A DNA stretch of 64,000 bases, from the NCBI GenBank assembly GCA_041750655.1, contig JBGSYZ010000013.1, forward strand, positions 4,769 to 68,768, read 5' to 3'. The notes under the pieces were generated by a model. It searched no databases. It worked only from the letters and a program-made list of their open reading frames with translations, and was not told where the DNA came from. Below, in pieces: positions 1 through 64,000 of the stretch; position 1 is the stretch's first letter, and each line of letters starts with the position of its first letter. The stretch comes from Minisyncoccia bacterium. GTDB taxonomy: Bacteria; Patescibacteriota; Minisyncoccia; Phycocordibacterales; UBA918. Position numbers and translations under genes: made by a program.

Positions 1-302
1 CGCTAGAAAGCGTAGTCGACCCTAAGGCAATAGCAGTACAAGCTCTGAAGGATGTTCAAGCAACAGTTGTCCCAGCTCCTGACTTAACCGAAGAAGAGGT
101 TGGTGTATTGCGTGAACAACATTTAAATAATTTGGCCGTTGACAAAGCTTTGGCTGAGAGTTACGCCGAGAATGCTGTGCGTCGCCAAAAACTATTAGAG
201 TTAAAAAAAGACATTTCTATTTTGTATAACGAAATGGAATCTTGGCGAGGTAAGGAGTACGAGCGAGTTAAATCTGAAATAGAAGCATCATGTCAAAAAT
301 AA
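1..302 (+). CDS. 3' end of a gene running in from upstream (open frame from position 3; product unknown)
   Basis: Frame 3 is open from the window edge and continues into the 108..302 ORF (…LREQHLNNLAVDKALAES…); no motif recognised. Confidence 0.35.
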   Translation, partial: LESVVDPKAIAVQALKDVQATVVPAPDLTEEEVGVLREQHLNNLAVDKALAESYAENAVRRQKLLELKKDISILYNEMESWRGKEYERVKSEIEASCQK

Positions 303-841
303 ACCTTATCGTTGTACTATTTTTGTTTTTACCAGTTTTAGTTTTGGCTCAGACAGATGAAGCTGCACCAAAAATACTTGAGATAGGAGACAAACAAATT
401 ACCTATGCCGAAGCAGTCACCATTGATGATGGCACGCTGTATTATGATAAAAACACTGATGAAGAAGGGGCGGCTATGGTAGCTAGTAGTCATGATACTA
501 ATGGTGACAATTTAGCCGACGTGTGGTTTGTCTATGAAGCGGATCAAAACGTTACTACTGAAGCCTATGACCAAACTGGGGATGAAGAACCTGATGTGAT
601 TCTGTCTTTGGATACTAACGGCGAAGTTACAGCCATAAGTGGTGAAAAGGCTGGTGAGTATAGCCGCGTGCAAACTACTCCATTTAATCCAGAACCAATT
701 TCAACCACGGTTCAAGGTGAAGATTTGGTTGGTGATGTAAGTGATATCAGTATTGAACCTAAGGAGAATAATTGGATATTTTTCGTTATTCTGTTTTTCG
801 TGGCTGCTGGCTTGTATTTTTTCTGGAAACGACAAAAGTAG
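290..841 (+). CDS. secreted acidic protein with N-terminal signal peptide and C-terminal TM anchor (hypothetical)
   Basis: Hydrophobic N-terminus MSKINLIVVLFLFLPVLVLAQ; Asp/Glu/Thr-rich body; C-terminal IFFVILFFVAAGLYFFWKRQK. Confidence 0.5.
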   Translation: MSKINLIVVLFLFLPVLVLAQTDEAAPKILEIGDKQITYAEAVTIDDGTLYYDKNTDEEGAAMVASSHDTNGDNLADVWFVYEADQNVTTEAYDQTGDEEPDVILSLDTNGEVTAISGEKAGEYSRVQTTPFNPEPISTTVQGEDLVGDVSDISIEPKENNWIFFVILFFVAAGLYFFWKRQK

Positions 842-844
842 TGT

Positions 845-1054
845 ATGCAAAAGAAAGAAGTCTTAAAAAACTCAGTGCAAATAGTGCGCAAAGAAAAAGG
901 AGTAACTCAGGAGCAGTTAGCCGAAGCGGTCGGAGTCACTCGACAAACTATTATCTCTATCGAGAAGGGTAATTATGTGCCGTCAGTGCTCTTAGCTATG
1001 AAAATAGCAAAATATTTTAATGTAAGAATAGAAAGTTTATTCACCATAACATAA
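845..1054 (+). CDS. XRE-family (Cro/C1-type) HTH transcriptional regulator
   Basis: 69 aa; LKNSVQIVRKEKGVTQEQLAEAVGVTRQTIISIEKGNYVPSVLLAMKIAKYFNV matches the XRE helix-turn-helix pattern. Confidence 0.85.
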   Translation: MQKKEVLKNSVQIVRKEKGVTQEQLAEAVGVTRQTIISIEKGNYVPSVLLAMKIAKYFNVRIESLFTIT

Positions 1055-1056
1055 GT

Positions 1057-1410
1057 ATGTATAGAAATATTTTAGTTCCCATTGTAGTTGTAGCGTTAGC
1101 CACAGTTTTCTTGGACCCATTTATGGTCCTGATGCCCGAGTCAATGGTATACGGATTGTTAGCGCTTTTATTTATTACTTTTGTAGCCTATGCGTCACTG
1201 CTGTGGCGAGAGACAGCCAACGATGAACGGGAAGTGATATTACGAGCTTTTGCAGGCCGAGCGGCATATATGGCTGGTAGTTCAGCGCTCGTGATAGGAA
1301 TAATTTATCAAGCTCATTTTGCGCATCACGTAGATCCTTTTCTGGTGATTACGCTAGCAATTATGACTATCGCTAAATACTTTGGAATTTTGTACGCTGA
1401 GAGAAACTGA
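1057..1410 (+). CDS. small integral membrane protein, tightly coupled to the XRE regulator
   Basis: 3-nt gap after the regulator; about 3 predicted TM helices. Confidence 0.55.
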   Translation: MYRNILVPIVVVALATVFLDPFMVLMPESMVYGLLALLFITFVAYASLLWRETANDEREVILRAFAGRAAYMAGSSALVIGIIYQAHFAHHVDPFLVITLAIMTIAKYFGILYAERN

Positions 1411-1414
1411 TGTA

Positions 1415-1452
1415 AAAAATAGCCAGGCCTATCAGGACCTGGCTTAAAAATT
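1415..1452. terminator. bidirectional intrinsic terminator between convergent genes
   Basis: Hairpin AGCCAGG-N10-CCTGGCT (1421-1445) flanked by an A-run and a T-run. Confidence 0.6.
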
Positions 1453-1783
1453 ATATTGACACAAGTTTTGGTGGATAGTGAAGTATCCACAGTACTTCAG
1501 TAAATGCCAATTTTATTTCAAATGAATGCCCAGCCGGTATTCGGCACTGTACATTGGGACGACTAAAGTAAGTTCTGCCTTCCACTTTATACATTGCTTG
1601 ACCAGAAATAAATTCTACTACACACGTTACTGGTCCCGGGTCTTTCGGGAAATTTGAACCCGGAGGCATCAGTACTGCTACCTGTTGCCAGCCATTTTCA
1701 TCAACTTTTAATCGAGCTGTTTTAAATGTTGAACTTGGTGATATTTTAACGTCTACCCATGTAGCGTCAGTTAGCATTTGCAC
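1451..1783 (-). CDS. small conserved hypothetical protein (possible cupin-like beta fold)
   Basis: 110-aa ORF with convergent terminator; no strong motif. Confidence 0.35.
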   Translation of the reverse strand: MQMLTDATWVDVKISPSSTFKTARLKVDENGWQQVAVLMPPGSNFPKDPGPVTCVVEFISGQAMYKVEGRTYFSRPNVQCRIPAGHSFEIKLAFTEVLWILHYPPKLVSI

Positions 1784-1833
1784 CTCCTATAGCTCTTCTT
1801 GCACTCTACAATAAATACTACAAGATACAATAG

Positions 1834-2496
1834 TTACCAGTTTATTTTTGGTACATTATTTTTATTCAGGTATTCGTTAGTTTTAGAAAAATGTTTACAA
1901 CCTATGAAGCCAGTATGAGCAGAAAAAGGTGAGGGGTGGGGAGCAGTGAGTACTAAGTGTTTAGAAGTATCGATATGTTTACCTTTGTCTTGAGCGTACT
2001 TACCCCACAGTAAAAAAACGATATGTTCCTTTTCATCTGAAATTTTTTGAATCACCGCGTCAGTGAAGCGTTCCCAGCCGAGGCCTTGGTGGGAGCCGGC
2101 TTTGCCGGCTCCCACCGTCAACGTCGCATTCAGCAACAGTACTCCCTGTGTAGCCCACCGTTCTAGGTTGCCACTCTCTGGCACATCAATTCCTAAATCA
2201 TCCTTAATTTCCTTATAAATATTTTGAAGTGATGGTGGAACTCGAACACCATCGGGTACCGAAAAAGAAAGACCATGGGCCTGTCCAGGGCCGTGGTAGG
2301 GGTCTTGTCCTAAAATTACCACTTTCACACTTTCGAACGGACAATGTTCAAAGGCGTTAAAGACAAGTTTAGGTGGCGGAAAAACGTTCGTAGACATGTA
2401 CGCCGCACGAATTTTTCGACTGAGCTCTTGAAAATAATCTTGCTCAAATTCTAATGCTAAAACCTTCTTCCAGCTTTTTTCAATCTGAACATTCAT
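1834..2496 (-). CDS. ung: uracil-DNA glycosylase (family 1)
   Basis: GQDPYHGPGQAHGLSFSV water-activating loop and HPSPF motif; 220 aa. Confidence 0.9.
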   Translation of the reverse strand: MNVQIEKSWKKVLALEFEQDYFQELSRKIRAAYMSTNVFPPPKLVFNAFEHCPFESVKVVILGQDPYHGPGQAHGLSFSVPDGVRVPPSLQNIYKEIKDDLGIDVPESGNLERWATQGVLLLNATLTVGAGKAGSHQGLGWERFTDAVIQKISDEKEHIVFLLWGKYAQDKGKHIDTSKHLVLTAPHPSPFSAHTGFIGCKHFSKTNEYLNKNNVPKINW

Positions 2497-2520
2497 GGGT
2501 ACATTGTATTTTTAAACTTT

Positions 2521-2559
2521 CAAAAAGCAAATGACCCCGTCCAGAATAGACGGGGTCAT
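2521..2559 (-). terminator. intrinsic terminator after the NUDIX gene (overlaps its stop codon)
   Basis: 10-bp stem TGACCCCGTC/GACGGGGTCA followed on the minus strand by TTTGCTTTTTG. Confidence 0.5.
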
Positions 2560-3032
2560 GTAATCTTGGTCGCAAGGTACTTTTGAAACATTGGGACTGT
2601 GTTGAGTAAATATTTTGTCAAAGAAGTGAGTGGTAAAGAAGGTGTGTCGGTAATTGGTAACCACAGACACTCCGATACTTCGTCATTATCTGGGGTAGGG
2701 GTGCCGGTAAAAAATGCGGTGGCATAGAACCTTACATAATTGGGATTGATTTCCGGGTCAAGTGGGTGCGGCAATGAAGTTACAAACTTAAGATGACGTT
2801 CTTGAAGCGCTATACTTGTTTCTTCTCTCACTTCTCGAATAATTGCTTCCCGTGGTGATTCAATTGGTTCATCAAATTCATCTACTTCTATGCTACCACC
2901 AGGAAATTCCCATTCTGAAAAATCTGCTCTCTCACACAGCAATACTTCATAATTGTCTGCGACCTTACGAAAAATAGCACAACGGACAATTCCAGTTCGG
3001 TGTTCCATTTCAAGCTCCTTCTTGTAACACAA
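2556..3032 (-). CDS. NUDIX hydrolase
   Basis: Nudix box GGSIEVDEFDEPIESPREAIIREVREETSI (GX5EX7REUXEEXGU). Confidence 0.85.
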   Translation of the reverse strand: MCYKKELEMEHRTGIVRCAIFRKVADNYEVLLCERADFSEWEFPGGSIEVDEFDEPIESPREAIIREVREETSIALQERHLKFVTSLPHPLDPEINPNYVRFYATAFFTGTPTPDNDEVSECLWLPITDTPSLPLTSLTKYLLNTVPMFQKYLATKIT

Positions 3033-3097
3033 TACAATATTTTTACAATAAGTAAATATTTAAATGAATCTATATAAATATATGCTACTATTTTGAT

Positions 3098-3694
3098 ATG
3101 TTAATTCTTGATGTAGAAGCTTCAGGGACTGAATACCATAAACACTCAATAGTCTCGATTGGGGCGGTGGATTTTGAAAATCCAGAGCGACAGTTTTATG
3201 GTGAATGCAAAATTTGGGAAGGGGCCCATATTAATCCCGAAGCGTTACAAGTTTGTGGATTTAGTGAAGCTGAAGTAACCGATACAAACAAAAAATCAGA
3301 AGCCGAACTGATAACGGAATTCTTGGAATGGACTCAGGAGATGGGTGATAGAACGATTGTTGGTCAAAATCCATCCTTTGATAGAGACTTTACCAAAGCG
3401 GCCGCTGAAAGAGCGGGTATTGCTTGGGATTTAGCCTATCGCACACTTGATACTCACACGATGTGCTGGATGCATATTATCAACAAGGGAGAGCAGCCGC
3501 CGATTGATGAACAACACCGACGTAGTGCCCTTAATCTTGATGCGGTTCTCAATTACTGTGGTATCCCCGAAGAACCACAGCCACACAATGCTCTAACTGG
3601 AGCCCTTTCTCATGCCGAAGTAGCCGCTCGTTTACTGTACGGTAAACAATTACTCCCAGAGTTTAAACACTACGCTATTCCGTGGTGTGTCTAA
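3098..3694 (+). CDS. DEDDh-family 3'-5' exonuclease (DnaQ/RNase T-like)
   Basis: Exo I motif LILDVEASG; C-terminal H-x-A-L motif region HNALTGALSHAEV. Confidence 0.7.
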   Translation: MLILDVEASGTEYHKHSIVSIGAVDFENPERQFYGECKIWEGAHINPEALQVCGFSEAEVTDTNKKSEAELITEFLEWTQEMGDRTIVGQNPSFDRDFTKAAAERAGIAWDLAYRTLDTHTMCWMHIINKGEQPPIDEQHRRSALNLDAVLNYCGIPEEPQPHNALTGALSHAEVAARLLYGKQLLPEFKHYAIPWCV

Positions 3695-3733
3695 ACAACG
3701 ACTGGGATAAGCGAAAATTCCCACATTCCAAAA

Positions 3734-3742
3734 TGCTATAAT
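3734..3742 (+). promoter_or_regulatory. extended -10 promoter (TGcTATAAT) 10 nt upstream of the LOG gene ATG
   Basis: TGCTATAAT at 3734-3742, ATG at 3753; this implies a leaderless or very short-leader mRNA. Confidence 0.4.
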
Positions 3743-3752
3743 TGCCAATAAT

Positions 3753-4490
3753 ATGGCAATAAAACGAGCAAAGAAAAAGGAAGTGTATACAAAAGAGGAA
3801 ATTAAAAACTGTCGTATCCTAACTGATTTACTTGATCCTGATGATGATGCGGTGCAGTCATGGCGAACCTTTCGTATCATGTCTGAATTCGTGCAAGGTT
3901 TTGAGATTTTACGTCGGTATGGACTGGCCGCTACTATTTTCGGTGGAGCTCGCTACGCCGCTGGAGATACGGTGTATAAAGAAGCCGAAGAATTAGCCGC
4001 CAAGCTCGCCAAAGCTGGTTTTGCCATTATTACTGGCGGCGGCCCGGGTGTGATGGAAGCAGCTAATGTTGGTGCGTTTAAGGTGGGAGGGAAGTCAGTC
4101 GGACTCAATATTCAGCTTCCGTTTGAACAAAAGCTCAACCCATACGTAAATGATACAGAAACCTTCCACTTTTTCTTTTCTCGTAAAGTGATGCTCTCTT
4201 TTGCCTCAGAGGTTTATATTTATTTTCCTGGTGGCTTCGGCACTATGGACGAATTGTTTGAGTTGGTAACCTTAATTCAGACCAAAAAAATAACACATAT
4301 ACCAATTGTACTCGTGGACAAAGAATACTGGTCACCACTTATGGCTTGGATTAAAAACACCATGCTCAAGGAGTATAAAACAATTAGCAAAGAAGATTTA
4401 GACATTTTTACTTTAGTAGATACGCCCCAAGAGGCATACGATTACATTATTAAGAATGTCGATACTAACGGCAATTTAAAGCAAGTTTAA
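3753..4490 (+). CDS. LOG-family protein (cytokinin riboside 5'-monophosphate phosphoribohydrolase-like; TIGR00730)
   Basis: Hallmark motifs GGGPGVMEAANVGA and PGGFGTMDELFE. Confidence 0.85.
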   Translation: MAIKRAKKKEVYTKEEIKNCRILTDLLDPDDDAVQSWRTFRIMSEFVQGFEILRRYGLAATIFGGARYAAGDTVYKEAEELAAKLAKAGFAIITGGGPGVMEAANVGAFKVGGKSVGLNIQLPFEQKLNPYVNDTETFHFFFSRKVMLSFASEVYIYFPGGFGTMDELFELVTLIQTKKITHIPIVLVDKEYWSPLMAWIKNTMLKEYKTISKEDLDIFTLVDTPQEAYDYIIKNVDTNGNLKQV

Positions 4491-4492
4491 AT

Positions 4493-5419
4493 ATGACAGA
4501 TGCGCTCGATATCATAAAAAACTTTGATGAAAAATCACTGCCAGATTTGGATGTAGTTACCTTAGCTGCCCTTGAACTTTTTTCAAACGCCAAACTACCT
4601 GTTTTAAATGTAAATAGATTTCGACATCCTTTAATTCTGGGTAGCGGCAACGCGTTGGTGGCTGCTCGCGCTATTTTCTCTCACTCGCAAGCAGTGTTTG
4701 CTGACGAGAGTAATTATGAATCCGCAGTTTTTGCGGGGCAGTCTGATGGCGCCTATATTTTTTCCGCTTCTGGCAGCAAGCACGCAGTGACGTTTGCGAA
4801 AGCGTTATCACAAAAAGGAATTCCCACCGTGTTGATTACGACCACTACAAAATCACCGGCCGAACTTGCAGTACCAGCTATGGATGTTTTAGTTTTCCCT
4901 AAAAACCGAGAACCTTACACGTATAACGCCTCAACCTACATGGGTATGTTTTTGGCAGCTACTAGAGAAAATCCAAACAAAATCAAAGATTTTATAACAA
5001 CAGAGGTTTTAAACCACATACCAAATACTATTGGAGAATACGACGCTTATTATCTTCTTCTGCCTGAAGCTTTTAGTCCGATTGCGAGCATGTTTGTAAC
5101 GAAGTTTGATGAATTATTTGGTTCACGATTACTGGGCCGGGCGTTTACTTTTGAGCAAAGCAAACACGCCAAAACTGTTGTTAAAAACGAAAAAGAGTTA
5201 TTTATAAGTTTTGGCCGCGAAAATAATTCTTTTGGTCAGTCTCGTTTGTATATCCCGCTCCCTGATGATGTCAGTTATGCTGCCATGATGGCCATCGGTT
5301 ATTTTGTTATTGGGCACATTCAAAAAAACAAGCCGCCGTATTTTAAAGATTCGATTGGAGAATATATGAAGGAAGCTTCCGAACTGTTTGGTAATGAGTT
5401 AACCGTTATAGTGGAATAA
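4493..5419 (+). CDS. SIS (sugar isomerase) domain protein
   Basis: LILGSGNALVAARAIF…IFSASGSKHAVTFAKALSQKGIPTVLITTT fits the SIS phosphosugar-binding pattern. Confidence 0.5.
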   Translation: MTDALDIIKNFDEKSLPDLDVVTLAALELFSNAKLPVLNVNRFRHPLILGSGNALVAARAIFSHSQAVFADESNYESAVFAGQSDGAYIFSASGSKHAVTFAKALSQKGIPTVLITTTTKSPAELAVPAMDVLVFPKNREPYTYNASTYMGMFLAATRENPNKIKDFITTEVLNHIPNTIGEYDAYYLLLPEAFSPIASMFVTKFDELFGSRLLGRAFTFEQSKHAKTVVKNEKELFISFGRENNSFGQSRLYIPLPDDVSYAAMMAIGYFVIGHIQKNKPPYFKDSIGEYMKEASELFGNELTVIVE

Positions 5420-5420
5420 T

Positions 5421-6263
5421 ATGGCCTATGCACTATTTGATATTGGCGGGACCAAAACACGAGTGGCCATTAGCCAGGATTTAAAGTCTTTTTCTGAAAA
5501 GTTAAAATTTGATACTCCTAAAAATTTTTCTGATGGAGTAGCGGCTATTCATGAAGCTATTCAATCACTGACTAGTGATCCGATAGAAGCCCTTGGTGGT
5601 GGCATTCGGGGTCCACTGAATGGTGACAAAACTGGCATTATTCGGGAAGATGTCTTGACTGACTGGGTAGAACAGCCATTAGCGTTAGCACTTGGCAAAC
5701 CATATAACGCGCCAGTTTTCTTGGAAAACGACACTGCTACGGTCGGGCTGGGAGAGGCACATTTTGGAGCAGGTAAGGAAGGCAAGATTGTGGTGTATCA
5801 CACCGTGAGTACCGGAGTGGGTGGAGTAAAAATAGAAAATGGTTATCTTGACCAAGCAAGTATTGGTTTTGAACCCGGACACCAGATTTTGGATATTGAT
5901 AGGAGTATATTTGGAGATGATACGATTCATACGTTAGAGAATTTAGTTTCTGGAGCAGCCTTAGAAAAAAGGAGAGGAGTGAAACCGTATGAAATACCGC
6001 AGAGCGACCCAGTGTGGCCGGAGTTGGCTGGATACTTAGCTAAAGGATTACGTAACACCATTGTCTATTGGTCGCCAGATACTATTGTGCTTGGCGGATC
6101 AATGATTATTGGCGATCCGCGCATTATGTTAGCGGACATACAACGTGAGACCGCTAAAATGGTGGAGGGTTTGGTACCAGTCCCCAAAATAGTTGATGCC
6201 ACGCTGAGTGATGAAGGCGGTTTATATGGAGCAATGGTTTTAATTGAGCAAAGAATGCAATAA
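5421..6263 (+). CDS. ROK/BadF-type sugar kinase (glucokinase / N-acetylglucosamine kinase-like)
   Basis: N-terminal ALFDIGGTKTRVAIS ATP-binding motif; overlaps the SIS gene stop, so they form an operon pair. Confidence 0.6.
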   Translation: MAYALFDIGGTKTRVAISQDLKSFSEKLKFDTPKNFSDGVAAIHEAIQSLTSDPIEALGGGIRGPLNGDKTGIIREDVLTDWVEQPLALALGKPYNAPVFLENDTATVGLGEAHFGAGKEGKIVVYHTVSTGVGGVKIENGYLDQASIGFEPGHQILDIDRSIFGDDTIHTLENLVSGAALEKRRGVKPYEIPQSDPVWPELAGYLAKGLRNTIVYWSPDTIVLGGSMIIGDPRIMLADIQRETAKMVEGLVPVPKIVDATLSDEGGLYGAMVLIEQRMQ

Positions 6264-6320
6264 TCGCCAAGCTAAGTGGTTTTCTGTATACTGTTTATAC
6301 TTACTTAACTAATCTTCTTT

Positions 6321-7088
6321 ATGTTTATGCCGTATATTTTTATAATTGCCGTTGTTGTTCTACTTCTTTCATTTTTACGAGAGGTAAAGCAGTACGAACG
6401 AGGAGTGGTGCTGACAATGGGTAAATTTACTGGAGTTAGAGGTGCCGGTTGGAGCATTATAGTGCCAATTTTTCAAAAAATGGAAAAAGTCGATATGCGC
6501 ATTAAAGCAGTGGATGTGCCAGATCAAAAAGTAATTACTAAAGACAACGTATCAGCCAGTATCAATGCGGTGATTTATTACAAAGTATCTGATGCTGCCA
6601 AAGCCGTGCTTGAGGTAGAAAATTTTCGCTACGCTGTGTCGCAGCTGGCTCAGACCACCATGCGTAATATTGTTGGTAGTGCAGTATTAGATGAAGTGCT
6701 TTCAGAACGAGAGGCATTGTCAGTCAAGATTCAAACAATTGTAGACGCTGAAACTGATCAGTGGGGAATTAGTGTCGATAATGTTGAGCTTAAAGACTTC
6801 TTTTTGCCAGAAGACATGGAACGAACAATTGCTAAGCAAGCCGAAGCGGAACGGGAACGTCGGGCAGTTATCATTAGTGCTGAAGGGGAAGTGGCAGCGG
6901 CTGAGAATATATCAAAAGCGGCTCGGATGCTGTCTGAGGCTCCTGGAGCGCTTCATTTACGTACCCTTCAAACTCTTAACGATCTTTCTTCAGATCAGTC
7001 TAACACGGTAATATTTGCCATGCCGATCGAGGTTTTACGCGCTGTAGAAGGTATGACAGAGATGGTAAAAGGAGGCAGGAAAGAATAA
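6321..7088 (+). CDS. SPFH/band-7 (stomatin/HflK-like) membrane protein
   Basis: N-terminal TM then YERGVVLTMGKFTGVRGAGWSIIVPIFQKMEKVDMRIKAVDVPDQKVITKDNV core. Confidence 0.85.
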   Translation: MFMPYIFIIAVVVLLLSFLREVKQYERGVVLTMGKFTGVRGAGWSIIVPIFQKMEKVDMRIKAVDVPDQKVITKDNVSASINAVIYYKVSDAAKAVLEVENFRYAVSQLAQTTMRNIVGSAVLDEVLSEREALSVKIQTIVDAETDQWGISVDNVELKDFFLPEDMERTIAKQAEAERERRAVIISAEGEVAAAENISKAARMLSEAPGALHLRTLQTLNDLSSDQSNTVIFAMPIEVLRAVEGMTEMVKGGRKE

Positions 7089-7100
7089 AAGCAGTAATTT

Positions 7101-7156
7101 GCCATATTATAGCCATATAATTCAATCTAAAATAATAATATGGCTATAAATAAGGC
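7101..7156. repeat. long imperfect inverted repeat (GCCATATTATAGCCATAT … ATATGGCTATAAATAAGGC) just after the SPFH stop
   Basis: 11-bp perfect core TATAGCCATAT/ATATGGCTATA with a 19-nt loop; could be a terminator or an operator. Confidence 0.5.
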
Positions 7157-7169
7157 CAGAATAGTTATT

Positions 7170-7198
7170 GACATACTGTAATTACTATTGTATAACTT
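7170..7198 (+). promoter_or_regulatory. sigma70-type promoter TTGACA-N17-TATAAC
   Basis: TTGACA (7170-7175), 17-nt spacer, TATAAC (7193-7198). Confidence 0.55.
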
Positions 7199-7380
7199 GA
7201 CTTTGTTCAAAGTTATGCTAAACTTGTCACCGAAAGTGGCTTCGGCCATTTTTTGTTGGATAAGACTACTGGCTTATTATATCGACCTTTATCACTGCAT
7301 TTTTAGCAGTTTCAGGCGTAGGAGGAGTAGCCGTACCAGCAGAAACAACTGCATACGGACACATCTCCACTAGTGGGGAT

Positions 7381-7719
7381 GTGGAATCAGAAATACTGGT
7401 TGAAGGAAATACCGAATTAGCCGTTCGAGAATACTTCAAAGATATACCGGTAATGATTCAAATTGCACGCTGTGAGTCTCATTTCAGACACACACTTGCT
7501 GATGGTTCTGTTCTTCAGGGACGAGTAGACTCAGCTGACACAGGAGTAATGCAAATCAACAAGCGTTATCACCAAAGTGAGGCTTTGAAACTCGGAATTG
7601 ATTTAACAGACCTAGAAGGAAACATGACGTATGCCCGGCATCTCTATGAGACGCAAGGTACTCGGCCATGGAATGCTTCTGCTCAATGTTGGAAAGGAAA
7701 TTTAGCTTTGGCTAAATAA
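7381..7719 (+). CDS. lytic transglycosylase (SLT/GH23 lysozyme-like domain) protein; the true N-terminus is uncertain
   Basis: Catalytic E-S (ARCESHF) followed by the TGVMQIN motif, typical of the SLT domain. The ORF track starts at GTG 7381, but the same frame is open from 7264 and encodes a signal-peptide-like LIISTFITAFLAVSGVGGVAVPA. Confidence 0.55.
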   Translation: MESEILVEGNTELAVREYFKDIPVMIQIARCESHFRHTLADGSVLQGRVDSADTGVMQINKRYHQSEALKLGIDLTDLEGNMTYARHLYETQGTRPWNASAQCWKGNLALAK

Positions 7720-7744
7720 TCTTTCTACATCGACCACCATAACA

Positions 7745-7778
7745 AAAAGCCCCTCTATGAGGGGCTTTTTGTTTTTTT
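7745..7778. terminator. bidirectional intrinsic terminator
   Basis: GCCCCTC-TAT-GAGGGGC hairpin (7749-7765) flanked by AAAAA and TTTTTGTTTTTTT. Confidence 0.8.
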
Positions 7779-7795
7779 AAAATATACCTTTGAAA

Positions 7796-8194
7796 CTACC
7801 GGATACTCCAACCTTCACCCGCACCATAGGCCATTACGTACATAAGGCCACCAACAATAGCAAGATTTTTAAATAGGTTAATATCATTGATATCCATGTG
7901 GGCAATAAGAGTGGCTAGTAGAGTAAAAAGAATCAAAGCTCCAGCGGCTACTCCAACACGATAGCCAGCAATGAGAGCTCCTCCTGCTCCTAGCTTAAGA
8001 ATGATGACTGCCCACACCAACATACTAGCCATTGGTATACCAAGACTCTCATAAAACATAACCGTGTTTTGGGGACCATTGATAACAATTCCTAGACCAG
8101 TAAAGAAAAACAATAAACCCATTAGAATTCGCCCCAACATTGTACCTTTTGAGCGCATAAGTTCACGTTGACCTTCAGATAACATTACGTTCAT
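7796..8194 (-). CDS. DoxX-family membrane protein
   Basis: 132 aa, 4 TM helices, Gly-rich pattern typical of DoxX. Confidence 0.65.
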   Translation of the reverse strand: MNVMLSEGQRELMRSKGTMLGRILMGLLFFFTGLGIVINGPQNTVMFYESLGIPMASMLVWAVIILKLGAGGALIAGYRVGVAAGALILFTLLATLIAHMDINDINLFKNLAIVGGLMYVMAYGAGEGWSIR

Positions 8195-8253
8195 ATATAA
8201 AAATTAGTGAGTAATATAACTTTTCTAGTTTAATTATAACAAAAATAAGCTCG

Positions 8254-8261
8254 TGTATAAT
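8254..8261 (+). promoter_or_regulatory. extended -10 element TGTATAAT immediately upstream of the EVE gene
   Basis: TGtATAAT at 8254-8261; ATG at 8270 implies a leaderless transcript. Confidence 0.4.
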
Positions 8262-8269
8262 GATTGGGT

Positions 8270-8728
8270 ATGAATTACTGGTTAATGAAAAGTGAACCCG
8301 ACTGTTTCTCGATTGATGATTTGAAAAAGAAGAAGAAGGAAATGTGGGACGGTGTACGAAACTATCAGGTACGAAATATGATGCGTGATCAAATGGAAAA
8401 AGGAGACCGAGCACTTTTTTATCACTCAAGTGCTGGTGATAAAACTGGAATAGTTGGTGAGATGGAAATAGTAAATGAAGCCTATCCTGACCCAACTCAG
8501 TTTGATCCTACAAGTGAACATCCAGATCCAAAAAGCACAAAAGATAATCCTACCTGGTTATGTGTAGATGTGAAGTTTGTCCAGAAATTTAAAAACCCAG
8601 TGTATCTTAAAGAACTTAAACTTGATCCAGCTTTTGCCAGTATGATTGTCACCCAAAAAGGTAATCGACTGTCAATAACTCCGGTGAGCAAGAAACATTT
8701 TGACAGAATTATCAAATTGTCTGCCTAA
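8270..8728 (+). CDS. EVE (PUA-like) domain protein
   Basis: MNYWLMKSEPDCFSIDDL… is a typical EVE N-terminus. The ORF track starts at TTG 8264; ATG 8270 is preferred. Confidence 0.85.
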   Translation: MNYWLMKSEPDCFSIDDLKKKKKEMWDGVRNYQVRNMMRDQMEKGDRALFYHSSAGDKTGIVGEMEIVNEAYPDPTQFDPTSEHPDPKSTKDNPTWLCVDVKFVQKFKNPVYLKELKLDPAFASMIVTQKGNRLSITPVSKKHFDRIIKLSA

Positions 8729-8889
8729 GTTGAAAATTAGTGAATATAGGCATAGAGTAGGGGAGGTAAACGGGAGGAAATAAAATGCCCCAAAAAATTC
8801 CGTGTTCTGGAAAAAAAGAGGTAAAGATTACTAACGTTGAGATCAGAAATACACTGCTTAGCACCACAGCAATCGGCAACCTGCTAAAA

Positions 8890-9090
8890 ACAATTGCTGG
8901 TTTTGCTGCCGCAATTGGTATCCAGTGAAGCACCAGAAGAGAAGGGCCGTCCCAGAGGCGGCCCTTATTACTATTTATATACGTCGTACAATATATCTTT
9001 TGCGACGTATACAACGGGCCTGCGTAGGCCCCTTGTATACGTTGCAAAAGATACTTATATTGCGGTCTCATCTGAGTCGCAACTATAAGT
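8890..9090. repeat. cluster of nested inverted repeats / stable hairpins in non-coding DNA
   Basis: CAATTGC…GCAATTG (8891-8924), GGGCCG…CGGCCC (8944-8964), ATACGTCG…CGACGTAT (8979-9010), and a 15-bp IR TTGCGACGTATACAA/TTGTATACGTTGCAA flanking a GGGCCTGCGTAGGCCC hairpin (9000-9047). Confidence 0.6.
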
Positions 9091-9614
9091 TTTGAGACTT
9101 ATTGCGTGTATCTATTTCTATACCAAGTTAATGTTTGTCAGTATTTATTATTTAGTTTGATTTCTAATCATTTTTAACTATTAATATAAATTTCTTCCTT
9201 ATCCAGCTTCGGTTCAGCAAACTGATAAGTTCACTCCAAAGTCTGCTAAAACGAGCCTCTAGAATTGATTCTAAGGCTTTTGAGTATAAAAAGAGGTACT
9301 AGGAGTCGCAGACCCTGGCATAAAAAACTGGGTTTGTTAGTGCATTATACTTTATAAGCCTTGATACTATTCGGGCATCAGTTTTACTATAAAAAATTTT
9401 GAATGCTTAAATTAAATTTTCTGTGCACGTATACAAAAGTAAAATTTTTTTAAATTTATTCTTACTACGATGAGTTTTAAAACGTTAACTTTTGTAACTT
9501 GTTAACGCTCCCTCAAATCAAAATCAAAACTATCAAATTTATTAGAAAAGACTCCCCACCCTCTCTCACTTCCCTCTATTAAAATATTGTGCGACCCTTA
9601 GTAAAAAAACAAAA

Positions 9615-9740
9615 CTGCTTGGTAAGCAGCCGTAATTAAAGTGCCGAAAGCCCAGCTTCATGTTCCAGTGTGTGGTGGGAAATGAAGCCGGGCTTTCGAT
9701 CGGGTAAGTTCCTACGAGCTTGCGCTCGCACTTATATAAT
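9615..9740 (+). other. three consecutive hairpins ending at a TATAAT box
   Basis: CTGCTT-GGTA-AGCAG (9615-9629); 17-bp stem CGAAAGCCCAGCTTCAT/ATGAAGCCGGGCTTTCG (9645-9698); CGAGC-TTGC-GCTCG (9716-9729); TATAAT at 9735-9740. Confidence 0.45.
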
Positions 9741-9775
9741 ACCCTTTTTAAAGACTCACTACCCCCCTTTTCCCC

Positions 9776-9870
9776 ACAAACAGTCTGGGAGACTGTTTGT
9801 GTTGGTTATAACAGTCTCCGAGACCTGTTTGTGTTGGTTACATAGTCTCGTGAATATTTGTGATTATATC
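9776..9870 (+). repeat. 2.5 tandem ~32-nt hairpin + U-tract repeats (terminator-like) on the plus strand
   Basis: ACAGTCTGGGAGACTGTTTGTGTTGGTTA / ACAGTCTCCGAGACCTGTTTGTGTTGGTTA / degenerate third copy. Confidence 0.6.
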
Positions 9871-9874
9871 GTTA

Positions 9875-11179
9875 CTACTGTGGCAAGTACAACATTGGGT
9901 CTAGATAGGCATCGGTAGCGGCAATTGGAGTAGTTGCCGAGCCACAACTGGTTACAGTCTTAATTTCATTGAATTTACGAATAGTAACACCGGCGCTCGC
10001 ATATACAGTAAAGTGAAGGTGTGGACCAGTTGAATAGCCAGTATTACCACTGTAACCAATAATGTCCCCAGTCGCGACTGATTCACCAGGAGTAACACTC
10101 TGTAAATCTTGGTGAGCATATAGAGTGGTAAGACCATTTGGGTGGTCAATAAGTGTCCACTTGCCCCAAGAGTAACATCCAGGAAACGCGTCAGTATTAC
10201 CCGTTGCACGAACTGTACCGCCCAAGGGGGCGTAAATAGGTGTACCGCGCGGCACTCCAAAATCAACCCCCGGGTGGTATGCACGACCACCATACACACT
10301 AGCGTTTCGCTTCGCAAACTCAGTTCCACCAAAGTATTGAGTAATAATTACGTTATCAACTGGCCATCGAAACACTCCAGTACCAGGAACCGGAACGGAA
10401 TTTGGATCAAGAATAAACTGTAATTTAGCCTCAAAGTCACGCATCTCCTTTTCTATCTGGTCTTTAGCTGCTTTTTTCTGGGCTAACAAACTTTGGTACT
10501 CTGCCTCTTGATTTTTAGTTTTCTTTAAAAGAGTATCTTTCTCACTCTTGTTGTTGGTAAGAAGACTTTGTTGGTCGCTGTATTGGTCTTTTAAATCGAG
10601 AAGCTCACCACGTCGATAATGTTCAGACTCACGCTTGCTTTCCAGAAGATCTTTTAAGTTAGTAAGATTGTCCACCCGTTGACTTATTGAAGAACGTACT
10701 GATTCCAATTCTTCCAGTGAATTCCAGTAGTCAGAAATATCATCAAATGAAAGAAGGGTTTCAATCATGGATTGCTGATCTTGGGTATATACACTGCGAA
10801 TAATTTCTCGTAACGCGTCTTGATTTTCAAAAATATTTTCTTCGGTGTTGTTGATTTCAATATTAAGCTTACTAATCTCCAAATCAGTTGAACCAATTTT
10901 CGTTTCAGTGTATTTGAGATCGGCTGTTACTTTTTTCCTCTCTAGTTCCAGTTGGTTAATGGCTTTTTGGAGCGTGCTCTTTTCGGCACCAACCTCTAGT
11001 AAAGCTGCTTCAAATTGCGCAATTTCTTGCTCAATTTGTGACAGTCGATTGCTTCGATCATTGATCTCATCTTTCAACTTTTCAATTTCTGTCTGGGCAA
11101 ACGCAAAATGAGTCCCTAAAGAGAGACTGGGAACGAGCGCGAGGCCCATCACAAAAGCCATTAGAGTAGCTCTACTCAT
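9875..11179 (-). CDS. M23-family peptidase with N-terminal signal peptide and long coiled coil (EnvC/LytM-like murein hydrolase activator)
   Basis: HPGVDFGVPRGTPIYAPLGGTV and GNTGYSTGPHLHFTVY M23 motifs; coiled-coil N-terminal half. Confidence 0.85.
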   Translation of the reverse strand: MSRATLMAFVMGLALVPSLSLGTHFAFAQTEIEKLKDEINDRSNRLSQIEQEIAQFEAALLEVGAEKSTLQKAINQLELERKKVTADLKYTETKIGSTDLEISKLNIEINNTEENIFENQDALREIIRSVYTQDQQSMIETLLSFDDISDYWNSLEELESVRSSISQRVDNLTNLKDLLESKRESEHYRRGELLDLKDQYSDQQSLLTNNKSEKDTLLKKTKNQEAEYQSLLAQKKAAKDQIEKEMRDFEAKLQFILDPNSVPVPGTGVFRWPVDNVIITQYFGGTEFAKRNASVYGGRAYHPGVDFGVPRGTPIYAPLGGTVRATGNTDAFPGCYSWGKWTLIDHPNGLTTLYAHQDLQSVTPGESVATGDIIGYSGNTGYSTGPHLHFTVYASAGVTIRKFNEIKTVTSCGSATTPIAATDAYLDPMLYLPQ

Positions 11180-11182
11180 TAC

Positions 11183-12655
11183 TTATATTTTATCACAGGC
11201 TGTCTGGATTCGTAGTAACGTTTCTTCTTTTCCTAGTATATGAGCGACTGTAAATGGGTCTGGAGAGCGTTCACGACCGGTTAAGGATACTCTCAGAGGC
11301 CATAAAACCTCACCTTTGCCTACTTGTTCAGCGTATGCCCAGAGTGAGGCTTTTATGGTTTCTGGCGTAGAAAAGTCTGCGTTTTGGAGTAGCTTTTGAG
11401 TGTGCTCTAGACGTGGCCGCGCCGTGGCCGCGCTCTCATCGTTTTTCCACTTAATAAGTTCTGCAGAAACTTCTGGGGAGGTAAAAGCCCAGTCATACTC
11501 CCCTGTCTCCATAGCTTCTTTAATTTCTAGTTTGTTGTGGATACGCTCAAGAATGGTTGGGTACATTTTACCCACCCTGTCTTCACTGTACTGCGGGAGT
11601 AATTTAATAGTGTCAGGCACACCGGACAAAACGTACGCTAATTTTTCGTGGTCAGACAAGGTAGTCGCGATATGTTCCTTGTTCATCCAGCGTAATTTAT
11701 CCTCGTTAAAAGCACCACCGGATTTTTGAATCCCAGATAAACTAAAAGCTTCAATTAATTCCTGTTCATCAAAAAATAATTCTCTATCATCTCCTGGGTT
11801 CCAGCCGATTAACGATAAAAAGTTTCGTAATGCGCTGGGTAGGTACCCATCAGCGTCGTATTCGAGTGCGTCTTTAGACCCATCACGTTTACTTAGTTTT
11901 TTCTTTCCGTCTGGTCCCAATATTGGCGGTAAGGTAACGAATTTAGGATACTCGACTTCAAGTGCATCATACAAGCTGAGGAATTTTGGCATACTCGAAA
12001 TGAATTCTTCACCACGCATTACATGAGTCACTCCCATTTCTAGATCGTCTACTATGTGAGCAAAGTTGTACGTTGGGTACCCATCAGCTTTAATAAGAAT
12101 AAAATCATCCACCATTTCTTCGCCAGCGGTTAATTCTCCCCGGACTTCATCCTGCCAAGTGTAGCGTTTTATCTCTGGAACTTTCAGACGCAATGGCCGA
12201 CTTCCATCCCAGACACCAAAAGTTTTTGGTCGGTGGTTACGATATAGAAATGGTCTTTTTTCAGCTATAGCGTTGTCTCTGAAGGCTGTTACTTCCCCTT
12301 CTGTATACGGATCGGGATACGCCAAGCCTTTTTCAATTAATGTGTCAGCGTACTTTTTATATGTTTCTAGTCGCTCAGACTGGATACAGCTGCCAAAATT
12401 CTCACTTGGTGTATTGGGACCATAGTCCCAGGTGACTCCAAACCAACGTAAAGAGTTTTGAATTTGTTCAATAGAACCAGCCACTTCCCTCTCTTTATCA
12501 GTGTCTTCAATACGAAGAATAAACGTTCCGTTATTTTTCCTAGCCCAATAATAAGCAAACAGTGCAGTGCGTACACCACCAATATGTAAAAATCCGGTTG
12601 GTGACGGAGCAAATCTCGTCACGACAGTGTTAGTTTTGGGCATGTTCTTTGGCAA
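11183..12655 (-). CDS. gltX: glutamyl-tRNA synthetase
   Basis: RFAPSPTGFLHIGGVRTALFAYYWARK (HIGH motif) and KLSKRDG (KMSKS motif). Confidence 0.9.
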   Translation of the reverse strand: MPKNMPKTNTVVTRFAPSPTGFLHIGGVRTALFAYYWARKNNGTFILRIEDTDKEREVAGSIEQIQNSLRWFGVTWDYGPNTPSENFGSCIQSERLETYKKYADTLIEKGLAYPDPYTEGEVTAFRDNAIAEKRPFLYRNHRPKTFGVWDGSRPLRLKVPEIKRYTWQDEVRGELTAGEEMVDDFILIKADGYPTYNFAHIVDDLEMGVTHVMRGEEFISSMPKFLSLYDALEVEYPKFVTLPPILGPDGKKKLSKRDGSKDALEYDADGYLPSALRNFLSLIGWNPGDDRELFFDEQELIEAFSLSGIQKSGGAFNEDKLRWMNKEHIATTLSDHEKLAYVLSGVPDTIKLLPQYSEDRVGKMYPTILERIHNKLEIKEAMETGEYDWAFTSPEVSAELIKWKNDESAATARPRLEHTQKLLQNADFSTPETIKASLWAYAEQVGKGEVLWPLRVSLTGRERSPDPFTVAHILGKEETLLRIQTACDKI

Positions 12656-13760
12656 TTGAAATTAAGGTATCAGCTAGGGCAAAAGCAGCGTGATGAATAA
12701 AGAATGACTCGGCACCACGACGCATTTTGGCCTGTAATTCAGCATCTTGCATGATACGTTCGATTTCAGCAACTAGCAAATTTTCAGTCAAATTGCGCTC
12801 TTCCATGACAATAGCACCACCAGTCCGTGCGTACGCAAAAGCATTAGTGCGTTGGTCGTGGCTAATTTCTTCCGGAATTGGTACTAAAATAGCTGGCTTT
12901 TGATGAAACGCAATTTCTGAAATGGTGCTACTACCAGCTCGACTAACAATGAGCGTTGCAAAGCTTTGTAAGGCATGAAATTCATCACCTGGTACATTAC
13001 CAAACACATGATATCTTTCACGTAAATCTTTGTCTTCAATAAGTAAGTCAGCAGTTTGAATCATCAAATCCGCATTATCACGCCCCGCTTGATGCACTAT
13101 TTGGTAGTGCGGCAATATTTCATTAAGTAAGTTTAAAACAAAATTATTTATCCGCTCTGCTCCAAGAGAGCCAGTCACAAACAATATATACGGATCCCCA
13201 GGAATAATTTCCTGCTCGCGCAAACCTTTGGTGTTTGGCTCTTCATAAAATACTTTTCGTAGTGGTATACCCACAAGAGAAGTTTTTTTGGCTTCAAAGA
13301 ATTTAGCTGCTTCTGGATACGAGATCCCAATATACCGAGCAAATCGCCTCGCGAACATATTTGCTCGCCCTGGTGTAGCATCAGATTCGTGTATGACAAT
13401 CGGTATTTGCAGTACGAACGCAGCGAGGACTACCGGTACACTAGTGTGGCTACCTTTACTAAAAACTACATCCGGATAAATCGAAAAGAGCTGTCGTAAG
13501 GCTACGAAAAAACCTCGAATGGTTTTAAATATGTCTGTAAAATTTTGCAAAGAAAAATAACGCCGTATTTTACCGGCTGGGCACCAAACATAGGAGATAC
13601 TGAGCTTACCTAACGCCGGCTCGTCAAAAATTTCTGGGCCAATATAAAACAGTTCAATTTCGGTACCAAGCTCTGTTTCGCGGGCGCGTAGAGCTTCAGC
13701 GGTTGCTATCAGGGGGTAAAAGTGCCCACCCGAACCGCCTCCAACTAACATTATTCGCAT
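12630..13760 (-). CDS. murG: UDP-N-acetylglucosamine:lipid I GlcNAc transferase MurG
   Basis: MRIMLVGGGSGGHFYPLIATAEAL G-loop; position in the dcw cluster. Confidence 0.9.
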   Translation of the reverse strand: MRIMLVGGGSGGHFYPLIATAEALRARETELGTEIELFYIGPEIFDEPALGKLSISYVWCPAGKIRRYFSLQNFTDIFKTIRGFFVALRQLFSIYPDVVFSKGSHTSVPVVLAAFVLQIPIVIHESDATPGRANMFARRFARYIGISYPEAAKFFEAKKTSLVGIPLRKVFYEEPNTKGLREQEIIPGDPYILFVTGSLGAERINNFVLNLLNEILPHYQIVHQAGRDNADLMIQTADLLIEDKDLRERYHVFGNVPGDEFHALQSFATLIVSRAGSSTISEIAFHQKPAILVPIPEEISHDQRTNAFAYARTGGAIVMEERNLTENLLVAEIERIMQDAELQAKMRRGAESFFIHHAAFALADTLISIAKEHAQN

Positions 13761-13788
13761 ATCAATATTGTATCATCAACGATCCAAA

Positions 13789-14892
13789 CTAAGACTTGAT
13801 TCGTCGTTGATATTTTGAAACATTAAGTACCAGACCAACCGAGGCTAAGGTGACCATCATGGCCGTTCCGCCGTGACTTATGAACGGAAGCGGCAATCCT
13901 GACAACGGCACGAGCGCCACCATGGCAGCAATATTTAAAAATGCTTGGGCTACAATAACGGTCATGATACCAACCACTAATAACATACCAAATAAGTCTG
14001 TGGCTCGTGATGCAATCTTGTACCCCCGCAACGCAAAGCCTGTTAATAAGGCAATAAGTAATGAACTACCTAAAAATCCAAATTCTTCACTGTAGACAGC
14101 AAACACCGAGTCACCGATAGGTTCTGGCAGGTACTCAAATTTTTGAATACTTTGCCCGAATCCTCGACCGGTAATCTGTCCTGAACCGATAGCGATTAAT
14201 GATTGTTTTATTTGGTACCCTGAACCTTGTGGGTCAAGAGACGGGTTAATAAAGGTCATAATACGGTCTTTAATATATGGTCTAGTGAAAGCCAAAATAA
14301 TCAACATTACCACTGCACACGTGCCAATAGTAATAACATGACTCCATTTCCCACCCGCCGTAATAAACATAGCAGTGGCCGCCATACCCATAATGACGAA
14401 CGTATCAGTATCAGGTTGCATAAGCATTACCAATCCCACTGCTCCAGTGATACCAACAAAAGGCAATGTGCCGTAACGCCAGGTTTCAATTTTCTTATGG
14501 ACTCCTGAAAGCCAAGTGGCTATATAGATAATAAAACCAATTTTTAGAACTTCGGCTGGTTGAAACGTAAAGGAACCAATATGAAGCCAACGAGTAGCAC
14601 CACCATGACTCATTCCGATTCCCGGTACAAACACCATTAAAGTTAGCACAATTGAAGCAATAAAGACGTACACTGCGTATTTGCGCCAAATACGATAATG
14701 AATCGCGCTACTAAAAAACATCGCGATACTCCCTCCGATAATACCGAACACAATCTGACTAAAGGCAACTGAGGTAAAACTAGCTCCATCACGAGCCAAT
14801 AAACCGAGTGAAGCAGAAGTAAAAATAAAAAAGCCATCAGCGACCAGCAGCCCAGTAATGGCAAGTAGGGTTTTGTCGATGCCATGATGCAT
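13789..14892 (-). CDS. ftsW: SEDS-family lipid II flippase/polymerase (FtsW/RodA)
   Basis: 10 TM helices; conserved C-terminal SHGGTAMM-like region; lies between mraY and murG. Confidence 0.85.
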   Translation of the reverse strand: MHHGIDKTLLAITGLLVADGFFIFTSASLGLLARDGASFTSVAFSQIVFGIIGGSIAMFFSSAIHYRIWRKYAVYVFIASIVLTLMVFVPGIGMSHGGATRWLHIGSFTFQPAEVLKIGFIIYIATWLSGVHKKIETWRYGTLPFVGITGAVGLVMLMQPDTDTFVIMGMAATAMFITAGGKWSHVITIGTCAVVMLIILAFTRPYIKDRIMTFINPSLDPQGSGYQIKQSLIAIGSGQITGRGFGQSIQKFEYLPEPIGDSVFAVYSEEFGFLGSSLLIALLTGFALRGYKIASRATDLFGMLLVVGIMTVIVAQAFLNIAAMVALVPLSGLPLPFISHGGTAMMVTLASVGLVLNVSKYQRRIKS

Positions 14893-14893
14893 A

Positions 14894-15952
14894 TTACAAA
14901 ACTATGGCCAATAGAAATCCAACAATCGCGCACACAAACCCGAGCACCCAGTATCGCATGGTTACTTTATAGCTCGGCCAACCGAGAGCCTCAAAATGAT
15001 GATGAATTGGAGCAACTAAAAATACTTTTTTTCCGCGCAGTTTTTTCGAGCCAACTTGAATTAGGTTGGAGACAACTGTCACCACCAGTAAAAATGCCAC
15101 TACAGGCAGAACACTAACACCTTTTCCGTCAGCTAGTGTGTCAGTCATAAATGCAATTACGGTCAGTGTCATGGTCAGAGCCATTACTCCAGTTTCAGTC
15201 ATGTAAAACCTAGCGGGTGGGATGTTGAACCACAAAAAGGCTAAGATTCCTCCGACAATAGTAGCGCACAACGCTGCGATATCAATCTGATTCTGATAAA
15301 AAGCAATACCAGTATAGGCAGCGAAAATAAACATAAATACCCCACCAGAAAGGCCATCGATACCGTCAATTACGCTACTGGAGTACACAGCTACTGCTAT
15401 TAGAATAAAGAATGGTATAAAGAAAATCCCAAGTTGAACTTCTGATGAGAAGAAGCTGACGCTCGAAACATCTAGCTTTTCATAAAACCACCAGGCTGAA
15501 AATAAAGCTGTTGCTCCAACCACTAGAATTCTTTGTGATAAGGGCAGTCCACCGGCAAAGTGTTTTCCTCCCCCACTAACTACCAAGTAATCATCAATAA
15601 AGCCAACCAAAGCACCAATGGCCAGAGCAAACAATGGCAACCAGGTTTGGGAACGACTTAAGAAATTAAATTCTTCATAGCCTAGCCACGCTATGAGTGA
15701 AGTGATGCCGATAGTAATAAAAATACTGGCCCAAATGACTATACCGCCCATGCGTGGCGTGTTCGTATCTTTTTCTTTGTGGAGTTTATCAAAAATTGGT
15801 GTTGCTCCCCCACCGTACCCTGTTCCTTTACCAGCTTTTTTCTTCCACATTTCATTCTTATAAAGCCATGTTGAAACAAAAGGAGTCACAATCAGCCCCA
15901 CCAAAAAAGCAATAGCAGTGGGAGCAAAGATTTTAACAAGTGCAGTTTCCAT
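14894..15952 (-). CDS. mraY: phospho-N-acetylmuramoyl-pentapeptide transferase MraY
   Basis: VIDGIDGLSGG and PIHHHFE motifs. Confidence 0.85.
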   Translation of the reverse strand: METALVKIFAPTAIAFLVGLIVTPFVSTWLYKNEMWKKKAGKGTGYGGGATPIFDKLHKEKDTNTPRMGGIVIWASIFITIGITSLIAWLGYEEFNFLSRSQTWLPLFALAIGALVGFIDDYLVVSGGGKHFAGGLPLSQRILVVGATALFSAWWFYEKLDVSSVSFFSSEVQLGIFFIPFFILIAVAVYSSSVIDGIDGLSGGVFMFIFAAYTGIAFYQNQIDIAALCATIVGGILAFLWFNIPPARFYMTETGVMALTMTLTVIAFMTDTLADGKGVSVLPVVAFLLVVTVVSNLIQVGSKKLRGKKVFLVAPIHHHFEALGWPSYKVTMRYWVLGFVCAIVGFLLAIVL

Positions 15953-15957
15953 AAAAA

Positions 15958-16971
15958 TTATTCACTAAAAAGTAATCTGGTGGCTTTGCTTAATTTCAAC
16001 ACATCTTCAAATCGACCATCTCGCGAAGAGTCTAGAACCACAACGACAATTGGGTGGTTTAGACCCACGTCGAAGGCGATTACCAGGTTACCACCAGCGA
16101 GTGTGGTGTAGCCTGTTTTAGAGCCGATCAACCCCGGTATTCTATTTACCACACCATTAGTATTTTGGGCATTATGAAAATCACCATTTTGATTATAAAA
16201 ACGAGTTGATGATTCTTTTGTCTCAACCAGTATTTCTGGATAATTACTTACGATGTAGCTCATAAGATGAGCAATATCTTTGGCCGAACCAAAAGCCCCT
16301 GCTTGGTTTTCAGATAAGTCTAATCCTGTTGGGTTATAGAACTTTAGTGAATTCAGCTCGAGTTGGTCGGCTCGAATATTCATGGCCTCGATAAAAGTGC
16401 CGGCATCAATACTGCCAGCCAGTTCGCCACCAGCGGCTTCAGCTAGCGCGTAGGCGCCGTCATTTGATGAGGTCATAAGGGTCATATCACTGAGTGTTTG
16501 ACGTGTAAATCTCTCGCCACCCAGTAAGCCACTGTCTCCTTCTTGGGCAATGGCGTTATAGGTAACGCCAACTGTTGATTTTTCTGACAAGATCTCGTTG
16601 GCCAGTAAAGCGGTCATGAGTTTAGTGACTGACGCCAATGGCAATACTTCGTCGGCGTTCTTAGCGTACAACACTTGACCAGTTTGCATATCAAACACAT
16701 ACGCCGCTTTGGCAGTTACTGTGACGTTTTCAATTTTCTTTTCAACACTAGGCTTGCTACTAATAACAGCGGCTGCTTGAGCGTTGGCGTTTTGGGATTC
16801 GTTTGGGGGTAAAGCTTTTTGAGCAAATTCAGTAATCTGCCCGACAATAGCTGAACTGAATATAACTATCAGCAAAACCATTAAAATTACCAATTGCCAA
16901 AAAACCGGCTGACGGGTGTAGTCAGGGTTGGTGGTTTGATATGAATGCTCTACATTATTTTCTCCTTCCAT
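15958..16971 (-). CDS. serine-type D-Ala-D-Ala carboxypeptidase (S11, PBP5/DacA-like)
   Basis: SxxK (ASVTK), SxN (SSND) and KTG (KTGYT) motifs. Confidence 0.8.
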   Translation of the reverse strand: MEGENNVEHSYQTTNPDYTRQPVFWQLVILMVLLIVIFSSAIVGQITEFAQKALPPNESQNANAQAAAVISSKPSVEKKIENVTVTAKAAYVFDMQTGQVLYAKNADEVLPLASVTKLMTALLANEILSEKSTVGVTYNAIAQEGDSGLLGGERFTRQTLSDMTLMTSSNDGAYALAEAAGGELAGSIDAGTFIEAMNIRADQLELNSLKFYNPTGLDLSENQAGAFGSAKDIAHLMSYIVSNYPEILVETKESSTRFYNQNGDFHNAQNTNGVVNRIPGLIGSKTGYTTLAGGNLVIAFDVGLNHPIVVVVLDSSRDGRFEDVLKLSKATRLLFSE

Positions 16972-16979
16972 ATATAAAA

Positions 16980-17531
16980 TTAAGTCGCCGCATCCTCAGC
17001 TTCAGGCTGAGTAGCTGCAAAGTTATCCAAAGCCGTCGCTACTGTAGCATAATCTGGCAAACCTTCCTTTTGTTCTATTCCGAGGTGTGCTAAGAGTGCT
17101 GGTGTAGCCTGGTAACTATACCCTCGGGCACTTTCACTTCCTACTCGTTCTACCAAGCCACGTATCTGTAGGTTGCGAAGAATAAACGAAGAATTTACTC
17201 CGCGGATCCGATCTATCTCAATTCGACTTATTGGGCCGCGGTATAAAATCACCGCCAATGTTTCGGCTCCAGCGCTGCCGATATCACGCTTTAAATCGTC
17301 ACGTCTGATTCGTTCAATTACTTCTGCGTGCTCGGGGGCAGTCATAATTTGTACTTCTTTGGTATCTGACACAATCAGACGAAGGCCTCTGGTAGACAGA
17401 TTTTGTTGTAAAGACACTAAAGCGTTACCTAAGTTTTCAGCGTCAGTGGCAAAAAACTTCAGCAACCACGAAATAGCCACCGGTTTGGCTTTGTAAAATA
17501 AGACTGCCTCGATGTGTTGTTCGAGCTCCAC
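16980..17531 (-). CDS. scpB: segregation and condensation protein B
   Basis: IEAVLFYKAKPVAISWL… winged-helix ScpB pattern; 183 aa. Confidence 0.85.
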   Translation of the reverse strand: MELEQHIEAVLFYKAKPVAISWLLKFFATDAENLGNALVSLQQNLSTRGLRLIVSDTKEVQIMTAPEHAEVIERIRRDDLKRDIGSAGAETLAVILYRGPISRIEIDRIRGVNSSFILRNLQIRGLVERVGSESARGYSYQATPALLAHLGIEQKEGLPDYATVATALDNFAATQPEAEDAAT

Positions 17532-17602
17532 ACCTCTATTTTACCAGAAAAACCCCTGTTTTACTTGAGATATTGACAGTTTAAAAAAGGTGTTGATAAG
17601 TG

Positions 17603-17630
17603 TTGACAAATATTTATATTGTGCTAGTAT
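17603..17630 (+). promoter_or_regulatory. sigma70-type promoter TTGACA-N16-TAGTAT
   Basis: TTGACA 17603-17608; TAGTAT 17625-17630; also GTGTTGATAAGTGTTGACA upstream. Confidence 0.55.
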
Positions 17631-17636
17631 ATTGGC

Positions 17637-18027
17637 ATTCGGGAGGAACGTGGCGACCCGGATCGGGTGCTTTGCACCGAAGTCGGCCACAACCACCAAC
17701 GCCGGCATGACCGGCAAGGAGGAAACGATGAAGATGCTGACCGCGACCGCTCGAGGCTCGCCGTGCGCGTAGCGCACAATAACAAAAATCAAATCGTCGA
17801 TCTTTTGACCGACATCGCCGGCGCCGACCTGGGCGACTGACCGATCCCGGCCGACGCGGGCCGCGAAGGCAGGTGAATCCTGGCCTTGGTCCGCACAACG
17901 ACAACCTTTCTGTTCCGGGAATGCCCGGCGAAAAAAGATTGGTGGTCGCGATTCTTCCGCCCAAGCAGCGCATGGCTGACTTGTGTGAATCACAAATGCT
18001 TAACGGTGGGATAAGCTCCACCACAAA
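17637..18027 (+). ncRNA. candidate structured ncRNA of unknown class (GC-rich, ~60% GC) between scpB and scpA
   Basis: Bounded by the promoter above and an intrinsic terminator; no plausible ORF on either strand (Arg-rich translations); 3' motif GCUCCACCA at 18015-18023. Confidence 0.4.
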
Positions 18028-18030
18028 CGG

Positions 18031-18070
18031 CCTCTAACTTGTGCGGACAAGTTAGGGGTTTTTCTTTTTT
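18031..18070 (+). terminator. intrinsic terminator
   Basis: CCTCTAACTTGT-GCGG-ACAAGTTAGGGG hairpin followed by TTTTTCTTTTTT. Confidence 0.8.
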
Positions 18071-18116
18071 ATATTGTAGCTAGGTCTTTCCTAGCTTAAG
18101 TTAAACAATCAAAAAA

Positions 18117-18860
18117 TTAAAAATACCCTGGAGCTCCCTTGCCTTCCCTTTCAATATGGATATCATCAAAGCGACGGGCTTGAGCTACTAAGATGGAGCC
18201 TTGTTTGACTGACTCAAGCACGGCGAGAAATCCAACAATCACCGAACCTCTTTCTTTCTCATCTTTGATTAAGTCACTAAATCGTAGCTTCAGTTGCCTT
18301 TGTATACGCTCATGTAGACGATCAATCATTTCTTCCAGCGAAACAACTTTCTTTACTTGTACTTTTGGTTTTATTTCGGTTTTGGGGAGATTGGTTACAA
18401 CATTTCGGGCCGCTTCACTAAGAGCACTTAGATTTGTGAATTTATCCTCTACAAAAATTGGCTCGTCTGGGAGTACAAACGCACTCTCGTACATCATGTG
18501 TTGGCCAAAGATGTTTTGGATGGTTCTGCCAGCTTCACGGTAGATTTGGTACAGCTTAAGTCGGTGCTCAAGATCTTCGATTTTTTCTTCTTCCTCGTCG
18601 GTGAGTTCTAGAACCGGTAGTAAGGATTTGGATTTTATTAAAAGTAAGGTGGCGGCCAGGGTAATGAACTGGGCGGTATTAGGGAGTGAAAGTTGTTGCA
18701 TGTGTGAGACACGCGCCATGTATTCGTTGGTTACTTCGGCCAGGGATATGTCATTAATCAAAAGCTTTCGTTTCTCAACGAGTTCGATAAGGAGTTCTAA
18801 CGGTCCTTCAAACACTGGGGTTTTAACCGCGAACGTAGGCTCGTGCGTTGTACTAGGCAC
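18117..18860 (-). CDS. scpA: segregation and condensation protein A
   Basis: FEGPLELLIELVEKRKLLINDISLAEVTNEYM N-terminal kleisin motif; 247 aa. Confidence 0.85.
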   Translation of the reverse strand: MPSTTHEPTFAVKTPVFEGPLELLIELVEKRKLLINDISLAEVTNEYMARVSHMQQLSLPNTAQFITLAATLLLIKSKSLLPVLELTDEEEEKIEDLEHRLKLYQIYREAGRTIQNIFGQHMMYESAFVLPDEPIFVEDKFTNLSALSEAARNVVTNLPKTEIKPKVQVKKVVSLEEMIDRLHERIQRQLKLRFSDLIKDEKERGSVIVGFLAVLESVKQGSILVAQARRFDDIHIEREGKGAPGYF

Positions 18861-18927
18861 ATGTACATATTAGCAGGAAAAGGCAAAGCCTTTTCCTGCT
18901 TCTGAACATTGACACAATAAAAAAATG

Positions 18928-19476
18928 TTACTTATTTAAAGTCTTAAACCACGGCAGGATTTCCTTTTTCTTGAATTTCTCTAGCCAGTCATCCCGATGT
19001 TCGCGGTATTTGTCGTAGCTTTTTGGATATTCTGCGTACAGTTCGAGTTTCTTTTCTCCGTACTCGCTTACCTTCTCTGGATGCGCTTCCCAGTAGGTTT
19101 TTACAATCAAAAATGAGTCGATGAGTTTGTGGCCTTGCGGCAAGATGTGGATGTTTTCGATTCGTACATTATCTTTCTCTTTAGACACTAGTACAGTCTC
19201 GGGACCAACGTAGTCAAATTCTATTTCGTATCCGAATTGTTTAAGGGTGGTCAACTCTCGATCCAAACAATGAATATCTGGTACGACTACCAGCACATCG
19301 ACAATCGGTTGGCTTGGTAGACCCTCAATAGCGGTTCCTCCGACGTGATGAATATCTGGTTGGCAATCATCAAAGATTTGGATGAATTGATTTTCTAGCA
19401 ATTGATAACGCTCTGCCCAAGCTGGGTCAGTCGGGACTATGTGGTAAACACGATCTTTATGTGAACTTTTAGGCAT
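18928..19476 (-). CDS. GrpB/UPF0157-family nucleotidyltransferase-like protein
   Basis: HHVGGTAIEGLPSQPIVDVLVVV resembles the GrpB HIGSTSVPGL…KPIIDI motif. Confidence 0.7.
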   Translation of the reverse strand: MPKSSHKDRVYHIVPTDPAWAERYQLLENQFIQIFDDCQPDIHHVGGTAIEGLPSQPIVDVLVVVPDIHCLDRELTTLKQFGYEIEFDYVGPETVLVSKEKDNVRIENIHILPQGHKLIDSFLIVKTYWEAHPEKVSEYGEKKLELYAEYPKSYDKYREHRDDWLEKFKKKEILPWFKTLNK

Positions 19477-19492
19477 AAAATTATTATAGCAA

Positions 19493-20914
19493 CTAATACT
19501 GCTCTACAAACTTTACCAACATCCGCACTGGTTCGCCGGTCGCGCCTTTGGCTAGTTTGTCACTCGGTACACTCGTCATGCGTGGCGCCATATCAATATG
19601 AGCCCATGGGGCATTCTTAGGGGCAAAGAATGAGAGAAAAATCCCTCCTTCAATCGCTCCACCGTACTTTGAGAAACTAGGTGAGATATTGGAAATATCG
19701 GCCCGAGCACTTTTTACATACGGTTTGTACTCATCCCACAGCGGCAGCGGCCACATATAATCACCACTCTCCTCCCCTATTTCTATAAGTTTGGTTTGTA
19801 GTTTTTCGTCTTTGGTCATAATGGCACTGGTATGTTGGCCGAGGGCTACTAAGCTGGCTCCGGTTAGTGTCGCTATATCGAGAACAACTTTCGGATTAAA
19901 TCTTTCAGAGTATGTCAGGGCATCAGCTAAGACCATTCGACCTTCGGCATCGGTGTGAGTGACTTCGATAGTTTGACCGCTCATCGAAGTCACTATGTCC
20001 CCGGCTCGCATGGCTTTATCCGAAACAGCGTTTTCAGCCGTGGGTATAATGGCGATGACATTTTTCTTGAGTTTCATTTTGGCTATGGCAGAAATAGCAC
20101 CAATCACCATAGCTCCCCCTGACATATCTAGGTGCATCTCGTGCATGGCTCCCGATGGTTTTACATTGAGTCCACCGGTGTCGTACGTAATACCTTTGCC
20201 AAGTAAGACGATAGGTTTAAGGGATGAATCCTTTTTTGAAGAAGCGCCCGGCTTCTTCAAACCATAGTACTCAATCACAATCAGTTTTGGGTCATTTTCT
20301 GCTCCTTGGCCAACCGCTAACAAAGCGCCCATTTTAAGCTTCTTAAGCTCGGTATGAGAAAGTACCTTAATGGTTGCTTTAGTACCGGCTATGGCCTTTT
20401 TGGCGGCTTTGGCGAGCAAGTCTGGGGTCATATCAAGCGCTGGAGTGTTGGCAATATCTCGAGCATTATTGGTAGCCTCCGCCACGATCTCTCCTCTTTT
20501 AAAACCACTTTCCGCTTTCTTACTGATTCCACCACAAAGCAAAATTTCTTTCAATCCTTTCTTACTCTGTTTGCTTTTATAGGCGGTGAATTCATAAGCT
20601 GCTAAATGAAGGTTTTCCGCGACAGTTGAATACACCCATTCTTCTCCCGTGTCTTTCAATTTTGGAAATTCAGGTAAAGTCATGGCCACGTTTTCAAGTT
20701 GATGACTTTTAGCCGCTTGGACAATAGAGCGTACGAAAAGACGAAACTTTCGCGCTGTCATGTCTCTATACTTCCCTGCTCCCATGCGATATTTAAGTTG
20801 ACCATCGGGGGTTTCTACCAGTCGATGCCAGTTTGGTGCGTCTTCAGTAATTACCAACCGACAATATTTTTTCGGAGCATTTTCAATAAGATTCTTTGTG
20901 ACAGTTATTTTCAT
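19493..20914 (-). CDS. pepA: leucyl aminopeptidase (M17)
   Basis: NTDAEGR signature inside THTDAEGRMVLADAL; 473 aa. Confidence 0.9.
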   Translation of the reverse strand: MKITVTKNLIENAPKKYCRLVITEDAPNWHRLVETPDGQLKYRMGAGKYRDMTARKFRLFVRSIVQAAKSHQLENVAMTLPEFPKLKDTGEEWVYSTVAENLHLAAYEFTAYKSKQSKKGLKEILLCGGISKKAESGFKRGEIVAEATNNARDIANTPALDMTPDLLAKAAKKAIAGTKATIKVLSHTELKKLKMGALLAVGQGAENDPKLIVIEYYGLKKPGASSKKDSSLKPIVLLGKGITYDTGGLNVKPSGAMHEMHLDMSGGAMVIGAISAIAKMKLKKNVIAIIPTAENAVSDKAMRAGDIVTSMSGQTIEVTHTDAEGRMVLADALTYSERFNPKVVLDIATLTGASLVALGQHTSAIMTKDEKLQTKLIEIGEESGDYMWPLPLWDEYKPYVKSARADISNISPSFSKYGGAIEGGIFLSFFAPKNAPWAHIDMAPRMTSVPSDKLAKGATGEPVRMLVKFVEQY

Positions 20915-21041
20915 GCAGGAATTTTACCATAAGTTGACATATTAATAATATCATGTATAATATAAAAACTGTCGCCCGCTTGGGTATAACAGTTCTTTCT
21001 TGGGCGGGCTGCAGCAATGCAACTCAACCAAGGAGGCCGAC

Positions 21042-21317
21042 ATGGCTCTTTCACCTGAAGACATTACCCCAACTTATGGAGAGCTACAAGTTGTTGACTG
21101 GGTTGAAAAACACCCTATTGATGGCGAGTTAGCGAATCATTCGGGGTTCGAGAAGTACATCAGAATTGAGGTGCCAATTGCTGAAAATACACCAGCTAGT
21201 CTGCGTCGTATTAAAGCCGAACTAACACGTCGCTACAAGGCGGCCGGTTGGTGGAAAGTCCGGTGGATTGCTGGGCAGGGACCGCGTTCGGTTGGTTTCA
21301 TTCTCGAACAGGAATAG
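21042..21317 (+). CDS. small hypothetical protein (91 aa) with strong SD; GC-richer than its neighbours
   Basis: AAGGAGG 6 nt before ATG 21042 (the ORF track starts at 21000); no family recognised. Confidence 0.45.
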   Translation: MALSPEDITPTYGELQVVDWVEKHPIDGELANHSGFEKYIRIEVPIAENTPASLRRIKAELTRRYKAAGWWKVRWIAGQGPRSVGFILEQE

Positions 21318-21379
21318 CGGCGCAACGCGCCGAACGCCACGACGGTCTCCGTAGGAGGCGACATGAAACGACGATAAGC

Positions 21380-21410
21380 GAACCGGCCCCATGGGCCGGT
21401 TCTTTTTCTT
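21380..21410. terminator. bidirectional intrinsic terminator (serves aspS and the small + gene)
   Basis: CCGGCCC-ATG-GGCCGG hairpin followed by TTCTTTTTCTT. Confidence 0.75.
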
Positions 21411-22807
21411 TATTCCTCTTTCTTTTTATTCACACTCAAACCTAGTTCTAGCAATTGCTCTAAAGTTAGTGGTTTCGGGGCATTCATGACCGCGGTCTGG
21501 CCCTTACGGGTCATTGGGAAAGCTTGGACTTCTCGCAAATAGTCTTCACCAGTCAGGTTCATGACGTTGCGCTCAACTCCGAGCGCGATACCGCCGTGTG
21601 GTGGTGTACCGTAGGTAAAAGCTTCAAGGATGTGACCCACTTTTTCTTGGGTCTCTTCTGGAGTGTTCCCCATTACTTTGTACACCGCTTCAATAATTTC
21701 TGGTTTGTGAGAACGAATAGAACCGCCACCAGCTTCAAAGCCATTGCAGACTAAGTCGTACTGCGTAGTCAGAATATTTTCAATATTTTCACCTTTCATC
21801 AGGTCTTCAATAAATTCCGCTTTTGGCATGGAGAAGGGATTGTGAGTAAAGGTCCAGTCTCCCTTGTCGGTCTTCTCAAAGAATGGAAAATCGACTACCC
21901 AAGCGTACGCCAAGACACCATTTTCTTTATCTTCCTCAGTACGCATGTCGAATTTGTCGGCGCCGTACTTTTTCATGCTTTCAGCGTAGGTGACCACTGG
22001 AAATGGTTTTTGCTTGACGGTATAGCCCATACTCTCAACTGTGGTAGTTACCATGTCTTCGATAATACTCATGACATCGTTGCGCTCAACAAAGCTCATC
22101 TCAACATCAATCTGTGTGTGTTCGTAGCCACGGTCAGCGCGTAAATCTTCGTCACGAATAGCCCTGGCAATCTGCACGTAGCGGTCGAAACCAGCGTTCA
22201 TCAGTAGCTGTTTGTATTGCTGTGGGGACTGTGGCAAAGCGTAGAACTTACCCGGTTGGTGACGGCTTGGTACCACGAAGTCACGAGAACCTTCTGGTGT
22301 GGATTCGGTCAGCAGTGGAGTTTCGATTTCGCAGAATTCTCGTTCCATTAGGAAGTTGCGGCAACGGCGAACGAATTCACTGCGAATCCGGATGTTCTTT
22401 TGCATTCGTTCGGTTCGCAAATCTAAGTCACGGTGTTTGAGGCGTACCTCCTCGTCTTTACCAAACGTATCTTCAGTAATTTCAAACGGTGGTGTTTTGG
22501 CTTCGTTGAGTATTTCGATAGCAGTAATTTCTAGCTCGATGTCTCCATTGAGGACATCAGCTTTAACCATTTTTTCGGGACGTTCATTGACGATACCAGT
22601 AATAGCGACGACATACTCTGGCCGGAGTGTCTTGGCTACTTCGAGGACTTCTGGTTTACCAAAGACCACTCCCTGGACCTTGCCGGTGAAGTCACGGAAA
22701 TCAAAAAAGGCCATTTTTCCTTGGTCGCGAGCGACGTCCACCCAGCCTTTAATAACCACCTCCTTGGTTTTGTGTTCCCCTAAGTTTTTAATTAATGTTC
22801 GTTCCAT
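21410..22807 (-). CDS. aspS: aspartyl-tRNA synthetase (class IIb, archaeal/compact type)
   Basis: FRDEDLRADRGYEHTQID-like core (ARAIRDEDLRADRGYEHTQIDVE) and motif 3 GGIALGVERNVM; N-terminal OB fold. Confidence 0.9.
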   Translation of the reverse strand: MERTLIKNLGEHKTKEVVIKGWVDVARDQGKMAFFDFRDFTGKVQGVVFGKPEVLEVAKTLRPEYVVAITGIVNERPEKMVKADVLNGDIELEITAIEILNEAKTPPFEITEDTFGKDEEVRLKHRDLDLRTERMQKNIRIRSEFVRRCRNFLMEREFCEIETPLLTESTPEGSRDFVVPSRHQPGKFYALPQSPQQYKQLLMNAGFDRYVQIARAIRDEDLRADRGYEHTQIDVEMSFVERNDVMSIIEDMVTTTVESMGYTVKQKPFPVVTYAESMKKYGADKFDMRTEEDKENGVLAYAWVVDFPFFEKTDKGDWTFTHNPFSMPKAEFIEDLMKGENIENILTTQYDLVCNGFEAGGGSIRSHKPEIIEAVYKVMGNTPEETQEKVGHILEAFTYGTPPHGGIALGVERNVMNLTGEDYLREVQAFPMTRKGQTAVMNAPKPLTLEQLLELGLSVNKKKEE

Positions 22808-22821
22808 ATTCTCTTTTGTGT

Positions 22822-22880
22822 AGAAACAAAAATCGTCCCTACAAATATATTAGTGCTAATACATTTGTAGGGACGATTTC
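22822..22880 (-). terminator. intrinsic terminator of the trpS operon: 17-bp perfect inverted repeat
   Basis: AAATCGTCCCTACAAAT-N17-ATTTGTAGGGACGATTT; on the minus strand it is followed by TTTTTGTTTCT. Confidence 0.7.
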
Positions 22881-23000
22881 AAACTGATGTTTGATGATTC
22901 GCGGTGCCACCCTACTTTGGCCTAACGGCCCTCGATTGATATTAAACTGGTTAATCCCTCCACAGTGTCAGCTGCTTCATTGGAATATTTCTATAATACT

Positions 23001-23360
23001 CTAACTCTCGTCAATTTCAACCTTAATAACTTGTCCAACAGTTGGATGTTCGTACGAGGTTACAAAGTATTCATTTGAATCAAGTTCTTTCATTAACCTT
23101 TCTTCAAATTTATAAAATTCGTAGTCGGGCAGATTTTCGTCTTTTTTTAGTGGGTGAAAACGGTATTCAATCCAGTCCTCTCCAACGTGAGTGTCAGAAC
23201 CAGTTATTTCTTTATAACTAAAATCTTCACTCTCATCCTCACAAACTTTTTTTAATGCGTCAAAAAAATTGTTGCGTCGATTCTGTAGCCTTTCGACACG
23301 TTCAATTTCAGCCTCATCAAGTGGCATTTTGTCTGGTACTGATTCACCTTCTCCAAACAT
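23001..23360 (-). CDS. small acidic hypothetical protein (119 aa)
   Basis: ORF co-directional with trpS and 7 nt downstream of the previous small gene; pI clearly acidic; no motif. Confidence 0.45.
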   Translation of the reverse strand: MFGEGESVPDKMPLDEAEIERVERLQNRRNNFFDALKKVCEDESEDFSYKEITGSDTHVGEDWIEYRFHPLKKDENLPDYEFYKFEERLMKELDSNEYFVTSYEHPTVGQVIKVEIDES

Positions 23361-23366
23361 ATTAAT

Positions 23367-23648
23367 TTAAATATTAATCTCAATATTAACGGCACTGTTT
23401 GGCCACACTACAACTTTAAGATTTTCCTCATTTAAAAGTTCATTATCACGAATCAAACCATTAACTATTTCACGGTGCTGCTGTTCACTAATAGGTATTT
23501 CATTTTCATCTAAAATTTGAAAACGAGCGTGATTATGGTCCATCTCATCAAGGTGGTGGATAGTGCAACCTATTTTTCTGGCAATGTCCTCAAATAACAC
23601 CATGCGTTGTCGTATCGGTGATTCTGGTACTGCTTCGAGTTTTTGCAT
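23367..23648 (-). CDS. small acidic hypothetical protein (93 aa)
   Basis: Starts 6 nt after the trpS stop; His-rich patch HHLDEMDHNH. Confidence 0.45.
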   Translation of the reverse strand: MQKLEAVPESPIRQRMVLFEDIARKIGCTIHHLDEMDHNHARFQILDENEIPISEQQHREIVNGLIRDNELLNEENLKVVVWPNSAVNIEINI

Positions 23649-23653
23649 AATAT

Positions 23654-24601
23654 TTAGATGGTAATGCCGATTGCGTCACGCACTCTTTTAAGAGTCTGGC
23701 TGGAAATTTCTTTAGCTTTTTGTACACCTTCTGCTAGAACGATTTTTACATCTTCGTCAGTGATGGAGTTTCGTTTTTCCCTCATGGGACCAAAATAGGT
23801 TTCCAAGTCTGCCGCCAACATTTTCTTTAAGTCACCATAGCGGCCTTTGTTTTCCTTATAGACAGGATCCAGTTCCTCAGCTGTCTTGAGGAGTCGGTGT
23901 ATAGCGTAAACATTCTCGGGACGTTCACCCGTCGAATCAGTCACAATACTCATGACCGCTTTTTCAGTTTCTTCGGCGTTTCCAAACAGAGGAATGGTGT
24001 TGCTGTAGCTTTTACTCATTTTGGCTCCGTCGGTACCAGGAATAACTCCAACTGAATCATAGATTTTCTCTTGTGGTTCTTTAAGAAGATTTTCTCCATA
24101 GGCACGGTTGAGCTTTCCTACTGCTTCGCGGGTGTACTCCAGGTGCTGACGTTGATCTTCGCCTACTGGCACTACATCAACATCATACAGAGTGATGTCA
24201 GCTGCTTGCAGCATCGGATACGTAAACAATCCAGCGTTGGGTTCTATTCCCTTAGCTACTTTGTCTTTGTAGGAGTGCGCTTGCATGAGGAAAGGTACGG
24301 TCACCATACAATCCAGTACCCACCCGAGCTCTGTGTGGTCTTGGTTATCGGATTGTCGAAAAATAATCGCTTTCTTAGGGTCGACTCCCACCGCTAGATA
24401 ATCTTTAACAACGTTGATTACATTTTTTCGAAGTGCCTCTGGGTCACGAACTGAAGTCAGTGCATGATAGTCAGCAATCATTAAAAAACTATCGTATTCT
24501 TCATACATGTCTAAAAAGGGTTTAAGAGCCCCAAAGTAATTCCCAATATGCAAATCTCCAGAAGATTGTAGGCCGGTTAGTAATCGTCTTTTCTCTGCCA
24601 T
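23654..24601 (-). CDS. trpS: tryptophanyl-tRNA synthetase
   Basis: GDLHIGNYFGALK (HIGH motif) and KMSKSYSN (KMSKS motif); 315 aa. Confidence 0.9.
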   Translation of the reverse strand: MAEKRRLLTGLQSSGDLHIGNYFGALKPFLDMYEEYDSFLMIADYHALTSVRDPEALRKNVINVVKDYLAVGVDPKKAIIFRQSDNQDHTELGWVLDCMVTVPFLMQAHSYKDKVAKGIEPNAGLFTYPMLQAADITLYDVDVVPVGEDQRQHLEYTREAVGKLNRAYGENLLKEPQEKIYDSVGVIPGTDGAKMSKSYSNTIPLFGNAEETEKAVMSIVTDSTGERPENVYAIHRLLKTAEELDPVYKENKGRYGDLKKMLAADLETYFGPMREKRNSITDEDVKIVLAEGVQKAKEISSQTLKRVRDAIGITI

Positions 24602-24622
24602 AATGAGCCTATCCTATCAGTT

Positions 24623-26281
24623 TTATTGCTGTAATGGCAACTCAAGTGTAAAGCTAGATCCTTTACCGGGGCCGTCAGATTTAGCAGTGATTGTACCCCC
24701 CATATGTTCAATCATTTGTTTAGCCACAAAAAGACCCAGACCTGTGCCTGAAATATTAGTTTTGTTAGCGTCCTTAGCCCGAGAGAATTTTGCAAAAAGA
24801 CTATCGAGCGTGTCTTCACTCATACCAATACCAGTATCACTAATGGTGACCATTATTTTTTTGGTAGTTTTATTTTCTCCGACACTCACTACAATCGAAC
24901 CGCGTTCAGTGTATTTTAGAGAATTGTTAATGAGGTTGTGTAACGCTTGTCTGGTTTTACCGATGTCAGCATTAACAATGCCTTTGCTGGTAAGGTCGCT
25001 TCGGAAAGTCAGTAGTAGGCCTTTTTGCATGGCGGTCTGTCGCAATTCATCTACCACAGTTGAGGTGGTCTCTTTGAGATTAAAATCAGACATTTCATAC
25101 TTCATGTTTCCAGACTCAATCCGAGACACGTTCAAGTAATCCTCCACTGAGTTCACCATGTACTTACTTGATTCAGAAATTCGTTCCAAGGCTTCTTTGG
25201 CTTTTGGTGGTACCGTGCCGTAAGAACCTTCCAAGAGCATAGACGCATACCCCCGAATAGAAGTCAGCGGGCTACGCAATTGATGGCTCGCAATCGATAC
25301 AAACTCAGACTTCATTTTGTCCAACACTTTGAGACGTTTGTTCGCTCGTTCAAGGTCTTTCGTAAGACGTTCAAGTTCCAATTTTTGCTCAAATTCACGT
25401 TTAACTCCTTTGATTAAAAAATATCCAACCACTGTTGTAAATATTAGGGTGATTACCACTATTAGAGTAAAGAGTTCTGAATCAACAAATAAAAGTGAAC
25501 ACACGAGCGCCCACAGAACAACTACTAATATTTGTGCTCCGGCCATCTCAATTTTAAATGCTCTAAATTGAATAATGCTGTAAGCAATAAGAAAAGCAAA
25601 AATTGGCATCCCAAATAGACCATACTGACTAATTATCCAATCATCTGTGAAGCTACTAATGATGTTTCCAGAGGTGAATGAAAGTAAGAAAGTGACTAGT
25701 CCAATTAGAAATAAGATAGCTGAGCGACGACGGTTTATTTCCAGTCTTTTTAGCTGCCTAAAAGCTGTTATGACAATTAAAATTACAAAAGTTATATTGA
25801 GTAAATAAGTGTAGTATTTTGCTAGCGGACCCTCAATACTTTCACAGGTAGAAAGAGCTATGGCTTCTAGGTTTAATGTTGTGGGTAAAAGTAATACAAG
25901 TGGAATTAATATTGTTACTACAAACAAATTTGTATAAAAGCCAGGAGTTTTTTGATAAAGGAAAATATAAAAAAGATAAAAGGCCACTGCGTACGTTAGT
26001 GGTTCAATTAAAACCTGTATTGACCAGGCGAACATTACGATTGACGGATCATTTGTTGCCCACAGAGCAACATCAAGTAAGGCCCAAACTGTAAATAAAG
26101 TAGCAAAGAAGAGAAACAGTCTGGAGATAGTATTTTTTGGATTATTTATAAAAACCAAAAGACTAACGGCAACAGCTGAAAAAATAGCAATGAAATGAGA
26201 ATAATTAATCAGAAGAGGGACGCTTGACGAGACAAACAAAAAAGTGGCAGATTCCCAAGGACATAAAAGTGCTGTTTCCAT
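24623..26281 (-). CDS. multi-TM sensor histidine kinase (HisKA + HATPase_c)
   Basis: About 8 N-terminal TM helices; H-box VSIASHQLRSPLTSI; G-boxes ISDTGIGMSEDTL and GTGLGLFVAKQM. Confidence 0.85.
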   Translation of the reverse strand: METALLCPWESATFLFVSSSVPLLINYSHFIAIFSAVAVSLLVFINNPKNTISRLFLFFATLFTVWALLDVALWATNDPSIVMFAWSIQVLIEPLTYAVAFYLFYIFLYQKTPGFYTNLFVVTILIPLVLLLPTTLNLEAIALSTCESIEGPLAKYYTYLLNITFVILIVITAFRQLKRLEINRRRSAILFLIGLVTFLLSFTSGNIISSFTDDWIISQYGLFGMPIFAFLIAYSIIQFRAFKIEMAGAQILVVVLWALVCSLLFVDSELFTLIVVITLIFTTVVGYFLIKGVKREFEQKLELERLTKDLERANKRLKVLDKMKSEFVSIASHQLRSPLTSIRGYASMLLEGSYGTVPPKAKEALERISESSKYMVNSVEDYLNVSRIESGNMKYEMSDFNLKETTSTVVDELRQTAMQKGLLLTFRSDLTSKGIVNADIGKTRQALHNLINNSLKYTERGSIVVSVGENKTTKKIMVTISDTGIGMSEDTLDSLFAKFSRAKDANKTNISGTGLGLFVAKQMIEHMGGTITAKSDGPGKGSSFTLELPLQQ

Positions 26282-26285
26282 ATTA

Positions 26286-26438
26286 TTATTCCTCTACGAC
26301 TTCATCAAGATCATCAATTATTACAAAATCCTTTAATACTACAGTTTTGTAATGAGTGGCTGCAATGCTTAACATTGTCAAAAGTATAAAAACAATAAGT
26401 AAAATGCGTGAATATTTGTCTAGATGAAATTGTTCCAT
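26286..26438 (-). CDS. 50-aa single-TM micro-protein immediately upstream of (co-oriented with) the histidine kinase
   Basis: MEQFHLDKYSRILLIVFILLTMLSIAATHYKTVVLKDFVIIDDLDEVVEE; the stop is 2 nt before the HK ATG; below the ORF-track cutoff. Confidence 0.3.
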   Translation of the reverse strand: MEQFHLDKYSRILLIVFILLTMLSIAATHYKTVVLKDFVIIDDLDEVVEE

Positions 26439-26564
26439 ATTTTATTTTAAAAAGCACACAAATCGCATGTTTTTACTTTACTTTTTATGATACAATAAAA
26501 TACGTCAGTATTTTCCCCGTATGGGGATTTCTTAATAATAATTTTCTGAGTAGAAAAGATAGGT

Positions 26565-27665
26565 ATGTCAGCGTTCGATAAATTAAGTTTAAAAAAGAAA
26601 GTGTGGTCGTGTAACGAGTGGGATCCGCTCGAGGAAGTTATTGTTGGTTCTGTTGAAGGTGCTGTAGTTCCTATTTGGAACCCAGCTTTAGAATCAACTA
26701 CTCCCAATCATGCCAAGTGGTTTTTTGAAAAATATGGTGGACAGCTATTTCCTGATGAAATGATAGAAAAAGCCAGTATTGAACTGGATAACTTAGCAAA
26801 AGTGTTAGAGGATTTAGGGATTATAGTTAAACGACCAAGTAAGGTAGATTATACAAAAACAACCATTACACCATGGTGGGAAAGCCAAGGACTTTATTCT
26901 GCTATGCCCAGGGATGTAATGATAGTTATCGGTGATACTATCATTGAGGCCCCTATGGCGTGGCGATCACGTTATTTTGAAATTTACGCTTATCGTGACT
27001 TAATAACCGATTACTTTAAGGAAGGGGCTAAATGGCATGCTGCACCTAAGGGCTCTATGGATAATGATTTTTATAATAAAGATTATAATCCTGAAAAAGC
27101 CACAGTAGATGGGAAAAGACAATTTGTAGTCTCTGAAAATGAAGTTGCTTTTGATGCTGCTGATTTTGTAAGATTCGGTAAGGATATTTTTGTACAAAAG
27201 AGTAATGTTACTAATTCCTTAGGAATAGAATGGGTCAGACGACATATTGGGTCGGAATATACAGTGCATGAAGTTGAATTTGGTGATGAACACCCGATGC
27301 ACATTGATACAACCATAGTTCCACTTAGTCCGGGTAAACTTTTAATAAATCCTTCTTGGGTTAAAAAAGAACATTTGCCACCTATATTTGACTCATGGGA
27401 AATAATTGAAGCTCCAGAGCCAGTTAAGCCATACGATTCAGCGCTATATTTTTCTAGTGATTGGCTGACTATGAATTTTTTGAGCATTGATGAAAAACGT
27501 ATTTTAGTTGAAGAGAATGAGGTTCCTCTCATTGAATTGTTAACTAAGCATGGTTTTGAGGCTATACCAATTCCATTTAGAAACTTCTACCCTTTTGGCG
27601 GTTCAATACACTGTGCAACAGCCGATATTCGTAGACGTGGCGAACTTAAGTCTTACTTTAATTAA
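26565..27665 (+). CDS. amidinotransferase-family enzyme (L-arginine:glycine amidinotransferase / StrB1-like)
   Basis: N-terminal CNEWDPLEEVIVGSVEGAVVP (cf. GATM SHNEWDPLEEVIVG) and C-terminal catalytic-Cys motif GGSIHCAT. Confidence 0.8.
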   Translation: MSAFDKLSLKKKVWSCNEWDPLEEVIVGSVEGAVVPIWNPALESTTPNHAKWFFEKYGGQLFPDEMIEKASIELDNLAKVLEDLGIIVKRPSKVDYTKTTITPWWESQGLYSAMPRDVMIVIGDTIIEAPMAWRSRYFEIYAYRDLITDYFKEGAKWHAAPKGSMDNDFYNKDYNPEKATVDGKRQFVVSENEVAFDAADFVRFGKDIFVQKSNVTNSLGIEWVRRHIGSEYTVHEVEFGDEHPMHIDTTIVPLSPGKLLINPSWVKKEHLPPIFDSWEIIEAPEPVKPYDSALYFSSDWLTMNFLSIDEKRILVEENEVPLIELLTKHGFEAIPIPFRNFYPFGGSIHCATADIRRRGELKSYFN

Positions 27666-27668
27666 ATT

Positions 27669-28670
27669 TTAAAAAACAATAAGAGCTGCTCCTGCTGCTA
27701 TAAGTATGATAGCAGCAGTTTTAGTAAACAATTGTTTGCCAACAAAACTTTGTGCATGGTCTTCGGAGCCTAGTTTTGCAAGAACTAATCCAATAGATAA
27801 TGTAAAGATAGGATGAAATGCATTGAATGCTGTTACCACCATGACCGACGGTCCAAGAACAATAGCCATTTGGCTAGCAGTTGTGCTGAGGGCGTATAGA
27901 CCTTCGTTTGATACTTGAATAGCAAATATTCTAGGTTTAAGAGTGTTGATAAAATCATTAAATTGTCGACGGTATGGTGGCCAAAGAGTCCATATAACTG
28001 CACTAAATAATCCCATTCCTAAACCATTTCCAAACAAAGAAGCAACTACGTTGCCACTTAGGGAAGCATCTTTAAAAAGGAAAAAACCAATACTTATAAT
28101 CGCTGATGCCATTAACATTAAACTCAATGTTTTTAAGTCCGTTCTCTTTTTTTCTGGAGAATAATTTAAAGCGAAAGCACCTAAAATTATTAGCAGAGTT
28201 GCAAGTATATGTACTGCAGTAGGTATTTCATTAAAAAATGCTAATCCGAAAATTAAAGAAAAAATTGGTATAGTTTGAAACAGTGGTGTTGTATTTATGG
28301 CGCCTCCCCTTTCAAGAGCAGTAAAATATGGAATCATCCATGTTACTTCGAGTATACCCGCTGCCATCGCCAAAAAAATACTATTTAATGGGACATTAAG
28401 TGAATATTCAGTGCCAAGAAATAGCGAAGCTATAAGGGCGCATATACAAGTGACAAAACCAAAAAAACCGGATATGAGCAACAATCTTCCTGGTGCGTCT
28501 ATCTCAACTGTTGTGGCAGTGTCTTTTTTTGCTAATCTTTTTAAAAGTAATTCATCTATGTAGCCCACACAAGCATCACCAAAGGTTGCAAGTAAAATTA
28601 ATATAACCCAAGGTGCAGCTAAAAAAAACGAAAAAACAGGTAAATTCTCCAAAGATAAAATTGATTCCAT
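27669..28670 (-). CDS. DMT-superfamily (EamA-like) 10-TM transporter
   Basis: Two 5-TM repeats; 333 aa. Confidence 0.65.
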   Translation of the reverse strand: MESILSLENLPVFSFFLAAPWVILILLATFGDACVGYIDELLLKRLAKKDTATTVEIDAPGRLLLISGFFGFVTCICALIASLFLGTEYSLNVPLNSIFLAMAAGILEVTWMIPYFTALERGGAINTTPLFQTIPIFSLIFGLAFFNEIPTAVHILATLLIILGAFALNYSPEKKRTDLKTLSLMLMASAIISIGFFLFKDASLSGNVVASLFGNGLGMGLFSAVIWTLWPPYRRQFNDFINTLKPRIFAIQVSNEGLYALSTTASQMAIVLGPSVMVVTAFNAFHPIFTLSIGLVLAKLGSEDHAQSFVGKQLFTKTAAIILIAAGAALIVF

Positions 28671-28690
28671 AGCTGTTTAAACAGTAGTAA

Positions 28691-29173
28691 TTATAACCAA
28701 AACAAAATTACAATCGGAGTGAGTAACCACCAAAAGAAATACTCTTTGGGGGCAAAGAGGGTTTGGATTGGTGAACCGGGTGTGATGAACTCAGTAATCG
28801 GAAGCACGTTGTAACTAAACGATATTACTAAGGCGGAGGCCGCGAACGCAAACAACATTTTTATGCCAAAACCTTGGAACGCCTTTTCATCAAATTCACG
28901 GGGCATGAGGCGAGCAAACAGCCAAAAGGAAATGATGGTGAAAAATACAAAGACAGATATACGAATCATTGATTCGGCGCCTGGGCCCACCCCGGCAATC
29001 ATAGATTCATAGTATGGAAAACGCAGAGACAACAAAAGCCCTAGGTATAGGGCCATAATAGCGTTTATGAGGGTTTGTTTGCCCTTGGCCATAGCGAGGA
29101 CTAAAAAGGCGCCGAAGACTACTAGCAAAAAGGTAATTTCTTTTAGGAAATCAATAATGGCGGAGGTATCCAT
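28691..29173 (-). CDS. small polytopic membrane protein (hypothetical)
   Basis: 160 aa, 4-5 TM helices. Confidence 0.4.
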   Translation of the reverse strand: MDTSAIIDFLKEITFLLVVFGAFLVLAMAKGKQTLINAIMALYLGLLLSLRFPYYESMIAGVGPGAESMIRISVFVFFTIISFWLFARLMPREFDEKAFQGFGIKMLFAFAASALVISFSYNVLPITEFITPGSPIQTLFAPKEYFFWWLLTPIVILFWL

Positions 29174-29258
29174 CCTTTATATTATACGCCATATCGGGGG
29201 GATTTTTTGGAGAAAAATTCCTGCCTGTTTACATTTAATAGTAGCTTCGCTGGTTTGG

Positions 29259-29678
29259 CTACGCCAGTCGGTCAATAGCGTATTTGGTGGCATATTGTAC
29301 ATGCTTGAACCTGTCTCCCATGAGTTTTACTCCGCCGAACCATCGGGTTACACAAATGACTGTATTGGAAATATTTTCTTTTTGCATGACGCGAAGGATG
29401 ACCATACCGGCGCCAGTTTCTCCGTCGTCGTTTTTAGTTTCAAAGATAGCGCCTTCGTGGGATACACGGGCCGCCCACGAATTGTGAGTGGCCTTTTGAT
29501 ATTTCTTATTTTTCTTAAGTGTTTTGAGAAAAGACTTTATATCTTCCCTGTTTTCTACTCGGCCTATACTAACAGAATATTGACTGCCACGGTCTTCAAT
29601 TATTTTTTCGTACAGAATAAAAACTTCGTTTGCTTCGCGAGTATCGCCAAAATCAAATTGTGTAGATTGGTGGGGCAT
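29259..29678 (-). CDS. YigZ/IMPACT-family (UPF0029) protein
   Basis: ATHNSWAARV and NDDGETGAGMVIL correspond to the ATHNCYAYR / DDGEPxGTAG motifs. Confidence 0.7.
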   Translation of the reverse strand: MPHQSTQFDFGDTREANEVFILYEKIIEDRGSQYSVSIGRVENREDIKSFLKTLKKNKKYQKATHNSWAARVSHEGAIFETKNDDGETGAGMVILRVMQKENISNTVICVTRWFGGVKLMGDRFKHVQYATKYAIDRLA

Positions 29679-29829
29679 GTTGACGTATTACTAGGTGTTC
29701 TTGACAGCTTTGCTGTCTGTAAGCACCAAGTGTCTGCTGCCACAGCTCGCGGTTCGTCTCCCTAGTAAAAGGCGACTCACAGCGCTCCGCTTTATCTAAG
29801 CTGAAAACAATGACTCGTTTTCATTTTGC

Positions 29830-30903
29830 TTAGATACCTTCCAGTTGGAGTTCCTCTATAAGCTGCTTAGCCTTACGAGACAGCTTTTGGGGCATATCGA
29901 TGGAAATCTTGACCATGAAGTCGCCGCGGCGGCCATCTTGTGGGACACCCTTCCCTTTTATGCGTAGGGACTCACCATGTTTTACACCAGCTGGAATTTT
30001 GATATCAACTGAGCCGTCTAAAGTTTCTACGTGGTAGGTGCTACCGAGTAACGCATCAGATAGTTTTAAGTGCAGTGGTGAGATAAGATTATTACCCTCA
30101 CGCTTGATACTAGGATGTGGTTTAACGTGAATCTTTACGTACAAGTCGCCGGGTTGACCGTGTGGCATGGCTTCACCGCGACCGGTCATACGAATCATTT
30201 CACCGTTTTGAATACCAGAGGGAATATTGATTGCTATTTCTTCTTCACCGCGTTTAATGCCAGTGCCAGCACAATCGCCGCAACGGTCTTTAGGAATTTT
30301 TCCAGTCCCACGACAGGCAGTACATTCTCTGACAGTTTGGAAGCTACCCATAACACTTTGACGAACTTCCCGTACACGTCCTTTTCCATTACAGGTTTTG
30401 CACTCAGTTTGTTCAGTACCAGGTTTGGCACCAGAACCGTCACATGTGGCGCACATATTATTTTTGGTCAGAAGAACCTTGCGAGTCATACCAAACACAG
30501 CATCTTTAAAAGACAGTTCTATATCGATAGAAATATCCCGACCACGAGCTTGTTGTTGGCGATCACCACCAAACCCAAACTGTTCAAAGATGTCACCGAG
30601 ATCGAATTCAAAACCACCACCTTGTCCTTGCGCTTGGGCAAAATCTTGCCAAGAAAAACCACCAAAGCCACCACCTGGTTGACCACCACCAGCGTTTTGA
30701 TAGGCGTGACCATAGGTATCGTACTCAGCTTTCTTTTTATCATCAGATAAAACAGCGTAGGCTTCGCTAATTTCCTTAAACTTGGCTTCGTCACCAGTTT
30801 TTTTATCAGGATGATACTGAGCGGCCAACTTTCGAAAAGCCTTTTTCACTTCGTCTTTATTGGCGCCTTTTTCAAGACCAAGAATTTTGTAGTAATCCTT
30901 CAT
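29830..30903 (-). CDS. dnaJ: chaperone DnaJ
   Basis: J-domain with HPD (YHPDKK), G/F-rich linker, four CxxCxGxG zinc-finger repeats. Confidence 0.9.
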   Translation of the reverse strand: MKDYYKILGLEKGANKDEVKKAFRKLAAQYHPDKKTGDEAKFKEISEAYAVLSDDKKKAEYDTYGHAYQNAGGGQPGGGFGGFSWQDFAQAQGQGGGFEFDLGDIFEQFGFGGDRQQQARGRDISIDIELSFKDAVFGMTRKVLLTKNNMCATCDGSGAKPGTEQTECKTCNGKGRVREVRQSVMGSFQTVRECTACRGTGKIPKDRCGDCAGTGIKRGEEEIAINIPSGIQNGEMIRMTGRGEAMPHGQPGDLYVKIHVKPHPSIKREGNNLISPLHLKLSDALLGSTYHVETLDGSVDIKIPAGVKHGESLRIKGKGVPQDGRRGDFMVKISIDMPQKLSRKAKQLIEELQLEGI

Positions 30904-31062
30904 AGTAGTGGTTTTAGTAGGATAATTGCAGTTGCTGGTAGTATGTCATCCCATTAAAAAATTACAAGTTTTTGAATGGTGTATTAATGTATCTGAATTT
31001 TAATAGGACAAACAGCAAGTGAAAGTGCGCAAAAGACGGAGTCTTTTGCGCACCACATCACT

Positions 31063-32976
31063 TTACACTTTCCCTTCTTCTGGAGTATCTTTCTTCACTT
31101 CTTCAGCGTCGCGGACTGGGTTTTCTTCAGTAGTCTGTTCTGCTCCCGCGGCTGCTTGGCCTTCAGCACTACTAGCCGCCTTACTCATTGCTTCACCAAT
31201 CTTTTGGGTAGCAGTTGAAAGCGCTTCAGTAGCAGTTTTAATAGCAGCGATATCTTCCTTGTCTTTCACTTCTTTAAGGGCAGAAAGCTTTTCTTCCACT
31301 TCCTTCTTTACATCATCTCCAATCTTGTCACCATAATCTTTTAGAGATTTTTCAGAAGTGTATATGAGTTGGTCTGCTATATTACGTGCTTCAATCACTT
31401 CTTTCTTCTTCTTGTCTTCGTCGGCGTGGGCTTCCGCGTCTTGTTTCATTTTTTCAATATCTTCTTCAGACAGGCCGGAGTTAGCTTCAATACGAATCGA
31501 CTGTTCTTTACCAGTTGATTTATCTTTTGCTTTTACATTTAACACACCGTTACTATCGACGTCGAACGTTACTTCAATTTGTGGTACACCACGTGGCGCT
31601 GGTGGAATGCCATCGAGCACAAACTTACCAAGTGATTTATTGTCAGCAGCCATTGGGCGCTCACCTTGAGTAATGTGAATTTCAGTTGAAGTCTGATTGT
31701 CGGCAGCGGTAGAAAATACCTGCTCTTTCTTTGTTGGAATGTGGGTGTTTTTTTCAATTAGTTTAGTCGCTACTCCACCCATGGTTTCGATACCCAGTGA
31801 CAATGGAATAACGTCTACCAAAGTAATATCTTGCACATCGCCTTGGAAAATACCGGCTTGGATAGCTGCACCAAGCGCTACCACCTCGTCTGGGTTTACA
31901 TTTTTATTTGGCTCCTTACCAAATAAATCCTTTACCGCTTTTACAATTGCTGGCATGCGAGTTTGGCCACCTACCAAAATCACTTCATTAATCTCGGCTG
32001 GTTTCATTGATGAGGCTTCTAAGGCTCGTTTGATAATCTCGATTGATTTATCAATGTATGGTGCTGCTAGTTCTTCTAATTTCGCTCGGGTCAGTTTGAT
32101 AAGCATATGCTTTGGACCTTCAGCTCCAGAAGTAATGAATGGAATGTTTACTTCTGTATCTACTGAAGAGGACAGCTCAAGCTTGGCCTTTTCAGCTGCT
32201 TCATCAAGCCGTTGTAGTGCTAAGGAATCTTTACCAAGATCAATTCCTTCAGACTTCTTAAATTCAGCAATCAGGTAACGAACAATTTCTTGGTCAATAT
32301 CTCGTCCACCCATATGAGCGTCACCGTCGGTTGATTGTACTTCTACAACGTCATCCCCAACTTCGAGCACGGTCACGTCGAAAGTTCCACCACCGAAGTC
32401 ATATACTACTATCTTCTCGTCTTTCTTTTTGTTAAATCCATACGAGAGTGCCGCCGCTGTTGGTTCGTTAATGATTCGTCGTACGTTGAGTCCAGCAATC
32501 TTGCCTGCGTCTTGTGTAGCTTTGCGTTGGGCGTCATTAAAGTACGCCGGCACCGTAATAACTGCTTCGGTTATAGTCTCACCTGTCTTGGCTTCAGCAT
32601 CAGCTTTAAGCTTAGAAAGAATCATGGCTGATACTTCCTCAGGACGATAATCTTTATCACCCATAGTGACCATCGCTCCACCGTCACTCCCCTTCTTTAC
32701 TTCATACGGCACGATCTCTTTGTCTTTCTGAACCGCAGCTTCGTCAAAATTATGACCCATGAAGCGCTTAATACCGTAAATAGTATTCTTAGGGTTGGTT
32801 ACTGCTTGTCGTTTAGCTATTTGTCCCACCAGTCTTTCGCCGGTTTTAGAAATAGCCACCACTGATGGTGTGGTTCTGGTTCCTTCTGCGTTTTCTATAA
32901 TTTTTGGTTCACCGCCTTCGATGATAGCCATCGCTGAGTTGGTTGTTCCTAAATCGATTCCTAAAATTTTTGCCAT
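31063..32976 (-). CDS. dnaK: chaperone DnaK (Hsp70)
   Basis: [17 protein letters not shown]…, DLGGGTFD, 637 aa. Confidence 0.95.
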
Positions 32977-33086
32977 AATGTACTATCGTTAATTTCTAGT
33001 TTTTGTTAAATCTCTACCTTTACTTTCATGTTGCACGAAGTGCGTTTCTGCTTTTTTCTGATTTTACCATTTTAACTACATGAAAG

Positions 33087-33683
33087 TTAGGGTGAGGTAA
33101 ATTCTCCTACCATAACCCGAGCCGGGCGTATTACGTCTGTCGATCCATTATCTTCCATGGTATAGCCAGGTTGAATGACAGTAATAATTTTATGGTGTTC
33201 CGCTTCATTAGTAACCGGAACATTTCCCATGGCGTCATGTAAGTTTGGATCAAATTCTTCACCAATTGGGTTAATGGTTTTGACTTTATGTGATTGTAAT
33301 ACTCCTTGTAATTGAGTAAAGATACTCTCTACTCCCTTGCGCCAGACTTCATCGACATTATTCCAAACCTCCTTGTTATTCATGGCCATATGGAAACTGT
33401 CGCACAATGGCAGCAATTCCTCTATGAAATGAATAGAAGTTCTTTTTTTATCTTTGAGGCGATCTTCCTCCATTCGTTTTCGAGCGTTGAGGAAATCGGC
33501 TTTGGCCCGTTGAAGCTCTTCTAGGTTGGTAAGTTTATCAGCTTCGCACTTCTTTAATTTATCTCGTAATTTTTTAATCTTGTCTCCAGCCTGCATTTCA
33601 GCATCTTCCAAATCAATGTCGTCACTGGAAACTGTGTCTTCAAATTCAATGTTATCTTCGATTGTTTCTTCTTTATCTAACAT
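33087..33683 (-). CDS. grpE: nucleotide exchange factor GrpE
   Basis: Coiled-coil N-terminus and conserved C-terminal GEEFDPNLHDAM region; operon with dnaK-dnaJ. Confidence 0.85.
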   Translation of the reverse strand: MLDKEETIEDNIEFEDTVSSDDIDLEDAEMQAGDKIKKLRDKLKKCEADKLTNLEELQRAKADFLNARKRMEEDRLKDKKRTSIHFIEELLPLCDSFHMAMNNKEVWNNVDEVWRKGVESIFTQLQGVLQSHKVKTINPIGEEFDPNLHDAMGNVPVTNEAEHHKIITVIQPGYTMEDNGSTDVIRPARVMVGEFTSP

Positions 33684-33692
33684 AGCTACAGT

Positions 33693-33722
33693 ATTATAAA
33701 TTTAATTTTTACTTCTGTCAAA
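33693..33722 (-). promoter_or_regulatory. sigma70-type promoter TTGACA-N18-TATAAT for grpE-dnaK-dnaJ (near-leaderless)
   Basis: Minus-strand TTGACA (plus 33717-33722) and TATAAT (plus 33693-33698); grpE ATG at 33683. Confidence 0.55.
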
Positions 33723-34025
33723 GTTTAAAATATTTATGTTCTACTTCACTTTTTTACGCTTCTCAACATTATTACATTTTATACATACATTTTTGTTGCC
33801 AAAATGATATTATTTTAGTACCCGCTCTTTGGTGGGGTGTTAGGAGGAGAATGCTCATTGTAGCTTCCTCTACGAACATGTTTTGAATCAAAGTAATACT
33901 CTCTACGTGTATTGCTTACATACCAAGCTTTCTACACTAGACGGTATGTCACTCCAACAAACCCATGTTGGTTTAGGTCCTGGAGGTAGGACTGGAGCAC
34001 ATGATTTAGTCTAGTAGAACACATA

Positions 34026-34050
34026 GCCCAGGTTTATCCTGGGTTTTTGT
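34026..34050 (+). terminator. plus-strand intrinsic terminator with no upstream ORF
   Basis: CCCAGG-TTTA-TCCTGGG followed by TTTTTGTGT. Confidence 0.6.
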
Positions 34051-34130
34051 GTACCCCCCTACTACTATTTTAAAGAAATAGAGCTAGGAAAGACCTGGTT
34101 ATAATTTATAAAACATATTTTTAAAAAATC

Positions 34131-34165
34131 TAGATTGCAGAAGAAACATCAGGTGTGTATAATGT
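34131..34165 (+). promoter_or_regulatory. sigma70-type promoter TTGCAG-N17-TATAAT
   Basis: TTGCAG 34131-34136; 17-nt spacer; TATAAT 34154-34159. Confidence 0.5.
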
Positions 34166-34225
34166 GTGAACCTTTAGCTTACGTTGGAGGTAAAATGATA
34201 AGAGTCTCCGGACACTTATCGGCTG

Positions 34226-34252
34226 CAAAAAATCCCGCTTGCGGGATTTTTT
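34226..34252. terminator. bidirectional intrinsic terminator
   Basis: AAAAAATCCCGC-TTG-GCGGGATTTTTT, a perfect palindromic A-tract/stem/U-tract. Confidence 0.75.
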
Positions 34253-34351
34253 GTTTGTATAGGAAAAGGCGCCGCGATGCGGCGCCTTGGTGAAGTCGAA
34301 ACTACTAAGTCGACTTCTCTTTAGGAAACACACAGTTCTGGATAAATTTGA

Positions 34352-34576
34352 TCATGCCGGCTTTGGCAATGTTAGGGTTTCTGTTCCAGAATGTTTCCAT
34401 CTCAGCTTTGCTTGTGCCGATGTCTTCATCGGTCGCATTTTACCCAAGATAAATTTGACTGAACTCAGTACCATCCAAGCGTCAATCTGACTTTCCTCGG
34501 AAGTGTTCCCAGCACGAAGTTCAGCGACACAGTTCTTGAAGGACGCTACTAGCCCTTCTTTGCCTTCGTCAATCAT
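34352..34576 (-). CDS. small hypothetical protein (74 aa) with good SD
   Basis: GGAGGA 7 nt upstream of the ATG; followed by two GC-rich hairpins at 34268-34325. Confidence 0.45.
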   Translation of the reverse strand: MIDEGKEGLVASFKNCVAELRAGNTSEESQIDAWMVLSSVKFILGKMRPMKTSAQAKLRWKHSGTETLTLPKPA

Positions 34577-34640
34577 TTGCTTCCTCCAAAAAACTAAAAA
34601 TATTATACTTATATTAAGTGTTTTGTCAATTCAATATTTA

Positions 34641-34672
34641 AAACAAAAAAACGAAGCAAGTGTGCTTCGTTC
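34641..34672 (-). terminator. intrinsic terminator of the ribosomal-protein operon (after rpsI)
   Basis: ACGAAGCA-AGTG-TGCTTCGT hairpin; on the minus strand it is followed by TTTTTTTGTTTT. Confidence 0.7.
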
Positions 34673-34689
34673 CTTCGTTTAGTATTACG

Positions 34690-34705
34690 AAACGTAATTA
34701 CGTTT
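34690..34705. repeat. 16-bp perfect palindrome AAACGTAATTACGTTT
   Basis: Direct reading; sits between the rpsI stop and its terminator. Confidence 0.6.
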
Positions 34706-34781
34706 GTTTCCACCTAGCCCTGGTTCGCCATCAAGGCTCACATCGGGCTTCCTGCCTGGAGGCAGGACCAGAGCAAACGCG

Positions 34782-35183
34782 TTAGCGTTTGCTCCAAGCT
34801 CCTCGCTTCCGAGCCTTCTTAAGTCCAAATTTCTTTCGTTCCACTGAACGTGGATCACGCATAAGGAAGCCTAGTGATTTTAGGACACCACGTCGCTCTC
34901 CTTTCTCTTTAACTAGAGCTCGAGCGATACCAAGTCGAATTGCTTCTGCTTGTGATGATAACCCACCACCTGAAACTTTAGCAGTAATAGTGTAGGTACC
35001 TACACCCGCTTCGTCAACTCCTAAAACAGAATTAATATCCTTATTGTGTGACTCGTGTGCAAAATATTCCTCAACTGGTTTTTCGTTAACCACAACAGTA
35101 GTGGCTTTAGCTGGAGTAATGCGAACTCGAGCAGTTGAAGTTTTTCGTCGGCCGATGCCTTCTGTGTATTTTTCAGTTGCCAT
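34782..35183 (-). CDS. rpsI: 30S ribosomal protein S9
   Basis: C-terminal …GLKKARKRGAWSKR. Confidence 0.9.
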   Translation of the reverse strand: MATEKYTEGIGRRKTSTARVRITPAKATTVVVNEKPVEEYFAHESHNKDINSVLGVDEAGVGTYTITAKVSGGGLSSQAEAIRLGIARALVKEKGERRGVLKSLGFLMRDPRSVERKKFGLKKARKRGAWSKR

Positions 35184-35184
35184 A

Positions 35185-35547
35185 TTATTCGCTTAATTCT
35201 AAATTCTTTAAAAGTTTACTTTGAAGTTTATTCTTCGGGAGCATGTTTCGTACAGAACGTTTGAACACTTCAGGGTAACCAAGACGCTTAGCTAGATGTT
35301 CGAGCGTCTCTTCGCTACGTCCTCCTGGGTATCCAGAGTATGATTGATAAATTTCCTCTTTTTTCTTTTCTGGGATATCCATCTTACTTAGGTTTGTTAC
35401 CTTAACAGTAACTGGAGCAATTACGTTCTTAGCAAAATCAGGTTGATCTTTACCCATCAAAATTACCGCCACTTCTGTAGCCAGCTTTCCAAGACGACGT
35501 CCTGTGGCGTCTACTTCAACTATTTTGTTTTCCAATTCAGTATTCAT
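35185..35547 (-). CDS. rplM: 50S ribosomal protein L13 (short form)
   Basis: VEVDATGRRLGKLATEVAVILMGK N-terminal motif; paired with rpsI. Confidence 0.85.
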   Translation of the reverse strand: MNTELENKIVEVDATGRRLGKLATEVAVILMGKDQPDFAKNVIAPVTVKVTNLSKMDIPEKKKEEIYQSYSGYPGGRSEETLEHLAKRLGYPEVFKRSVRNMLPKNKLQSKLLKNLELSE

Positions 35548-35549
35548 AA

Positions 35550-35903
35550 CTATACAAGCTCAATTACAGCTTCATCACGGCCCGCTGCAGTGCGACCCAT
35601 TTTAATAATACGAGTGTAGCCACCGTCACGCTCTTTGTACTTTGGAGCCACTTCTGTGAAAAGATTTTTAATGAAGTCAGCGCTTGGTTCACCAAGACGA
35701 GTAGAGACAGTTCGTCGAGCAGCCACGGTGTCTTTTTTGGCAGTCGTGATAAGTTTTTCTACAAATGGACGAACTTCTTTAGCTTTTGCTTCAGTAGTTT
35801 TGATTTTTCCGTTTTCAAACAAAGAAATCGCAAGACCACGCAAAAGAGCAGTACGCAAGCGACTTGTTCTTCCTAGTGTTCGGTTGTTTGTGCGGTGTTG
35901 CAT
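35550..35903 (-). CDS. rplQ: 50S ribosomal protein L17
   Basis: MQHRTNNRTLGRTSRLRTALLRGL…GGYTRIIKMGRTAAGRDEAVIELV. Confidence 0.9.
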   Translation of the reverse strand: MQHRTNNRTLGRTSRLRTALLRGLAISLFENGKIKTTEAKAKEVRPFVEKLITTAKKDTVAARRTVSTRLGEPSADFIKNLFTEVAPKYKERDGGYTRIIKMGRTAAGRDEAVIELV

Positions 35904-35920
35904 ATTTCTGTATTAATTGA

Positions 35921-36880
35921 TTATTCAGACAAATTTAGTTTCATTGAAGCCAAGACATCTTCAATTTCTTCAACCCCTTTAGGGCCGAGACCATCGAGCG
36001 CTAGGATATCATCTTTTTTCTTTCGAACAAGTCCACCAATAGTTCTGATGCTAGCTGCTTCAAGCGCATTTTGAGTTCGTGTAGAAAGATCTAGGGTCTC
36101 GATGCGTGTTTTTAGGACGTCCGGATCAGGTTCGGTCGAAGCTTCTACTTCAGGTTTTTCAGGCACTACTGCCTTCTCAACTACTTCTTCTTGAAAACCA
36201 ATGACTGCCTTAAGTTGATGAATCATAATTTCAATTGCGTCTTCAAGGGCCTCACGTGGTGTCATTGTGCCATCAGTTTCTACTGATACACGAAGGCGGT
36301 TGTAGTCAGTTCGGTCACCCACACGCATGTTTTCTACTTCGTAGTTAGCACGACGAATTGGTGTAAATACAGCATCAAGCGCAATAGTACCGATTTCTAC
36401 TTTATCTTTTTGGTGAACTTCACGAGGTACATAGCCGAGACCATGTTCCACAGTCATTTCGATTTCTAGCTTTGTTGATTTAGCAGTGATTTCAGCAATT
36501 GGTTGGTCAGGATTAAGAATTTCTACTTGAGATGGAGCTTCAATGTTAGCTGCGGTCACCATTCCAGCGCCACTTGCTTTTAGTGTAACCTTCTGTGGTT
36601 CATCGCCGTGTAGTTTTAAGCGAAGACGTTTAATATTAAGAAGGATAGTGATTACATCTTCCTTAACACCGTCCATGGTAGAAAACTCGTGTTCAACACC
36701 ATCAATTTTTACTTGTGTAATAGCAGCCCCTGGAAGAGATGAAAGAATGATTCGTCGTAGTGAGTTACCAAGAGTATGACCGTAGCCTGGGAATAGACCG
36801 TCAATTTCGTAAGTACCAGAAAATTCCTCCTCTTTTACGATTCGTGGCTTACTTGGTAGGGCGATGTTTTTATCTAACAT
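35921..36880 (-). CDS. rpoA: DNA-directed RNA polymerase alpha subunit
   Basis: N-terminal dimerisation domain and C-terminal domain; position between rpsD and rplQ. Confidence 0.9.
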   Translation of the reverse strand: MLDKNIALPSKPRIVKEEEFSGTYEIDGLFPGYGHTLGNSLRRIILSSLPGAAITQVKIDGVEHEFSTMDGVKEDVITILLNIKRLRLKLHGDEPQKVTLKASGAGMVTAANIEAPSQVEILNPDQPIAEITAKSTKLEIEMTVEHGLGYVPREVHQKDKVEIGTIALDAVFTPIRRANYEVENMRVGDRTDYNRLRVSVETDGTMTPREALEDAIEIMIHQLKAVIGFQEEVVEKAVVPEKPEVEASTEPDPDVLKTRIETLDLSTRTQNALEAASIRTIGGLVRKKKDDILALDGLGPKGVEEIEDVLASMKLNLSE

Positions 36881-36911
36881 AGTTTTGTTCTTACGTTATT
36901 AATTAAATACA

Positions 36912-37523
36912 CTATCGACTGTAGTATTCCAGTACTTGCTCTGGGTCAAACATCGATTCAGTTGGGTCGTGTGCTGGGGCACTCGCGACTGTTCCAGTCA
37001 TGCTCTTTAAATCAAACTTCAACCAACCTGGTACTGCTTGCGGGGCATGTTCTTCACCAATGTTGATTAGAAGACCAATCTGCTTACTTCCTTCTCGTAC
37101 AGAAATCTCGTCACCTTGTCGTACTTTATGTGATGGAGAAGTAATTTTCTTTCCGTTTACCACCACGTGTCCATGAGAAACCATTTGGCGTGATTGCTGG
37201 CGGCTTTTAGCAATTCCCATTCTGAACACAACGTTATCCAGTCGTGATTCAAGACGTTCCATCAAATGAGCGATTGGTTGTTGGCTTTTTAAGATAGCCT
37301 CATCTACATAGCGTCGAAGATGCTTTTCAGAAATACCGTACGTGTATCGCATCTTTTGTTTCTCAATTAACTGACGATTGTAGTCAGACATATTACCGCG
37401 ACGCTTTTTAAGGCGACCAGTTTTTGCTTCAGATAAAGCAAACTTGGCAGTTTGAGTTTTCGGGAAGATCGGTGCTCCCAGACGTTTTGCTATTTTAAAT
37501 TTAGGTCCTATTTTCATACGCAA
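36912..37523 (-). CDS. rpsD: 30S ribosomal protein S4
   Basis: S4 domain with S4 RNA-binding C-terminus; operon context. Confidence 0.9.
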   Translation of the reverse strand: MRMKIGPKFKIAKRLGAPIFPKTQTAKFALSEAKTGRLKKRRGNMSDYNRQLIEKQKMRYTYGISEKHLRRYVDEAILKSQQPIAHLMERLESRLDNVVFRMGIAKSRQQSRQMVSHGHVVVNGKKITSPSHKVRQGDEISVREGSKQIGLLINIGEEHAPQAVPGWLKFDLKSMTGTVASAPAHDPTESMFDPEQVLEYYSR

Positions 37524-37529
37524 ATAATA

Positions 37530-37961
37530 TTAAACACGGCGAGCTTTAGGTGGCTTCGGACCATTATGAGCAATCGGTGTGCGGTCAGTAATCTTTGAGA
37601 TAGTAATTCCTTTTCCAGCAAACGCGCGTAAGGCACTTTCTCGACCAGCACCAGCCCCTTTGATGATTACATTAGCTTCCTTCATACCCATCTGTTGGGC
37701 TTTTTCACCGATGATTTCACCTACCTTTGCTGCTGCAAACGGTGTACTCTTGCGAGACCCTTTGAAACCAACAGCGCCTGAAGAAGCAGCAATGATTGAA
37801 TTACCCTTTGAATCTGAAAGAGTAACAATTGTGTTATTGAAAGTAGCGAGAATATTCAAAGTTCCGACGGCTACTTTTTTCTTAGGGATACGGTTAAGAG
37901 CGCTTGAAGTTCCCGCTACATCTGATCCGCCACCTTTTTTCATGATTCTTTTCTTACCCAT
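37530..37961 (-). CDS. rpsK: 30S ribosomal protein S11
   Basis: …GSRKSTPFAAAKVGEIIGEKAQQMGMKEANVIIKGAGAGRESALRAFAGKGITI…. Confidence 0.9.
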   Translation of the reverse strand: MGKKRIMKKGGGSDVAGTSSALNRIPKKKVAVGTLNILATFNNTIVTLSDSKGNSIIAASSGAVGFKGSRKSTPFAAAKVGEIIGEKAQQMGMKEANVIIKGAGAGRESALRAFAGKGITISKITDRTPIAHNGPKPPKARRV

Positions 37962-37987
37962 AGGTCAATCTGGTGTTACTAATTATT

Positions 37988-38365
37988 TTAAGTCTTTTCA
38001 AGCTTACGACGTCCTGAACCCATAGTCTTTTTAGCTCCTTTAAGAGTTCGAGCATTAGTCTTGGTTCGTTGTCCGCGAGCTGGCAAACGTTTAGCGTGTC
38101 GTGAACCTCGGTAGCTTCCAGTATCCTTTAGTCGCTTAATGTGTCCTGATACTTCACGCTTTAGTTCTCCTTCAATGGTAAAAGATTCAATTTTTTCACG
38201 AATAGCATTTTCTTGTTCAGTAGTTAAATCAGTTGGTTTCGTGAACTCGGCAATTTTTAATTCATTTAAAATAGCTTGTGCTCGAGCACGACCAATACCG
38301 TATACAGCGGTGAGTCCGAATTCTAAGTGTTTTTCGTCTGGGATTGTGATACCTGATACTCTCAT
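37988..38365 (-). CDS. rpsM: 30S ribosomal protein S13
   Basis: MRVSGITIPDEKHLEFGLTAVYGIGRARAQAIL… and basic C-terminal tail. Confidence 0.9.
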   Translation of the reverse strand: MRVSGITIPDEKHLEFGLTAVYGIGRARAQAILNELKIAEFTKPTDLTTEQENAIREKIESFTIEGELKREVSGHIKRLKDTGSYRGSRHAKRLPARGQRTKTNARTLKGAKKTMGSGRRKLEKT

Positions 38366-38368
38366 ATA

Positions 38369-38488
38369 TTAGCCTTGGCGCATTTTACGACGTGGTTCTT
38401 TTTTATTAATAAGATACACACGACCTTTTCGTCGCACAATCTTATCACCTTTCGTCTTATTAGCTTTTACTGAACTTCGAACTTTCAT
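38369..38488 (-). CDS. rpmJ: 50S ribosomal protein L36 (39 aa, cysteine-free variant); not in the ORF track
   Basis: Manual translation [39 protein letters not shown]; sits between rpsM and infA as expected. Confidence 0.8.
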
Positions 38489-38522
38489 GTGTTAAATAAA
38501 TTAGACTTGTCTGTACTAATAG

Positions 38523-38747
38523 TTAGCCTCGCTTAATGATTCTCCCCTTTCCGCCATATGGTTCAGGAACAATAGTTACTCTGTCCCCAACTAAAACTCG
38601 GATTCTAAACTTCCGCATCTTACCGGATAAATATGCTAAAGAAGTTTCGGTCTCACCATCAAGCAATACGCGAAAAAGCGCGTTAGGAAGCGCTTCCTCA
38701 ACTACGCCGTAGACGAGGTCTTTGTTATCTGATTCATCTGACATCAA
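38523..38747 (-). CDS. infA: translation initiation factor IF-1
   Basis: S1-like OB fold; …[40 protein letters not shown]. Confidence 0.9.
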
Positions 38748-38808
38748 ACGTGCACGAGTTTAACAAATGAATTGAAAAGAGTCAACAGTGTTTCCCACAT
38801 ATGCAGAA

Positions 38809-40221
38809 TTATTCAAGACTTTCAGTTACGGTAATCTCCCTCATCTCACGTGGGAAGCTGGTTTTCCAAAATGGTCGCACTACAGCCTCGGCACTTTCTA
38901 TGGCTGGGTATTTGCCTAGAATTTGTGAAATAGCCGTCTTTTCAACCCCGAGTAAATCAGCTTTTAGCTCATTTTCATTGAACTGCCAGACAATCTGAAC
39001 ATTACCTGTAAGTGAAAAACTAAGTTCACTTTCTGCGCTTATGTCAGAAATAGTAGTGGTTGGTGAAGTGTATGCAAAAGTCAGAGCATTATAATCAGTC
39101 AGTCGAACTGGCAAGCCTTCATACCCAGGCACGCTTTTTTCTGCTAAGAACTTAGCTAGATCTGCTTCCTTGAATAATGGCACACGAAGCACTCCTTGTT
39201 CTTTGATAGTAGCCAAATTATCTCCATAGGCTACTGCTGGAAGAGAATTAAAACTAAAAGTAACAGCATCTTTGTATAAAACAAAGCCAGCTGGTCGTTC
39301 AGTTTCAAGCCGAGCTAATAAAGCATCGCGAAGTTCGGTGTGTAAACCTTGTCTGGCAGTTTCCAATTCAGCATCATCAATAATAAACTTTTGACCTGAA
39401 AAACCACCATTCATGCTACCTGTTGATTCACCATAGACTTTGTCGTATTCAGCTGACCCTTCAAAGCCAGGAATGGTAAAGCGCGAAGGGCCAATGTTGT
39501 ATTTTTCACCAGCAGCTTCGGCGAATACATCAGCTGTAATTACACCTGGTACAATGGAATTACCGTCACCTTTGCTATACCCCGGTACAACTGCTGACTC
39601 TTTTATTTTATATATCAAACCATCTGGGGACCTAAAACGGGTGTTTTTTACCAAACGAACTGGGTTTGGACTAAATTCGTTATAAACCAAAATTGTCCCT
39701 TGTGCTTGTTGAGTAACTTCCTCTTGACCCGAAGCTTCTACTTGTCGTTCACCGTCTGCCTCTAGTGTAAGAAGTTCATACAACAATGTGTCTTGTTTGG
39801 CGACTACAGAGCCAGTAAAAGTGGCAGCGATATTTTTTTCAGTATGTCGAGGTTTAACAGTTATATCAGCCCCACCCATTAAGGCACTAGCGACCACACC
39901 ACCCAAAACAACAAACACAAAAACAATCCCCGCTATCACATACGAAGATTGGCGAGATTTTCTACCATCTACTATCTCAATAGTGTCAAAATGTGTATCT
40001 TCGGCTTGTGAGTCTGTTTTCGGCTCTCTAACAGGTCTTCTCTGCATTCGTTCACGCAACGAGTTATGTTCTACGCTGTTATCTCTTTTAATTTTAATAT
40101 CAGATACTGGCTCTTCAGCCTGTGGCTTCATTTCCACTTCTTCACTAACAGGACGAACTGGTTTCGCAGATTTGCGAGGCCGAGCTGGTTGAATGTCTTG
40201 TAAATTCCACTTTTGATTCAT
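38809..40221 (-). CDS. bitopic membrane protein: basic/acidic cytoplasmic N-tail, one TM, ~330-aa extracytoplasmic domain (hypothetical)
   Basis: TM IAGIVFVFVVLGGVVASALMGG at residues ~95-117; no catalytic motif recognised. Confidence 0.5.
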   Translation of the reverse strand: MNQKWNLQDIQPARPRKSAKPVRPVSEEVEMKPQAEEPVSDIKIKRDNSVEHNSLRERMQRRPVREPKTDSQAEDTHFDTIEIVDGRKSRQSSYVIAGIVFVFVVLGGVVASALMGGADITVKPRHTEKNIAATFTGSVVAKQDTLLYELLTLEADGERQVEASGQEEVTQQAQGTILVYNEFSPNPVRLVKNTRFRSPDGLIYKIKESAVVPGYSKGDGNSIVPGVITADVFAEAAGEKYNIGPSRFTIPGFEGSAEYDKVYGESTGSMNGGFSGQKFIIDDAELETARQGLHTELRDALLARLETERPAGFVLYKDAVTFSFNSLPAVAYGDNLATIKEQGVLRVPLFKEADLAKFLAEKSVPGYEGLPVRLTDYNALTFAYTSPTTTISDISAESELSFSLTGNVQIVWQFNENELKADLLGVEKTAISQILGKYPAIESAEAVVRPFWKTSFPREMREITVTESLE

Positions 40222-40245
40222 TTTATAAAGTATACCGTCATTTCA

Positions 40246-41424
40246 TTACTTGGCGAGCGTTCCCTGTTCATGAAGTGTATGAAAAACAAATGAAGACAGT
40301 AGTATAGCCGTATCTTCGGTCTCAGTTTCTGGGAATACTTTTTTAGTAATTGGAATAACAGTGTGTTCACCACCGGTTGCTCGATGTGAAGCTTTGGTTA
40401 TATATTTTTTAAAAAAAGTCTCCGTGTATCTATCAGTGTGTAGATATATGATTGATGGGACAGTTAACAGGTCCCCCATTGATTTTAAGAGATTGGCAAT
40501 TTCTTCTGTGTATTCTTCAAATACAGATTCAGCAACTATTTGTTGAGCGTCTGTTAGTTGCGGGGGATTATCCTGGAGTAAAGTTTTAACAGACCCAACT
40601 GGCATTTTAAGTTTTGCACTTAAAATTCTAATAATAGTTTGGGAGCCTATCAATGAATGAGCTACTTTGGTTAGTTCTTCGTTTCTCACAATTCCCACTT
40701 CAGTAGCTTCCCCTGTTATATCAATTAAAGTCATTTCTGAAGTTTCGGGAAAAATATCTCGAATAGCTGTGTAATATGTCAGTAAAAAAGTATTTAATAA
40801 TAAAGTGGCTTCAGGAAAAACTTCCTCAGCATGCTTTTTGATTGCTGCCACAATTTTTGATGAAGCAATGCCACTGGAATGAGAAATATATAGCTTATGT
40901 GTTTCTAGATTTCGCGGATCTTTAATCGTGTAGCCATTGGCAGTCATATGGAGTATTTGGTTGGTAATTATTTCTAGACCTTCACGTTTTAGAAATTCAG
41001 TAGTCTTAAGATTATCCATCGATTGCTTCTGGGCGTCTGCCACTAAATTACTTACCAATTTATCAGTGATTTTAAATATTTCTTTATTTTCATACTCGGT
41101 TTGCTGAGTAATTGTATGTGCCCAGGGAGCTGAAATTGAAACTTGAATGTATGAAATATGAGCACTGGGGTCATATTTTTTAAGAGCGGCTCCTCCGGTG
41201 CTGCCTAATACTAAGAATAATCTAAGTAACGCTTCCTCTATAAAACGAGTGGGGTTTTCTGTACTCGCATCTTTAATAACAGCCCATTCACGATGAGTGT
41301 ACAGGACCGGATTGGTTTTAGTGACTATATCTGAAGCTACAATTGAAGCCGCAACACTAGCTGAACCAATGTCTAAAATTATGGCGTATTTACCATCAGG
41401 ACCATGTTTACCTAAACCGAACAT
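40246..41424 (-). CDS. ASKHA-superfamily ATPase-fold protein (Ppx/GppA-like or actin/ParM-like)
   Basis: Phosphate-1 motif AIILDIGSASV near the N-terminus and phosphate-2-like LIDITGEATEVGIV. Confidence 0.4.
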   Translation of the reverse strand: MFGLGKHGPDGKYAIILDIGSASVAASIVASDIVTKTNPVLYTHREWAVIKDASTENPTRFIEEALLRLFLVLGSTGGAALKKYDPSAHISYIQVSISAPWAHTITQQTEYENKEIFKITDKLVSNLVADAQKQSMDNLKTTEFLKREGLEIITNQILHMTANGYTIKDPRNLETHKLYISHSSGIASSKIVAAIKKHAEEVFPEATLLLNTFLLTYYTAIRDIFPETSEMTLIDITGEATEVGIVRNEELTKVAHSLIGSQTIIRILSAKLKMPVGSVKTLLQDNPPQLTDAQQIVAESVFEEYTEEIANLLKSMGDLLTVPSIIYLHTDRYTETFFKKYITKASHRATGGEHTVIPITKKVFPETETEDTAILLSSFVFHTLHEQGTLAK

Positions 41425-41523
41425 TTGCCACTAGTATACCAGGTCGACTCATTATGTAGAGTACAGTTTCAGTAAACATTCGTGGATAGTATCAACAAAA
41501 ATACTGTTTACGCTACGCAAAAA

Positions 41524-43392
41524 CTATTCCAAAACTGCTTTAATACGTCGCACACCAGACGAAGATGATTCTTCTTTGATGATTTTGAAAGTACCGTGTA
41601 TGTCTTCAAGTTTTTCTACGTGTGGGCCACCACAAAGTTCTTTAGAGAAAACAGTGCCATCAGTACCAGTCATGGTATACACCTTCACTTCGTCAGGATA
41701 GCGATCCCAAAAACTACCTTCTATGGTTGGATCGTTTTCCGCTCTATCTTTAGCCATGGTTTCCATGGTGACCTTTCCGCCAATTTTTATAGCTTTGTTT
41801 ACAAAGTCTGCTACTTTTTTTAAAGTTTCTGGTTCCACTTTTACTGGATGGGTAAAGTCAAAACGCATTCGTTCGCCGGTAATGTTTGAACCCGCCTGGT
41901 GCACATGACTGCCAAGTTCTGTGCGTAGAGCGGCCAACATTAAATGTGTAGTAGTATGGTATTGAACTACTTTTTCCGAATGATCAGCCAAACCACCTTT
42001 AAATTTTTGTTCAGCTCCAGTTCGAGATTTTTCTTGGTGTTTTTTCATTTCGGCAGCAAAAGATTCTTCGTCAACTTTGATTCCTTTCTCTTTCGCCAGT
42101 TCTTTAGTTAGTTCAAATGGAAACCCATACGTAGTGAACAGAATAAAAGCATCTTCTCCGGTAATATCGTCTTTACTCAACTTTTCAAACTCCTTCATTC
42201 CTTTTTCAAGCGTTTTTCGGAATTGAACTTCTTCCCCTTCAATTGAATCAAGTATCTCGTTTTGTTTGTCCTCAAGGTACGAGTAATGGTTTTTGTAGAC
42301 GATAATAACTCCTTCAGATAACTCTTTAAAGCGGCCAGCCGGAACACCAATTTTGTCTGCGAAGCGCACTGCTCGGCGTAAAAGCCTTCTAACAAAATAA
42401 CCTTGCTCAGTATTACTTGGCAAAATACCGTCAGCCACCATAAACACTGCTCCACGAATATGGTCAGCAATAATGCGAAATTCTTCTGTGTGTTCAGCGT
42501 ATTTTTTACCAGATAAGGCTTCGATCTGAGCCACGACTCCCCCAATCAAATCAATTTTAAAAATATCAGGGTCATTATTGGCTGCGGCAGTAATACGTTC
42601 TAGTCCACCACCAAAATCAACGTTTTGGGCTGGTAACTTGGAAAATGAACCATCTTCTTCTTTTAGATACTCCATAAAAACAGAGTTACCTATTTCTAAA
42701 AACCTTCCACAGTCACAGTTTGGGTGACAATGCTCACCAAATTTTGAATCATGCGGTGTACCAAAATCATAGAATACTTCGCTGTCGGGGCCACCAATTT
42801 CACCAGCGGGCATATTTTCAGGTCTGCCAGAACGACTCCACCAGTTTTTGCTCGAGTCATAATAAAAAATTCGTTCGCCTGGCTTCATACCACGCTGTCC
42901 TCCTTGTGCTTCACTCCCCATTTCACCAACAGCATAGGAAATACCTTTGTCGTCAAATAATTTTTGCCATAGTCCAACTGACTCGTCATCACGAGGCACT
43001 CCTGCTTTCTCGTCACCCTGAAACACAGTTACATAAATACGTCCGGCATCGAGACCGACTTCTTCAGTTAAGAATTCAAAAAACCACGGCAGCTGTTCAC
43101 GTTTAAAATAATCACCAAGTGACCAGTTACCAAGCATTTCGAAAAAAGTTGTATGACGATTGTCTCCTACTTCGTCAATATCTTCTGCCCGGAAACACTT
43201 TTGAGAATCTGCCAAACGAGTACCTTTCGGGTGTGTTTCCCCCATTAGATATGGAATCAATGGCTGCATACCACTGCCGGTAAATAGTGTTGTTGGGTCA
43301 TTTTCTGGCACTAAGGCGGAGCTCGGAATAATAGCGTGACCTTGGGCCTCCATAAATTTCAAATACTTCTCTCTGATTTCATTTCCTGACAT
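41524..43392 (-). CDS. alaS: alanyl-tRNA synthetase, short form (622 aa; lacks the C-terminal C-Ala domain)
   Basis: N-terminal …GHAIIPSSALVPENDPTTLFTGSGMQP…; editing-domain HTTTHLMLAALRTELG. Confidence 0.85.
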   Translation of the reverse strand: MSGNEIREKYLKFMEAQGHAIIPSSALVPENDPTTLFTGSGMQPLIPYLMGETHPKGTRLADSQKCFRAEDIDEVGDNRHTTFFEMLGNWSLGDYFKREQLPWFFEFLTEEVGLDAGRIYVTVFQGDEKAGVPRDDESVGLWQKLFDDKGISYAVGEMGSEAQGGQRGMKPGERIFYYDSSKNWWSRSGRPENMPAGEIGGPDSEVFYDFGTPHDSKFGEHCHPNCDCGRFLEIGNSVFMEYLKEEDGSFSKLPAQNVDFGGGLERITAAANNDPDIFKIDLIGGVVAQIEALSGKKYAEHTEEFRIIADHIRGAVFMVADGILPSNTEQGYFVRRLLRRAVRFADKIGVPAGRFKELSEGVIIVYKNHYSYLEDKQNEILDSIEGEEVQFRKTLEKGMKEFEKLSKDDITGEDAFILFTTYGFPFELTKELAKEKGIKVDEESFAAEMKKHQEKSRTGAEQKFKGGLADHSEKVVQYHTTTHLMLAALRTELGSHVHQAGSNITGERMRFDFTHPVKVEPETLKKVADFVNKAIKIGGKVTMETMAKDRAENDPTIEGSFWDRYPDEVKVYTMTGTDGTVFSKELCGGPHVEKLEDIHGTFKIIKEESSSSGVRRIKAVLE

Positions 43393-43442
43393 AGTAGCAA
43401 AACTATACTAAATAAAAACTTTTTTAGCTATGTTTTAAATAC

Positions 43443-44498
43443 TTAAAATATTGGTTCCCGGTTGCCTTTTTTGAAAAAGAAACCTTCCAAAGAATACTTA
43501 TCGTAGCCGTAACAAAAGAATGCAATAGGAATACCAATCAAAATAATGTGCGGCCACACTGCTTCTCCAAAGTAAAATAAAGATAATGTCAGGAAAATAT
43601 TTATAACAACAGCTGTAAAACGAACTTCTAACCCTAAGATAAAGAAGATTCCAAGCAGTATTTCAATGATAGCTGCTCCAAAGACGATAAATTCTGGAGT
43701 AAAGCCGAAAACACTCACCAGGTTAAAGTCCTCTACTACAGCGATTGCTAACTGGTTGTGAAGGATTTTAGCGTAGACAGAAGCATAAATGAGTGAAGTA
43801 CCAAAGCCTATTCGTAGAAACAGAAAAGCAAACTCTCCATATTTATTAGCCAAATAATCCAGTCCTTGCGCACACCAACCCCAGATTGAGTGTTCGTGTG
43901 ATATAGAGAATTTATGACCACCGATGAGTATTAACACCAACATTTCTACAAAATAGTTCATATATGTGACCATGTACACGCCGTGGTAAATGATACCAAT
44001 TGCAAAAAAGAACAGACCAATCAATCCAGCAATCCGAGAGTATATACCCAGTATCATAGCTAGTCCTAGGGCTAAAAACGTTAACTGCACGAAAAAACTA
44101 AATGAACCGAACATTGTTTCAAAGGGTAGTTCAGGACCAAACATGGCCGCGTGGTACCCACAAGTAATAAACGCTAAGCCAGCGGTCACTCGGGCGATGA
44201 AGGGTGCAAAATGTTTAAGTTTCACTAAATTTGTATCAAATTTGTTTTCGAGCCTAATTGAAATAGAAATGATAAAGACACTAACAATCATAAAACCAAC
44301 TACGAGCCCCCAGATAATGGTCTCATTTATATTGGCTAAAAATATGTCGTAAAATGAAACTGGAGGTAAATGTTCTAACTCTCCAACTTTCTCAGGACTC
44401 AACACGTAAACTTCATGGGCACTGACTACAAAAGGCAGTACTAAAGTACCTACACAAAAAAATAAAAAATTTATAGTCCCTAAAATTCTTTTCAACAT
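43443..44498 (-). CDS. polytopic membrane protein with signal peptide (hypothetical)
   Basis: 351 aa, about 8 TM helices; 3-nt gap to the downstream reductase gene. Confidence 0.45.
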   Translation of the reverse strand: MLKRILGTINFLFFCVGTLVLPFVVSAHEVYVLSPEKVGELEHLPPVSFYDIFLANINETIIWGLVVGFMIVSVFIISISIRLENKFDTNLVKLKHFAPFIARVTAGLAFITCGYHAAMFGPELPFETMFGSFSFFVQLTFLALGLAMILGIYSRIAGLIGLFFFAIGIIYHGVYMVTYMNYFVEMLVLILIGGHKFSISHEHSIWGWCAQGLDYLANKYGEFAFLFLRIGFGTSLIYASVYAKILHNQLAIAVVEDFNLVSVFGFTPEFIVFGAAIIEILLGIFFILGLEVRFTAVVINIFLTLSLFYFGEAVWPHIILIGIPIAFFCYGYDKYSLEGFFFKKGNREPIF

Positions 44499-44501
44499 GC
44501 T

Positions 44502-45230
44502 TTAGTAGCCTTTAAATGGATCATTAATGATGCTGATAATACCAAGTTCTCGGAGATGTTTTTTAATAGCCGCTATCATGCCTGGTGAACCGGAAATAAA
44601 GTACATGGCAGAATTTGCGTAGCGATTAACCATATCTTCAATTTTAGCATTAACTTCATCAGGAGTGTTTACATAATGAATAGTAATCTGAGGGTGAGCG
44701 GCGAAACCATCAAATTCTTCCTTAAAAGCAAAGTAGTTATTCTTGCCCGCGTATATAAGTTCTAGTTCCGAATTTGTATTTATGTTATTGGCAATCTCAT
44801 AGGCAATAGCTCGAAATGGTGTTATCCCTACCCCACCAGCTATGCCGATAATTTTCTTACCATTTGTGTGGGTATGAAATTCTCCAAAAGGTCCATGCAT
44901 GACAATCGTGTCACCAAGTGAAAGTTCCTGTAATTTTTGTTTGAAGTCACTTGGTTTATCAGGAATAGTTGTAGTAATACGGATCTGTTTTTCAGCTGCT
45001 GAAGAAGCAATGGAAAAGGCTCGCCATTTTTTTCCAGTAATTTTTTTGTTTGGAAACGTAAAAACACTATGTTGGCCCGCTTTCCATGTAATTGGAGTTT
45101 TACTTTCAAAAATAAAAGAATGAGTTCCATTGCCTTCATCGTTGTGCTCTATAAAACTTACTCTGTGTTTAATTAGTAATCCCAAATAATCTATAGGGTG
45201 TAGAAGTGCTCTGAGAAAGAAATCTAGCAT
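44502..45230 (-). CDS. FNR-like oxidoreductase (FAD-binding + NAD(P)-binding domains)
   Basis: RAFSIASS (RxYS flavin motif) and GIAGGVGITPFRAI (NAD(P) GGxGxxP motif). Confidence 0.7.
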   Translation of the reverse strand: MLDFFLRALLHPIDYLGLLIKHRVSFIEHNDEGNGTHSFIFESKTPITWKAGQHSVFTFPNKKITGKKWRAFSIASSAAEKQIRITTTIPDKPSDFKQKLQELSLGDTIVMHGPFGEFHTHTNGKKIIGIAGGVGITPFRAIAYEIANNINTNSELELIYAGKNNYFAFKEEFDGFAAHPQITIHYVNTPDEVNAKIEDMVNRYANSAMYFISGSPGMIAAIKKHLRELGIISIINDPFKGY

Positions 45231-45260
45231 TTGAGTATTGTAGCACCCGCTTTCGTGAGC

Positions 45261-47147
45261 TTAAGCCTTATTTGTTAGTTTCTCTAACAGCTTTATTTCT
45301 TTTTCTTGTGTTTTGAGGCTTTCCATAAAGGTTTCAACCTTCGTGGTGTTTACGTCAGCATTTTTGAAAATAGTATCCACTGTGTCGCTGCCACCAGCGC
45401 ATAAAAATTCATCAATTTTTTCTATGTAGTCTGGTTCTTTTTTCAAACGCATCGCCATCAGGTTGCTGACCAAAAAACCATATGCATAGGTATACACATA
45501 AAATCCATATCGGATATGAGGAACGTAGACATAGCTATAGCCGTCTTTTTCAGTTACTTCCACAGCCTCTCCGAGGTAAGATTTTAGGTGTTTTTCCATC
45601 ATTTTGGCCAATTCTTCTTTGGTGGCCGCTCCTTCTGTACGGATATGATTATGCATCTCTAGTTCAAAATTAAAGAAGGCTATTTGGCGCTGGACTGTGG
45701 CAATATCACCAGAAATTTTATCGTGAAGAAACAATATTTTATCTTTGTCTGATAACTGGTCAAAGATTTTTTCTGAGACGAATTGTTCAAACAAAGTGCT
45801 AGCAGTCTCAGCAGTTGTTGTAGAAAAATCTTCATACAAGACAGACTGTTTTTTACTCCGCTCGGCATGAACAGCATGACCCATTTCGTGTGCCAAAGTT
45901 TCCAATGACTTGAAATTGTTTGTGTGATTAAGCATCACGTAGGTTGGGAGGCCGTGGGTACTGGCCATAAAAGCCCCACCACGCTTGCCTTTTTTAGGGT
46001 ATACATCGGTTTGACCTTCGGTGATAAGACGGTCAAAAATTTCACCATATTCTTTCTTAATACCATAAAAGGCATCTCGGCAAATTTTAACCGCTTCTGT
46101 AAATGATAGTGGTGACAGCTCTCCAATAGGATCGTATTTGTTTACATAGGGAATAGTTTTTTTGCCATGCAGTGTAGCTTTTATCTGGTAAAACTTTTTA
46201 CTAAGGCTGAAGCCTTTTCTAGATATAGCCGTCACGAGAGCCTCCACTGAAGCCTCATCGTTTTCATACCCCAGTACAGTGGCAGAATATGGTTTAGCGT
46301 ATCCCCTCAGTTCATCACTAACCTTTGAGTGCGTAACAATGGCCGTTAGTTCATGTTCGGCAAACTCAGAAATCTGTACCATCTCATTAAGAATTAAATC
46401 CCACAACACTTGTTTATCTGACCAGTTTTGGTGGTCGAGATTAACCAGAGCTTCATTAATTGAATATTTCTTTTTCTTAAAAGTGATATGACGGTTACCA
46501 ATAATTCTTTCAGTCGCTTCTTCCCACATTCCACAAGAAGTGGTACTCCGCAATGAAAGTATTTTCTCTTCAGGTTCAGTCAGATGATGTTTAGCTTTCT
46601 TAAAAATAAATTCAAGTGAATACCGATATTTTCGTAAAAGTGGGTCATTTAAAAACTTCTTTTGTTGATTTTTTGGTATGGTACCAATCTTTAAACTAAA
46701 AAAAGTCAGTTCATTTGAAAGTTTCGTAAAGCGTTCAGAAAAAATATTATTTTTTTTGTTTGCAACTGTATCTTTTGTGTCTAGTGTTGAACGAAAACCA
46801 AAATAACGGGAAATTTTACTAGCTTCGGTGAGGTGACATAACTTTTCGTACTCCTGGTACGCTAAAAATAATTTCTTGGCTGAGGCGGTAAAATCTTTAT
46901 GGCGATACTTTTTAGCAAAGGCCAAATATGCCTTCTCAATTTTTGCTGCATCTTTTTCTATCTGGGGGTCTTTTTCTGATTTATAATAGTGTTTTTCTAG
47001 GTTCCACTCGGTCTGAATCGTATCTAATTTTGGCAATTTCTGCGTTGGTGTATAGACAAATTTAGTAGTCTTCTTTTGTTTTTTTGACATCAGCAATAAA
47101 GTTCTTATATTCAGTAAATACGTTGTTGAATTCGGCCAGTATCTCAC
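45261..47147 (-). CDS. pepF: oligoendopeptidase F (M3B)
   Basis: Zinc motif LAHEMGHAVH; ~600 aa. The true start is probably the internal MSKKQKK… methionine. Confidence 0.85.
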   Translation of the reverse strand: MRYWPNSTTYLLNIRTLLLMSKKQKKTTKFVYTPTQKLPKLDTIQTEWNLEKHYYKSEKDPQIEKDAAKIEKAYLAFAKKYRHKDFTASAKKLFLAYQEYEKLCHLTEASKISRYFGFRSTLDTKDTVANKKNNIFSERFTKLSNELTFFSLKIGTIPKNQQKKFLNDPLLRKYRYSLEFIFKKAKHHLTEPEEKILSLRSTTSCGMWEEATERIIGNRHITFKKKKYSINEALVNLDHQNWSDKQVLWDLILNEMVQISEFAEHELTAIVTHSKVSDELRGYAKPYSATVLGYENDEASVEALVTAISRKGFSLSKKFYQIKATLHGKKTIPYVNKYDPIGELSPLSFTEAVKICRDAFYGIKKEYGEIFDRLITEGQTDVYPKKGKRGGAFMASTHGLPTYVMLNHTNNFKSLETLAHEMGHAVHAERSKKQSVLYEDFSTTTAETASTLFEQFVSEKIFDQLSDKDKILFLHDKISGDIATVQRQIAFFNFELEMHNHIRTEGAATKEELAKMMEKHLKSYLGEAVEVTEKDGYSYVYVPHIRYGFYVYTYAYGFLVSNLMAMRLKKEPDYIEKIDEFLCAGGSDTVDTIFKNADVNTTKVETFMESLKTQEKEIKLLEKLTNKA

Positions 47148-47661
47148 TCTTGAGGCGTTTATTCAAGACATTTGATACTTCTTGATAGGCAAATATACGT
47201 TCTTCTAACTTGCCACCAAAATTGGCCACAAACTTTGAGTGATCGTCGTAGTAATCTTCCACCATAGTGCGCATGTTGTGGATTTTGTCGGCCGCACACA
47301 CAATAAGAGCTTCATGGGGAGCAGTTTTGAGTTGTTCTACGTAGACATTTTTTTTCTTTTTCCAGATGGTTTTGCCTCCATCAGATTCGGTTTGCGGTTC
47401 GGATAAGGCTTCCACAATATCGCGCACTGGGCCACCAAAATCTTCCTGCAGCTCCTCGGCCGTATAGTCTGTATCTTCTATGGTGTCGTGTAAAAGAGCA
47501 GCACAGATTGTGTCTTCGTCGTTGGTGTAGTCTGAAACGATCATGGCTACTGAAACTAAATGACTAATCACCGGGAACGGCATGTCGCCTTTCCGGACCT
47601 GGTCTTTGTGGAGTACAGCGGCTGCTCTGATAGCTTGCTCTATTTTATGTGTGTAGGACAT
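47062..47661 (-). CDS. HD-domain protein resembling the (p)ppGpp-hydrolase domain of RelA/SpoT (small alarmone hydrolase-like)
   Basis: H…HLVSVAMIV…AALLHDTIEDT matches the SpoT HD motif HP…AALLHDVIEDT. Confidence 0.65.
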   Translation of the reverse strand: MSYTHKIEQAIRAAAVLHKDQVRKGDMPFPVISHLVSVAMIVSDYTNDEDTICAALLHDTIEDTDYTAEELQEDFGGPVRDIVEALSEPQTESDGGKTIWKKKKNVYVEQLKTAPHEALIVCAADKIHNMRTMVEDYYDDHSKFVANFGGKLEERIFAYQEVSNVLNKRLKSEILAEFNNVFTEYKNFIADVKKTKEDY

Positions 47662-47703
47662 GTATTTTTTATTTCTGTTTTTGGAATACTTGCTGGAATT
47701 AAT

Positions 47704-48006
47704 TTATTTCAACATTTGATTCATTAGCTCTGCAATTTCTGAATTTTTTGACTGTTCCTCTTCCATAGCACGTTGTAAATCTTGGTTGGCCACAGCTAGT
47801 TTTTCTTGCTCTTTTGCTAAATCTTGCTGGGCTGTGTTAAACCGATCCTGTTCACGTTGAAGCTGTTTTTGAATATTTTCAACCTCGTGTTGAGCTCGCT
47901 CAACATCTTGTGCAAATCTTTTCTGGTTATGTTCAATGTTCTCACGGCTTCGTTGTAGTCGTGTAAGTTCACTTTTAGCTCTTTCAATGTCTCTTTGAAT
48001 ATCCAT
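47704..48006 (-). CDS. 100-aa all-coiled-coil protein (hypothetical)
   Basis: Heptad-rich, Gln/Glu/Arg-rich; no other features. Confidence 0.4.
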   Translation of the reverse strand: MDIQRDIERAKSELTRLQRSRENIEHNQKRFAQDVERAQHEVENIQKQLQREQDRFNTAQQDLAKEQEKLAVANQDLQRAMEEEQSKNSEIAELMNQMLK

Positions 48007-48008
48007 AA

Positions 48009-48275
48009 TTATAATAAATTAACTCCTTCGTTCAGTAATATAGCACGCTTTTTTTTGACTCCTCCCCTGTTGTAGCCACCCAATCCTCCATCGCTACGAA
48101 TTACTCTATGGCAGGGTACTTCTAAGTCAAAATTTGCCGCCATTATATTAGCGACTGCTCGGGCCGCTTTTTTGTTGCCGGCTTTAGCGGCTACTTCCTT
48201 ATACGTCATGGTTTTTCCTTTGGGAATTTTTCTGACCACCGCTTTCACTTTGTCTGAAAAATTATTTTTTGGCAT
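48009..48275 (-). CDS. stand-alone MGMT C-terminal (alkylguanine-DNA alkyltransferase DNA-binding) domain protein with active-site Cys
   Basis: PCHRVIRSDGGLGGY active-site motif; 88 aa, no N-terminal domain. Confidence 0.75.
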   Translation of the reverse strand: MPKNNFSDKVKAVVRKIPKGKTMTYKEVAAKAGNKKAARAVANIMAANFDLEVPCHRVIRSDGGLGGYNRGGVKKKRAILLNEGVNLL

Positions 48276-49137
48276 ATTTAGTTTTTAAATTAGCAATGGC
48301 ATCTTCTGTAGTATCTTCACTTTTTTCATTCTTCTTGTGAATATTTAGCTTATGCAGATTAAGTAATTTTTTACCAGCCGCTTCGCGATAGGGACAATAT
48401 TCGCAGTTTGATCCTGATTCAGGTATTTCTTCCTTTTCCAAACAGTCCACTATTTTATCTAGAGTCGGTTCTATCCAATCTGTTTCAACTTCAACTGGCA
48501 CTAGTGTGGTTTCAAAGACTAATGTATCGTCAAAACCCACCTCGTCTTTACTGGCGTTGGCATATACCAAATAACCCGTATCTTCAACCTTAAAGCCGTT
48601 TTTTTCTAATAACCATTTATACACACCCAGTTGTCGTTTATATTGTTGATCCCATGGACTATCAGTCAGTTGCGTAATAGAACCCTCTTTTGAAGTAGAT
48701 TTGTAATCTACAATAATTAATTTGCCTTCCGGGGTAATCCAAATATCATCAACTGCTCCAGATACTATGAGACCCGTTTCTGTATCTTTGTACTCGATAC
48801 CTTCAAAGTTTTCTCGCCACGTATCCATGTTTTTATGTTGAAACGGTATGGCATTAATTTTGTACTTAACCATTACTGGATGAGGTGTACCAGCAGCTCG
48901 ATGGACATCAAATTCCTTTTTAAAAAGTTCATCTACAGCTATATTTAAATTAAACGAGGGGAAACCCGGTCGTTTGGTGCCTAGTTTGTTGTCTATATAA
49001 AAGCAGCGAGGACACTCGATAAAAAAATCCAATTTTGAACGAGAAAGGCGCCATTTGGCTCCACCATAATTCCACTCAGCACTTCGGTTAGGGTTGTATC
49101 TTTTTATATATTCAGCCATATAGTAATAGTATAGCAA
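48262..49137 (-). CDS. PD-(D/E)xK nuclease, Cas4/RecB-like with Fe-S cysteine pairs
   Basis: N-terminal CPRCFY; core GAVDDIW…IVDYKST (D…D-x-K); C-terminal CEYCPYR. Confidence 0.7.
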   Translation of the reverse strand: MLYYYYMAEYIKRYNPNRSAEWNYGGAKWRLSRSKLDFFIECPRCFYIDNKLGTKRPGFPSFNLNIAVDELFKKEFDVHRAAGTPHPVMVKYKINAIPFQHKNMDTWRENFEGIEYKDTETGLIVSGAVDDIWITPEGKLIIVDYKSTSKEGSITQLTDSPWDQQYKRQLGVYKWLLEKNGFKVEDTGYLVYANASKDEVGFDDTLVFETTLVPVEVETDWIEPTLDKIVDCLEKEEIPESGSNCEYCPYREAAGKKLLNLHKLNIHKKNEKSEDTTEDAIANLKTKYAKK

Positions 49138-49162
49138 AAGCGGCTCCCGATGGGAGCCGCTT
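49136..49162 (-). terminator. intrinsic terminator
   Basis: AAGCGGCTCCC-GAT-GGGAGCCGCTT with an A/T-run on each side. Confidence 0.6.
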
Positions 49163-49180
49163 TGTGCTTACAATAGGCTA

Positions 49181-49750
49181 TTATTCAGCTTTAAAGGTGG
49201 TCAATACACCATCGATTTGCTTATCTCCAGCTGGATCAAAGAAAAGTCCGCCATTAGTGTTTACAGCACCATCTTCGGTGAAGAAAACGACTGCGTACTC
49301 TTTACCAGCTTCTGTTCCTCTTAGAAGTTCAACTTCTTTAGGAATAAGACCTTGGCTTTGACTGTAACGAGCGGCACCAAGAATACCACCAACATTCTCT
49401 CCGTCGTAATCACGAACTGCTACCCAACCTTCAGCTGTGGGAAATTCAGCACTAGCTAACGCAACTACAGTTCCAGCTGGTTGCCCATTTACGCTAATTG
49501 CACCATCACCAGTTGGTAGTACTGGTACAGAAACAACTTCATTAGCACTAGTATCGGTAGTATTAACATTTGTATTGTTGGTTCTATCAGCCGTAGCTGG
49601 TTGTTCGGTGTTTGTATCGCTTGGGGTATCGTCCATCTCATCAGCCGGTGTTGGAGAAGAGAAAACCCACACTAAAAGACCACCAATAAGTAAACCGGCA
49701 ATAAAGGCGACTACTGTTTTTTGTCCCTCTTGCTTTTCTTGTTCTGACAT
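49181..49750 (-). CDS. membrane-anchored (N-terminal TM) protein with a Thr/Asn/Asp-rich low-complexity linker and C-terminal domain (hypothetical)
   Basis: TM LIGGLLVWVF; linker TPADEMDDTPSDTNTEQPATADRTNNTNVNTTDTS. Confidence 0.45.
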   Translation of the reverse strand: MSEQEKQEGQKTVVAFIAGLLIGGLLVWVFSSPTPADEMDDTPSDTNTEQPATADRTNNTNVNTTDTSANEVVSVPVLPTGDGAISVNGQPAGTVVALASAEFPTAEGWVAVRDYDGENVGGILGAARYSQSQGLIPKEVELLRGTEAGKEYAVVFFTEDGAVNTNGGLFFDPAGDKQIDGVLTTFKAE

Positions 49751-49802
49751 ATCTACAAAAATTTGGATAAACCGCTAATATGCTGGCATTATAACACCAT
49801 AT

Positions 49803-50633
49803 CTATTGGTTGCAGAGTTGACGAGCCTCAGATAGTACGGTGTCTATTTTTTTTGGAGAAATTCCAACAGTATTCAAAATATGTGGTTTTTTAAGGATTT
49901 CTCGACACAAAACAACCCCATTTCGTAATAACTCAACCTTGTCTTTTTGAGAAAGTGAAGCCAGGGCAGTAATTGGGAAAATGCGCGCCCGTTCTATGCG
50001 ATCTTGGAGATTGTTATTTTTAGGATAACTCCAACTTAAGAGTGATAAACCAGCACACTCGGCGTATTTCTCTGCAGCAGAGGTAAATTTTGTGTTGGTT
50101 ACTAAAAGCAAATTTTTAATACCACACACATCTTGCCGGCAGATCTTTTGGTCACGTAAATCTAACAATCGAGCATAGGTATACAGTGCTACTTGTAAAT
50201 CTGATTTAACACCTGGTGTGGAATGAAACTTAGCTTCAACCACAAAACTGTCTGTATCATTGTACGCAGCTACATCTAACTCATGGGTAGCACATTTCCC
50301 TTTTAGTTCTACTCGAGTGTGAGTTGTATACCCTTCGGCCTGAAAAAGTTTTGCTAAAAAATCTTCAAACGGGAAACCAGTTGGCCCTAGACCAAATAAG
50401 GCACGGCGAAGAGAATAACGAGCAGCCAAAGGACTTTCACTAGAACGTAGTAATTCAAAGGCTTTTCGGTAAATTGCTTGGGTGGTTATTCCATTAAACA
50501 ACGATGACTGTACTTCAAGTACAATAGAATTTATTTCTTGGTTAGATGCTCCGGCTCTACGTAGAGAGCGTTTCAGTTTACTTACTTCAAACTTTTCACC
50601 ACTACCATCTGCTTTCGTTACGTAAATAGACAT
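49803..50633 (-). CDS. ATP-cone domain fused to a restriction-endonuclease-fold (Mrr-cat-like PD-(D/E)xK) domain
   Basis: N-terminal MSIYVTKADGSGEKFEVSKLKRSLRRAGAS (ATP-cone pattern); C-terminal …HELDVAAYNDTDSFVVEAKF… (D…E-x-K). Confidence 0.6.
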   Translation of the reverse strand: MSIYVTKADGSGEKFEVSKLKRSLRRAGASNQEINSIVLEVQSSLFNGITTQAIYRKAFELLRSSESPLAARYSLRRALFGLGPTGFPFEDFLAKLFQAEGYTTHTRVELKGKCATHELDVAAYNDTDSFVVEAKFHSTPGVKSDLQVALYTYARLLDLRDQKICRQDVCGIKNLLLVTNTKFTSAAEKYAECAGLSLLSWSYPKNNNLQDRIERARIFPITALASLSQKDKVELLRNGVVLCREILKKPHILNTVGISPKKIDTVLSEARQLCNQ

Positions 50634-50642
50634 GTATATTTG

Positions 50643-51710
50643 TTATTGCACTATAATACCACCACCGAGACATATATCTCCCTGGTAGCACACACACGAC
50701 TGACCGACAGCGTAGGCCTCAATAGTATCTATAGCAACTAACGAGATGTTTGTTTCAGTTATTGAAGCTACTTCCATTGAAAACGGTTGCTGTCGATAGC
50801 GAGTTTGTATTTCGACTGTATCCCCCACTTTTGGTCGGTTGCGTATCCAGTTTGTGTAGTGCAGATTAATTGTGTTGTTGGCTGTCACCATTGGTTTGTG
50901 TACCGACACAGTTATGGTGTTTTCACTAATATTTTTATCAATTATATAGTGTGGGGTATTAGTGGGGTTGATAGTTTTGATAGTAAATCCATGTCTTTGG
51001 CCTACCGTATAAATAATACTACCTTCATGCGTACCAATAACATTACCTTTTTTATCTAATACATCGCCCGGAATTAAGTCTATATAATGACTAAGAAACT
51101 CTTTTATATCAATCTGCCCCAGGAAACATATTCCTTGACTGTCTTTCTTTTCGCTGGTCAGGAGGCCGGCTGCGCCGGCCTCCTTTCGAATCATCTCTTT
51201 AGTCGTATCTCCTACCGGCAACAAAACATGCTTAAGTTGCTCCTGAGTCAGAGTCCATAAGAAATAACTTTGGTCTTTGTTAATATCAATCCCTCTCGTA
51301 AGCTCAAAACCAGCGTCAGTTGCAATATTCTGCGCATAATGGCCGGTTGCTATGTAGTCGGCACCCTTTTCTAATGCAAACTTTAAAAAAGCGCCGAATT
51401 TTACTTCCTTGTTGCATAAGACGTCTGGGTTAGGTGTTCGTCCGGCTTTGTATTCTTCAATAAAATAGTTGGCTACTTCGTCACGATAAGCTGCTTCAGC
51501 GTCACAGGTGAGAAATGGAATATCAAGTTTGGCTGCCACTCGCATGGCATCGAGGCGTTCTTGCTCCCAGTTACACACCAACCACTCTGGATGCCAGACT
51601 TTGATGAATACCCCGACTACGTTGAAGCCGCGCGCCGTCAGGCGCGCGGCCGCCACTGAGGAATCCACTCCTCCAGATAGTCCAACAAATACTGTTTTTT
51701 TATCCTTCAC
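50643..51710 (-). CDS. mnmA: tRNA 2-thiouridylase MnmA
   Basis: PP-loop FVGLSGGVDSSVAA; 355 aa. Confidence 0.9.
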   Translation of the reverse strand: MKDKKTVFVGLSGGVDSSVAAARLTARGFNVVGVFIKVWHPEWLVCNWEQERLDAMRVAAKLDIPFLTCDAEAAYRDEVANYFIEEYKAGRTPNPDVLCNKEVKFGAFLKFALEKGADYIATGHYAQNIATDAGFELTRGIDINKDQSYFLWTLTQEQLKHVLLPVGDTTKEMIRKEAGAAGLLTSEKKDSQGICFLGQIDIKEFLSHYIDLIPGDVLDKKGNVIGTHEGSIIYTVGQRHGFTIKTINPTNTPHYIIDKNISENTITVSVHKPMVTANNTINLHYTNWIRNRPKVGDTVEIQTRYRQQPFSMEVASITETNISLVAIDTIEAYAVGQSCVCYQGDICLGGGIIVQ

Positions 51711-51735
51711 ACAAGAAAATTACCACGGGTATCTA

Positions 51736-52752
51736 CTAACGTAAATATGCTGCGATATTTCGGTTATGTTCCGCCAAGGTACGGGCGAAGTAGAAATTGC
51801 CATCACGTCCAGTTAAATAAAATAGATAATCAGATTCAGTCGGCCGAAGTACTGCTTCAATAGAAGTCAGGCCTGGATTTCCAATTGGTGTTGGCGGTAA
51901 ACCAACATTAGTGTAGGTGTTGTATGGTGAATCCATCCGTAAATCTTCAGGTACAAGTTCGGAAAGAGGTTTATTCAGTACGTACTCTACCGAGGCATCG
52001 AGTTGCAGAGGCATTCCGGCTGCAATCCGGTTTTCGATCACCCCTGCAATCAAACGTTTTGAATCCCGGGTACTACCTTCACGTTCAATTAAAGAAGCAA
52101 TTATAATGACTTCGTCTTCAGTGTAGTTGCTCTGCTCTATAGCTGGACGTAGTGGTTCTATTCTAGATTCGTAAGTTGCCTCTAGTAGTATCATTAATTC
52201 CTTAGCTGTATATGACTCTGGAATAAGGTACGTGTCAGGAAACATTCTCCCCTCTTTGTCTTTCGTCAGCTCAATAAATTCTTCAGCATTAAACGCTTCT
52301 AGTACTTCACTTGCTCTTTCTGCTAATGCTCTATTGGTTTCACCTTCGTAATGTACAAAACGAATTAATGAAAAGCCAAATTCTCCGGCCGATAATCTAT
52401 TAGCAATCTCGAAAGCATTCTGTGGCTCTTTAAATTTGTATATACTCGCTTTAATATTTGTTGGATCGTGTAGGGTGACTAAGATGGTGTAGAGAGCAAA
52501 CTCGGAGCGTACAATACCTTCTTCATGAAGCTGCTTAGCAATATCACGAACTGAAGTTCCCTCTTGAATTTCAACCAGTTCACCAGCCGGAAAATTTTCA
52601 GGAGCTTTGGTTTGTTGCCAAATGAAAGCAGCAAAAATTACTGAAAAAATAACCAGAATTAAACTTGCTAGAAGAAAAAACTTGAAAAGTTTTTTACTCA
52701 CGGGTACTTGGTAACTCAAGGCCGTAGTATTGGGTGAGTGATGAATTTCCAT
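51736..52752 (-). CDS. mltG: endolytic murein transglycosylase MltG (YceG family)
   Basis: N-terminal TM plus YceG-like domain; C-terminal …AYLR. Confidence 0.8.
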   Translation of the reverse strand: MEIHHSPNTTALSYQVPVSKKLFKFFLLASLILVIFSVIFAAFIWQQTKAPENFPAGELVEIQEGTSVRDIAKQLHEEGIVRSEFALYTILVTLHDPTNIKASIYKFKEPQNAFEIANRLSAGEFGFSLIRFVHYEGETNRALAERASEVLEAFNAEEFIELTKDKEGRMFPDTYLIPESYTAKELMILLEATYESRIEPLRPAIEQSNYTEDEVIIIASLIEREGSTRDSKRLIAGVIENRIAAGMPLQLDASVEYVLNKPLSELVPEDLRMDSPYNTYTNVGLPPTPIGNPGLTSIEAVLRPTESDYLFYLTGRDGNFYFARTLAEHNRNIAAYLR

Positions 52753-52755
52753 ATC

Positions 52756-54036
52756 TTAAATTGGTAAGTTGCCAGGGGCTTCACTGCGTAGTGAACCAAC
52801 ACGACGAACGTTACCACTGGTAACAACTGCACCCGGTAAGTGAAATATTGTTGCTAGTTCTTCTGTGGTAAGCACCATACCAGTATCTTTTTTATGGCGT
52901 TCTGTGTACGATCGTCTTTTCATATTTTCGATTTCTTCCTTTTTCCATCTTTTGGTAGTTTGTCCTTTTCTATCTTGCCACCATGGCCACGGAGTGTTGG
53001 TATCCCAGGTGATACCAATCATATTTCTTGATAAATCATCAGAGGAACGCAAAATAGAAGCCAAGGTTCCAATTCGTCCACCGTTGAAGGCTTCTTCTGT
53101 AGCTAGATACGTACCTTGGATTTTCGCATCAAACGCATACTTTGAAACACTTCGTTCTAAGCTGGCAATCATATCTCGTTCACCATCAGTGAGTTGTGGA
53201 GGGCCGCCATTTTCACCATTTCGTTCTTTAGCTTCAGAAATGATTTTTTTGATTTCTGCCTTAACCCCACCTTTCCAATCAGATTTTGCCTTAAGACTAC
53301 CAGATTTAAAATCATACGATCGATTGGCTTTTATTAAAATTTGCACCCACATATGCTCGTTTGGTCCAAGAGCTGCCAAGCTTTCCAGAGTGACACTGAT
53401 TGGATCTATTTTTTCTTCTTCTTTAGGGTTTTTATCAAGACCATAATCAATATAGGTTTTAATAGGGTACGCATCAGCTTTAGTGAGTTTGTAGTGGAAT
53501 GAGTGTGACCAATAACCAGCACCATCTTTTGGAATCTCAGCAGTATAGTCAACTGGCAACTGACGAACTTCTACGCCAGGGTATTGAGCGTAGAGTTGAG
53601 ACTCAATCATGTTTTTAAACTTTATTTGGGTGTTAATTAAAAAACGAACATGACCGTGAGTAGAAACAAGTTCTAAAGAAAAAGTGGGTGGATGTTTTCC
53701 TTCCCAGTAGGTTTGGATATGGTTATCAGCTCCAGCTTTTTGGTACAGTTGATTTAAGACCAACTCCATTGCTAGCGGTGATTTAAAGATTTCTTGCGGT
53801 AAAATAATTTCTAAGGTTACCCGGGGGACCTTTAGGTCTGCTTGAAATTGTACAAATTCCACCCACTTTTCAAAAAACATGTAAAAGGTGGTGACTGGAA
53901 GCCAAATTGGCATCGTAGCTAAGGCTATAGAAAAAATTAAGCTGGTTTTTATACCGAAATACTCTAGAAAAAGATAGAACCCAAAAAATAGCCCTATCAA
54001 TAATATGAAGACTCCAAGATTTCTACCGATGCTCAT
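52756..54036 (-). CDS. membrane protein (2 N-terminal TM) with a large soluble domain (hypothetical)
   Basis: 426 aa; TMs in the first 55 residues; no Walker or catalytic motifs found. Confidence 0.45.
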   Translation of the reverse strand: MSIGRNLGVFILLIGLFFGFYLFLEYFGIKTSLIFSIALATMPIWLPVTTFYMFFEKWVEFVQFQADLKVPRVTLEIILPQEIFKSPLAMELVLNQLYQKAGADNHIQTYWEGKHPPTFSLELVSTHGHVRFLINTQIKFKNMIESQLYAQYPGVEVRQLPVDYTAEIPKDGAGYWSHSFHYKLTKADAYPIKTYIDYGLDKNPKEEEKIDPISVTLESLAALGPNEHMWVQILIKANRSYDFKSGSLKAKSDWKGGVKAEIKKIISEAKERNGENGGPPQLTDGERDMIASLERSVSKYAFDAKIQGTYLATEEAFNGGRIGTLASILRSSDDLSRNMIGITWDTNTPWPWWQDRKGQTTKRWKKEEIENMKRRSYTERHKKDTGMVLTTEELATIFHLPGAVVTSGNVRRVGSLRSEAPGNLPI

Positions 54037-54054
54037 TTGTGACTATATTGTACA

Positions 54055-54086
54055 ACAAAAAAGCCGCAATCTCTGCGGCTTTTTTG
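54055..54086 (-). terminator. intrinsic terminator (bidirectional shape)
   Basis: AGCCGCA-ATCTC-TGCGGCT flanked by AAAAAA/TTTTTTG. Confidence 0.7.
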
Positions 54087-54103
54087 TGAGTATGTGGTCA
54101 ATA

Positions 54104-55129
54104 TTATTCAGCCACTATGTACGAACCGTTTGGTAATCGTTTGAATAGTGCAGCATCTTGTAAGTTTACAACTATGGTGTTGTCTTTTACATACCGCTCT
54201 TTACGAACCTTGTCGATGATTTCTTCTCGAGATAGTGGACCGTGCTTTTCTAGGATGTCTCGTAAAACTTCCTTTACAACACCAGCGGAGTAGCCCCATT
54301 CCGACAATGCATAGAGACCACGGCCTACCAATACAAAGCGTTCGTCTTTAATAAGTTCATTGTGAGTGGTGGCAGTGTGAGCTTTCTTGTTAAATAATTC
54401 AGCAATAGTTTCGGCAACTTCCTTGAAGTGCATTGGCGAACCATGTCGCTTTACTGCGAGGTATGCATAATCACGGATTCCCTTTACTCGCACGTTAGGA
54501 CTTGAAGACGGTCCCCACTCACCAAGTGGATTACGACTTATTTCTTTTGAAATCAATAACCACCGCTTTAGAACTTCGTCATCATACTTATTGGCAATAT
54601 CAATGAGGTTCTCACGGAAACGGTGTAGAATTTCTTCCTCAGATACTAGTTCATCTTCGCTTAATGTTTTGTACACACTTTTGAGTGCTTGTTCAACTGA
54701 GTCAGCGATCTTTCGTTCTGTGTACCAACGATGAGTGTACGCTGGGTTTTCTTTACTGCGATAGAAAGGATCTCCAAGAACCAATAAAAAGAAAATGTGA
54801 TTCCGAACAATTGGATCTTTAGTGATTTCTTCAAGCAATACATGTTCAGCAATGACACCACCACCTAAAGCATCTATCGCTTGGTGTAGTTCATCAAACA
54901 CGGCTGTAAACTCTTGGTACACATCAGATTTTTGGATGGATTGAATTCCGTAGTTTTCAATCTGACGCACTCGCTCTCGAGTCACGCCGTAGCTTTGACC
55001 AATAGACTCTAAAGTGTGAATCTGACCATCAGCACCAAGTCCAAAACGACGTTCTAGAACATCGCGGGCTCGGTCTGGCAACGCAGACAACATTTTTTTA
55101 CTAACTTGTTTTGGTTTAAAAGTAATCAT
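54104..55129 (-). CDS. fusion protein: N-terminal sigma70 region-4-like HTH + C-terminal HARE-HTH-like domain
   Basis: LPDRARDVLERRFGL…TLESIGQSYGVTRERVRQIE (sigma region 4.2 pattern); C-terminal MHFKEVAETIAE…RFVLVGRGLYALSEW (HARE-HTH pattern, as in RpoE delta). Confidence 0.5.
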   Translation of the reverse strand: MITFKPKQVSKKMLSALPDRARDVLERRFGLGADGQIHTLESIGQSYGVTRERVRQIENYGIQSIQKSDVYQEFTAVFDELHQAIDALGGGVIAEHVLLEEITKDPIVRNHIFFLLVLGDPFYRSKENPAYTHRWYTERKIADSVEQALKSVYKTLSEDELVSEEEILHRFRENLIDIANKYDDEVLKRWLLISKEISRNPLGEWGPSSSPNVRVKGIRDYAYLAVKRHGSPMHFKEVAETIAELFNKKAHTATTHNELIKDERFVLVGRGLYALSEWGYSAGVVKEVLRDILEKHGPLSREEIIDKVRKERYVKDNTIVVNLQDAALFKRLPNGSYIVAE

Positions 55130-55251
55130 AATAACTCTCAGCTGTATTTAGACTTTCATTTAATAACATTGCTTGATTTGAATGTACGTAGCTTTTTATC
55201 ACGAATATGACAAAACGTCAACCTTCTGGGATGATTCGGTACTGTCATATG

Positions 55252-57663
55252 TTAGTCAATAATAATGTTAAGGATTTTCCCAGGTTTATAAATCACTTTT
55301 ATAATTTTCCCTTCTTCTAATTTAGTCTTAATATTAGGGATATTTTTCGCTTCGCTTAACGCTTCTTCCTCAACAGCTCCAGGTGAAATAGTTATATCAC
55401 CTCTCACTTTTCCATTTATTTGTACGCCGATGGTTACTTCTGTGTCTACCGTTAAAGTATGGTCTGGTGATGGAAATTCAGCTACATGTATTGATTCATC
55501 ATGGCCAGCTTCATGGTGTAATTCTTCGGTAATATGTGGAGCAAACGGTGCTAAAAGTCTCAAAAAGGTCTCGTAACTATGATTGGTTAAGCCTTCTTTT
55601 TCAGCTAAGTTCACAAAAATCATCATGGCACTCACGGCTGTATTAAATTTGAAAGCTTCAATATCTTCACGTACTTTTTTTATAGTTTTATGTAGTAACG
55701 TCGTAACTTCTTTAGTTTCGTTTTTGTTAATGTGTGCAGAAAGCCCGTTGACTCTTTCTAAAAAACGTCTAGCTCCAGCGAGACCATCTTTACTCCACGC
55801 AATAGTGTTCTCAAACGGACCCATAAACATTTCATACACACGAAGTGTATCTGCGCCCACCAGTTCGACAATGTCATCTGGATTAATTACATTTCCCCAG
55901 CGCTTACTCATTTTGCGGCCGTCTTCGGCCAAGATAAAGCCAAGAAATTCCAAACGTTGAAAAGGCTCATTGGTACTTACGACTCCAATATCATAGAGGA
56001 ATTTATGCCAAAAACGCGCGTAGATAAGGTGACGTACCGCGTGATCACCACCAACGTATACATCGACCGGCGCCCAGTATTTTTCATTTTCTTTACTTAC
56101 TAGTGCCTTGTCGTTTTTATTGTCCATGAATCGCAAGTAATACCACGAAGAACCAGCCCATTGCGGCATAGTATTGGTTTCGCGCTTTCCTGCTCCTCCA
56201 CAAGTCGGACAGGTAGTGTTAACCCACTCGTCGATATTCGCGAGTGGAGACTGTCCATCTCCAGCTGGTTCATAGTGTTCGACTTCAGGCAGTGTCACCG
56301 GAAGTTGATCTTCTGGCACTGCCACTGGTCCGCATTTCCCGCAGTGGACAATCGGAATTGGTTCTCCCCAATAGCGTTGACGAGAAAATACCCAGTCGCG
56401 GATTTTATAGGTATTGGTCATCCGCCCCCCGACTTTTTTCGTGATGGCTTTCTTGGCTTCTTCAGAGTCCATTTCATTAAATTCACCTGAGTTGATCAAT
56501 CTTCCTGGACTCACATAAATTATTGTTCCCCGCTCAACAATTTCTTTCTCTAATCGATATTCTTCAGGAACTTGAATTACTTGGCGTATTTCAATTTCGT
56601 ACTTTTTAGCAAACTCCCAGTCTCGCTCATCATGGGCTGGCACAGCCATAATGGCACCAGTGCCGTAGCTCGCGAGCACGTAGTCGGCAATGTAGACCGG
56701 AATTTCTTCGCCATTGGCAGGATTAGTCGCAGTGATACCTTCAATCTTTACCCCAGTCTTTTCTTTGGTGTCGTCGAGGCGGTCCATCTCCTTTTTATTT
56801 GCCGCTTCTTTGATGTAGTTTTCTACTTCAGAAATATTAGAAATAGCGGTTCGGTTTTTAAATATGAGTTCATGCTCTGGCGCTAGTACCATATAGGTTG
56901 CCCCAAAGAGTGTATCAGGTCGGGTAGTAAATACTGTCACAGTGTCGCCGGTAGAGAGCACAAAATCTATTTCCGCTCCTTCTGAACGGCCAATCCAGTT
57001 TCGTTGTGCTTCCTTAATATGCTCTGGCCACTCAAGCGTGTCTAAGTCCTCTAACATCCGGTCAGCGTACTCACGAATTTTCAAAACCCACTGTCGCATT
57101 GGTCGTTTCTCTACTACAGAGTCACAACGTTCACAGGTGCCGTCAGCTTCGAGGTCTTCGTTAGCGAGACCAGTCTGACAGCCAGGACACCAGTTGATAG
57201 GCTCATGACTTTCGAAAGCTAAACCTTTTTTGAATAGTTGAATGAAAATCCACTGCGTCCATTTATAGTAACTTGGGTCAGTAGTGTTGATTTCTCTATC
57301 CCAATCGTAATCAAAACCGAGTTTTTCTAACTGTGATTTAAAATTAGCAATATTTTTGTCTACCGCTACTCGGGGATGCACTTTGTGTTTGATAGCAAAG
57401 TTTTCAGCCGGTAAGCCAAACGCATCCCAACCCATAGGGTGAAGAACCTCATGACCAGTCATGCGCTTGAAGCGAGAGTAAATATCAGTGGCAATATAGC
57501 CTTTTGGGTGGCCAACGTGGAGACCTTCCCCTGACGGATATGGGAACATATCGAGCACAAAGGTTTTTGGCTTGCTACTTTCAGTAGTTTTATAGATACC
57601 AGATTCTGCCCATTTTTTCTGCCACTTCGTTTCTATTTCTTTATGTTCAAATCTCTTATGCAT
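55252..57663 (-). CDS. leuS: leucyl-tRNA synthetase
   Basis: HVGHPKGY (HIGH), KMSKRWGN (KMSKS), CP1 editing domain; 803 aa. Confidence 0.95.
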   Translation of the reverse strand: MHKRFEHKEIETKWQKKWAESGIYKTTESSKPKTFVLDMFPYPSGEGLHVGHPKGYIATDIYSRFKRMTGHEVLHPMGWDAFGLPAENFAIKHKVHPRVAVDKNIANFKSQLEKLGFDYDWDREINTTDPSYYKWTQWIFIQLFKKGLAFESHEPINWCPGCQTGLANEDLEADGTCERCDSVVEKRPMRQWVLKIREYADRMLEDLDTLEWPEHIKEAQRNWIGRSEGAEIDFVLSTGDTVTVFTTRPDTLFGATYMVLAPEHELIFKNRTAISNISEVENYIKEAANKKEMDRLDDTKEKTGVKIEGITATNPANGEEIPVYIADYVLASYGTGAIMAVPAHDERDWEFAKKYEIEIRQVIQVPEEYRLEKEIVERGTIIYVSPGRLINSGEFNEMDSEEAKKAITKKVGGRMTNTYKIRDWVFSRQRYWGEPIPIVHCGKCGPVAVPEDQLPVTLPEVEHYEPAGDGQSPLANIDEWVNTTCPTCGGAGKRETNTMPQWAGSSWYYLRFMDNKNDKALVSKENEKYWAPVDVYVGGDHAVRHLIYARFWHKFLYDIGVVSTNEPFQRLEFLGFILAEDGRKMSKRWGNVINPDDIVELVGADTLRVYEMFMGPFENTIAWSKDGLAGARRFLERVNGLSAHINKNETKEVTTLLHKTIKKVREDIEAFKFNTAVSAMMIFVNLAEKEGLTNHSYETFLRLLAPFAPHITEELHHEAGHDESIHVAEFPSPDHTLTVDTEVTIGVQINGKVRGDITISPGAVEEEALSEAKNIPNIKTKLEEGKIIKVIYKPGKILNIIID

Positions 57664-57671
57664 ATAACAAT

Positions 57672-57703
57672 AAACCCTACGTTTAGTTTATAACGTAGGG
57701 TTT
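57672..57703 (-). terminator. hairpin terminator (weak U-tract)
   Basis: AAACCCTACGTT-N8-AACGTAGGGTTT. Confidence 0.45.
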
Positions 57704-57738
57704 ATTATGCCTTTAAATACAACTAAGTCAAAATTTCA

Positions 57739-58734
57739 CTATTGTTTATATACATCATCAATTTCTCGCTCAAAACACCAATTGCCAGGCTTGTAATCCC
57801 AATTGTAATTTTTAGACAGACCAGGACCAGTTACAGGTCGAGCGACTGAGTAGTCATTACCAGTTACGCTAGAATCACGTACAAAAGTGGCACAAAGTTC
57901 GTACGTTTTTTCACCAGTTACCTTATACTCGTACGCGCTACGTCCATCGGGTGCGGTCGGTACTGGGAATTCACCGTACAGTTCAGCTAAATCAGTCGGA
58001 AGTTTTTCATTTGAACGATAGTATTCTTCAGTTCGCCACTGCATATCCTGAAGGACACCAAGCTGTTCGTTGTCGATACGTGCTTCACGAGCTTCGTTAG
58101 GCATTTCTAAGTGGTATAAACTGGCTACAATGGCACCAAGCACGATAGCGGTAGCAACTGCTCCATACATAACTGACATACCCATACGCATTTGCCAGTA
58201 GCCCTGTGCGTCTCGCAGGTAGTAATAGAAAACGGCTCCGAGCACGAGAACTACGGCCAACGCTTTCATCAGAAATCGAGTTGTAATTTCCCCTTCAAGG
58301 AAAAACATAATCACTACTACCAAATCTATGAGCATGGCAATACCAGCTATAAGTAGTGAAATATAAATAGCCCACTTAGTCAGGGCGCTGTAGATAGCTT
58401 CAGAATTACGTCTCGTTTGATTCACGATTCGAGTGAGGGCTAAATATACCGGAAAGAACACAATCAAAATTGCCAAACTACTACGCATGGCAGTCTGACT
58501 GCTACTCCATTCCCACGAACCGGCGGCGGCATCAGGAATAGCGACATTAATTGTATTAAAAATTAGGGTTAAGAGAGCGGCTATCGACACATATAGTGTA
58601 ATCAACGAGCCAAGTTGAAGCACAAAATTTTTTGGTAAATTACTCATATTGTAATTATACACCCGATTTTCTTTAAAAGTTATTATGTGAGACAATATAA
58701 GTATGAAACCAGAAGACTTGCAAAAAGCCCCCAA
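57739..58734 (-). CDS. polytopic membrane protein with C-terminal soluble domain (hypothetical); the real start is probably the internal MSNLPKN…
   Basis: About 5 TM helices followed by a ~120-aa hydrophilic domain. Confidence 0.45.
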   Translation of the reverse strand: MGAFCKSSGFILILSHIITFKENRVYNYNMSNLPKNFVLQLGSLITLYVSIAALLTLIFNTINVAIPDAAAGSWEWSSSQTAMRSSLAILIVFFPVYLALTRIVNQTRRNSEAIYSALTKWAIYISLLIAGIAMLIDLVVVIMFFLEGEITTRFLMKALAVVLVLGAVFYYYLRDAQGYWQMRMGMSVMYGAVATAIVLGAIVASLYHLEMPNEAREARIDNEQLGVLQDMQWRTEEYYRSNEKLPTDLAELYGEFPVPTAPDGRSAYEYKVTGEKTYELCATFVRDSSVTGNDYSVARPVTGPGLSKNYNWDYKPGNWCFEREIDDVYKQ

Positions 58735-58972
58735 ATTATTCGCTGAAAATATTAAAATAGGTTTTAGTCCTGAGTACTTTGTACTGGGTATCAGTTCTGG
58801 TAGCCAAGCACAGATATTTTCGCTTTCCCCTGGTCACGCTAAACGATTACATCAGTATCTAGAGCATGAGCTAAAAGAATTTGAAGCCAAACACGGTGAA
58901 ATCACCGCCGAATGGAATCCAAATGTAGTCAGTCCGGTACAGCGTGCTAACCCACCGTCAGAGGGCAGTTAA
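58703..58972 (+). CDS. small hypothetical protein (89 aa)
   Basis: ORF with a duplicated 3' end downstream (see findings). Confidence 0.4.
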   Translation: MKPEDLQKAPKLFAENIKIGFSPEYFVLGISSGSQAQIFSLSPGHAKRLHQYLEHELKEFEAKHGEITAEWNPNVVSPVQRANPPSEGS

Positions 58973-59087
58973 AATCCCTATGTAAGGTGAATGAGGCGTT
59001 AGCCGAGGCTTAAAAACAACGAGCGTAAGCGACTATGTTTTTATGCCCTTCCGTTAGTTATTTTTCCCAGAAAATAAGTAGGAAGCC

Positions 59088-59127
59088 GGAATCCAAATGT
59101 AGTCAGTCCGGTACAGCGTGCTAACCC
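59088..59127 (+). repeat. 40-nt exact direct repeat of 58914-58953 (3' end of the 89-aa gene)
   Basis: GGAATCCAAATGTAGTCAGTCCGGTACAGCGTGCTAACCC present twice, 174 nt apart. Confidence 0.8.
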
Positions 59128-59156
59128 GCCTGGAGAAGGTAGTTAGAGATAAAAAA

Positions 59157-59186
59157 GAAGAGCGCCTACGGCGCCCTTCTTTTATT
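59157..59186. terminator. bidirectional intrinsic terminator
   Basis: GAAGAGCGCC-TAC-GGCGCCCTTC flanked by AAAAAA/TTTTATT. Confidence 0.7.
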
Positions 59187-59376
59187 CACTAAATTTAAAT
59201 GTTGATTCTTCGGCTGGTTGTTGGCTGGGCTGGAGTTCTGGTCTGTCAGGTAAGATAATCGGACCAGGACTAGTGAAATCTAGATTAACAGAAATACCAA
59301 GGGCAGCCAGGACACCAAAAATTAACAGCACTAGTGCAATTACTATTCCTAAAACGAGTAGTGCTGTTTTAAGCAT
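59182..59376 (-). CDS. small single-TM protein (~64 aa from MLKTALLVLG…)
   Basis: The ORF track gives 59182..59427. The internal Met removes the overlap with ychF and begins a hydrophobic helix. Confidence 0.35.
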   Translation of the reverse strand: MLKTALLVLGIVIALVLLIFGVLAALGISVNLDFTSPGPIILPDRPELQPSQQPAEESTFKFSE

Positions 59377-59407
59377 GGTGTAATTATTATAACAACTCAA
59401 ATAGAGA

Positions 59408-60508
59408 CTACGAGTGCATAAATTCAATCACCTCTCCATCTTTAACAATGTATTCTTTTCCTTCAGTGCGCAAACGACCAGCATCACGAGTTTTGGCAGT
59501 GCCACCATACTGTACAAAGTCTTCGAAACTAATTACTTGAGCTCGAATATATTTATCTTTGAAATCAGTATGAATAGCTGCTCCTGCTTCTGGTCCAGTA
59601 GAACCTTCTTTGATAGTCCATGCTCGGGTTTCCTTCTCACCGGTAGTAAAAAAAGAAATAAGACCCAGTCGATCATAACAAGCGCGTATCAGAGAATTTA
59701 CACCAGAATCTAAGGTTCCATACTCGCGCCGAAATTCAATTTTTTCATCTTCTTCTAAATCTTTCAGTTCATGCTCAACGCCGGCATCAACCACCACGTA
59801 TTGAGCGTTGTTTTTTTCAAAAAATTCCAAAAGTTCATGCCAGCGTTCATCACTTTGGTCGTCGAGATTATATGACGTATTTTTTTTGTTACAGACATAA
59901 AGAACTGGCTTCATGGTAAGTAAGTGCATACTTGTGAGTATTTTAGATTCTTCTTTAGACAACTCTAACGAATGTGCCATCAATCCAGCACTTAGGTGAT
60001 GGCGAACCTTTTCCAGTACTTCTTTTTCTTCTAACGCCGATTTATCACCTCTTTTTATATCTTTTTCCAGATTTCCCAATCGTTTAACTATCGTTTCAGT
60101 GTCGGCCATTATTAATTCGAGATTTATGACCTCAATGTCTGATAAAGGATCAACGGCTCCGGCAACGTGGTGGATGTCTTCGTCATCAAAAATTCTTACC
60201 ACTTCTGCAATCATATCTACCTCACGGATATTGGCGAGGAACTTATTCCCTAAACCTTCGCCATCAGCGGCACCTTTCACGAGACCAGCGATATCTACAA
60301 ATTCGATGGCTGCTGGGATCACTTTTTCTGAACCAGATATTTCTGAGAGAGATTTAAGTCGTCCATCCGGCACACCCACTACACCCACTGCTGGGTCGAT
60401 GGTACAAAACGGATAGTTTTCGGCCGGTACAGCACTACGGGTCAATGCATTAAAAAGCGTGGATTTACCCACGTTTGGCAGACCAACAATTCCTACTGAA
60501 AGTGACAT
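59408..60508 (-). CDS. ychF: ribosome-binding ATPase YchF (Obg-family GTPase)
   Basis: G1 GIVGLPNVGKSTLFNALT; C-terminal TGS domain; 366 aa. Confidence 0.9.
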   Translation of the reverse strand: MSLSVGIVGLPNVGKSTLFNALTRSAVPAENYPFCTIDPAVGVVGVPDGRLKSLSEISGSEKVIPAAIEFVDIAGLVKGAADGEGLGNKFLANIREVDMIAEVVRIFDDEDIHHVAGAVDPLSDIEVINLELIMADTETIVKRLGNLEKDIKRGDKSALEEKEVLEKVRHHLSAGLMAHSLELSKEESKILTSMHLLTMKPVLYVCNKKNTSYNLDDQSDERWHELLEFFEKNNAQYVVVDAGVEHELKDLEEDEKIEFRREYGTLDSGVNSLIRACYDRLGLISFFTTGEKETRAWTIKEGSTGPEAGAAIHTDFKDKYIRAQVISFEDFVQYGGTAKTRDAGRLRTEGKEYIVKDGEVIEFMHS

Positions 60509-60614
60509 AATTTGAACAGCTTAACAGAATATTGAAAAAGAAAAAGCAGACATACTAAAGAGATCAAAATTTATCTAAATCTAGTACAACACAAATATGC
60601 TTTATGGGGTGAAC

Positions 60615-61202
60615 TTAGCAAGCGTTTTTACCAAGCGTCTCAATATCTTTAAGCCACTTTTCACGGCATATGCCATCAACTTTCTCGCACGGACCTAACG
60701 TTTTAACTTTGGTTTTAATGCCGGCAAAACCGAGAATCCCGTGCTGAATTTCATTAGTGAAATCACCGAACTGCCACCAAGTTTGAAACGCACTATGAGT
60801 ACCAGAAATCACAATTACTCTACCCGTCTTCCCCTTCAAGTGTTGGTCGATACGCTTTGTTTCTTTATTAAAATTAAAGGCAAATCCAGGCAGCCAAAAT
60901 CTATCAAAAAGACCTTTAAGGATTGCCGGCATGGTCACCCACCAGTTTGGGTAAATGATTACAATATGATCAGCCCAACGGAATTTTTCTTGTAGAGCAA
61001 TTAAATCTGGTTCTAAAGCTTGGATTTCTTTGTAGCCTTTATGAAGAATAGGGTCAAAATTTAAATCTCCGATATTAACTCGCACTACTGTGTGACCAGC
61101 ATCTTCGGCACCAACTTGATAGTGGTCGGCAACATAACCTGAAAATGTATCTGTATCTGGATGACCTAAAAGAACGAGGATATTTTTTGATGTAGTTGCC
61201 AT
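60615..61202 (-). CDS. flavodoxin-like NAD(P)H-dependent oxidoreductase (NQO1/MdaB/KefF-like)
   Basis: ILVLLGHPDTDTFSGYVADHY N-terminal flavodoxin_2 pattern. Confidence 0.75.
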   Translation of the reverse strand: MATTSKNILVLLGHPDTDTFSGYVADHYQVGAEDAGHTVVRVNIGDLNFDPILHKGYKEIQALEPDLIALQEKFRWADHIVIIYPNWWVTMPAILKGLFDRFWLPGFAFNFNKETKRIDQHLKGKTGRVIVISGTHSAFQTWWQFGDFTNEIQHGILGFAGIKTKVKTLGPCEKVDGICREKWLKDIETLGKNAC

Positions 61203-61220
61203 ATTTACTAAGTATACAAA

Positions 61221-61245
61221 GTGCGCGAGGCTTTGCCTCGCGCAC
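61221..61245 (-). terminator. GC-rich hairpin terminator after the 103-aa gene
   Basis: GTGCGCGAGG-CTTTG-CCTCGCGCAC. Confidence 0.5.
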
Positions 61246-61268
61246 CTGTTGAAATCTTTATTTTTAAA

Positions 61269-61580
61269 TTATCGTATTGAACCGTCTGCGTTGAATTTTC
61301 CAGCTGAACCTCCAGCCATTTGTGCCATCTTTTGCATCATTTCTGGGCCCATAGCTTCTTGTAATTCTTTCTGGTACTTAGGAAGTACTTTAGTTGCAGC
61401 AGCCATTTGATTGTTGCCGTTATTCTTCATTTCAGCTTGAATTTCTTTAGCAATCTTTTCCATAAGACCAGGGTTTTTTTCAACTAATCCCATTATCATG
61501 TCTTGTTGATCCTGCGGCACGTCTTTCATCTGCGATTGCAGTGCCTTTTTCATCGCAAATTGTTTTATTTTTCCAAACAT
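61269..61580 (-). CDS. Met/Gln/Lys-rich small hypothetical protein (103 aa)
   Basis: ORF with terminator; no motif. Confidence 0.4.
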   Translation of the reverse strand: MFGKIKQFAMKKALQSQMKDVPQDQQDMIMGLVEKNPGLMEKIAKEIQAEMKNNGNNQMAAATKVLPKYQKELQEAMGPEMMQKMAQMAGGSAGKFNADGSIR

Positions 61581-61640
61581 AGTGCCCTATTCTAGCAAAC
61601 AAGCTGCTAGTCTCAAAACCAAGTTATTAAGCGTTTTTGC

Positions 61641-63257
61641 TTGACAAACAATGAAAATAGTGTAATGTCAAGCGGTCAAATATTACACATTATGAAAATA
61701 CTTATCGCAGTCGCTACAGACATTTTAAATCAAATTAAAAGACTAAAACCAACAACTAAAAAAGGTTGGGTTATATTAGTAGTTAGTATTGTTTTATTGG
61801 GAATTGGAGCTAAAATTTTTATATTTACTGGTGATGAGGTGGTAGCTGAATCAGAAAATAAGCCTACTTTAGTCGAACTAGCTCCAGCTGCTAGTTATGC
61901 TTCAGCGAATTCTGTTTCTCTCGTCGGAACAGTCCGAGCTGTAAGCGAAGCTCAAATTCAAGCGGAACGAGGTGGCCGGGTTACTTCGGTACGTGTCAAA
62001 GCAGGCGACACTGTAGCAGCCGGTACCATAATTGCCACTTTAGAAAATGCCTCAGAATATGCCAGCTTACTACAAGCTGAAGGTGCGTATGAGGCGGCTC
62101 AAGCTGGTGCTGCACAAAGTAATGTTGGAGTTAATGAAACAGAAAACAATCTTAATCAAACATTAAAAAATGCAGAAAATACCTATCAAAGTGCCTATAC
62201 TACAATAAGTGATATGGTCTATAACTCCCTTGATACTTTTTATTCTAACCCTACTAATGGAATTATTGGTCTTAGAATTGATGGGGGTAGTAGTATTGGG
62301 TTCCTAAATTCGGAACGGGTAGCGTATAGATCATTGTTAAGTTCATGGCAAAGTAAAGCTGATACTCAATTTACAACTGCTAATTACAGTACCTTACTTT
62401 CTGAAGCAATAGCCAACGCAGAACGCACCAGAACTATTGTTGATTCACTGCTTTCTGAAATTAACGATGCAAATAACAATGAAACTTTAAATGGTACATT
62501 AGTATCAAACTACAGCACTGGTTTAAACGCTAACAGGGCAACTTTAAACACATTAATTTCTGCATTAACAAATGCAAAAACTTCTGTCGAAAATGCCCAG
62601 GAAGCATTAGCTCGGGCAGAAATTGGCGGTACTTCAAGTACAGTTTCTTCTGCCAATGCTCAAGTAAAACAAGCGCTGGGATCACTTCGTGCTGCGCAAG
62701 CAAACTACGAAAAAACAATACTTCGAACACCGATTGCGGGGACAGTTAACACACTTAAAGTAAATACTGGTGATTATCTTGCTCCGTCTACACAAGTGGC
62801 TGAAGTAGCTAATAACAAAGCACTAGAAATTTCAGTGTATGTCGGCGAATCCGATTTAGAGCTTGTTAAAGTTGGCGAAAAGGTAACTATAGGAGCTGGT
62901 ACTGAAGGAACAATTGTATCGGTAGCTCCAGGGATTGATTCGACGACCCAAAAAACTGAAGTAAAAATTGCCGCTGAAGATTCATCATTAACTAACGGTG
63001 ACACAGTAGTTGTACAACTTAAAATTGAGAATAAGAATATTGACTCTGCGTTACTCATTCCAATAACAGCCATTAAATTCACAGCTTCAGAAGGATCTGT
63101 TTTCACGATAGAAGATGGGCAATTAAAAACTGTACCGATTGAAGTTGGTGCCATACGAGGTAACCTAGTAGAAGTAGTTAGTGGGATCTCTGCTGATACT
63201 CTCATAGTAAAAGATGCACGCGGTCTATCAGAAGGTCAACATGTAACAACTGAATAA
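61641..63257 (+). CDS. RND-efflux periplasmic adaptor (membrane fusion protein, HlyD family) with a long coiled-coil insertion
   Basis: N-terminal TM; lipoyl-like VKAGDTVAAGTIIATLE; C-terminal ILRTPIAGTVNTLKVNTGDYL. Confidence 0.8.
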   Translation: MTNNENSVMSSGQILHIMKILIAVATDILNQIKRLKPTTKKGWVILVVSIVLLGIGAKIFIFTGDEVVAESENKPTLVELAPAASYASANSVSLVGTVRAVSEAQIQAERGGRVTSVRVKAGDTVAAGTIIATLENASEYASLLQAEGAYEAAQAGAAQSNVGVNETENNLNQTLKNAENTYQSAYTTISDMVYNSLDTFYSNPTNGIIGLRIDGGSSIGFLNSERVAYRSLLSSWQSKADTQFTTANYSTLLSEAIANAERTRTIVDSLLSEINDANNNETLNGTLVSNYSTGLNANRATLNTLISALTNAKTSVENAQEALARAEIGGTSSTVSSANAQVKQALGSLRAAQANYEKTILRTPIAGTVNTLKVNTGDYLAPSTQVAEVANNKALEISVYVGESDLELVKVGEKVTIGAGTEGTIVSVAPGIDSTTQKTEVKIAAEDSSLTNGDTVVVQLKIENKNIDSALLIPITAIKFTASEGSVFTIEDGQLKTVPIEVGAIRGNLVEVVSGISADTLIVKDARGLSEGQHVTTE

Positions 63258-63258
63258 T

Positions 63259-64000
63259 ATGTGGGAATTCTTCATAAAAAACAATAAATTCGCCTATCTC
63301 TTCTTGGCGGGACTAATTGGACTAGGTTCGTATAGTATTATCGCTATTCCCAAAGAGTCTGCTCCAGAAGTAGTAATTCCGGTTGGGGTTGTAAGTACTG
63401 TGTTGCCGGGCGCTCCAGCAGCAGATGTTGAGTCGTTAGTCACAAATGAAATTGAACGTGGCTTGTCATCGCTAGAAAATGTTAAAAAAATAACCTCTAC
63501 TTCACGTGAGAGTGTCTCCAGTGTAGTGGTAGAGTTTGAAGCAAGTGCTGATTTAGATAAATCTATACAGGATTTGAAAGATGAAGTTGATAACATTAAG
63601 AAAGATTTGCCGGCTGATGCTGAAGATCCATTTGTGTCTGAAGTAAATTTTGTTGATCAACCTATCCTAACCATTGCGATTTCTGGTGACTTAAGTGACC
63701 AAGCGTTTACTTCGTTAGCCAAATCTGTCGAAGATGAACTTGAGTCAGTCAGTGGTGTTTCTCGAGTGGAAAAAAGCGGCGTGCGTGATCGAGAAGTGAC
63801 AGTGATTGTAGATCAAACTGCTTTAGTAAGATTTGATTTGAGTCTAAATGAAATCACTAATGCCATTCGCAGTGCCAATTTGTCTTTCCCGATTGGTCAA
63901 ATCAAAAATGATGGAATTGCGTACAATGTTGCTTTTGAAGGTGACATTACTGATACATCCGAGATTGCTAACATCAGTGTTAAAACACTAGGTGGTCAAC
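63259..64000 (+). CDS. RND efflux permease (AcrB/HAE family), N-terminal part; truncated by the window end
   Basis: MWEFFIKNNKFAYLFLAGLIGLGSYSIIAIPKESAPEVVIP…; starts 2 nt after the adaptor stop. Confidence 0.8.
   Translation, partial: MWEFFIKNNKFAYLFLAGLIGLGSYSIIAIPKESAPEVVIPVGVVSTVLPGAPAADVESLVTNEIERGLSSLENVKKITSTSRESVSSVVVEFEASADLDKSIQDLKDEVDNIKKDLPADAEDPFVSEVNFVDQPILTIAISGDLSDQAFTSLAKSVEDELESVSGVSRVEKSGVRDREVTVIVDQTALVRFDLSLNEITNAIRSANLSFPIGQIKNDGIAYNVAFEGDITDTSEIANISVKTLGGQ

Follow-up and report, generated by a model that had tools for sequence, protein, structure and literature searches.

The intergenic interval next to the M23 peptidase gene in the DNA analysed here, a 64-kb stretch that we call the window, most likely belongs to the replication terminus of a Patescibacteria (CPR) chromosome of Paceibacteria type, where functional pieces are mixed with debris. 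The best explanation of the whole, a dif site at the terminus together with the remains of a lost sugar-metabolism operon and a retained leader RNA, has a probability of roughly 0.8 in our judgement. The interval is five separate features and not one locus; its elements are listed below.

8785–8928 (+): putative small protein gene of 47 aa (ORF), with a GGGAGG Shine-Dalgarno (SD) sequence at 8772–8777, 7 nt upstream
8942–8966 (+): intrinsic terminator of the small gene (terminator scan), with a 10-bp stem containing 7 GC pairs, then ATTACTATTT
8981–9008 (-): dif-like site of 28 bp, ACGTCGCAAAA-GATATA-TTGTACGACGT, a candidate chromosome dimer resolution site
8994–9021 / 9026–9053 (strandless): palindrome with 28-nt arms, 93% complementary, around GGGCC-TGCGTA-GGCCC
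9039–9090 (+): degenerate inverted copy of dif, ACGTTGCAAAA-GATACTTA-TATTGCGGTCT, read from the sequence
9096–9602 (-): decayed, 5'-truncated pseudogene of pgl (6-phosphogluconolactonase, Pfam Glucosamine_iso), ~500 nt
9584–9595 (+): dif right-arm half-site, ATATTGTGCGAC, ~590 nt from dif and inverted relative to it
9603–9731 (-): structured RNA of ~128 nt, comprising SL1, a joining strand, SL2, a terminator and a U-run
9732–9745 (-): -10-like box, GGGTATTATATAA, directly upstream of the RNA 5' end
9776–9874 (-): tandem hairpin unit of ~32 nt in ~3 copies, immediately 3' of the M23 stop codon (9875–9877)

All sequence features that an earlier note on this DNA had listed were found where it had placed them, to within a few bases. 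Its view that the interval is not a simple spacer was borne out: it holds a small structured RNA and a DNA site likely to bind protein.

The dif-like site carries the main reading. Read directly from the sequence of the minus strand, 8981–9008 has the 11-6-11 architecture of dif: a 6-bp centre is flanked by 11-bp arms of imperfect symmetry, the dyad axis falls between positions 14 and 15, and bases are complementary at 11 of the 14 position pairs of the 28-mer consensus. By the definition of the dif family, such a dyad with an asymmetric centre is the core-site layout of tyrosine recombinases (PMC5357621). A position-weight-matrix (PWM) scan of the window returned this site as its sole match (44.6 of 50.3 bits). 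The 24-nt core, GTCGYAAAAGATATATTGTRCGAC, was matched exactly in at least 120 genome stretches, once in each, from as many different Patescibacteria assemblies or species, against ~0.3 matches expected by chance. These belonged to Saccharibacteria, Paceibacterota, Nomura-, Kaiser-, Campbell-, Yonath- and Azambacteria; three contigs with the match carry the labels Bdellovibrionales or Pseudomonadales. No second full site was found by PWM in the 64-kb window or in the 8-kb loci around these matches (at least 120), copy number being a local measure over the window and the loci. Among 117 aligned sites, in which the 24-nt core is fixed by the search pattern itself, conservation was limited to ~28–30 nt, with information content of ~0 beyond; the AT-rich centre was the most invariant part. 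Conservation thus covers the 28-mer only and leaves flanks and neighbourhood variable, and the flanks of proteobacterial dif sites are likewise unconserved (PMC2731167).

Position agrees with this assignment. A dif site is expected in the replication terminus, near the cumulative GC skew maximum (PMC2731167), and the cumulative G–C maximum of the window falls at 8841, 140 nt from the dif-like site. Genes converge on the site, GC skew flips there, and ~50 kb of almost purely minus-strand genes follow the maximum. Skew to the left of the site exceeded skew to the right in 61 of 69 loci (p = 1.6e-11; means +0.059 and -0.054), and ORF orientation switched as well, 80% of long ORFs lying on the plus strand on the left and 77% on the minus strand on the right. 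The window and the loci therefore place the site at the terminus on local evidence. In L138, L140, L010, L005 and L141 (L numbers denote relatives and their loci) skew falls across the site without a sign change, and part of the skew signal could come from convergent transcription alone. The dif-like site is downstream of both converging gene sets, 50–1100 nt from either. Left neighbours reading towards it in the at least 120 loci include MurG (41), M23 peptidase (44), GluRS (32) and FtsW (22), and an unannotated 308-aa family takes this place in 29 loci; right-hand neighbours vary by lineage. The site is always found where the dcw (division and cell wall) cluster ends.

Neither a Xer recombinase gene nor an FtsK gene was detected in the 64-kb window (Pfam on eight ORFs picked by size, and a six-frame catalytic-motif scan), and no recombinase gene adjoined the site in ~1 Mb of flanks, except for one motif match in L045. 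A search of the available literature returned no paper linking CPR with dif or Xer and none containing the motif. Taken together, 8981–9008 is probably the dif site of this organism; dif itself is a known kind of site, of which CPR dif is most likely a further case. One or more Xer-type tyrosine recombinases would bind both arms and exchange strands across the 6-bp centre, and this exchange would convert chromosome dimers to monomers at division.

The CPR site resembles those of XerCD/dif in E. coli and CodV-RipX/dif in B. subtilis in its 28-bp length, its 11-bp arms with partial dyad and 6-bp centre, the AA/TT beside the centre, conservation limited to the 28-mer, a cumulative GC-skew maximum between converging replichores and an unlinked recombinase gene (PMC5357621, PMC2731167). 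It differs from both in its more symmetric arms, in a centre that is invariant across very deep lineages and in its place at the end of the dcw cluster. Compared with E. coli K12 dif (GGTGCGCATAATGTATATTATGTTAAAT, PMC2731167), 16 of 28 positions are identical in either orientation (~8 expected by chance), and the inner arms are CAAAA/TTGTG, not CATAA/TTATG. At archaeal XerA/dif, too, the 28-bp site is highly conserved and its arms are fairly symmetric (PMC5357621, PMC2958812), and the arm symmetry of the CPR site makes it compatible with a single recombinase. In the XerS/difSL and XerH/difH systems the recombinase genes adjoin their sites and the centres are longer (PMC5357621, PMC2958812), whereas the ~1 Mb of flanks of the CPR site showed no adjoining recombinase gene apart from the L045 motif match.

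Partial copies of dif accompany the site. The 15-bp inverted repeat described earlier is real and longer than claimed, extending to the 28-nt arms given above, and its right arm repeats the dif left arm and central region in inverted orientation. As single-stranded DNA, 8970–9100 folds with z = -10.4 relative to shuffles. The GC hairpin at 9012–9029 is retained with altered sequence in L001, L005 and L138. The degenerate inverted copy, 30 bp from dif, merges into a second hairpin (9053–9090) made of right-arm-like repeats. It received no PWM score as a dif site with a 6-bp spacer, is 88% identical to L001 compared with 48% for adjoining neutral DNA, and is also conserved in L005 and L138; inverted left-arm copies occur 28–45 nt from dif in four distant loci too.

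A 9-mer, CGTATACAA, had been singled out as a repeated motif. Copies are indeed present at 9006 (+), 9033 (-) and 9428 (+), with a fourth at 18300 (-), giving four against 0.48 expected in the window, a number reached in 0 of 100 shuffles. The 9-mer is nonetheless not a functional unit: the copies at 9006 and 9033 form the outer flank of dif and of its inverted degenerate copy and, being two arms of one palindrome, count as one event, while that at 9428 is not conserved in the closest relative.

The right-arm half-site has been kept in every pseudogene lineage (L001, L132, L100 and L091) and is embedded at nucleotides 155–166 in four of four intact pgl genes. In these genes the codon just before the motif is GGT, CGT or TGT; the encoded residue differs, but the DNA motif stays. 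Extra right-arm 11-mers numbered 10 in 863 kb against ~0.8 expected, all within 705 nt of dif. The inverted copy and the half-site presumably bind the same recombinase without recombining.

The region is not wholly non-coding by origin, as had been supposed, since ~500 nt of it is the decayed pgl. This stretch is colinear with the intact pgl of L005, in which KGRTIFCMGDERW corresponds to KGRTIF-stop-stop-REVRE in the window, so that similarity to a colinear orthologue, syntenic position and disabling mutations (the in-frame stops after KGRTIF) are all in evidence. Its local alignment score was 45 against 26.6 ± 3.9 for shuffles, and that of the L132 copy 69 against a shuffle maximum of 46; identity of the remnant to L001 is just 48%. 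The remnant begins at the conserved half-site. An intact layout, M23-RNA-zwf-gnd-pgl-dif, was found in L138 and L140, and the deletion junction is identical in the window, L001 and L132, which dates the loss of the operon before the split of these lineages. On the M23 side, the ancestor would have carried M23, a promoter and leader RNA, zwf-gnd-pgl and dif. In the window lineage a deletion would have removed zwf, gnd and ~150 nt at the start of pgl, with the remaining pgl decaying apart from the embedded half-site; on the other side of dif, an MFS transporter gene would have been lost and the small gene beside dif shortened.

That small gene, with its SD sequence and terminator, was overlooked when the interval was said to hold no credible ORF. 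The dismissal of the 64-aa and 119-aa ORFs as spurious was sound, and these and an 82-aa ORF overlie palindromes or structured RNA without support. The 47-aa ORF is the positional homologue of a 68–69-aa gene beside dif in L001, L005 and L138, with the same upstream block. It shares 42% identity with the L001 protein over its C-terminal 24 aa (E = 0.019), and a hairpin with different sequence occupies the terminator position in L001 and L005. A Pfam search of the ORF gave no match and its family was found in close relatives alone; that 8785–8928 is a real gene is uncertain.

The structured RNA is the other conserved piece. SL1 has 7 bp and a GCAA loop, the joining strand UAGGAACUUACCC is invariant, and SL2 (~22 bp, 9645–9698) is the hairpin previously reported as a 17-bp stem; the hairpin is present, but its arms (9645–9667 / 9676–9698) are 23 nt long and 87% complementary. 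A minus-strand terminator scan identified the intrinsic terminator at 9613–9631, with its U-run. The minus-strand RNA folds at -52.6 kcal/mol (z = -6.6; plus strand, z = -4.75), and G–U wobble changes and genomic context place it on the minus strand. The plus-strand small RNAs ending at 9790–9840 that had been proposed are not supported. A covariance model (CM) built from four lineages scored 134 bits at the window RNA and also found it in L001, L005, L132, L134, L138 and L140, always on the zwf/M23 strand. Standard pairs fill 93% of paired cells, and four pairs changed on both sides; covariation was 0.118 compared with 0.068 for shuffles (1 of 500 reached it) and at most 0.035 for slid controls, in seven sequences from one clade with ~3 independent events. 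Outside a 33–35-nt apex insertion, the RNA is 97% identical to L001 (87/90), compared with 48% for the adjacent pgl pseudogene. Rfam 15 gave 0 matches across the whole window at gathering thresholds and, in 8600–10000, nothing beyond sub-threshold miRNA-type hairpin noise, so the Rfam scan suggested earlier names no family. We regard 9603–9731 as a candidate new RNA motif.

The RNA lies directly upstream of zwf, on the same strand, in L005, L134, L138/L139 and L140; it thus holds a 5'-leader position in zwf-keeping relatives but not in the window, where zwf is deleted. In L005 an opposite-strand 278-aa gene stands between the RNA and M23, and the RNA is still next to zwf. No RNA was found in L141, a distant relative with the same operon. 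A terminator between RNA and zwf is absent in L134, L138 and L140 and weak in L005; orphan copies have a strong one, whereas zwf-linked copies have none or a weak one. No alternative pairing of the kind a switching expression platform would use was identified in the zwf leader RNA. The TATAAT box noted earlier is present at ~9735–9740, and in every lineage (G/A)UGCGA is immediately preceded by a -10-like hexamer (TATTAT in the window, L001, L132 and L140; TAGAAT in L134; CATAAT in L005; TACAAT in L138), from which we infer a transcription start directly after this box. The former zwf promoter and 5' leader would have survived the loss of the operon and, because a strong intrinsic terminator follows them, would now specify a stand-alone ~128-nt RNA. 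Purifying selection on this RNA implies a role independent of zwf, possibly as a trans-acting or protein-binding RNA.

The ~32-nt tandem hairpin repeats described earlier are also there: Tandem Repeats Finder (TRF) reported 9779–9840 (period 32, 2.0 copies, 90% matches), and a third, degenerate copy runs to ~9870. The unit occurs nowhere else in the window, and relatives carry one copy (L132), three (L001) or none (L134). The repeats had been read as plus-strand terminators, and one unit does pass a plus-strand terminator scan (9775–9801), but they sit directly 3' of the minus-strand M23 stop and vary from 0 to 3 copies. On the M23 strand a 12-bp repeat stem is followed by GGGGAAAAGG and no U-tract, so they are not established as a canonical terminator there. 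They are probably a duplicated 3' hairpin of the M23 transcript.

Several other explanations have to be weighed against a terminus with dif. It is very improbable that the 28-mer is bound by a regulator of cell division or the cell wall, or acts as a special terminator, at the dcw 3' end and is conserved because the dcw cluster is. Dcw genes are the left neighbours reading towards the site in many of the at least 120 loci, the skew sign change is absent in some relatives, and location at the end of the cluster makes a dcw-tied role possible. However, the site is downstream of both converging gene sets, with lineage-dependent neighbours on the right; the switch in the window is of replichore scale, followed by 50 kb of one strand; and the 11-6-11 dyad with asymmetric centre is a tyrosine-recombinase layout (PMC5357621). 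The terminator version fits poorly, since invariance peaks in the AT-rich centre, with no U-tract after it. We consider it very improbable that the dif-like arms, the pseudo-dif (the inverted copy) and the half-site are junction scars of a dif-integrated mobile element (an IMEX, integrative mobile element exploiting Xer, or a dif module), with the variable nearby genes (zwf operon, MFS) as its cargo. The genes adjoining dif do vary among relatives (MFS, zwf operon, HAD, racemase, 278-aa gene), partial copies of dif are clustered no further than 705 nt from it, and a stretch of ~450–590 nt is flanked by a direct right-arm repeat in L007 and L010. Yet such a module holds its cargo between dif and a second direct dif-like site, and neither the window nor any of the at least 120 loci has a second full site; the pseudo-dif is inverted and merely 30 bp from dif in this lineage. 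The half-site, also inverted, occupies the same codon position within the coding sequence of pgl in each of four diverged genomes, which fits a fixed chromosomal feature and not an element junction, and the M23-zwf-gnd-pgl-dif layout is syntenic across 57% to 100% zwf identity. The earlier suggestion of an oriC-proximal or iteron/operator locus, with plus-strand small RNAs ended by the 32-nt repeats, is largely refuted and retains next to no probability. The palindrome-dense sequence, the repeated 9-mer and the one plus-strand terminator-like match at 9775–9801 would suit it, but genes converge here, cumulative skew is at a maximum, not a minimum, and DnaA boxes (TTATCCACA, at most one mismatch) are at chance level, with 18 matches against 17.6 expected and none between 6781 and 11536. 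Its 9-mer copies are flanks of dif and the inverted copy, its RNA belongs on the minus strand by wobble changes and context, and its repeats directly follow the minus-strand M23 stop in unconserved number. What stands of a protein-binding locus is a likely recombinase site, dif-like and single-copy in the window, in place of an iteron or operator array.

For the RNA, the question is whether 9603–9731 is a functionless relic that has yet to decay, either a cis-acting zwf 5' UTR or promoter or an extended M23 3' UTR, which we judge unlikely. The RNA is the zwf leader wherever zwf is present and always lies downstream of M23, as a relic would. Against this, the deletion predates the split of the window, L001 and L132, and since then the pgl remnant has fallen to 48% identity while the RNA, outside the apex insertion, remains identical at 87 of 90 positions. 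The L005 RNA stays by zwf although the 278-aa gene separates it from M23, and strong terminators mark the orphan copies, in contrast to lacking or weak ones in the zwf-linked copies.

With a terminus dif and a retained RNA as the preferred reading, two analogies bear on what the accessory elements might do. Karaboja et al. (2021, Mol Cell) reportedly found that XerD-binding half-sites (XDS) in the B. subtilis terminus unload SMC complexes. The CPR half-site would resemble these as a lone dif arm that lies close to dif at the terminus and is conserved with no partner; it differs in being usually one copy, 0.2–0.7 kb from dif and sometimes within coding sequence, and we take the resemblance as a lead. 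Likewise, the Listeria SAM riboswitches SreA and SreB are said to combine a leader function with action in trans (Loh et al., 2009, Cell). The likeness would lie in a 5' leader ending at a terminator, giving a short stable RNA usable apart from its downstream gene; here, the downstream operon is wholly lost in the window genome, and the RNA is known from sequence alone, matches no Rfam family and is confined to one Paceibacteria sub-clade. Two further readings, which we hold jointly only as a tentative possibility, are that the RNA is an undescribed cis-regulatory class and that the half-site and pseudo-dif are functional accessory sites of CPR Xer. Under the former, the RNA may be a metabolite- or protein-sensing leader of the Paceibacteria oxidative pentose-phosphate operon, which would have been exapted as a trans-acting small RNA in operon-less lineages. 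Under the latter, half-site and pseudo-dif might act XDS-like in SMC unloading, or control synapsis, and, if true, this would be a terminus organization not described for any phylum.

A large part of bacterial diversity belongs to Patescibacteria, almost all of them uncultivated and known from fragmented metagenome-assembled genomes (MAGs). An exact 24–28-nt terminus marker could orient and check CPR assemblies, anchor growth estimates from ori/ter coverage ratios and flag mis-binned contigs, and the 28-mer supplies a defined substrate with which to ask what Xer system operates in these reduced genomes. The locus also shows genome reduction at the terminus, with an operon being lost while an embedded DNA site and a leader RNA are retained, and with this leader RNA central carbon metabolism gains a concrete candidate for a new regulatory RNA.

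The interval at 8730–9875 lies between two convergent genes in a window of ~41% G+C, with ~50 kb of genes to its right that are nearly all on the minus strand and genes mostly on the plus strand to its left. Its borders and main features are:

8264–8728, plus strand: EVE-domain gene, converging on the interval
8785–8928, plus strand: 47-aa ORF, ribosome-binding site GGGAGG, terminator at 8942–8966
8981–9008, minus strand: candidate dif site
9603–9745, minus strand: near-invariant block with, in order, a TATTAT box, stem-loop SL1, UAGGAACUUACCCGAU, stem-loop SL2, a linker and a terminator
9875–11179, minus strand: M23 peptidase gene, converging on the interval

All features that the earlier note had listed for this region are present in the sequence and its observation is real, except that its statement of no credible ORF overlooked the 47-aa ORF with its ribosome-binding site and terminator. 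Upstream, 7381–7719 (plus strand) encodes a protein of 112 aa that matches the lysozyme-like SLT_3 family weakly, below threshold.

Homologues of the M23 peptidase were encoded in assemblies of Patescibacteria (CPR), several of which carry the name Pacebacteria, Kaiserbacteria or 'Patescibacteria group', and we set the contigs encoding close homologues against the interval (loci and contigs of relatives are designated L001–L141). Similarity was found in blocks. Compared to relative L001, identity was 93% for the dif block, 88% for the adjoining hairpin and degenerate inverted dif copy (pseudo-dif), 87% for a 23-nt block at 9580–9602 and 87 of 90 ungapped columns at 9640–9731, while 9100–9579 (48%) and the small ORF (40%) were poorly kept; as a yardstick, EVE and M23 coding DNA was ~75–80% identical. 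Judged from these relatives, the interval reads as a mosaic.

The most notable element of the locus is a dif-like site, a candidate Xer chromosome-dimer-resolution site with a core found unchanged in at least 120 CPR species. Part of the block at 8935–9117 persists in relatives with an M23 only 59–69% identical, with the sequence ACGTCG(C/T)AAAA-GATATA-TTGT(G/A)CGAC(A/G)T. Scanning 596 Gb of sequence in which each species was represented by one genome (~0.3 chance matches expected), we found GTCGYAAAAGATATATTGTRCGAC in at least 120 stretches, each with one match and each from a different assembly, including, among the matches listed, Saccharibacteria, Paceibacterota, Nomura-, Kaiser-, Campbell-, Yonath- and Azambacteria, and Minisyncoccia. 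When these were aligned on the motif, conservation ended ~2–3 nt beyond the 24-mer and the flanks were unrelated. The site comprises a 6-nt centre and, on either side of it, an 11-nt arm; the arms show partial dyad symmetry. This arrangement is the defining layout of dif (PMC5357621). A position-weight matrix built from 118 sites had a single match in the 64-kb window, that at 8981–9008 on the minus strand (44.6 of 50.3 bits).

Nucleotide skew and gene orientation were evaluated in the 69 loci that extend at least 1.5 kb either way from the site. Mean GC skew was +0.059 left of it and −0.054 right of it, the left value exceeded the right in 61 of the 69 loci (Wilcoxon p = 1.6e-11), and long ORFs converged on the site (left, 80% plus strand; right, 77% minus strand). 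The maximum of the window's cumulative G−C curve, at 8841, is 140 nt away from the site. Five relatives show a drop in skew across the site with no change of sign. Because a 28-mer, variable flanks and closeness to the cumulative-skew maximum were the criteria used to identify proteobacterial dif sites (PMC2731167), we read the 28-mer as the dif site of Patescibacteria, with a probability of roughly 85%. The dif-like site was also located at ~395.8 kb in CP174360.1 and ~771.7 kb in CP060229.1. No Xer or FtsK gene was found in the window, no recombinase next to dif appeared among the 15 largest neighbour-gene clusters of dif loci, and a six-frame motif scan for a recombinase near dif gave one match in ~1 Mb. 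A literature search found no paper linking CPR to dif or Xer and none containing the motif.

These data also bear on the nature of the locus as a whole, which the earlier note had taken for small RNAs and/or an iteron- or operator-like protein-binding site, possibly close to oriC. An oriC or iterons were rejected on the basis of skew, gene orientation and DnaA boxes, and most likely the locus is a replication terminus rather than an origin or operator. The note's reading was partly right: the interval holds a candidate protein-binding DNA site and a candidate small RNA. [quoted passage not shown]

The previously described 15-bp inverted repeat proved to be larger, with 28-nt arms (8994–9021 and 9026–9053) that are 93% complementary. 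The minus strand at dif reads TTGTATACGTCGCAAAAGATATATTGTACGACGTATA, so the repeated 9-mer CGTATACAA flanks the left arm of dif on its outer side. The window has four copies of the 9-mer versus 0.48 expected, and a single palindrome accounts for two of them, one per arm. The second copy is part of a duplicate, in inverted orientation, of the left arm and centre of dif, beyond a small GC hairpin (9012–9029) that is kept in L001, L005 and L138 with altered sequences. This duplicate extends into a degenerate dif whose spacer is longer (9039–9068), which then merges into a second hairpin (9053–9090) made of right-arm-like repeats; an inverted left-arm copy 28–45 nt from dif also occurs in four distant loci. 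The copy at 9428 has no conserved counterpart in L001 and was put down to chance, and the fourth, at 18300–18308 (minus strand) within the minus-strand ORF 18117–18860 and far from the locus, is probably chance.

In relative L005 the interval is interrupted by the sugar-metabolism operon zwf-gnd-pgl. The intact layout in L138 and L140 runs from the division and cell wall (dcw) cluster through GluRS, M23, a short gap, zwf and gnd to pgl, all towards dif; converging from the opposite side are a 68-aa gene, MFS and EVE in L138 and a racemase, two small genes and EVE in L140, with DoxX and ROK farther out in both and Band_7 between these in L138. This layout is syntenic with the window, in which 9096–9602 (minus strand) is colinear with pgl (6-phosphogluconolactonase): where pgl of L005 reads AAGGGTCGCACAATATTTTGCATGGGGGATGAGCGG, encoding KGRTIFCMGDER, the window has AAGGGTCGCACAATATTTTAATAGAGGGAAGTGAGAG, stop codons included. 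The remnant gave a local alignment score of 45 versus 26.6 ± 3.9 for shuffles, and the copy in L132 scored 69 against a shuffle maximum of 46. From the synteny and the colinear, stop-bearing similarity we infer that a deletion took out zwf, gnd and the initial ~150 nt of pgl and that the rest of this gene decayed, making the AT-rich middle of the interval very likely a pgl pseudogene. The MFS gene across dif is also lost. Only in the L005/L133 lineage is M23 separated from the zwf leader RNA by an inserted gene, which lies on the opposite strand (L005 2226–3062, minus strand) and encodes a 278-aa protein that belongs to no Pfam family.

A short stretch of pgl escaped this decay. It is a 12-nt half-site, positioned as follows, together with direct copies seen elsewhere:

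Window 9584–9595: half-site GTCGCACAATAT, the reverse complement of the dif right arm, abutting the deletion junction
L005 5858–5869, L138 12479–12490, L140 12484–12495 and L141 12490–12501: the same 12-mer within pgl, at matching codon positions in these four diverged genomes
L007 ~5375 and L010 ~9966, also L030, L038, L053, L064, L107 and L111: direct-orientation right-arm copies, ATATTGTGCGACA

The 12-mer is intact in each lineage with a dead pgl (window, L001, L132, L100 and L091) and lies at nt 155–166 in all four intact pgl genes adjoining dif, ~600–630 nt from it. The preceding codon in intact pgl is GGT, CGT or TGT (NGT; Gly, Arg or Cys), such that the amino acid changes and the DNA motif is kept. 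Across the 120 dif-centred distant loci (L012–L131), extra right-arm 11-mers numbered 10 versus ~0.8 expected, all ≤705 nt from dif. Retention despite a variable codon, survival beyond the loss of pgl and the right-arm excess near dif point to selection on the half-site as a DNA site. The direct-orientation copies occur in lineages lacking pgl, 200–640 nt from dif and often right behind the stop codon or terminator of the upstream gene; in L064 there is, in addition, a degenerate full site whose spacer is longer.

Beyond the half-site, the minus strand at 9603–9731 probably encodes a functional structured RNA. Its TATTAT box is −10-like, SL1 is a 7-bp hairpin with a GCAA loop, UAGGAACUUACCCGAU is single-stranded, SL2 is a hairpin of ~22 bp and the end is a good intrinsic terminator with a U-run. 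The 17-bp stem noted earlier corresponds to SL2 and is longer, with 23-nt arms. Folding favored the minus strand (z = −6.6 versus −4.75 for the plus strand), and every single-sided change gives a G-U pair on the minus strand that would be an A-C mismatch on the plus strand. A covariance model using four lineages found the RNA in L134 and L138/L139, a shorter form in L140 and the 5′ part at the contig end of L006, with a compensatory change in SL1. Over seven lineages, 93% of cells were paired, four pairs changed on both sides and covariation was 0.118 versus 0.068 in shuffles, a value reached by 1 of 500 and based on few independent events, which lends the proposed structure moderate support.

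The distribution of the RNA is narrow. The covariance model had no match in the 120 distant dif loci, and the RNA is not present in the distant Nomurabacteria locus L141, where the 87-nt M23–zwf gap contains only a terminator and a promoter-like box. An exact 21-mer matched only 2 metagenome contigs in a search beyond the clade, and an nhmmer search with three sequences gave no matches. In L005, L134, L138 and L140 the RNA follows the −10-like box and precedes the start codon of zwf; it was therefore ancestrally a zwf leader. Because a single deletion junction is common to the window, L001 and L132, loss of the operon predates their divergence. Since that loss the RNA has remained 97% identical and the adjacent pgl remnant has fallen to 48%, which implies a function independent of zwf, and we infer a stand-alone small RNA.

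Rfam gathering thresholds gave no matches in the whole window, a permissive scan of the interval returned hairpin-type noise only, and a tRNA/tmRNA scan of the whole window found none. SL2 tolerates a ~33-nt insertion in its apical loop in L001 (7513–7545) and is reduced to 9 bp with an AUUA loop in L140, so its distal half is dispensable. SRP, 6S and RNase P were considered on their conserved motifs and dropped given this continuous helix with a dispensable apex and no Rfam match, and a CCACC apical-loop motif as a seed was dropped on account of the short L140 stem and its loop. Pairing of the invariant joining strand with zwf start regions showed no consistent complementarity (four lineages, by eye). 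The small ORF and the RNA showed no complementarity that would suggest a type I toxin–antitoxin pair, and they are unlinked in relatives.

The tandem hairpin repeats beside M23 (9776–9874), previously read as plus-strand terminators, are present as 32-nt units that start 5–10 nt past the minus-strand M23 stop codon and vary in copy number (0 in L134, 1 in L132, ~3 in the window and L001). A dispersed repeat or MITE origin was rejected, the hairpin occupying a single locus in the window and being found nowhere else there. There is no U-tract behind the stem on the M23 strand, and we therefore call the repeats a putative duplicated 3′ hairpin of M23 and not a proven terminator. Six independent assemblies of relatives (L006, L008, L009, L135, L136 and L137) end 50–230 nt beyond the stop codon of M23, either within the repeats and RNA or shortly ahead of them, which suggests strain-level variation or repeat-induced assembly breaks.

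Three contigs binned as Bdellovibrionales or Pseudomonadales (L026, L116 and L040) carry the exact CPR motif and are probably mis-binned Patescibacteria, and the motif could be used as a binning check. Near dif in 16 distant loci there recurs a ~150-aa family with the CESHFR motif of the window's 112-aa protein. The dcw cluster always precedes the site: in the 120 distant loci and the window (9875–17000), the dif-like site lies just beyond its end in Paceibacteria and Saccharibacteria, with FtsW, MurG, GluRS and M23, or an unannotated 308-aa family, on one side and ribosomal protein L27/L9 genes converging from the other. Because of this placement, the cell-division cluster appears to be located at the replication terminus throughout the phylum.

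Follow-up and report, generated by a model that had tools for sequence, protein, structure and literature searches.

What fills the 585 bp (17532–18116) that separate scpB from scpA in a Minisyncoccia bacterium of the candidate phyla radiation (CPR), and does this DNA act through an RNA, through a peptide, or through both? Members of the CPR have tiny genomes and cannot be cultured alone, and to our knowledge almost nothing is known about their regulatory RNAs or micropeptides. The locus was analysed within a 64,000-nt stretch of contig JBGSYZ010000013.1 (hereafter the window). A preliminary description, made from the letters of the window, had read the spacer as a GC-rich promoter-to-terminator unit without a believable open reading frame (ORF) and had proposed a novel or foreign structured non-coding RNA (ncRNA). 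Here we compared the locus with its relatives and searched it against RNA and protein families.

A predicted transcription unit in the scpA–scpB spacer

Both on the minus strand, scpB and scpA stand in a row of housekeeping genes (ftsW, mraY, a D-Ala-D-Ala carboxypeptidase gene, scpB, scpA, grpB, pepA and aspS), and the length of the spacer between them agrees with the ~585-bp gap first described. The GC island was likewise borne out (60–64% against 41% for the genome). GC content reached 0.545–0.635 in 200-nt windows (17600–17999), peaked at 0.64 in 150-nt windows and rose to 0.71 in the island core (17829–17900), compared with a mean of 0.41 (s.d. 0.055) over the whole window. The other GC-rich spots, 2051–2201 and 51501–51676, both fall within long ORFs. 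CCCGGATCGGG and GCTCCACCA, named in the preliminary description, were both found in the sequence.

Scans recovered the promoter and the strong terminator that had been claimed on the plus strand, antisense to scpAB, and these delimit a discrete unit (Table 1). The promoter scan returned 5 sites against 1.9 expected. The promoter is kept in all seven homologs described below, and transcription is predicted to start near A17637. Consensus promoter and terminator signals are maintained in seven genomes, and the cassette may give rise to an independent transcript. The leader hairpin stops 1 nt short of the Shine–Dalgarno (SD) sequence. This leader is common to the window and loci L012, L022 and L017; L002, L016 and L025 have unrelated leaders of similar length. 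Separately, a copy of the direct repeat TTTATATTGT stands on each side of the −10-box-to-terminator stretch.

Table 1 Coordinates of the spacer features and flanking genes in the window.
Feature	Position	Strand	Description
scpB	16980–17531	−	Pfam SMC_ScpB on homologs
Predicted sigma-70-type promoter	17603–17630	+	−35 TTGACA 17603–17608, N16, TG 17622–17623, −10 TAGTAT 17625–17630; found by scan; near-consensus extended −10
5′ leader, ~80 nt	17637–17715	+	Helix GUGGC/GCCAC; hairpin GCCGG-CAUGA-CCGGC 17701–17715
SD sequence AAGGAGG	17716–17722	+	5 nt 5′ of ATG
sORF1	17728–17772	+	ATG 17728 to TAG 17772; 14 codons; MKMLTATARGSPCA
sORF2	17763–17840	+	25 codons, −1 frame; (GTG)MRVAHNNKNQIVDLLTDIAGADLGD; stop is the UGA of the conserved CUGACCG
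Stop/start hairpin	17763–17777	+	GUGCGC-GUA-GCGCAC
Small hairpin	17841–17850	+	CCG-AUCC-CGG, directly 3′ of the sORF2 stop; 14 of 15 cells paired (hand alignment)
M2 hairpin	17856–17894	+	Outer GCGGGCC/GGUCCGC, inner AAGGCAGG/CCUGgCCUU, loop UGAAU
M3 long hairpin	17899–17948	+	Outer CGACAACC/GGUGGUCG, inner CCGGG-AAUG-CCCGG
UCCGC, single-stranded	17956–17960	+	Proposed partner of terminator loop GCGGA
Type-I 3′ hairpins	17962–17983; 18005–18022	+	CAAGCAGC/GCUGaCUUG; GGUGGG-AUAAGC-UCCACC, the second including GCUCCACCA
Predicted intrinsic terminator	18029–18070	+	14-bp stem 18029–18060, loop GCGG (GCGGA 18043–18047), U-tract 18061–18070; found by scan
Direct repeat TTTATATTGT	18068–18077	+	Repeats 17613–17622 in the promoter spacer; 100% identity, spacing 455
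scpA	18117–18860	−	Pfam ScpA on homologs

The unit is an accessory cassette in a variable slot

The preliminary description had suggested comparing the scpA–scpB spacing in related genomes, and we traced ScpA homologs of 53–94% identity to their contigs; the closest named ScpA relative is labelled Candidatus Pacebacteria. Seven cassette homologs were found at this position, all of them likewise antisense to scpAB, in genomes with ScpA proteins 74–94% identical to that of the window: L002/L003, L012/L013/L014 (the same as L018/L019/L021), L016, L017, L022, L011 (3′ part only) and L025/L026. Five of the cassettes measure 433–440 nt, counted from −10 box to terminator end, and those of L017 and L025 measure 334–344 nt. 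At L004–L007, L023 and L024, scpA and scpB lie 46–130 nt apart and the cassette is missing. L008–L010 lack it too; their spacer is taken up by two small antisense ORFs with no relation to the cassette, and the spacer of L001 holds an ORF for a 94-aa single-helix membrane protein. The cassette is missing in relatives with ScpA identity of 76–90%. Judged against L023, whose site is empty, the insert has its left edge near 17598.

Since the same cassette is found in some relatives and is absent or replaced in others, we consider it an accessory cassette in a variable slot. The slot is bounded by the scpA terminator on one side and by the promoter region of scpB on the other, and the GC island is one of several alternative cargoes. 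In L002, an additional co-oriented gene for a 171-aa membrane protein follows the cassette 3′ and has its own TTGACA promoter-like site. An analogous antisense cassette occupies the aspS–pepA spacer of the window (20915–21409), with a TTGACA-N17-TATAAT promoter, AAGGAGG, an orphan ORF of 91 aa and a terminator. Pfam recognised none of the cargo proteins encoded in neighbouring slots.

The suggested foreign origin was not upheld: no donor was found in plasmid or phage collections, the expression signals look native, and the same site is occupied in seven related genomes. BLASTN in distant mode gave one 39-nt, 90% Streptantibioticus match among plasmids, which we judged to be chance for GC-rich DNA, and none among phages. 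A metagenome scan with the sORF pattern found only contigs of the L012 species and one chance match, and the same scan of a viral collection found none. BLAST and a covariance model revealed no second copy in the window and 13 loci, and the core covariance model recovered the known copies alone in 124 kb. A mobile element was also considered and rejected: there is no second copy, and part of a 12-nt inverted repeat (17546/18054) falls on sequence that empty sites contain too.

The cassette matches no described RNA or protein family

Rfam 15 at gathering thresholds gave zero matches across the whole window, L001 and six homolog loci, with no riboswitch, T-box, ribozyme, intron or OLE/GOLLD/ROOL/HEARO RNA among the window and homolog loci. 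At E ≤ 10, the region 17400–18250 gave two matches, to NsiR1 and to a dianthovirus UTR, both on the terminator and at chance level (E 0.2–0.3). The preliminary description had been unable to fit a tmRNA, RNase P, SRP or 6S architecture, and the Rfam and ARAGORN searches that it proposed came out the same way. ARAGORN detected neither tRNA nor tmRNA in the window and six homolog loci, RF00023 (tmRNA) did not match even at E ≤ 10, and the Rfam models of RNase P, SRP and 6S RNA found nothing in the window or homolog loci. GAUUGGUGGUCGCG resembles a T-box element but is the 3′ strand of M3, and Rfam was negative; this candidate was set aside.

At the protein level, a six-frame Pfam search of the island returned nothing meaningful, and none of the frames of either strand stays open in every homolog. 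The longest ORF, of 150 aa on the minus strand, stops 10 nt short of scpB; it could pass for an operon member and agreed with the GC-by-codon-phase pattern. It was rejected because its only homolog is spurious, it meets stops in L022, L012 and others, and a word-indexed protein search with it was empty; an exhaustive HMMER search against 1.84 billion representatives yielded only that spurious call, on the L016-type island. A 54-aa plus-strand ORF (17873–18037) was dismissed as well, with an early stop in L011 and peptide identity far below DNA identity. Gene calls by JGI and ENA on the homologs land on different strands; the callers place spurious ORFs of 136–172 aa on either strand of the island and miss ORFs of 12–34 codons. 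We found no description of the cassette in the literature. It matches no described RNA or protein family.

Two overlapping micro-ORFs at the 5′ end

The perfect SD sequence and the 14-codon mini-ORF (sORF1) of the preliminary description are both present at the positions given there. GGAGGAA occurs in all seven homologs, also where the leader differs, and the SD sequence, the ATG and sORF1 together form the best-conserved part of the cassette even with the leader replaced. The sORF1 peptide reads MKKLFSPARGSPCA in L012, MKMLFSARRGSP in L022, MTRLFPPTRDSP in L017, MKIMFPPSRGSPCA in L002 and MKHMFSTARGSP in L016, giving the consensus MKxLFxxxRGSP(CA); L025 retains R-G-P by another codon register. 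Minimum changes at the first, second and third codon positions were 10/6/15 overall and 0/1/4 in codons 9–12, the last four shared. Synonymous variants were seen at eight positions (K2, L4, F5, S6, P7, R9, G10 and S11). The stop varies in identity (UGA or UAG). sORF1 is conserved and, from this substitution pattern, probably translated.

A second frame, sORF2, overlaps the end of sORF1. In the window, its GUG start lies in the 5′ strand of a hairpin, from the first base, and the sORF1 stop is carried by the loop and 3′ strand of the same hairpin; the AUG of sORF2 in L016 is hidden in a hairpin likewise. The sORF1 stop and sORF2 start overlap as UGAUG in L002 and L016 and as GUGA in L022, and UGAUG is also seen in L017; in the window and L012 the sORF2 GUG lies 7 nt upstream of the sORF1 stop. 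A hairpin that holds the stop of one ORF and the start of the next is a classic translational-coupling layout, and coupling may operate here. The sORF2 frame is open in all five full-length cassettes, where the distances from the sORF1 ATG to the conserved UGA (110, 104, 107, 119 and 116 nt) all equal 2 modulo 3. At least four independent indels in the linker must therefore have been multiples of three, in a linker that is otherwise very variable. Because the probability of this frame being open by chance is 0.39–0.59 per sequence, the evidence for sORF2 is good but short of conclusive.

In L025, sORF1 and sORF2 are fused into one 34-codon ORF, MFVLTMRPPRGPTWSATDNKNTDDNFAGAGTHQG, which runs from the same SD sequence to the UGA of CUGACCG. 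In L017, a deletion shifts the frame and the conserved UGA no longer closes sORF2, so that sORF2 may be dispensable. Its peptide is poorly conserved across homologs. Across the homologs, sORF1 has 12–14 codons and sORF2 23–28, and the predicted micropeptides (12–28 aa) are hydrophilic. The claim that the island holds no believable ORF thus holds for long ORFs, none of which is open in all homologs or has a Pfam match; it fails for the mini-ORF, which is conserved and is followed by the overlapping sORF2.

A structured 3′ domain

The 3′ 230 nt are non-coding, with no frame open throughout in all homologs. Downstream of the sORF2 stop, the same hairpin series is kept despite 20–30% divergence. 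M2 occurs in all homologs, with five pairs altered on both sides and its outer helix replaced by GAGCUAG/CUAGCUU in L022 and GCGAAU/GUUCGC in L016. M3 is absent from L017 and L025 and covaries elsewhere, as GACCAUU/GAUGGUC in L012, CCACCAU/AUGGUGG in L002 and, in its inner part, UCAGG/CCUGG in L016. The terminator keeps its loop, and 8 of its 14 pairs are altered on both sides among the homologs. The type-I 3′ hairpins are common to the window, L016 and L011, with a G-C to A-U change; L012, L022, L002, L017 and L025 have non-homologous hairpins at these positions. The preliminary description had likened GCUCCACCA to a tRNA or tmRNA 3′ end. It is instead the 3′ strand of the GGUGGG/UCCACC helix, which covaries to GAUGGG/UCCAUC in L016 and L011.

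RNAalifold on a plain MAFFT alignment gave 77 pairs, 24 of them with a compensatory change. We also built a hand alignment, whose ungapped rows match the real sequences and which was run through MAFFT unchanged via N-padding. Its 62 pairs are formed in 97.5% of cells, against 37–48% when slid, and 20 pairs are changed on both sides, a level reached by 0 of 500 shuffles; as this alignment was fitted to helices, its pairing numbers lean towards structure. An independent script that included L011 and the type-specific hairpins found 26 of 80 columns changed on both sides. In the core covariance-model alignment, with helix registers uncorrected, 78% of cells are paired against 39–52% slid, and the covariation score was reached by 1 of 500 shuffles. 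All these statistics rest on few independent events, because the homologs number only seven and come from one narrow clade. Collectively, the covariation indicates that RNA structure in the 3′ domain is conserved, probably by selection.

The conserved terminator loop has a candidate partner upstream, which is unpaired in every case. Five sequences read UCCGC/GCGGA, L011 reads UCCGU/GCGGA, and both L017 and L025 read UCCGU/ACGGA; this amounts to one compensatory change, which L017 and L025 possibly share by descent, and one wobble intermediate (L011). This pattern suggests pairing, or a pseudoknot, between UCCGC and the loop. The domain is also plastic: M3 is missing in some copies, and the final hairpins come in two forms unrelated to each other. 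Such plasticity would be odd if function depended on a precise fold of the RNA.

A candidate dual-function RNA and its alternatives

Any explanation has to account for elements that are kept at the same site, with covarying helices and preserved reading frames, and that nothing known matches. The reading we favour, at about even confidence, is a lineage-restricted accessory coding small RNA, a dual-function RNA gene that would combine micropeptide ORFs with a structured RNA domain; "dual-function (coding) sRNA" denotes here a functional class and no homology family. From the sequence features above we infer transcription, translation, coupling, loop pairing and any cellular function. In this model, the self-contained cassette (~17598–18075, plus strand) would be transcribed from its strong promoter into a two-part RNA of ~435 nt. 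The 5′ third would serve as an mRNA, in which the perfect SD sequence drives sORF1 with its conserved C-terminal R-G-S-P. Ribosomes that end sORF1 would open the stop/start hairpin and re-initiate at sORF2 (termination–reinitiation coupling), whose translation would terminate at the conserved UGA. The 3′ 230 nt would fold into the GC-rich covarying hairpins, the last being the intrinsic terminator, and its loop GCGGA may pair with the unpaired upstream UCCGC and so compact the 3′ end. One or two micropeptides would be made, and the structured tail would either lend the transcript stability or serve as an RNA effector, or combine the two roles. Function may reside in the peptide(s), in the RNA itself, or in a cis-acting influence on termination and antisense scpA transcription.

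A purely non-coding structured RNA, either a trans-acting sRNA or a protein-binding one, would explain the strong 3′-domain covariation and the GC enrichment typical of stable RNAs, and would fit sORF2 peptides that are barely conserved and are lost in L017. The SD sequence and mini-ORFs would then be incidental, or would load ribosomes, for example to protect the 5′ part from Rho or RNases. We consider it unlikely, since the SD, ATG and sORF1 are best conserved even with the leader swapped, sORF1 varies at wobble positions, indels come in multiples of three next to a stop/start overlap, and L025 carries the fused ORF. The ncRNA proposal of the preliminary description is accordingly retained in part: the island is conserved, covaries and belongs to no Rfam family, but the wobble variation of sORF1 and the kept frame of sORF2 argue against its being purely non-coding. 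The opposite extreme, a plain small-protein gene, would make L025 the intact form and the others split by frameshift, with the tail as a long 3′ UTR and terminator, or would make the whole unit a decaying orphan or foreign gene. It draws on the single 34-codon ORF of L025 that spans both parts, on the codon-phase GC signal in the island, and on the other orphan small genes that this slot and neighbouring ones hold with the same promoter, SD and terminator layout. We regard it as quite improbable: six diverged genomes retain the split form together with its coupling signals, neutral decay would not yield 20 compensatory pairs, the 3′ 230 nt offer no frame open in all homologs, and neither a donor sequence nor a protein relative was found. 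A foreign fragment or a decaying gene is likewise unlikely.

A cis-acting leader or attenuator would use the leader peptide (...RGSP-stop, a possible stalling end) and UCCGC/GCGGA to set terminator efficiency, and with it read-through into antisense scpA or the 171-aa gene of L002. The order of parts suits this idea, with a short ORF ending in Pro-stop, then structure, then a terminator whose conserved loop finds its complement upstream; the window shows a longer complementary stretch, UCCGCCCAAG/CUUGUGCGGA (9/10, read by eye), and in L002 a co-oriented gene comes right after the terminator. However, 6 of 7 cassettes have convergent scpA downstream in place of a co-oriented gene, the L002 gene has its own TTGACA site, ~270 nt separate the ORF from the terminator, only the window and L011 show the extended antiterminator complementarity, and no regulatory codon is enriched, which makes this reading improbable. 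A related and still more speculative idea, to which we give little credence, is a CPR-specific translation-sensing switch, in which ribosomes at ...RGSP-stop would open the second-ORF hairpin, and their traffic together with the UCCGC/terminator-loop pseudoknot would set terminator efficiency. Finally, a divergent housekeeping RNA (tmRNA, RNase P RNA, SRP RNA or 6S) that escapes the models has a negligible chance. A length of ~400 nt, high GC content, an internal short ORF and the GCUCCACCA motif recall tmRNA, but neither ARAGORN nor Rfam gave a match, even at E ≤ 10, an SD sequence precedes the ORF, which starts with AUG, and the CCACC is a strand of a covarying hairpin. Further supporting this exclusion, absence of the cassette from close relatives (L004–L010, L023 and L024) is incompatible with an essential RNA. 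We therefore exclude a housekeeping RNA.

Comparison with known systems

The general kind, a small ORF in a structured, terminator-ended RNA, is known; the putatively coupled overlapping micro-ORFs, the candidate terminator-loop pairing and the CPR host set this cassette apart. Dual-function sRNAs include Staphylococcus RNAIII/hld, Escherichia coli SgrS/SgrT and Bacillus SR1/SR1P. Like these, the cassette is predicted to yield a stand-alone promoter-to-terminator transcript of a few hundred nt, with an SD-led small ORF at the 5′ end and a multi-hairpin 3′ domain ending in a terminator hairpin with a conserved loop. Unlike them, its ORFs are far shorter (12–14 and 23–28 codons) and lie in an overlapping arrangement with a coupling layout, and it is found in one narrow CPR clade, within which strains can do without it; it has no sequence or Rfam relationship to them, and neither a base-pairing seed nor a target was found.

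Leader-peptide attenuators and stop-codon arrest peptides, such as TnaC and the SecM/ApdP-type R-A-x-P motifs, share with the cassette a very short ORF with a conserved C-terminal Arg...Pro by the stop, followed by structured RNA and a terminator. We know of no described arrest motif R-G-S-P, and the cassette differs in usually lacking a regulated downstream gene, in a terminator ~270 nt away and in a stop that is UGA or UAG. With tmRNA (RF00023) the cassette shares high GC content, a structured RNA of ~400 nt, a short ORF inside it and, in the window copy, GCUCCACCA near the 3′ end; it nevertheless has no tRNA-like domain, and its ORF carries AAGGAGG-N5-ATG, whereas the tmRNA tag ORF has neither an SD sequence nor AUG. 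Type I toxin mRNAs (hok, tisB, ibs and fst, with hok/mok as the example of coupling) are also small intergenic units with their own promoter and terminator and a highly structured mRNA, in which a tiny ORF is translated under control of RNA structure or coupling, as in hok/mok. The cassette peptides, by contrast, are hydrophilic and too short for a membrane span, and the scan found no minus-strand promoter in the island from which the antisense RNA of a type I toxin–antitoxin pair could arise.

Implications

The cassette is real, new and narrowly distributed, and as a compact unit it is directly testable in E. coli or in vitro. It also holds a lesson for annotation, as gene callers add spurious long ORFs on the island and miss the putative true micro-ORFs. 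If the translation-sensing switch were true, antisense read-through would tie translational status to the chromosome-condensation gene scpA or to downstream cargo, and the cassette would represent a new class of riboregulator in organisms with almost no known regulatory RNAs. More broadly, the cassette shows that conserved strings of housekeeping genes in these genomes include slots between a terminator and the next promoter, in which strains swap small antisense cassettes; such slot swapping is a route to gene novelty in reduced genomes.

Antisense cassettes in neighbouring spacers

The plus strand of the aspS–pepA spacer (window 20915–21409) holds a second antisense cassette with a layout like that between scpA and scpB: a predicted promoter, a leader hairpin, an AAGGAGG motif, an orphan ORF and a predicted terminator. 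A Pfam search with the 91-aa ORF returned no match. Among ScpA-homolog loci of related genomes, the aspS–pepA spacer measures only ~50 nt in L002, and that of L008 carries another antisense gene (88 aa), differing from the window's. The relatives have a second variable slot in the grpB–scpA spacer, where five loci bear unrelated antisense orphan ORFs of 69–152 aa, one with a weak double-zinc-ribbon match; the window's own grpB–scpA spacer is only 67 nt.

Features of the spacers and of GC-rich regions
Feature	Locus	Positions	Strand
Predicted promoter, TTGACA-N17-(TG)TATAAT (aspS–pepA)	window	~20934-20961	+
Leader hairpin (aspS–pepA)	window		+
AAGGAGG (aspS–pepA)	window	21031-37	+
Orphan ORF, 91 aa (aspS–pepA)	window	ATG 21043 to 21317	+
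Predicted terminator (aspS–pepA)	window	~21383-21405	+
grpB–scpA slot ORF	L004	1802-2212	-
grpB–scpA slot ORF	L011	343-753	-
grpB–scpA slot ORF	L012	1864-2073	-
grpB–scpA slot ORF	L025	2449-2907	-
grpB–scpA slot ORF	L008	2452-2829	-
Extra hairpin and CUCCGUAAGUGGCUUUCCUAAU	L012	~3290-3400	-
Extra hairpin and CUCCGUAAGUGGCUUUCCUAAU	L022	~1850-1975	-
Gene call, GC island	L012	3404-3922	-
Gene call, GC island	L016	2681-3154	+
Gene call, GC island	window	17541-17993	-
Gene call, GC island	window	17614-18024	-
Long ORF, GC peak 2051-2201	window	1834-2496	-
Long ORF, GC peak 51501-51676	window	50643-51710	-

Gene calls and borders of the scpA–scpB cassette

Public gene callers annotate 136–172-aa 'proteins' across the GC island, on one strand or the other, which we rejected as artefacts of GC-rich, stop-poor sequence; one such call, P0121, is present in protein clusters as an orphan. 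The window's two other GC-rich peaks were rejected as analogues of the island, both lying within long ORFs.

Past the cassette terminator, L012 and L022 share an additional conserved hairpin, GGCCUCAAAACA...UGUUUUGAGAGCC, together with CUCCGUAAGUGGCUUUCCUAAU, neither of which occurs in the window. At the other end, the 65 nt 5' of scpB (window 17532–17597) are kept in all relatives, cassette present or not. Their minus strand contains TGGTAAAAT, an extended -10-like box situated just ~10 nt ahead of the GTG codon at which scpB begins. The gene may therefore be transcribed from a promoter of its own, with a leader that is very short or missing.

The part of the cassette that runs from its -10 box to its terminator is flanked by a direct repeat of 10 nt, TTTATATTGT (window 17613–17622 and 18068–18077), whose two copies are identical and still match at 15 of 16 nt when extended to ...GCTAG. 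At the empty site of L023, a resembling sequence, ATATTTATGTAG, adjoins the scpA terminator. The repeat may be the footprint of cassette insertion or duplication.

Follow-up and report, generated by a model that had tools for sequence, protein, structure and literature searches.

CPR/Patescibacteria combine tiny genomes with very little characterised RNA biology, and our literature search found no sRNAs or lineage-specific structured RNAs described for them. Among the systems to which an intergenic RNA gene can be compared, trans-encoded sRNAs are free-standing genes of 80–250 nt with a sigma-70-type promoter and a Rho-independent terminator, an example being the Hfq-independent sRNAs of Firmicutes. 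Here we describe two promoter-to-terminator units, Unit 1 and Unit 2, on the plus strand within positions 33684–34350 of a 64-kb window (the whole stretch of DNA analysed, 64,000 nt). Neither has conserved coding capacity. Both share the layout and the size range of trans-encoded sRNAs, lack a conserved ORF and show conservation limited to a narrow clade; Unit 1 departs from the typical base-pairing sRNA in its far larger number of conserved helices.

The position of the units also invites comparison with the HrcA/CIRCE system, as hrcA lies immediately upstream of grpE in many Gram-positive bacteria and Units 1 and 2 are positioned directly upstream of grpE. In contrast to that system, the locus contains no CIRCE and no HrcA remnant, and its conserved elements are on the opposite strand and RNA-like. 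Like the CsrB/RsmZ protein sponges, the units present GGA motifs on the tips of hairpins (GGAGG on P6 in Unit 1 and, in the closer relatives, CCGGA on SL2 in Unit 2), but where the sponges repeat the motif many times, only one or two are present here. Unit 1 further resembles the orphan structured RNAs identified through comparative genomics, for example the raiA motif or the motif collections in Weinberg et al (2017; PMC5737381), in being multi-helix, ~230 nt long and supported by covariation, with invariant loops and no adjacent gene for cis control. Its distribution is much narrower than theirs, and it has no sequence or structure match in Rfam 15. The text of PMC5737381 contains no mention of grpE, dnaK or rpsI (0 matches).

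Two predicted transcription units beside grpE

The grpE gene occupies positions 33087–33683 on the minus strand and is adjoined by a gap of ~670 nt (33684–34351). An earlier note on this DNA described the gap as lacking protein-coding capacity, in agreement with our analysis: the longest ORFs are 39–52 aa and are not conserved as proteins. The grpE promoter is located in this gap on the minus strand (33721 to 33693), divergent from Unit 1 and outside both predicted RNA genes. Its hexamers are the perfect TTGACA and TATAAT reported earlier (12/12 matches in the promoter scan) and are kept in all aligned relatives; the spacer, given previously as 18 nt, is 17 nt. Because TATAAT ends 9 nt before the ATG at 33683, an arrangement kept in close relatives, a leaderless or nearly leaderless grpE mRNA, as had been suggested, is plausible.

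Unit 1 corresponds to a predicted RNA of ~230 nt spanning 33818–34052 on the plus strand. Its putative promoter is an extended -10 element, TGaTATTAT (33805–33813), with a weak -35, from which transcription would start at ~33818–33820. The pattern TGnTAnnAT is present in 8/8 aligned lineages, and in the two distant ones, L012 and L014, CTGACA is found in addition 17 nt upstream. The earlier note had given this unit no promoter; the conserved extended -10 stands just upstream of it. At the other end, we confirmed the intrinsic terminator that had been placed at 34026–34050: the element spans 34019–34052, with a CCCAGG/CCTGGG stem at 34027–34043 followed by TTTTTGTGT.

Between these signals, the consensus fold of Unit 1 begins with an invariant 5' hairpin, P1 (33821–33836), and a long second hairpin, P2 (33837–33879). 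A long-range helix formed by residues 33883–33890 and 34002–34009 then closes a multi-branched domain. This domain comprises P3 (33891–33917), which bears the CU-rich loop CUCUCUACG, P4 (33918–33949) and a three-way junction (33952–33997) that contains P5 (33959–33974) and P6 (33977–33992). P6 has GGAGG at its tip; in the consensus fold this motif is partly inside the P6 stem and thus may not be exposed. A kissing contact between the P3 and P6 loops (UCUCUA with UGGAGG) is possible, the columns involved varying in one sequence only. The plus strand of 33800–34055 folded with z = -3.7 (0/200 shuffles as good), whereas the signal for the minus strand was weaker (z = -2.1). The G·U pairs of Unit 1 work only on the plus strand, in agreement with the promoter and the T-tail.

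The TTGCAG-N17-TATAAT promoter previously assigned to Unit 2 is real, although it is located at 34135–34163 and not at 34131–34159. It lies inside the conserved motif TCTAGATTGCAG and predicts a start at ~34169–34171. Its -35 hexamer matches 3/6 consensus positions here and 5/6 (TTGTCA) in distant relatives. The promoter is kept in all eight lineages with Unit 2, taking the form TTGTCA...TATACT in L012 and L014. The predicted RNA (34169–34257, plus strand, ~86 nt) is composed of three hairpins. SL1 (34170–34192), ACCUUUAGC-UUAC-GUUGGAGGU, is almost invariant; SL2 (34196–34221) covaries, and its loop reads CCGGA in closer relatives and UUCG in L012 and L014. The third hairpin is the bidirectional terminator (34226–34253; 34226–34252 in the earlier note), which has a perfect 13-bp stem. 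We also located the SD sequence GGAGGT (34186–34191), the ATG (34195–34197) and the GATAAG/CTTATC stem (34197–34202 and 34215–34220) that had been described for this unit. Folding of the 90-nt unit gave z = -6.25 (MFE).

Downstream of Unit 2, a GC-rich hairpin, GGCGCCGC-GAT-GCGGCGCC, was read from the sequence at 34266–34291 (minus strand), with TTTTCC following it on that strand. This hairpin is probably the terminator of the small convergent ORF 34352–34576, the next gene after the units, and part of neither RNA. It is kept in L002, L003 and L008, while other sequence occupies the site in L004 and L011, and Rfam in evalue mode returned only terminator-like matches there. In relatives, the slot of the convergent ORF contains unrelated genes or none. 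A type I toxin-antitoxin arrangement, in which the 3' end of a conserved small toxin ORF would overlap the sRNA, was rejected: among lineages that all keep Unit 2, the convergent ORF comes from no fewer than three unrelated families or is missing altogether.

Conservation, distribution and covariation

The earlier note had proposed searching relatives for the units and comparing them with Rfam. Both units are kept upstream of grpE, with compensatory base changes, in 7–8 other lineages, and neither matches an Rfam family. In the relatives compared, the body of Unit 1 is 95–98% identical and Unit 2 84–93%, against 75–88% for grpE DNA and 45–66% for the stretch that separates the units. The region between the units (34057–34130) is variable, rich in indels and 20–66% identical in the same relatives, which sets Units 1 and 2 apart as two separate conserved blocks. 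To judge from these sequence comparisons, both are under purifying selection.

The gene order rpsI, variable slot, Unit 2, Unit 1, grpE-dnaK-dnaJ was found at 60–92% GrpE identity. Members of Unit 1 occur at the rpsI–grpE position down to ~60% GrpE identity, and the architecture is recognisable at 55–63%. A covariance model of Unit 1 identified one copy per locus, including a divergent member at the same position in L027 (147 bits). L017 scored 20 bits with the full model and default filters and 13 bits, as a partial match, with filters off. In L016 the unit was recognised by eye only, from GUGGGAUGUU, ACGAAC..UUGAA and a GGAGGUA loop. Unit 2 is missing from L027, L016 and L017, all of which still carry Unit 1 (in L016, by eye). 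L027 has lost everything else between rpsI and grpE and keeps Unit 1 together with grpE-dnaK-dnaJ. Scanning metagenome contigs with the 5' motif returned only three loci, duplicates of known types, and a GrpE scan of species-representative genomes returned only three distant relatives (Saccharibacteria-labelled, 42–49% identity), none with Unit 1. The lineage carrying the units is rare and their distribution is confined to a narrow clade.

Covariation supports the proposed folds. For Unit 1, RNAalifold on eight sequences returned 72 pairs, of which 14 showed compensatory changes, and adding L027 (nine sequences) raised the compensatory pairs to 21. Paired cells amounted to 97.2%, compared with 31–41% when the partners were slid by 1–3 columns. 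With eight sequences, 15 pairs showed double changes against 5.7±1.7 in shuffles (0/500 reached 15); these statistics rest on few independent events, because only nine distinct full-length Unit 1 sequences exist, at about four levels of divergence. For Unit 2, RNAalifold returned 31 pairs, seven of them compensatory, a count matched by 12/500 shuffles, whereas none of 500 matched the covariation score. Its paired cells amounted to 98.3%, compared with 38–52% when slid.

Alternative identities and targets

Several features of the locus could be read as signs of something other than new RNA genes. A 39-aa ORF on the minus strand lies over Unit 1 and is called as a 46-aa gene in L004–L007, and the SD and ATG of Unit 2 open a 32-aa ORF. 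We nevertheless regard it as extremely unlikely that the units encode small proteins, represent a degenerate hrcA or another pseudogene, or are neutral intergenic DNA in which terminators occur by chance, and this reading is already largely refuted. ORF products differ between the window (MFVEEATMSILLL) and L014 (MFVRVGSSEPCLD), the Unit 2 AUG at 34195 reads ACG, AAG or GGA in relatives and is lost in 4/8 lineages, and indels of 1 nt are tolerated in the units among relatives. The small-protein reading was rejected on the grounds that start codons are lost and products differ. A six-frame Pfam scan of the gap was empty, HrcA included, which led us to reject an hrcA pseudogene or other protein remnant; the earlier note had raised a degraded hrcA at 33800–34050 as a possibility. 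Higher nucleotide identity than in the adjacent coding gene, coupled with compensatory changes, is also unlike the evolution of a pseudogene or of neutral DNA. A second possibility is that Unit 1 is a universal housekeeping RNA (6S, SRP, RNase P or tmRNA) so divergent in this lineage that the Rfam models miss it. Its constraint exceeds that of the chaperone gene, it occurs as a single copy per locus, few RNAs are expected in a reduced genome, and no recognised RNA gene was found anywhere in the window: Rfam 15 gave 0 matches at gathering score and ARAGORN no tRNA or tmRNA across the 64 kb. Even so, this identity appears very unlikely. Rfam in evalue mode with lax filters and E up to 10, applied to 33600–34900 and five related loci, returned scattered terminator-like matches only, none on the Unit 1 body and none recurring between homologues. 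6S RNA forms an extended irregular hairpin whose 5' and 3' halves enclose a large central bubble, whereas the Unit 1 consensus is a chain of two 5' hairpins and a multi-branch domain, with no Rfam 6S match. Domain IV of SRP RNA (4.5S or large type) is a helix capped by a GNAR tetraloop and interrupted by conserved loops, symmetric and asymmetric. Unit 1 gave no Rfam SRP match at E up to 10; by eye, it contains no SRP domain IV motif, no GGAA/AGCA-type arrangement and no RNase P P4 or conserved-region sequences. Its occurrence is moreover restricted to a narrow clade, and the three Saccharibacteria loci lack it.

Other sequences of this window could suggest what the RNAs act on. The earlier note offered two readings, regulators of the heat-shock operon or unrelated sRNAs, and the latter is the better one. 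Control of grpE-dnaK-dnaJ by one or both RNAs in place of HrcA/CIRCE, through mRNA pairing or titration of a regulator, is in our estimate unlikely. Wherever Unit 1 occurs, even in L027, it is placed divergently beside grpE. The usual control elements are absent, as had been stated: the CIRCE consensus (TTAGCACTC-N9-GAGTGCTAA) gave 0 matches at up to three mismatches in the 64-kb window, and no HrcA domain was found in 13 scanned ORFs of 331–392 aa, those of HrcA-like size being other proteins. Adjacency is however the only argument for such control, and gene order is in any case preserved across the entire rpsI–grpE region. Complementarity to the start regions of grpE, dnaK or dnaJ does not stand out, nor did we find any that is conserved to grpE or dnaK, and an apparently leaderless grpE leaves little 5' UTR for an RNA to act on. 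Both units are on the strand opposite grpE, with their own promoters and no transcript overlap, and L027 keeps grpE-dnaK-dnaJ and Unit 1 while Unit 2 is absent. As 64 kb of genome are covered, hrcA or another regulator may lie elsewhere. Beyond this operon, a duplex search of 144 start regions in the window showed no target standing out, and RNAduplex against long transcripts gave long interrupted duplexes, likewise with no stand-out target; the count of contiguous helices was the informative version of the search. Residues 33979–33999 of Unit 1 are complementary to the hairpin after the rpsI stop codon (34755–34775, minus-strand RNA) over 21 contiguous bp in the window (18 Watson-Crick and 3 G·U). 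In L011 the helix measures 19 bp and in L004 15 bp with additional pairing, and the maximum in 200 shuffles was 18. A 31-nt direct repeat underlies the match (24/31 positions), and the rpsI hairpin sequence occurs once in the window, hence is not a dispersed repeat. An antisense role for Unit 1 on rplM-rpsI, altering stability or termination, still seems improbable. The match is present in 3/7 lineages only (~64 kb of genome searched) and absent from L003, L008, L012 and L014, even though the Unit 1 sequence is unchanged there; in L011 the complementary hairpin is at a different place. Within Unit 1, residues 33979–33999 are fully base-paired, in P6 and in the helix of the junction. GGUCCUG...AGGA forms the basis of both partner hairpins, and their palindromic nature accounts for part of the match.

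Additional candidates were rejected. No plus-strand gene follows either terminator, which leaves neither unit with a downstream gene for cis control and excluded a riboswitch or attenuator leader. An RNA thermometer (ROSE, fourU), which would mask the SD or AUG of a heat-shock gene from within its own 5' UTR, was dismissed, since the units are opposite the grpE strand and only ~9 nt separate the -10 from the ATG. The search for a phage or mobile-element origin gave no match among viral contigs, phage records or plasmids, and a dispersed repeat was discarded, as the window contains a single copy of the GGTCCTGCCTCCAGGCAGGA hairpin.

Proposed roles of the two RNAs

The proposal of the earlier note that this gap contains two separate ORF-less plus-strand transcription units resembling sRNA genes is supported by conserved promoters, terminators and covarying helices. 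At the sequence level, both show what is typical of a free-standing sRNA gene: an own promoter and an intrinsic terminator on one strand, no conserved ORF, and structure with compensatory changes. These conserved signals and structures support the sRNA reading, as does the lack of a match in Rfam or among phages and plasmids and of any CIRCE or hrcA remnant. We therefore hold, with moderate confidence, that the locus encodes two predicted independent non-coding RNA genes, Unit 1 specifying a putative trans-acting structured RNA and Unit 2 a putative small trans-acting regulator.

Each unit would be transcribed away from grpE, from its sigma-70-type promoter to its intrinsic terminator. The multi-branched domain of Unit 1 would display the CU-rich loop and the GGAGG-tipped hairpin. 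With so many conserved helices and invariant loops, Unit 1 is unlike a simple antisense regulator and most likely functions in trans through an interaction with a protein or with the ribosome. For Unit 2, the invariant 5' stem-loop is the likely functional part, and a role as a small trans-acting regulator is the most likely one.

More tentatively, Unit 1 might represent a new structured RNA class of this ultra-small CPR lineage, part of a ribonucleoprotein and more tightly constrained than the chaperone gene beside it. It could dock on the ribosome or on an RNA-binding protein via the CU-rich loop and the GGAGG-tipped hairpin, and in some lineages it might also contact the rpsI transcript through the 21-bp complementarity.

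Units 1 and 2 are new RNA families of a known kind from a rare, uncultured CPR lineage. As one of many orphan RNA motifs in a rare lineage, with no unusual mechanism in sight, the finding is of modest value at present. Unit 1 is a concrete candidate for metatranscriptome mapping and covariance-model searches. Because it is better conserved than grpE and is retained in the stripped-down locus of L027, Unit 1 is probably important to its host cells.

Gene neighbourhood of the two units

The window derives from a genome of CPR/Patescibacteria type: the closest named homologues of its GrpE are labelled Kaiserbacteria or "Patescibacteria group" (~53% identity), and the genome-collection matches were only to Saccharibacteria MAGs (42–49% identity). 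All genes surrounding Units 1 and 2, the two candidate plus-strand RNA genes in the rpsI–grpE gap, lie on the minus strand. These are dnaJ (29830–30903), dnaK (31063–32976), grpE (33087–33683), a small ORF of 74 aa with no Pfam match (34352–34576) and rpsI (34782–35183), followed by rplM, rplQ, rpoA, rpsD, rpsK and rpsM. Despite this ribosomal-protein operon, the 64-kb window contained no tRNA genes, and no Rfam family reached its gathering score there. Elsewhere, the region 54104–55129 (minus strand) encodes a 341-aa protein with an unusual pairing of Sigma-70 region 4 and HARE-HTH domains.

Exact-protein look-ups of graded GrpE homologues provided the loci of nine further lineages (55–92% GrpE identity). 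Wherever the contig reaches rpsI, these share the order rpsI, a gap of 0.4–1.5 kb containing no more than one or two small ORFs without annotation, and grpE-dnaK-dnaJ; in one additional lineage (loci L019 and L020, 57% GrpE identity), four other genes separate rpsI from grpE. The ~600 nt adjoining grpE aligned between the window and the five closest lineages at 79–86% identity. In the 60–65% lineages two blocks could still be aligned, and they coincide exactly with the two units that an earlier note had proposed as candidate sRNAs, a reading that this comparative evidence backs. In the relatives, the inter-unit DNA and that past Unit 2 vary and contain many indels.

The sequence features listed in that note were all located, with three corrections. 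The grpE promoter (33721 to 33693) has a spacer of 17 nt according to the promoter scan, not 18; the Unit 2 promoter is present but lies at 34135–34163, with three of six matches in its -35 element (TTGCAG); and Unit 1 has a promoter that the note did not name. The Shine-Dalgarno sequence and AUG of Unit 2 exist, with a start codon that is not kept among relatives. The grpE mRNA is seemingly leaderless in the window and close relatives, with 9 nt from TATAAT to ATG (33683–33721, minus strand), and in the relative locus L014 (3778–4000) ~85 extra nt separate this promoter from the ATG. The small ORF has its own perfect promoter (TTGACA-N16-TATAAT, 34629 to 34602, minus strand) and no homologue in the equivalent slot of relatives; there the slot is empty or taken by other, unrelated small-protein families, of which there are at least two. 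The stretch 34352–34640 is thus a small-gene slot of variable content, flanked by conserved RNAs. Two of the relatives' loci, L003 and L008, are the same past Unit 2, down to a small protein with 100% identity, yet they are not alike towards grpE and Unit 1; this pattern suggests that a metagenome scaffold is chimeric or that recombination took place recently.

Constraint and fold of Unit 1

Unit 1 is a conserved block encoding a candidate RNA of ~230 nt (about 33818–34050, plus strand). Its promoter, which the earlier note did not name, is an extended -10 element (TGaTATTAT, 33805–33813), and its terminator (34027–34043 plus TTTTTGTGT) was detected by terminator scan and is part of the RNAalifold consensus. 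Excluding the terminator, Unit 1 of the window shares 95–98% identity with that of five lineages, compared with 75–88% for the grpE coding DNA and 45–66% for the inter-unit spacer; Unit 1 is thus slower-evolving than the adjacent protein gene.

Folding of 33800–34055 gave z = -3.7 on the plus strand versus -2.1 on the minus strand. The RNAalifold consensus of eight distinct Unit 1 sequences has 72 pairs, arranged on the plus strand as an invariant P1 helix (33821–33836), P2 (33837–33879), a long-range helix (33883–33890 with 34002–34009), P3 (33891–33917) with an invariant CU-rich loop CUCUCUACG, P4 (33918–33949) and a three-way junction (33952–33997) holding P5 and P6. Standard pairs are made in 97.2% of cells, versus 31–41% in a control with partners slid by 1–3 columns, and 15 pairs are altered on both sides, versus 5.7±1.7 in shuffles (0/500 as high). 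With L027 included, a locus with 63% GrpE identity where the Unit 1 model scored 147 bits, the number of compensatory pairs rises to 21. Inspection by eye showed three complementary versions of the outer P2 stem, only partly registered by the automatic alignment: AGGAGG/CUUCCU (window), UCGAG/CUCGA (L014) and CCAAG/CUUGG (L027). Several invariant G·U pairs, together with the promoter and T-tail, place the RNA on the plus strand.

The model search identified a single copy of Unit 1 in the window and none in three Saccharibacteria loci or L019. In the relative locus L017, the full model matched at 20 bits (E ~2e-4, default filters), and a partial match of 13 bits was obtained with filters off. 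In another, L016, the layout was recognised by eye: P1 ends in GUGGG, AUGUU comes next, and beyond it lie a hairpin that ACGAAC closes, a long-range helix pairing UGAAC with GUUCA, a loop of sequence GGAGGUA and a terminator. The GGAGG at the P6 tip is kept even in L016 and L017.

Directly past the rpsI stop codon lies a third conserved structured element (34680–34797, minus strand), with no Rfam match. It consists of a hairpin containing the stop codon (GGAGCAAACGC-UAA-CGCGUUUGCUC), a second hairpin, a stem around GAUG...ACCA, and ARGWGGGAA, followed in the window by a minus-strand terminator (34641–34680). Six lineages share this architecture with differing sequences; the element may function within the 3' UTR or give rise to an sRNA derived from it. 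The complete rpsI–grpE interval of L027 is 414 nt long (304–717) and carries Unit 1 only, with neither Unit 2 nor the small ORF nor the rpsI 3' element.

A 31-nt segment of Unit 1 (33979–34009) is repeated directly at 34755–34785, just past the rpsI stop codon, with 24/31 matches. Since rpsI is read from the opposite strand and the repeat is direct, the RNA of Unit 1 has complementarity to the 3' UTR of rpsI, and it might be supposed to act as its antisense partner. The duplex between 33979–33999 and the minus-strand RNA of 34755–34775, which is the second hairpin of the rpsI element, has 21 contiguous pairs, exceeding the maximum of 18 in 200 shuffles, and the match recurs over 19 bp in L011 and over 15 bp plus more in L004. 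However, the complementarity is absent in L003, L008, L012 and L014, and the Unit 1 side of the duplex is buried in helices; we consider a functional antisense pairing improbable.

Signals and distribution of Unit 2

Unit 2 is a conserved block of ~86 nt (about 34169–34255, plus strand) with a promoter motif (TCTAGATTGCAG...TATAAT) conserved in 8/8 lineages carrying the unit. Its 90-nt plus-strand fold has z = -6.25. The 5' stem-loop is almost invariant (ACCUU..AGC-UUAC-GUUGG.AGGU), with four variable pairs that show one-sided changes only and always keep pairing. The second hairpin covaries (GAUAAG/CUUAUC to GUGGGG/CCCCAC), and the bidirectional terminator (34226–34253), seen as a perfect 13-nt inverted repeat, has three compensatory pairs. 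The ATG at 34195 is replaced by ACG in L004, AAG in L011 and GGA in L012 and L014, and is thus no conserved translation start. L027, L016 and L017 yielded no Unit 2, which argues that it is younger or more dispensable than Unit 1.

Alternative readings and proposed roles

Small-protein genes over either unit were rejected, as the drawable ORFs have different products from lineage to lineage and are interrupted by 1-nt indels. The earlier note had allowed for a degraded hrcA; all six frames of 33684–34351 were free of Pfam matches at E up to 1, HrcA included, which speaks strongly against this and other pseudogenes. No HrcA was found among 13 scanned ORFs of 331–392 aa and, as that note observed, there is no CIRCE element within the 64-kb window. 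The heat-shock role it suggested for the units is unsupported, position being the sole link. Neither unit is a leader, riboswitch or thermometer, because no plus-strand gene follows and grpE, on the opposite strand, has only ~9 nt separating -10 hexamer and ATG. A dedicated type I antitoxin role for Unit 2 was also discarded, since lineages that keep Unit 2 either lack the convergent small ORF or have one from any of three or more unrelated families.

Even with lax filters and E up to 10, Rfam searches returned no family matches in the window or five relatives. The Unit 1 fold differs from the 6S RNA rod, and by eye neither the signature sequences of SRP domain IV nor those of RNase P were seen in it. 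Similar DNA was absent from phage, plasmid and viral-contig collections, and in literature searches neither these RNAs nor any sRNAs of Patescibacteria were found described. Among 144 start regions within the window, which is a small part of the genome, no convincing target emerged for either unit.

Tentatively, Unit 1 may be a trans-acting ribonucleoprotein component that works with a protein or the ribosome as partner and not by a short antisense seed; this is favoured because of its six conserved helices, invariant 5' hairpin and invariant P3 and P6 loops. The P3 CU-rich loop and P6 GGAGG, whose columns hardly vary across the alignment, are mutually complementary and could alternatively form an internal loop-loop contact. 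Unit 2 looks like an ordinary small trans-acting regulator, with the invariant 5' stem-loop as its probable working part. Judged from sequence, the two units represent two RNA families that are new but familiar in kind, from a lineage that is rare and uncultured; Unit 1 is the more interesting because of its size, structure and constraint.
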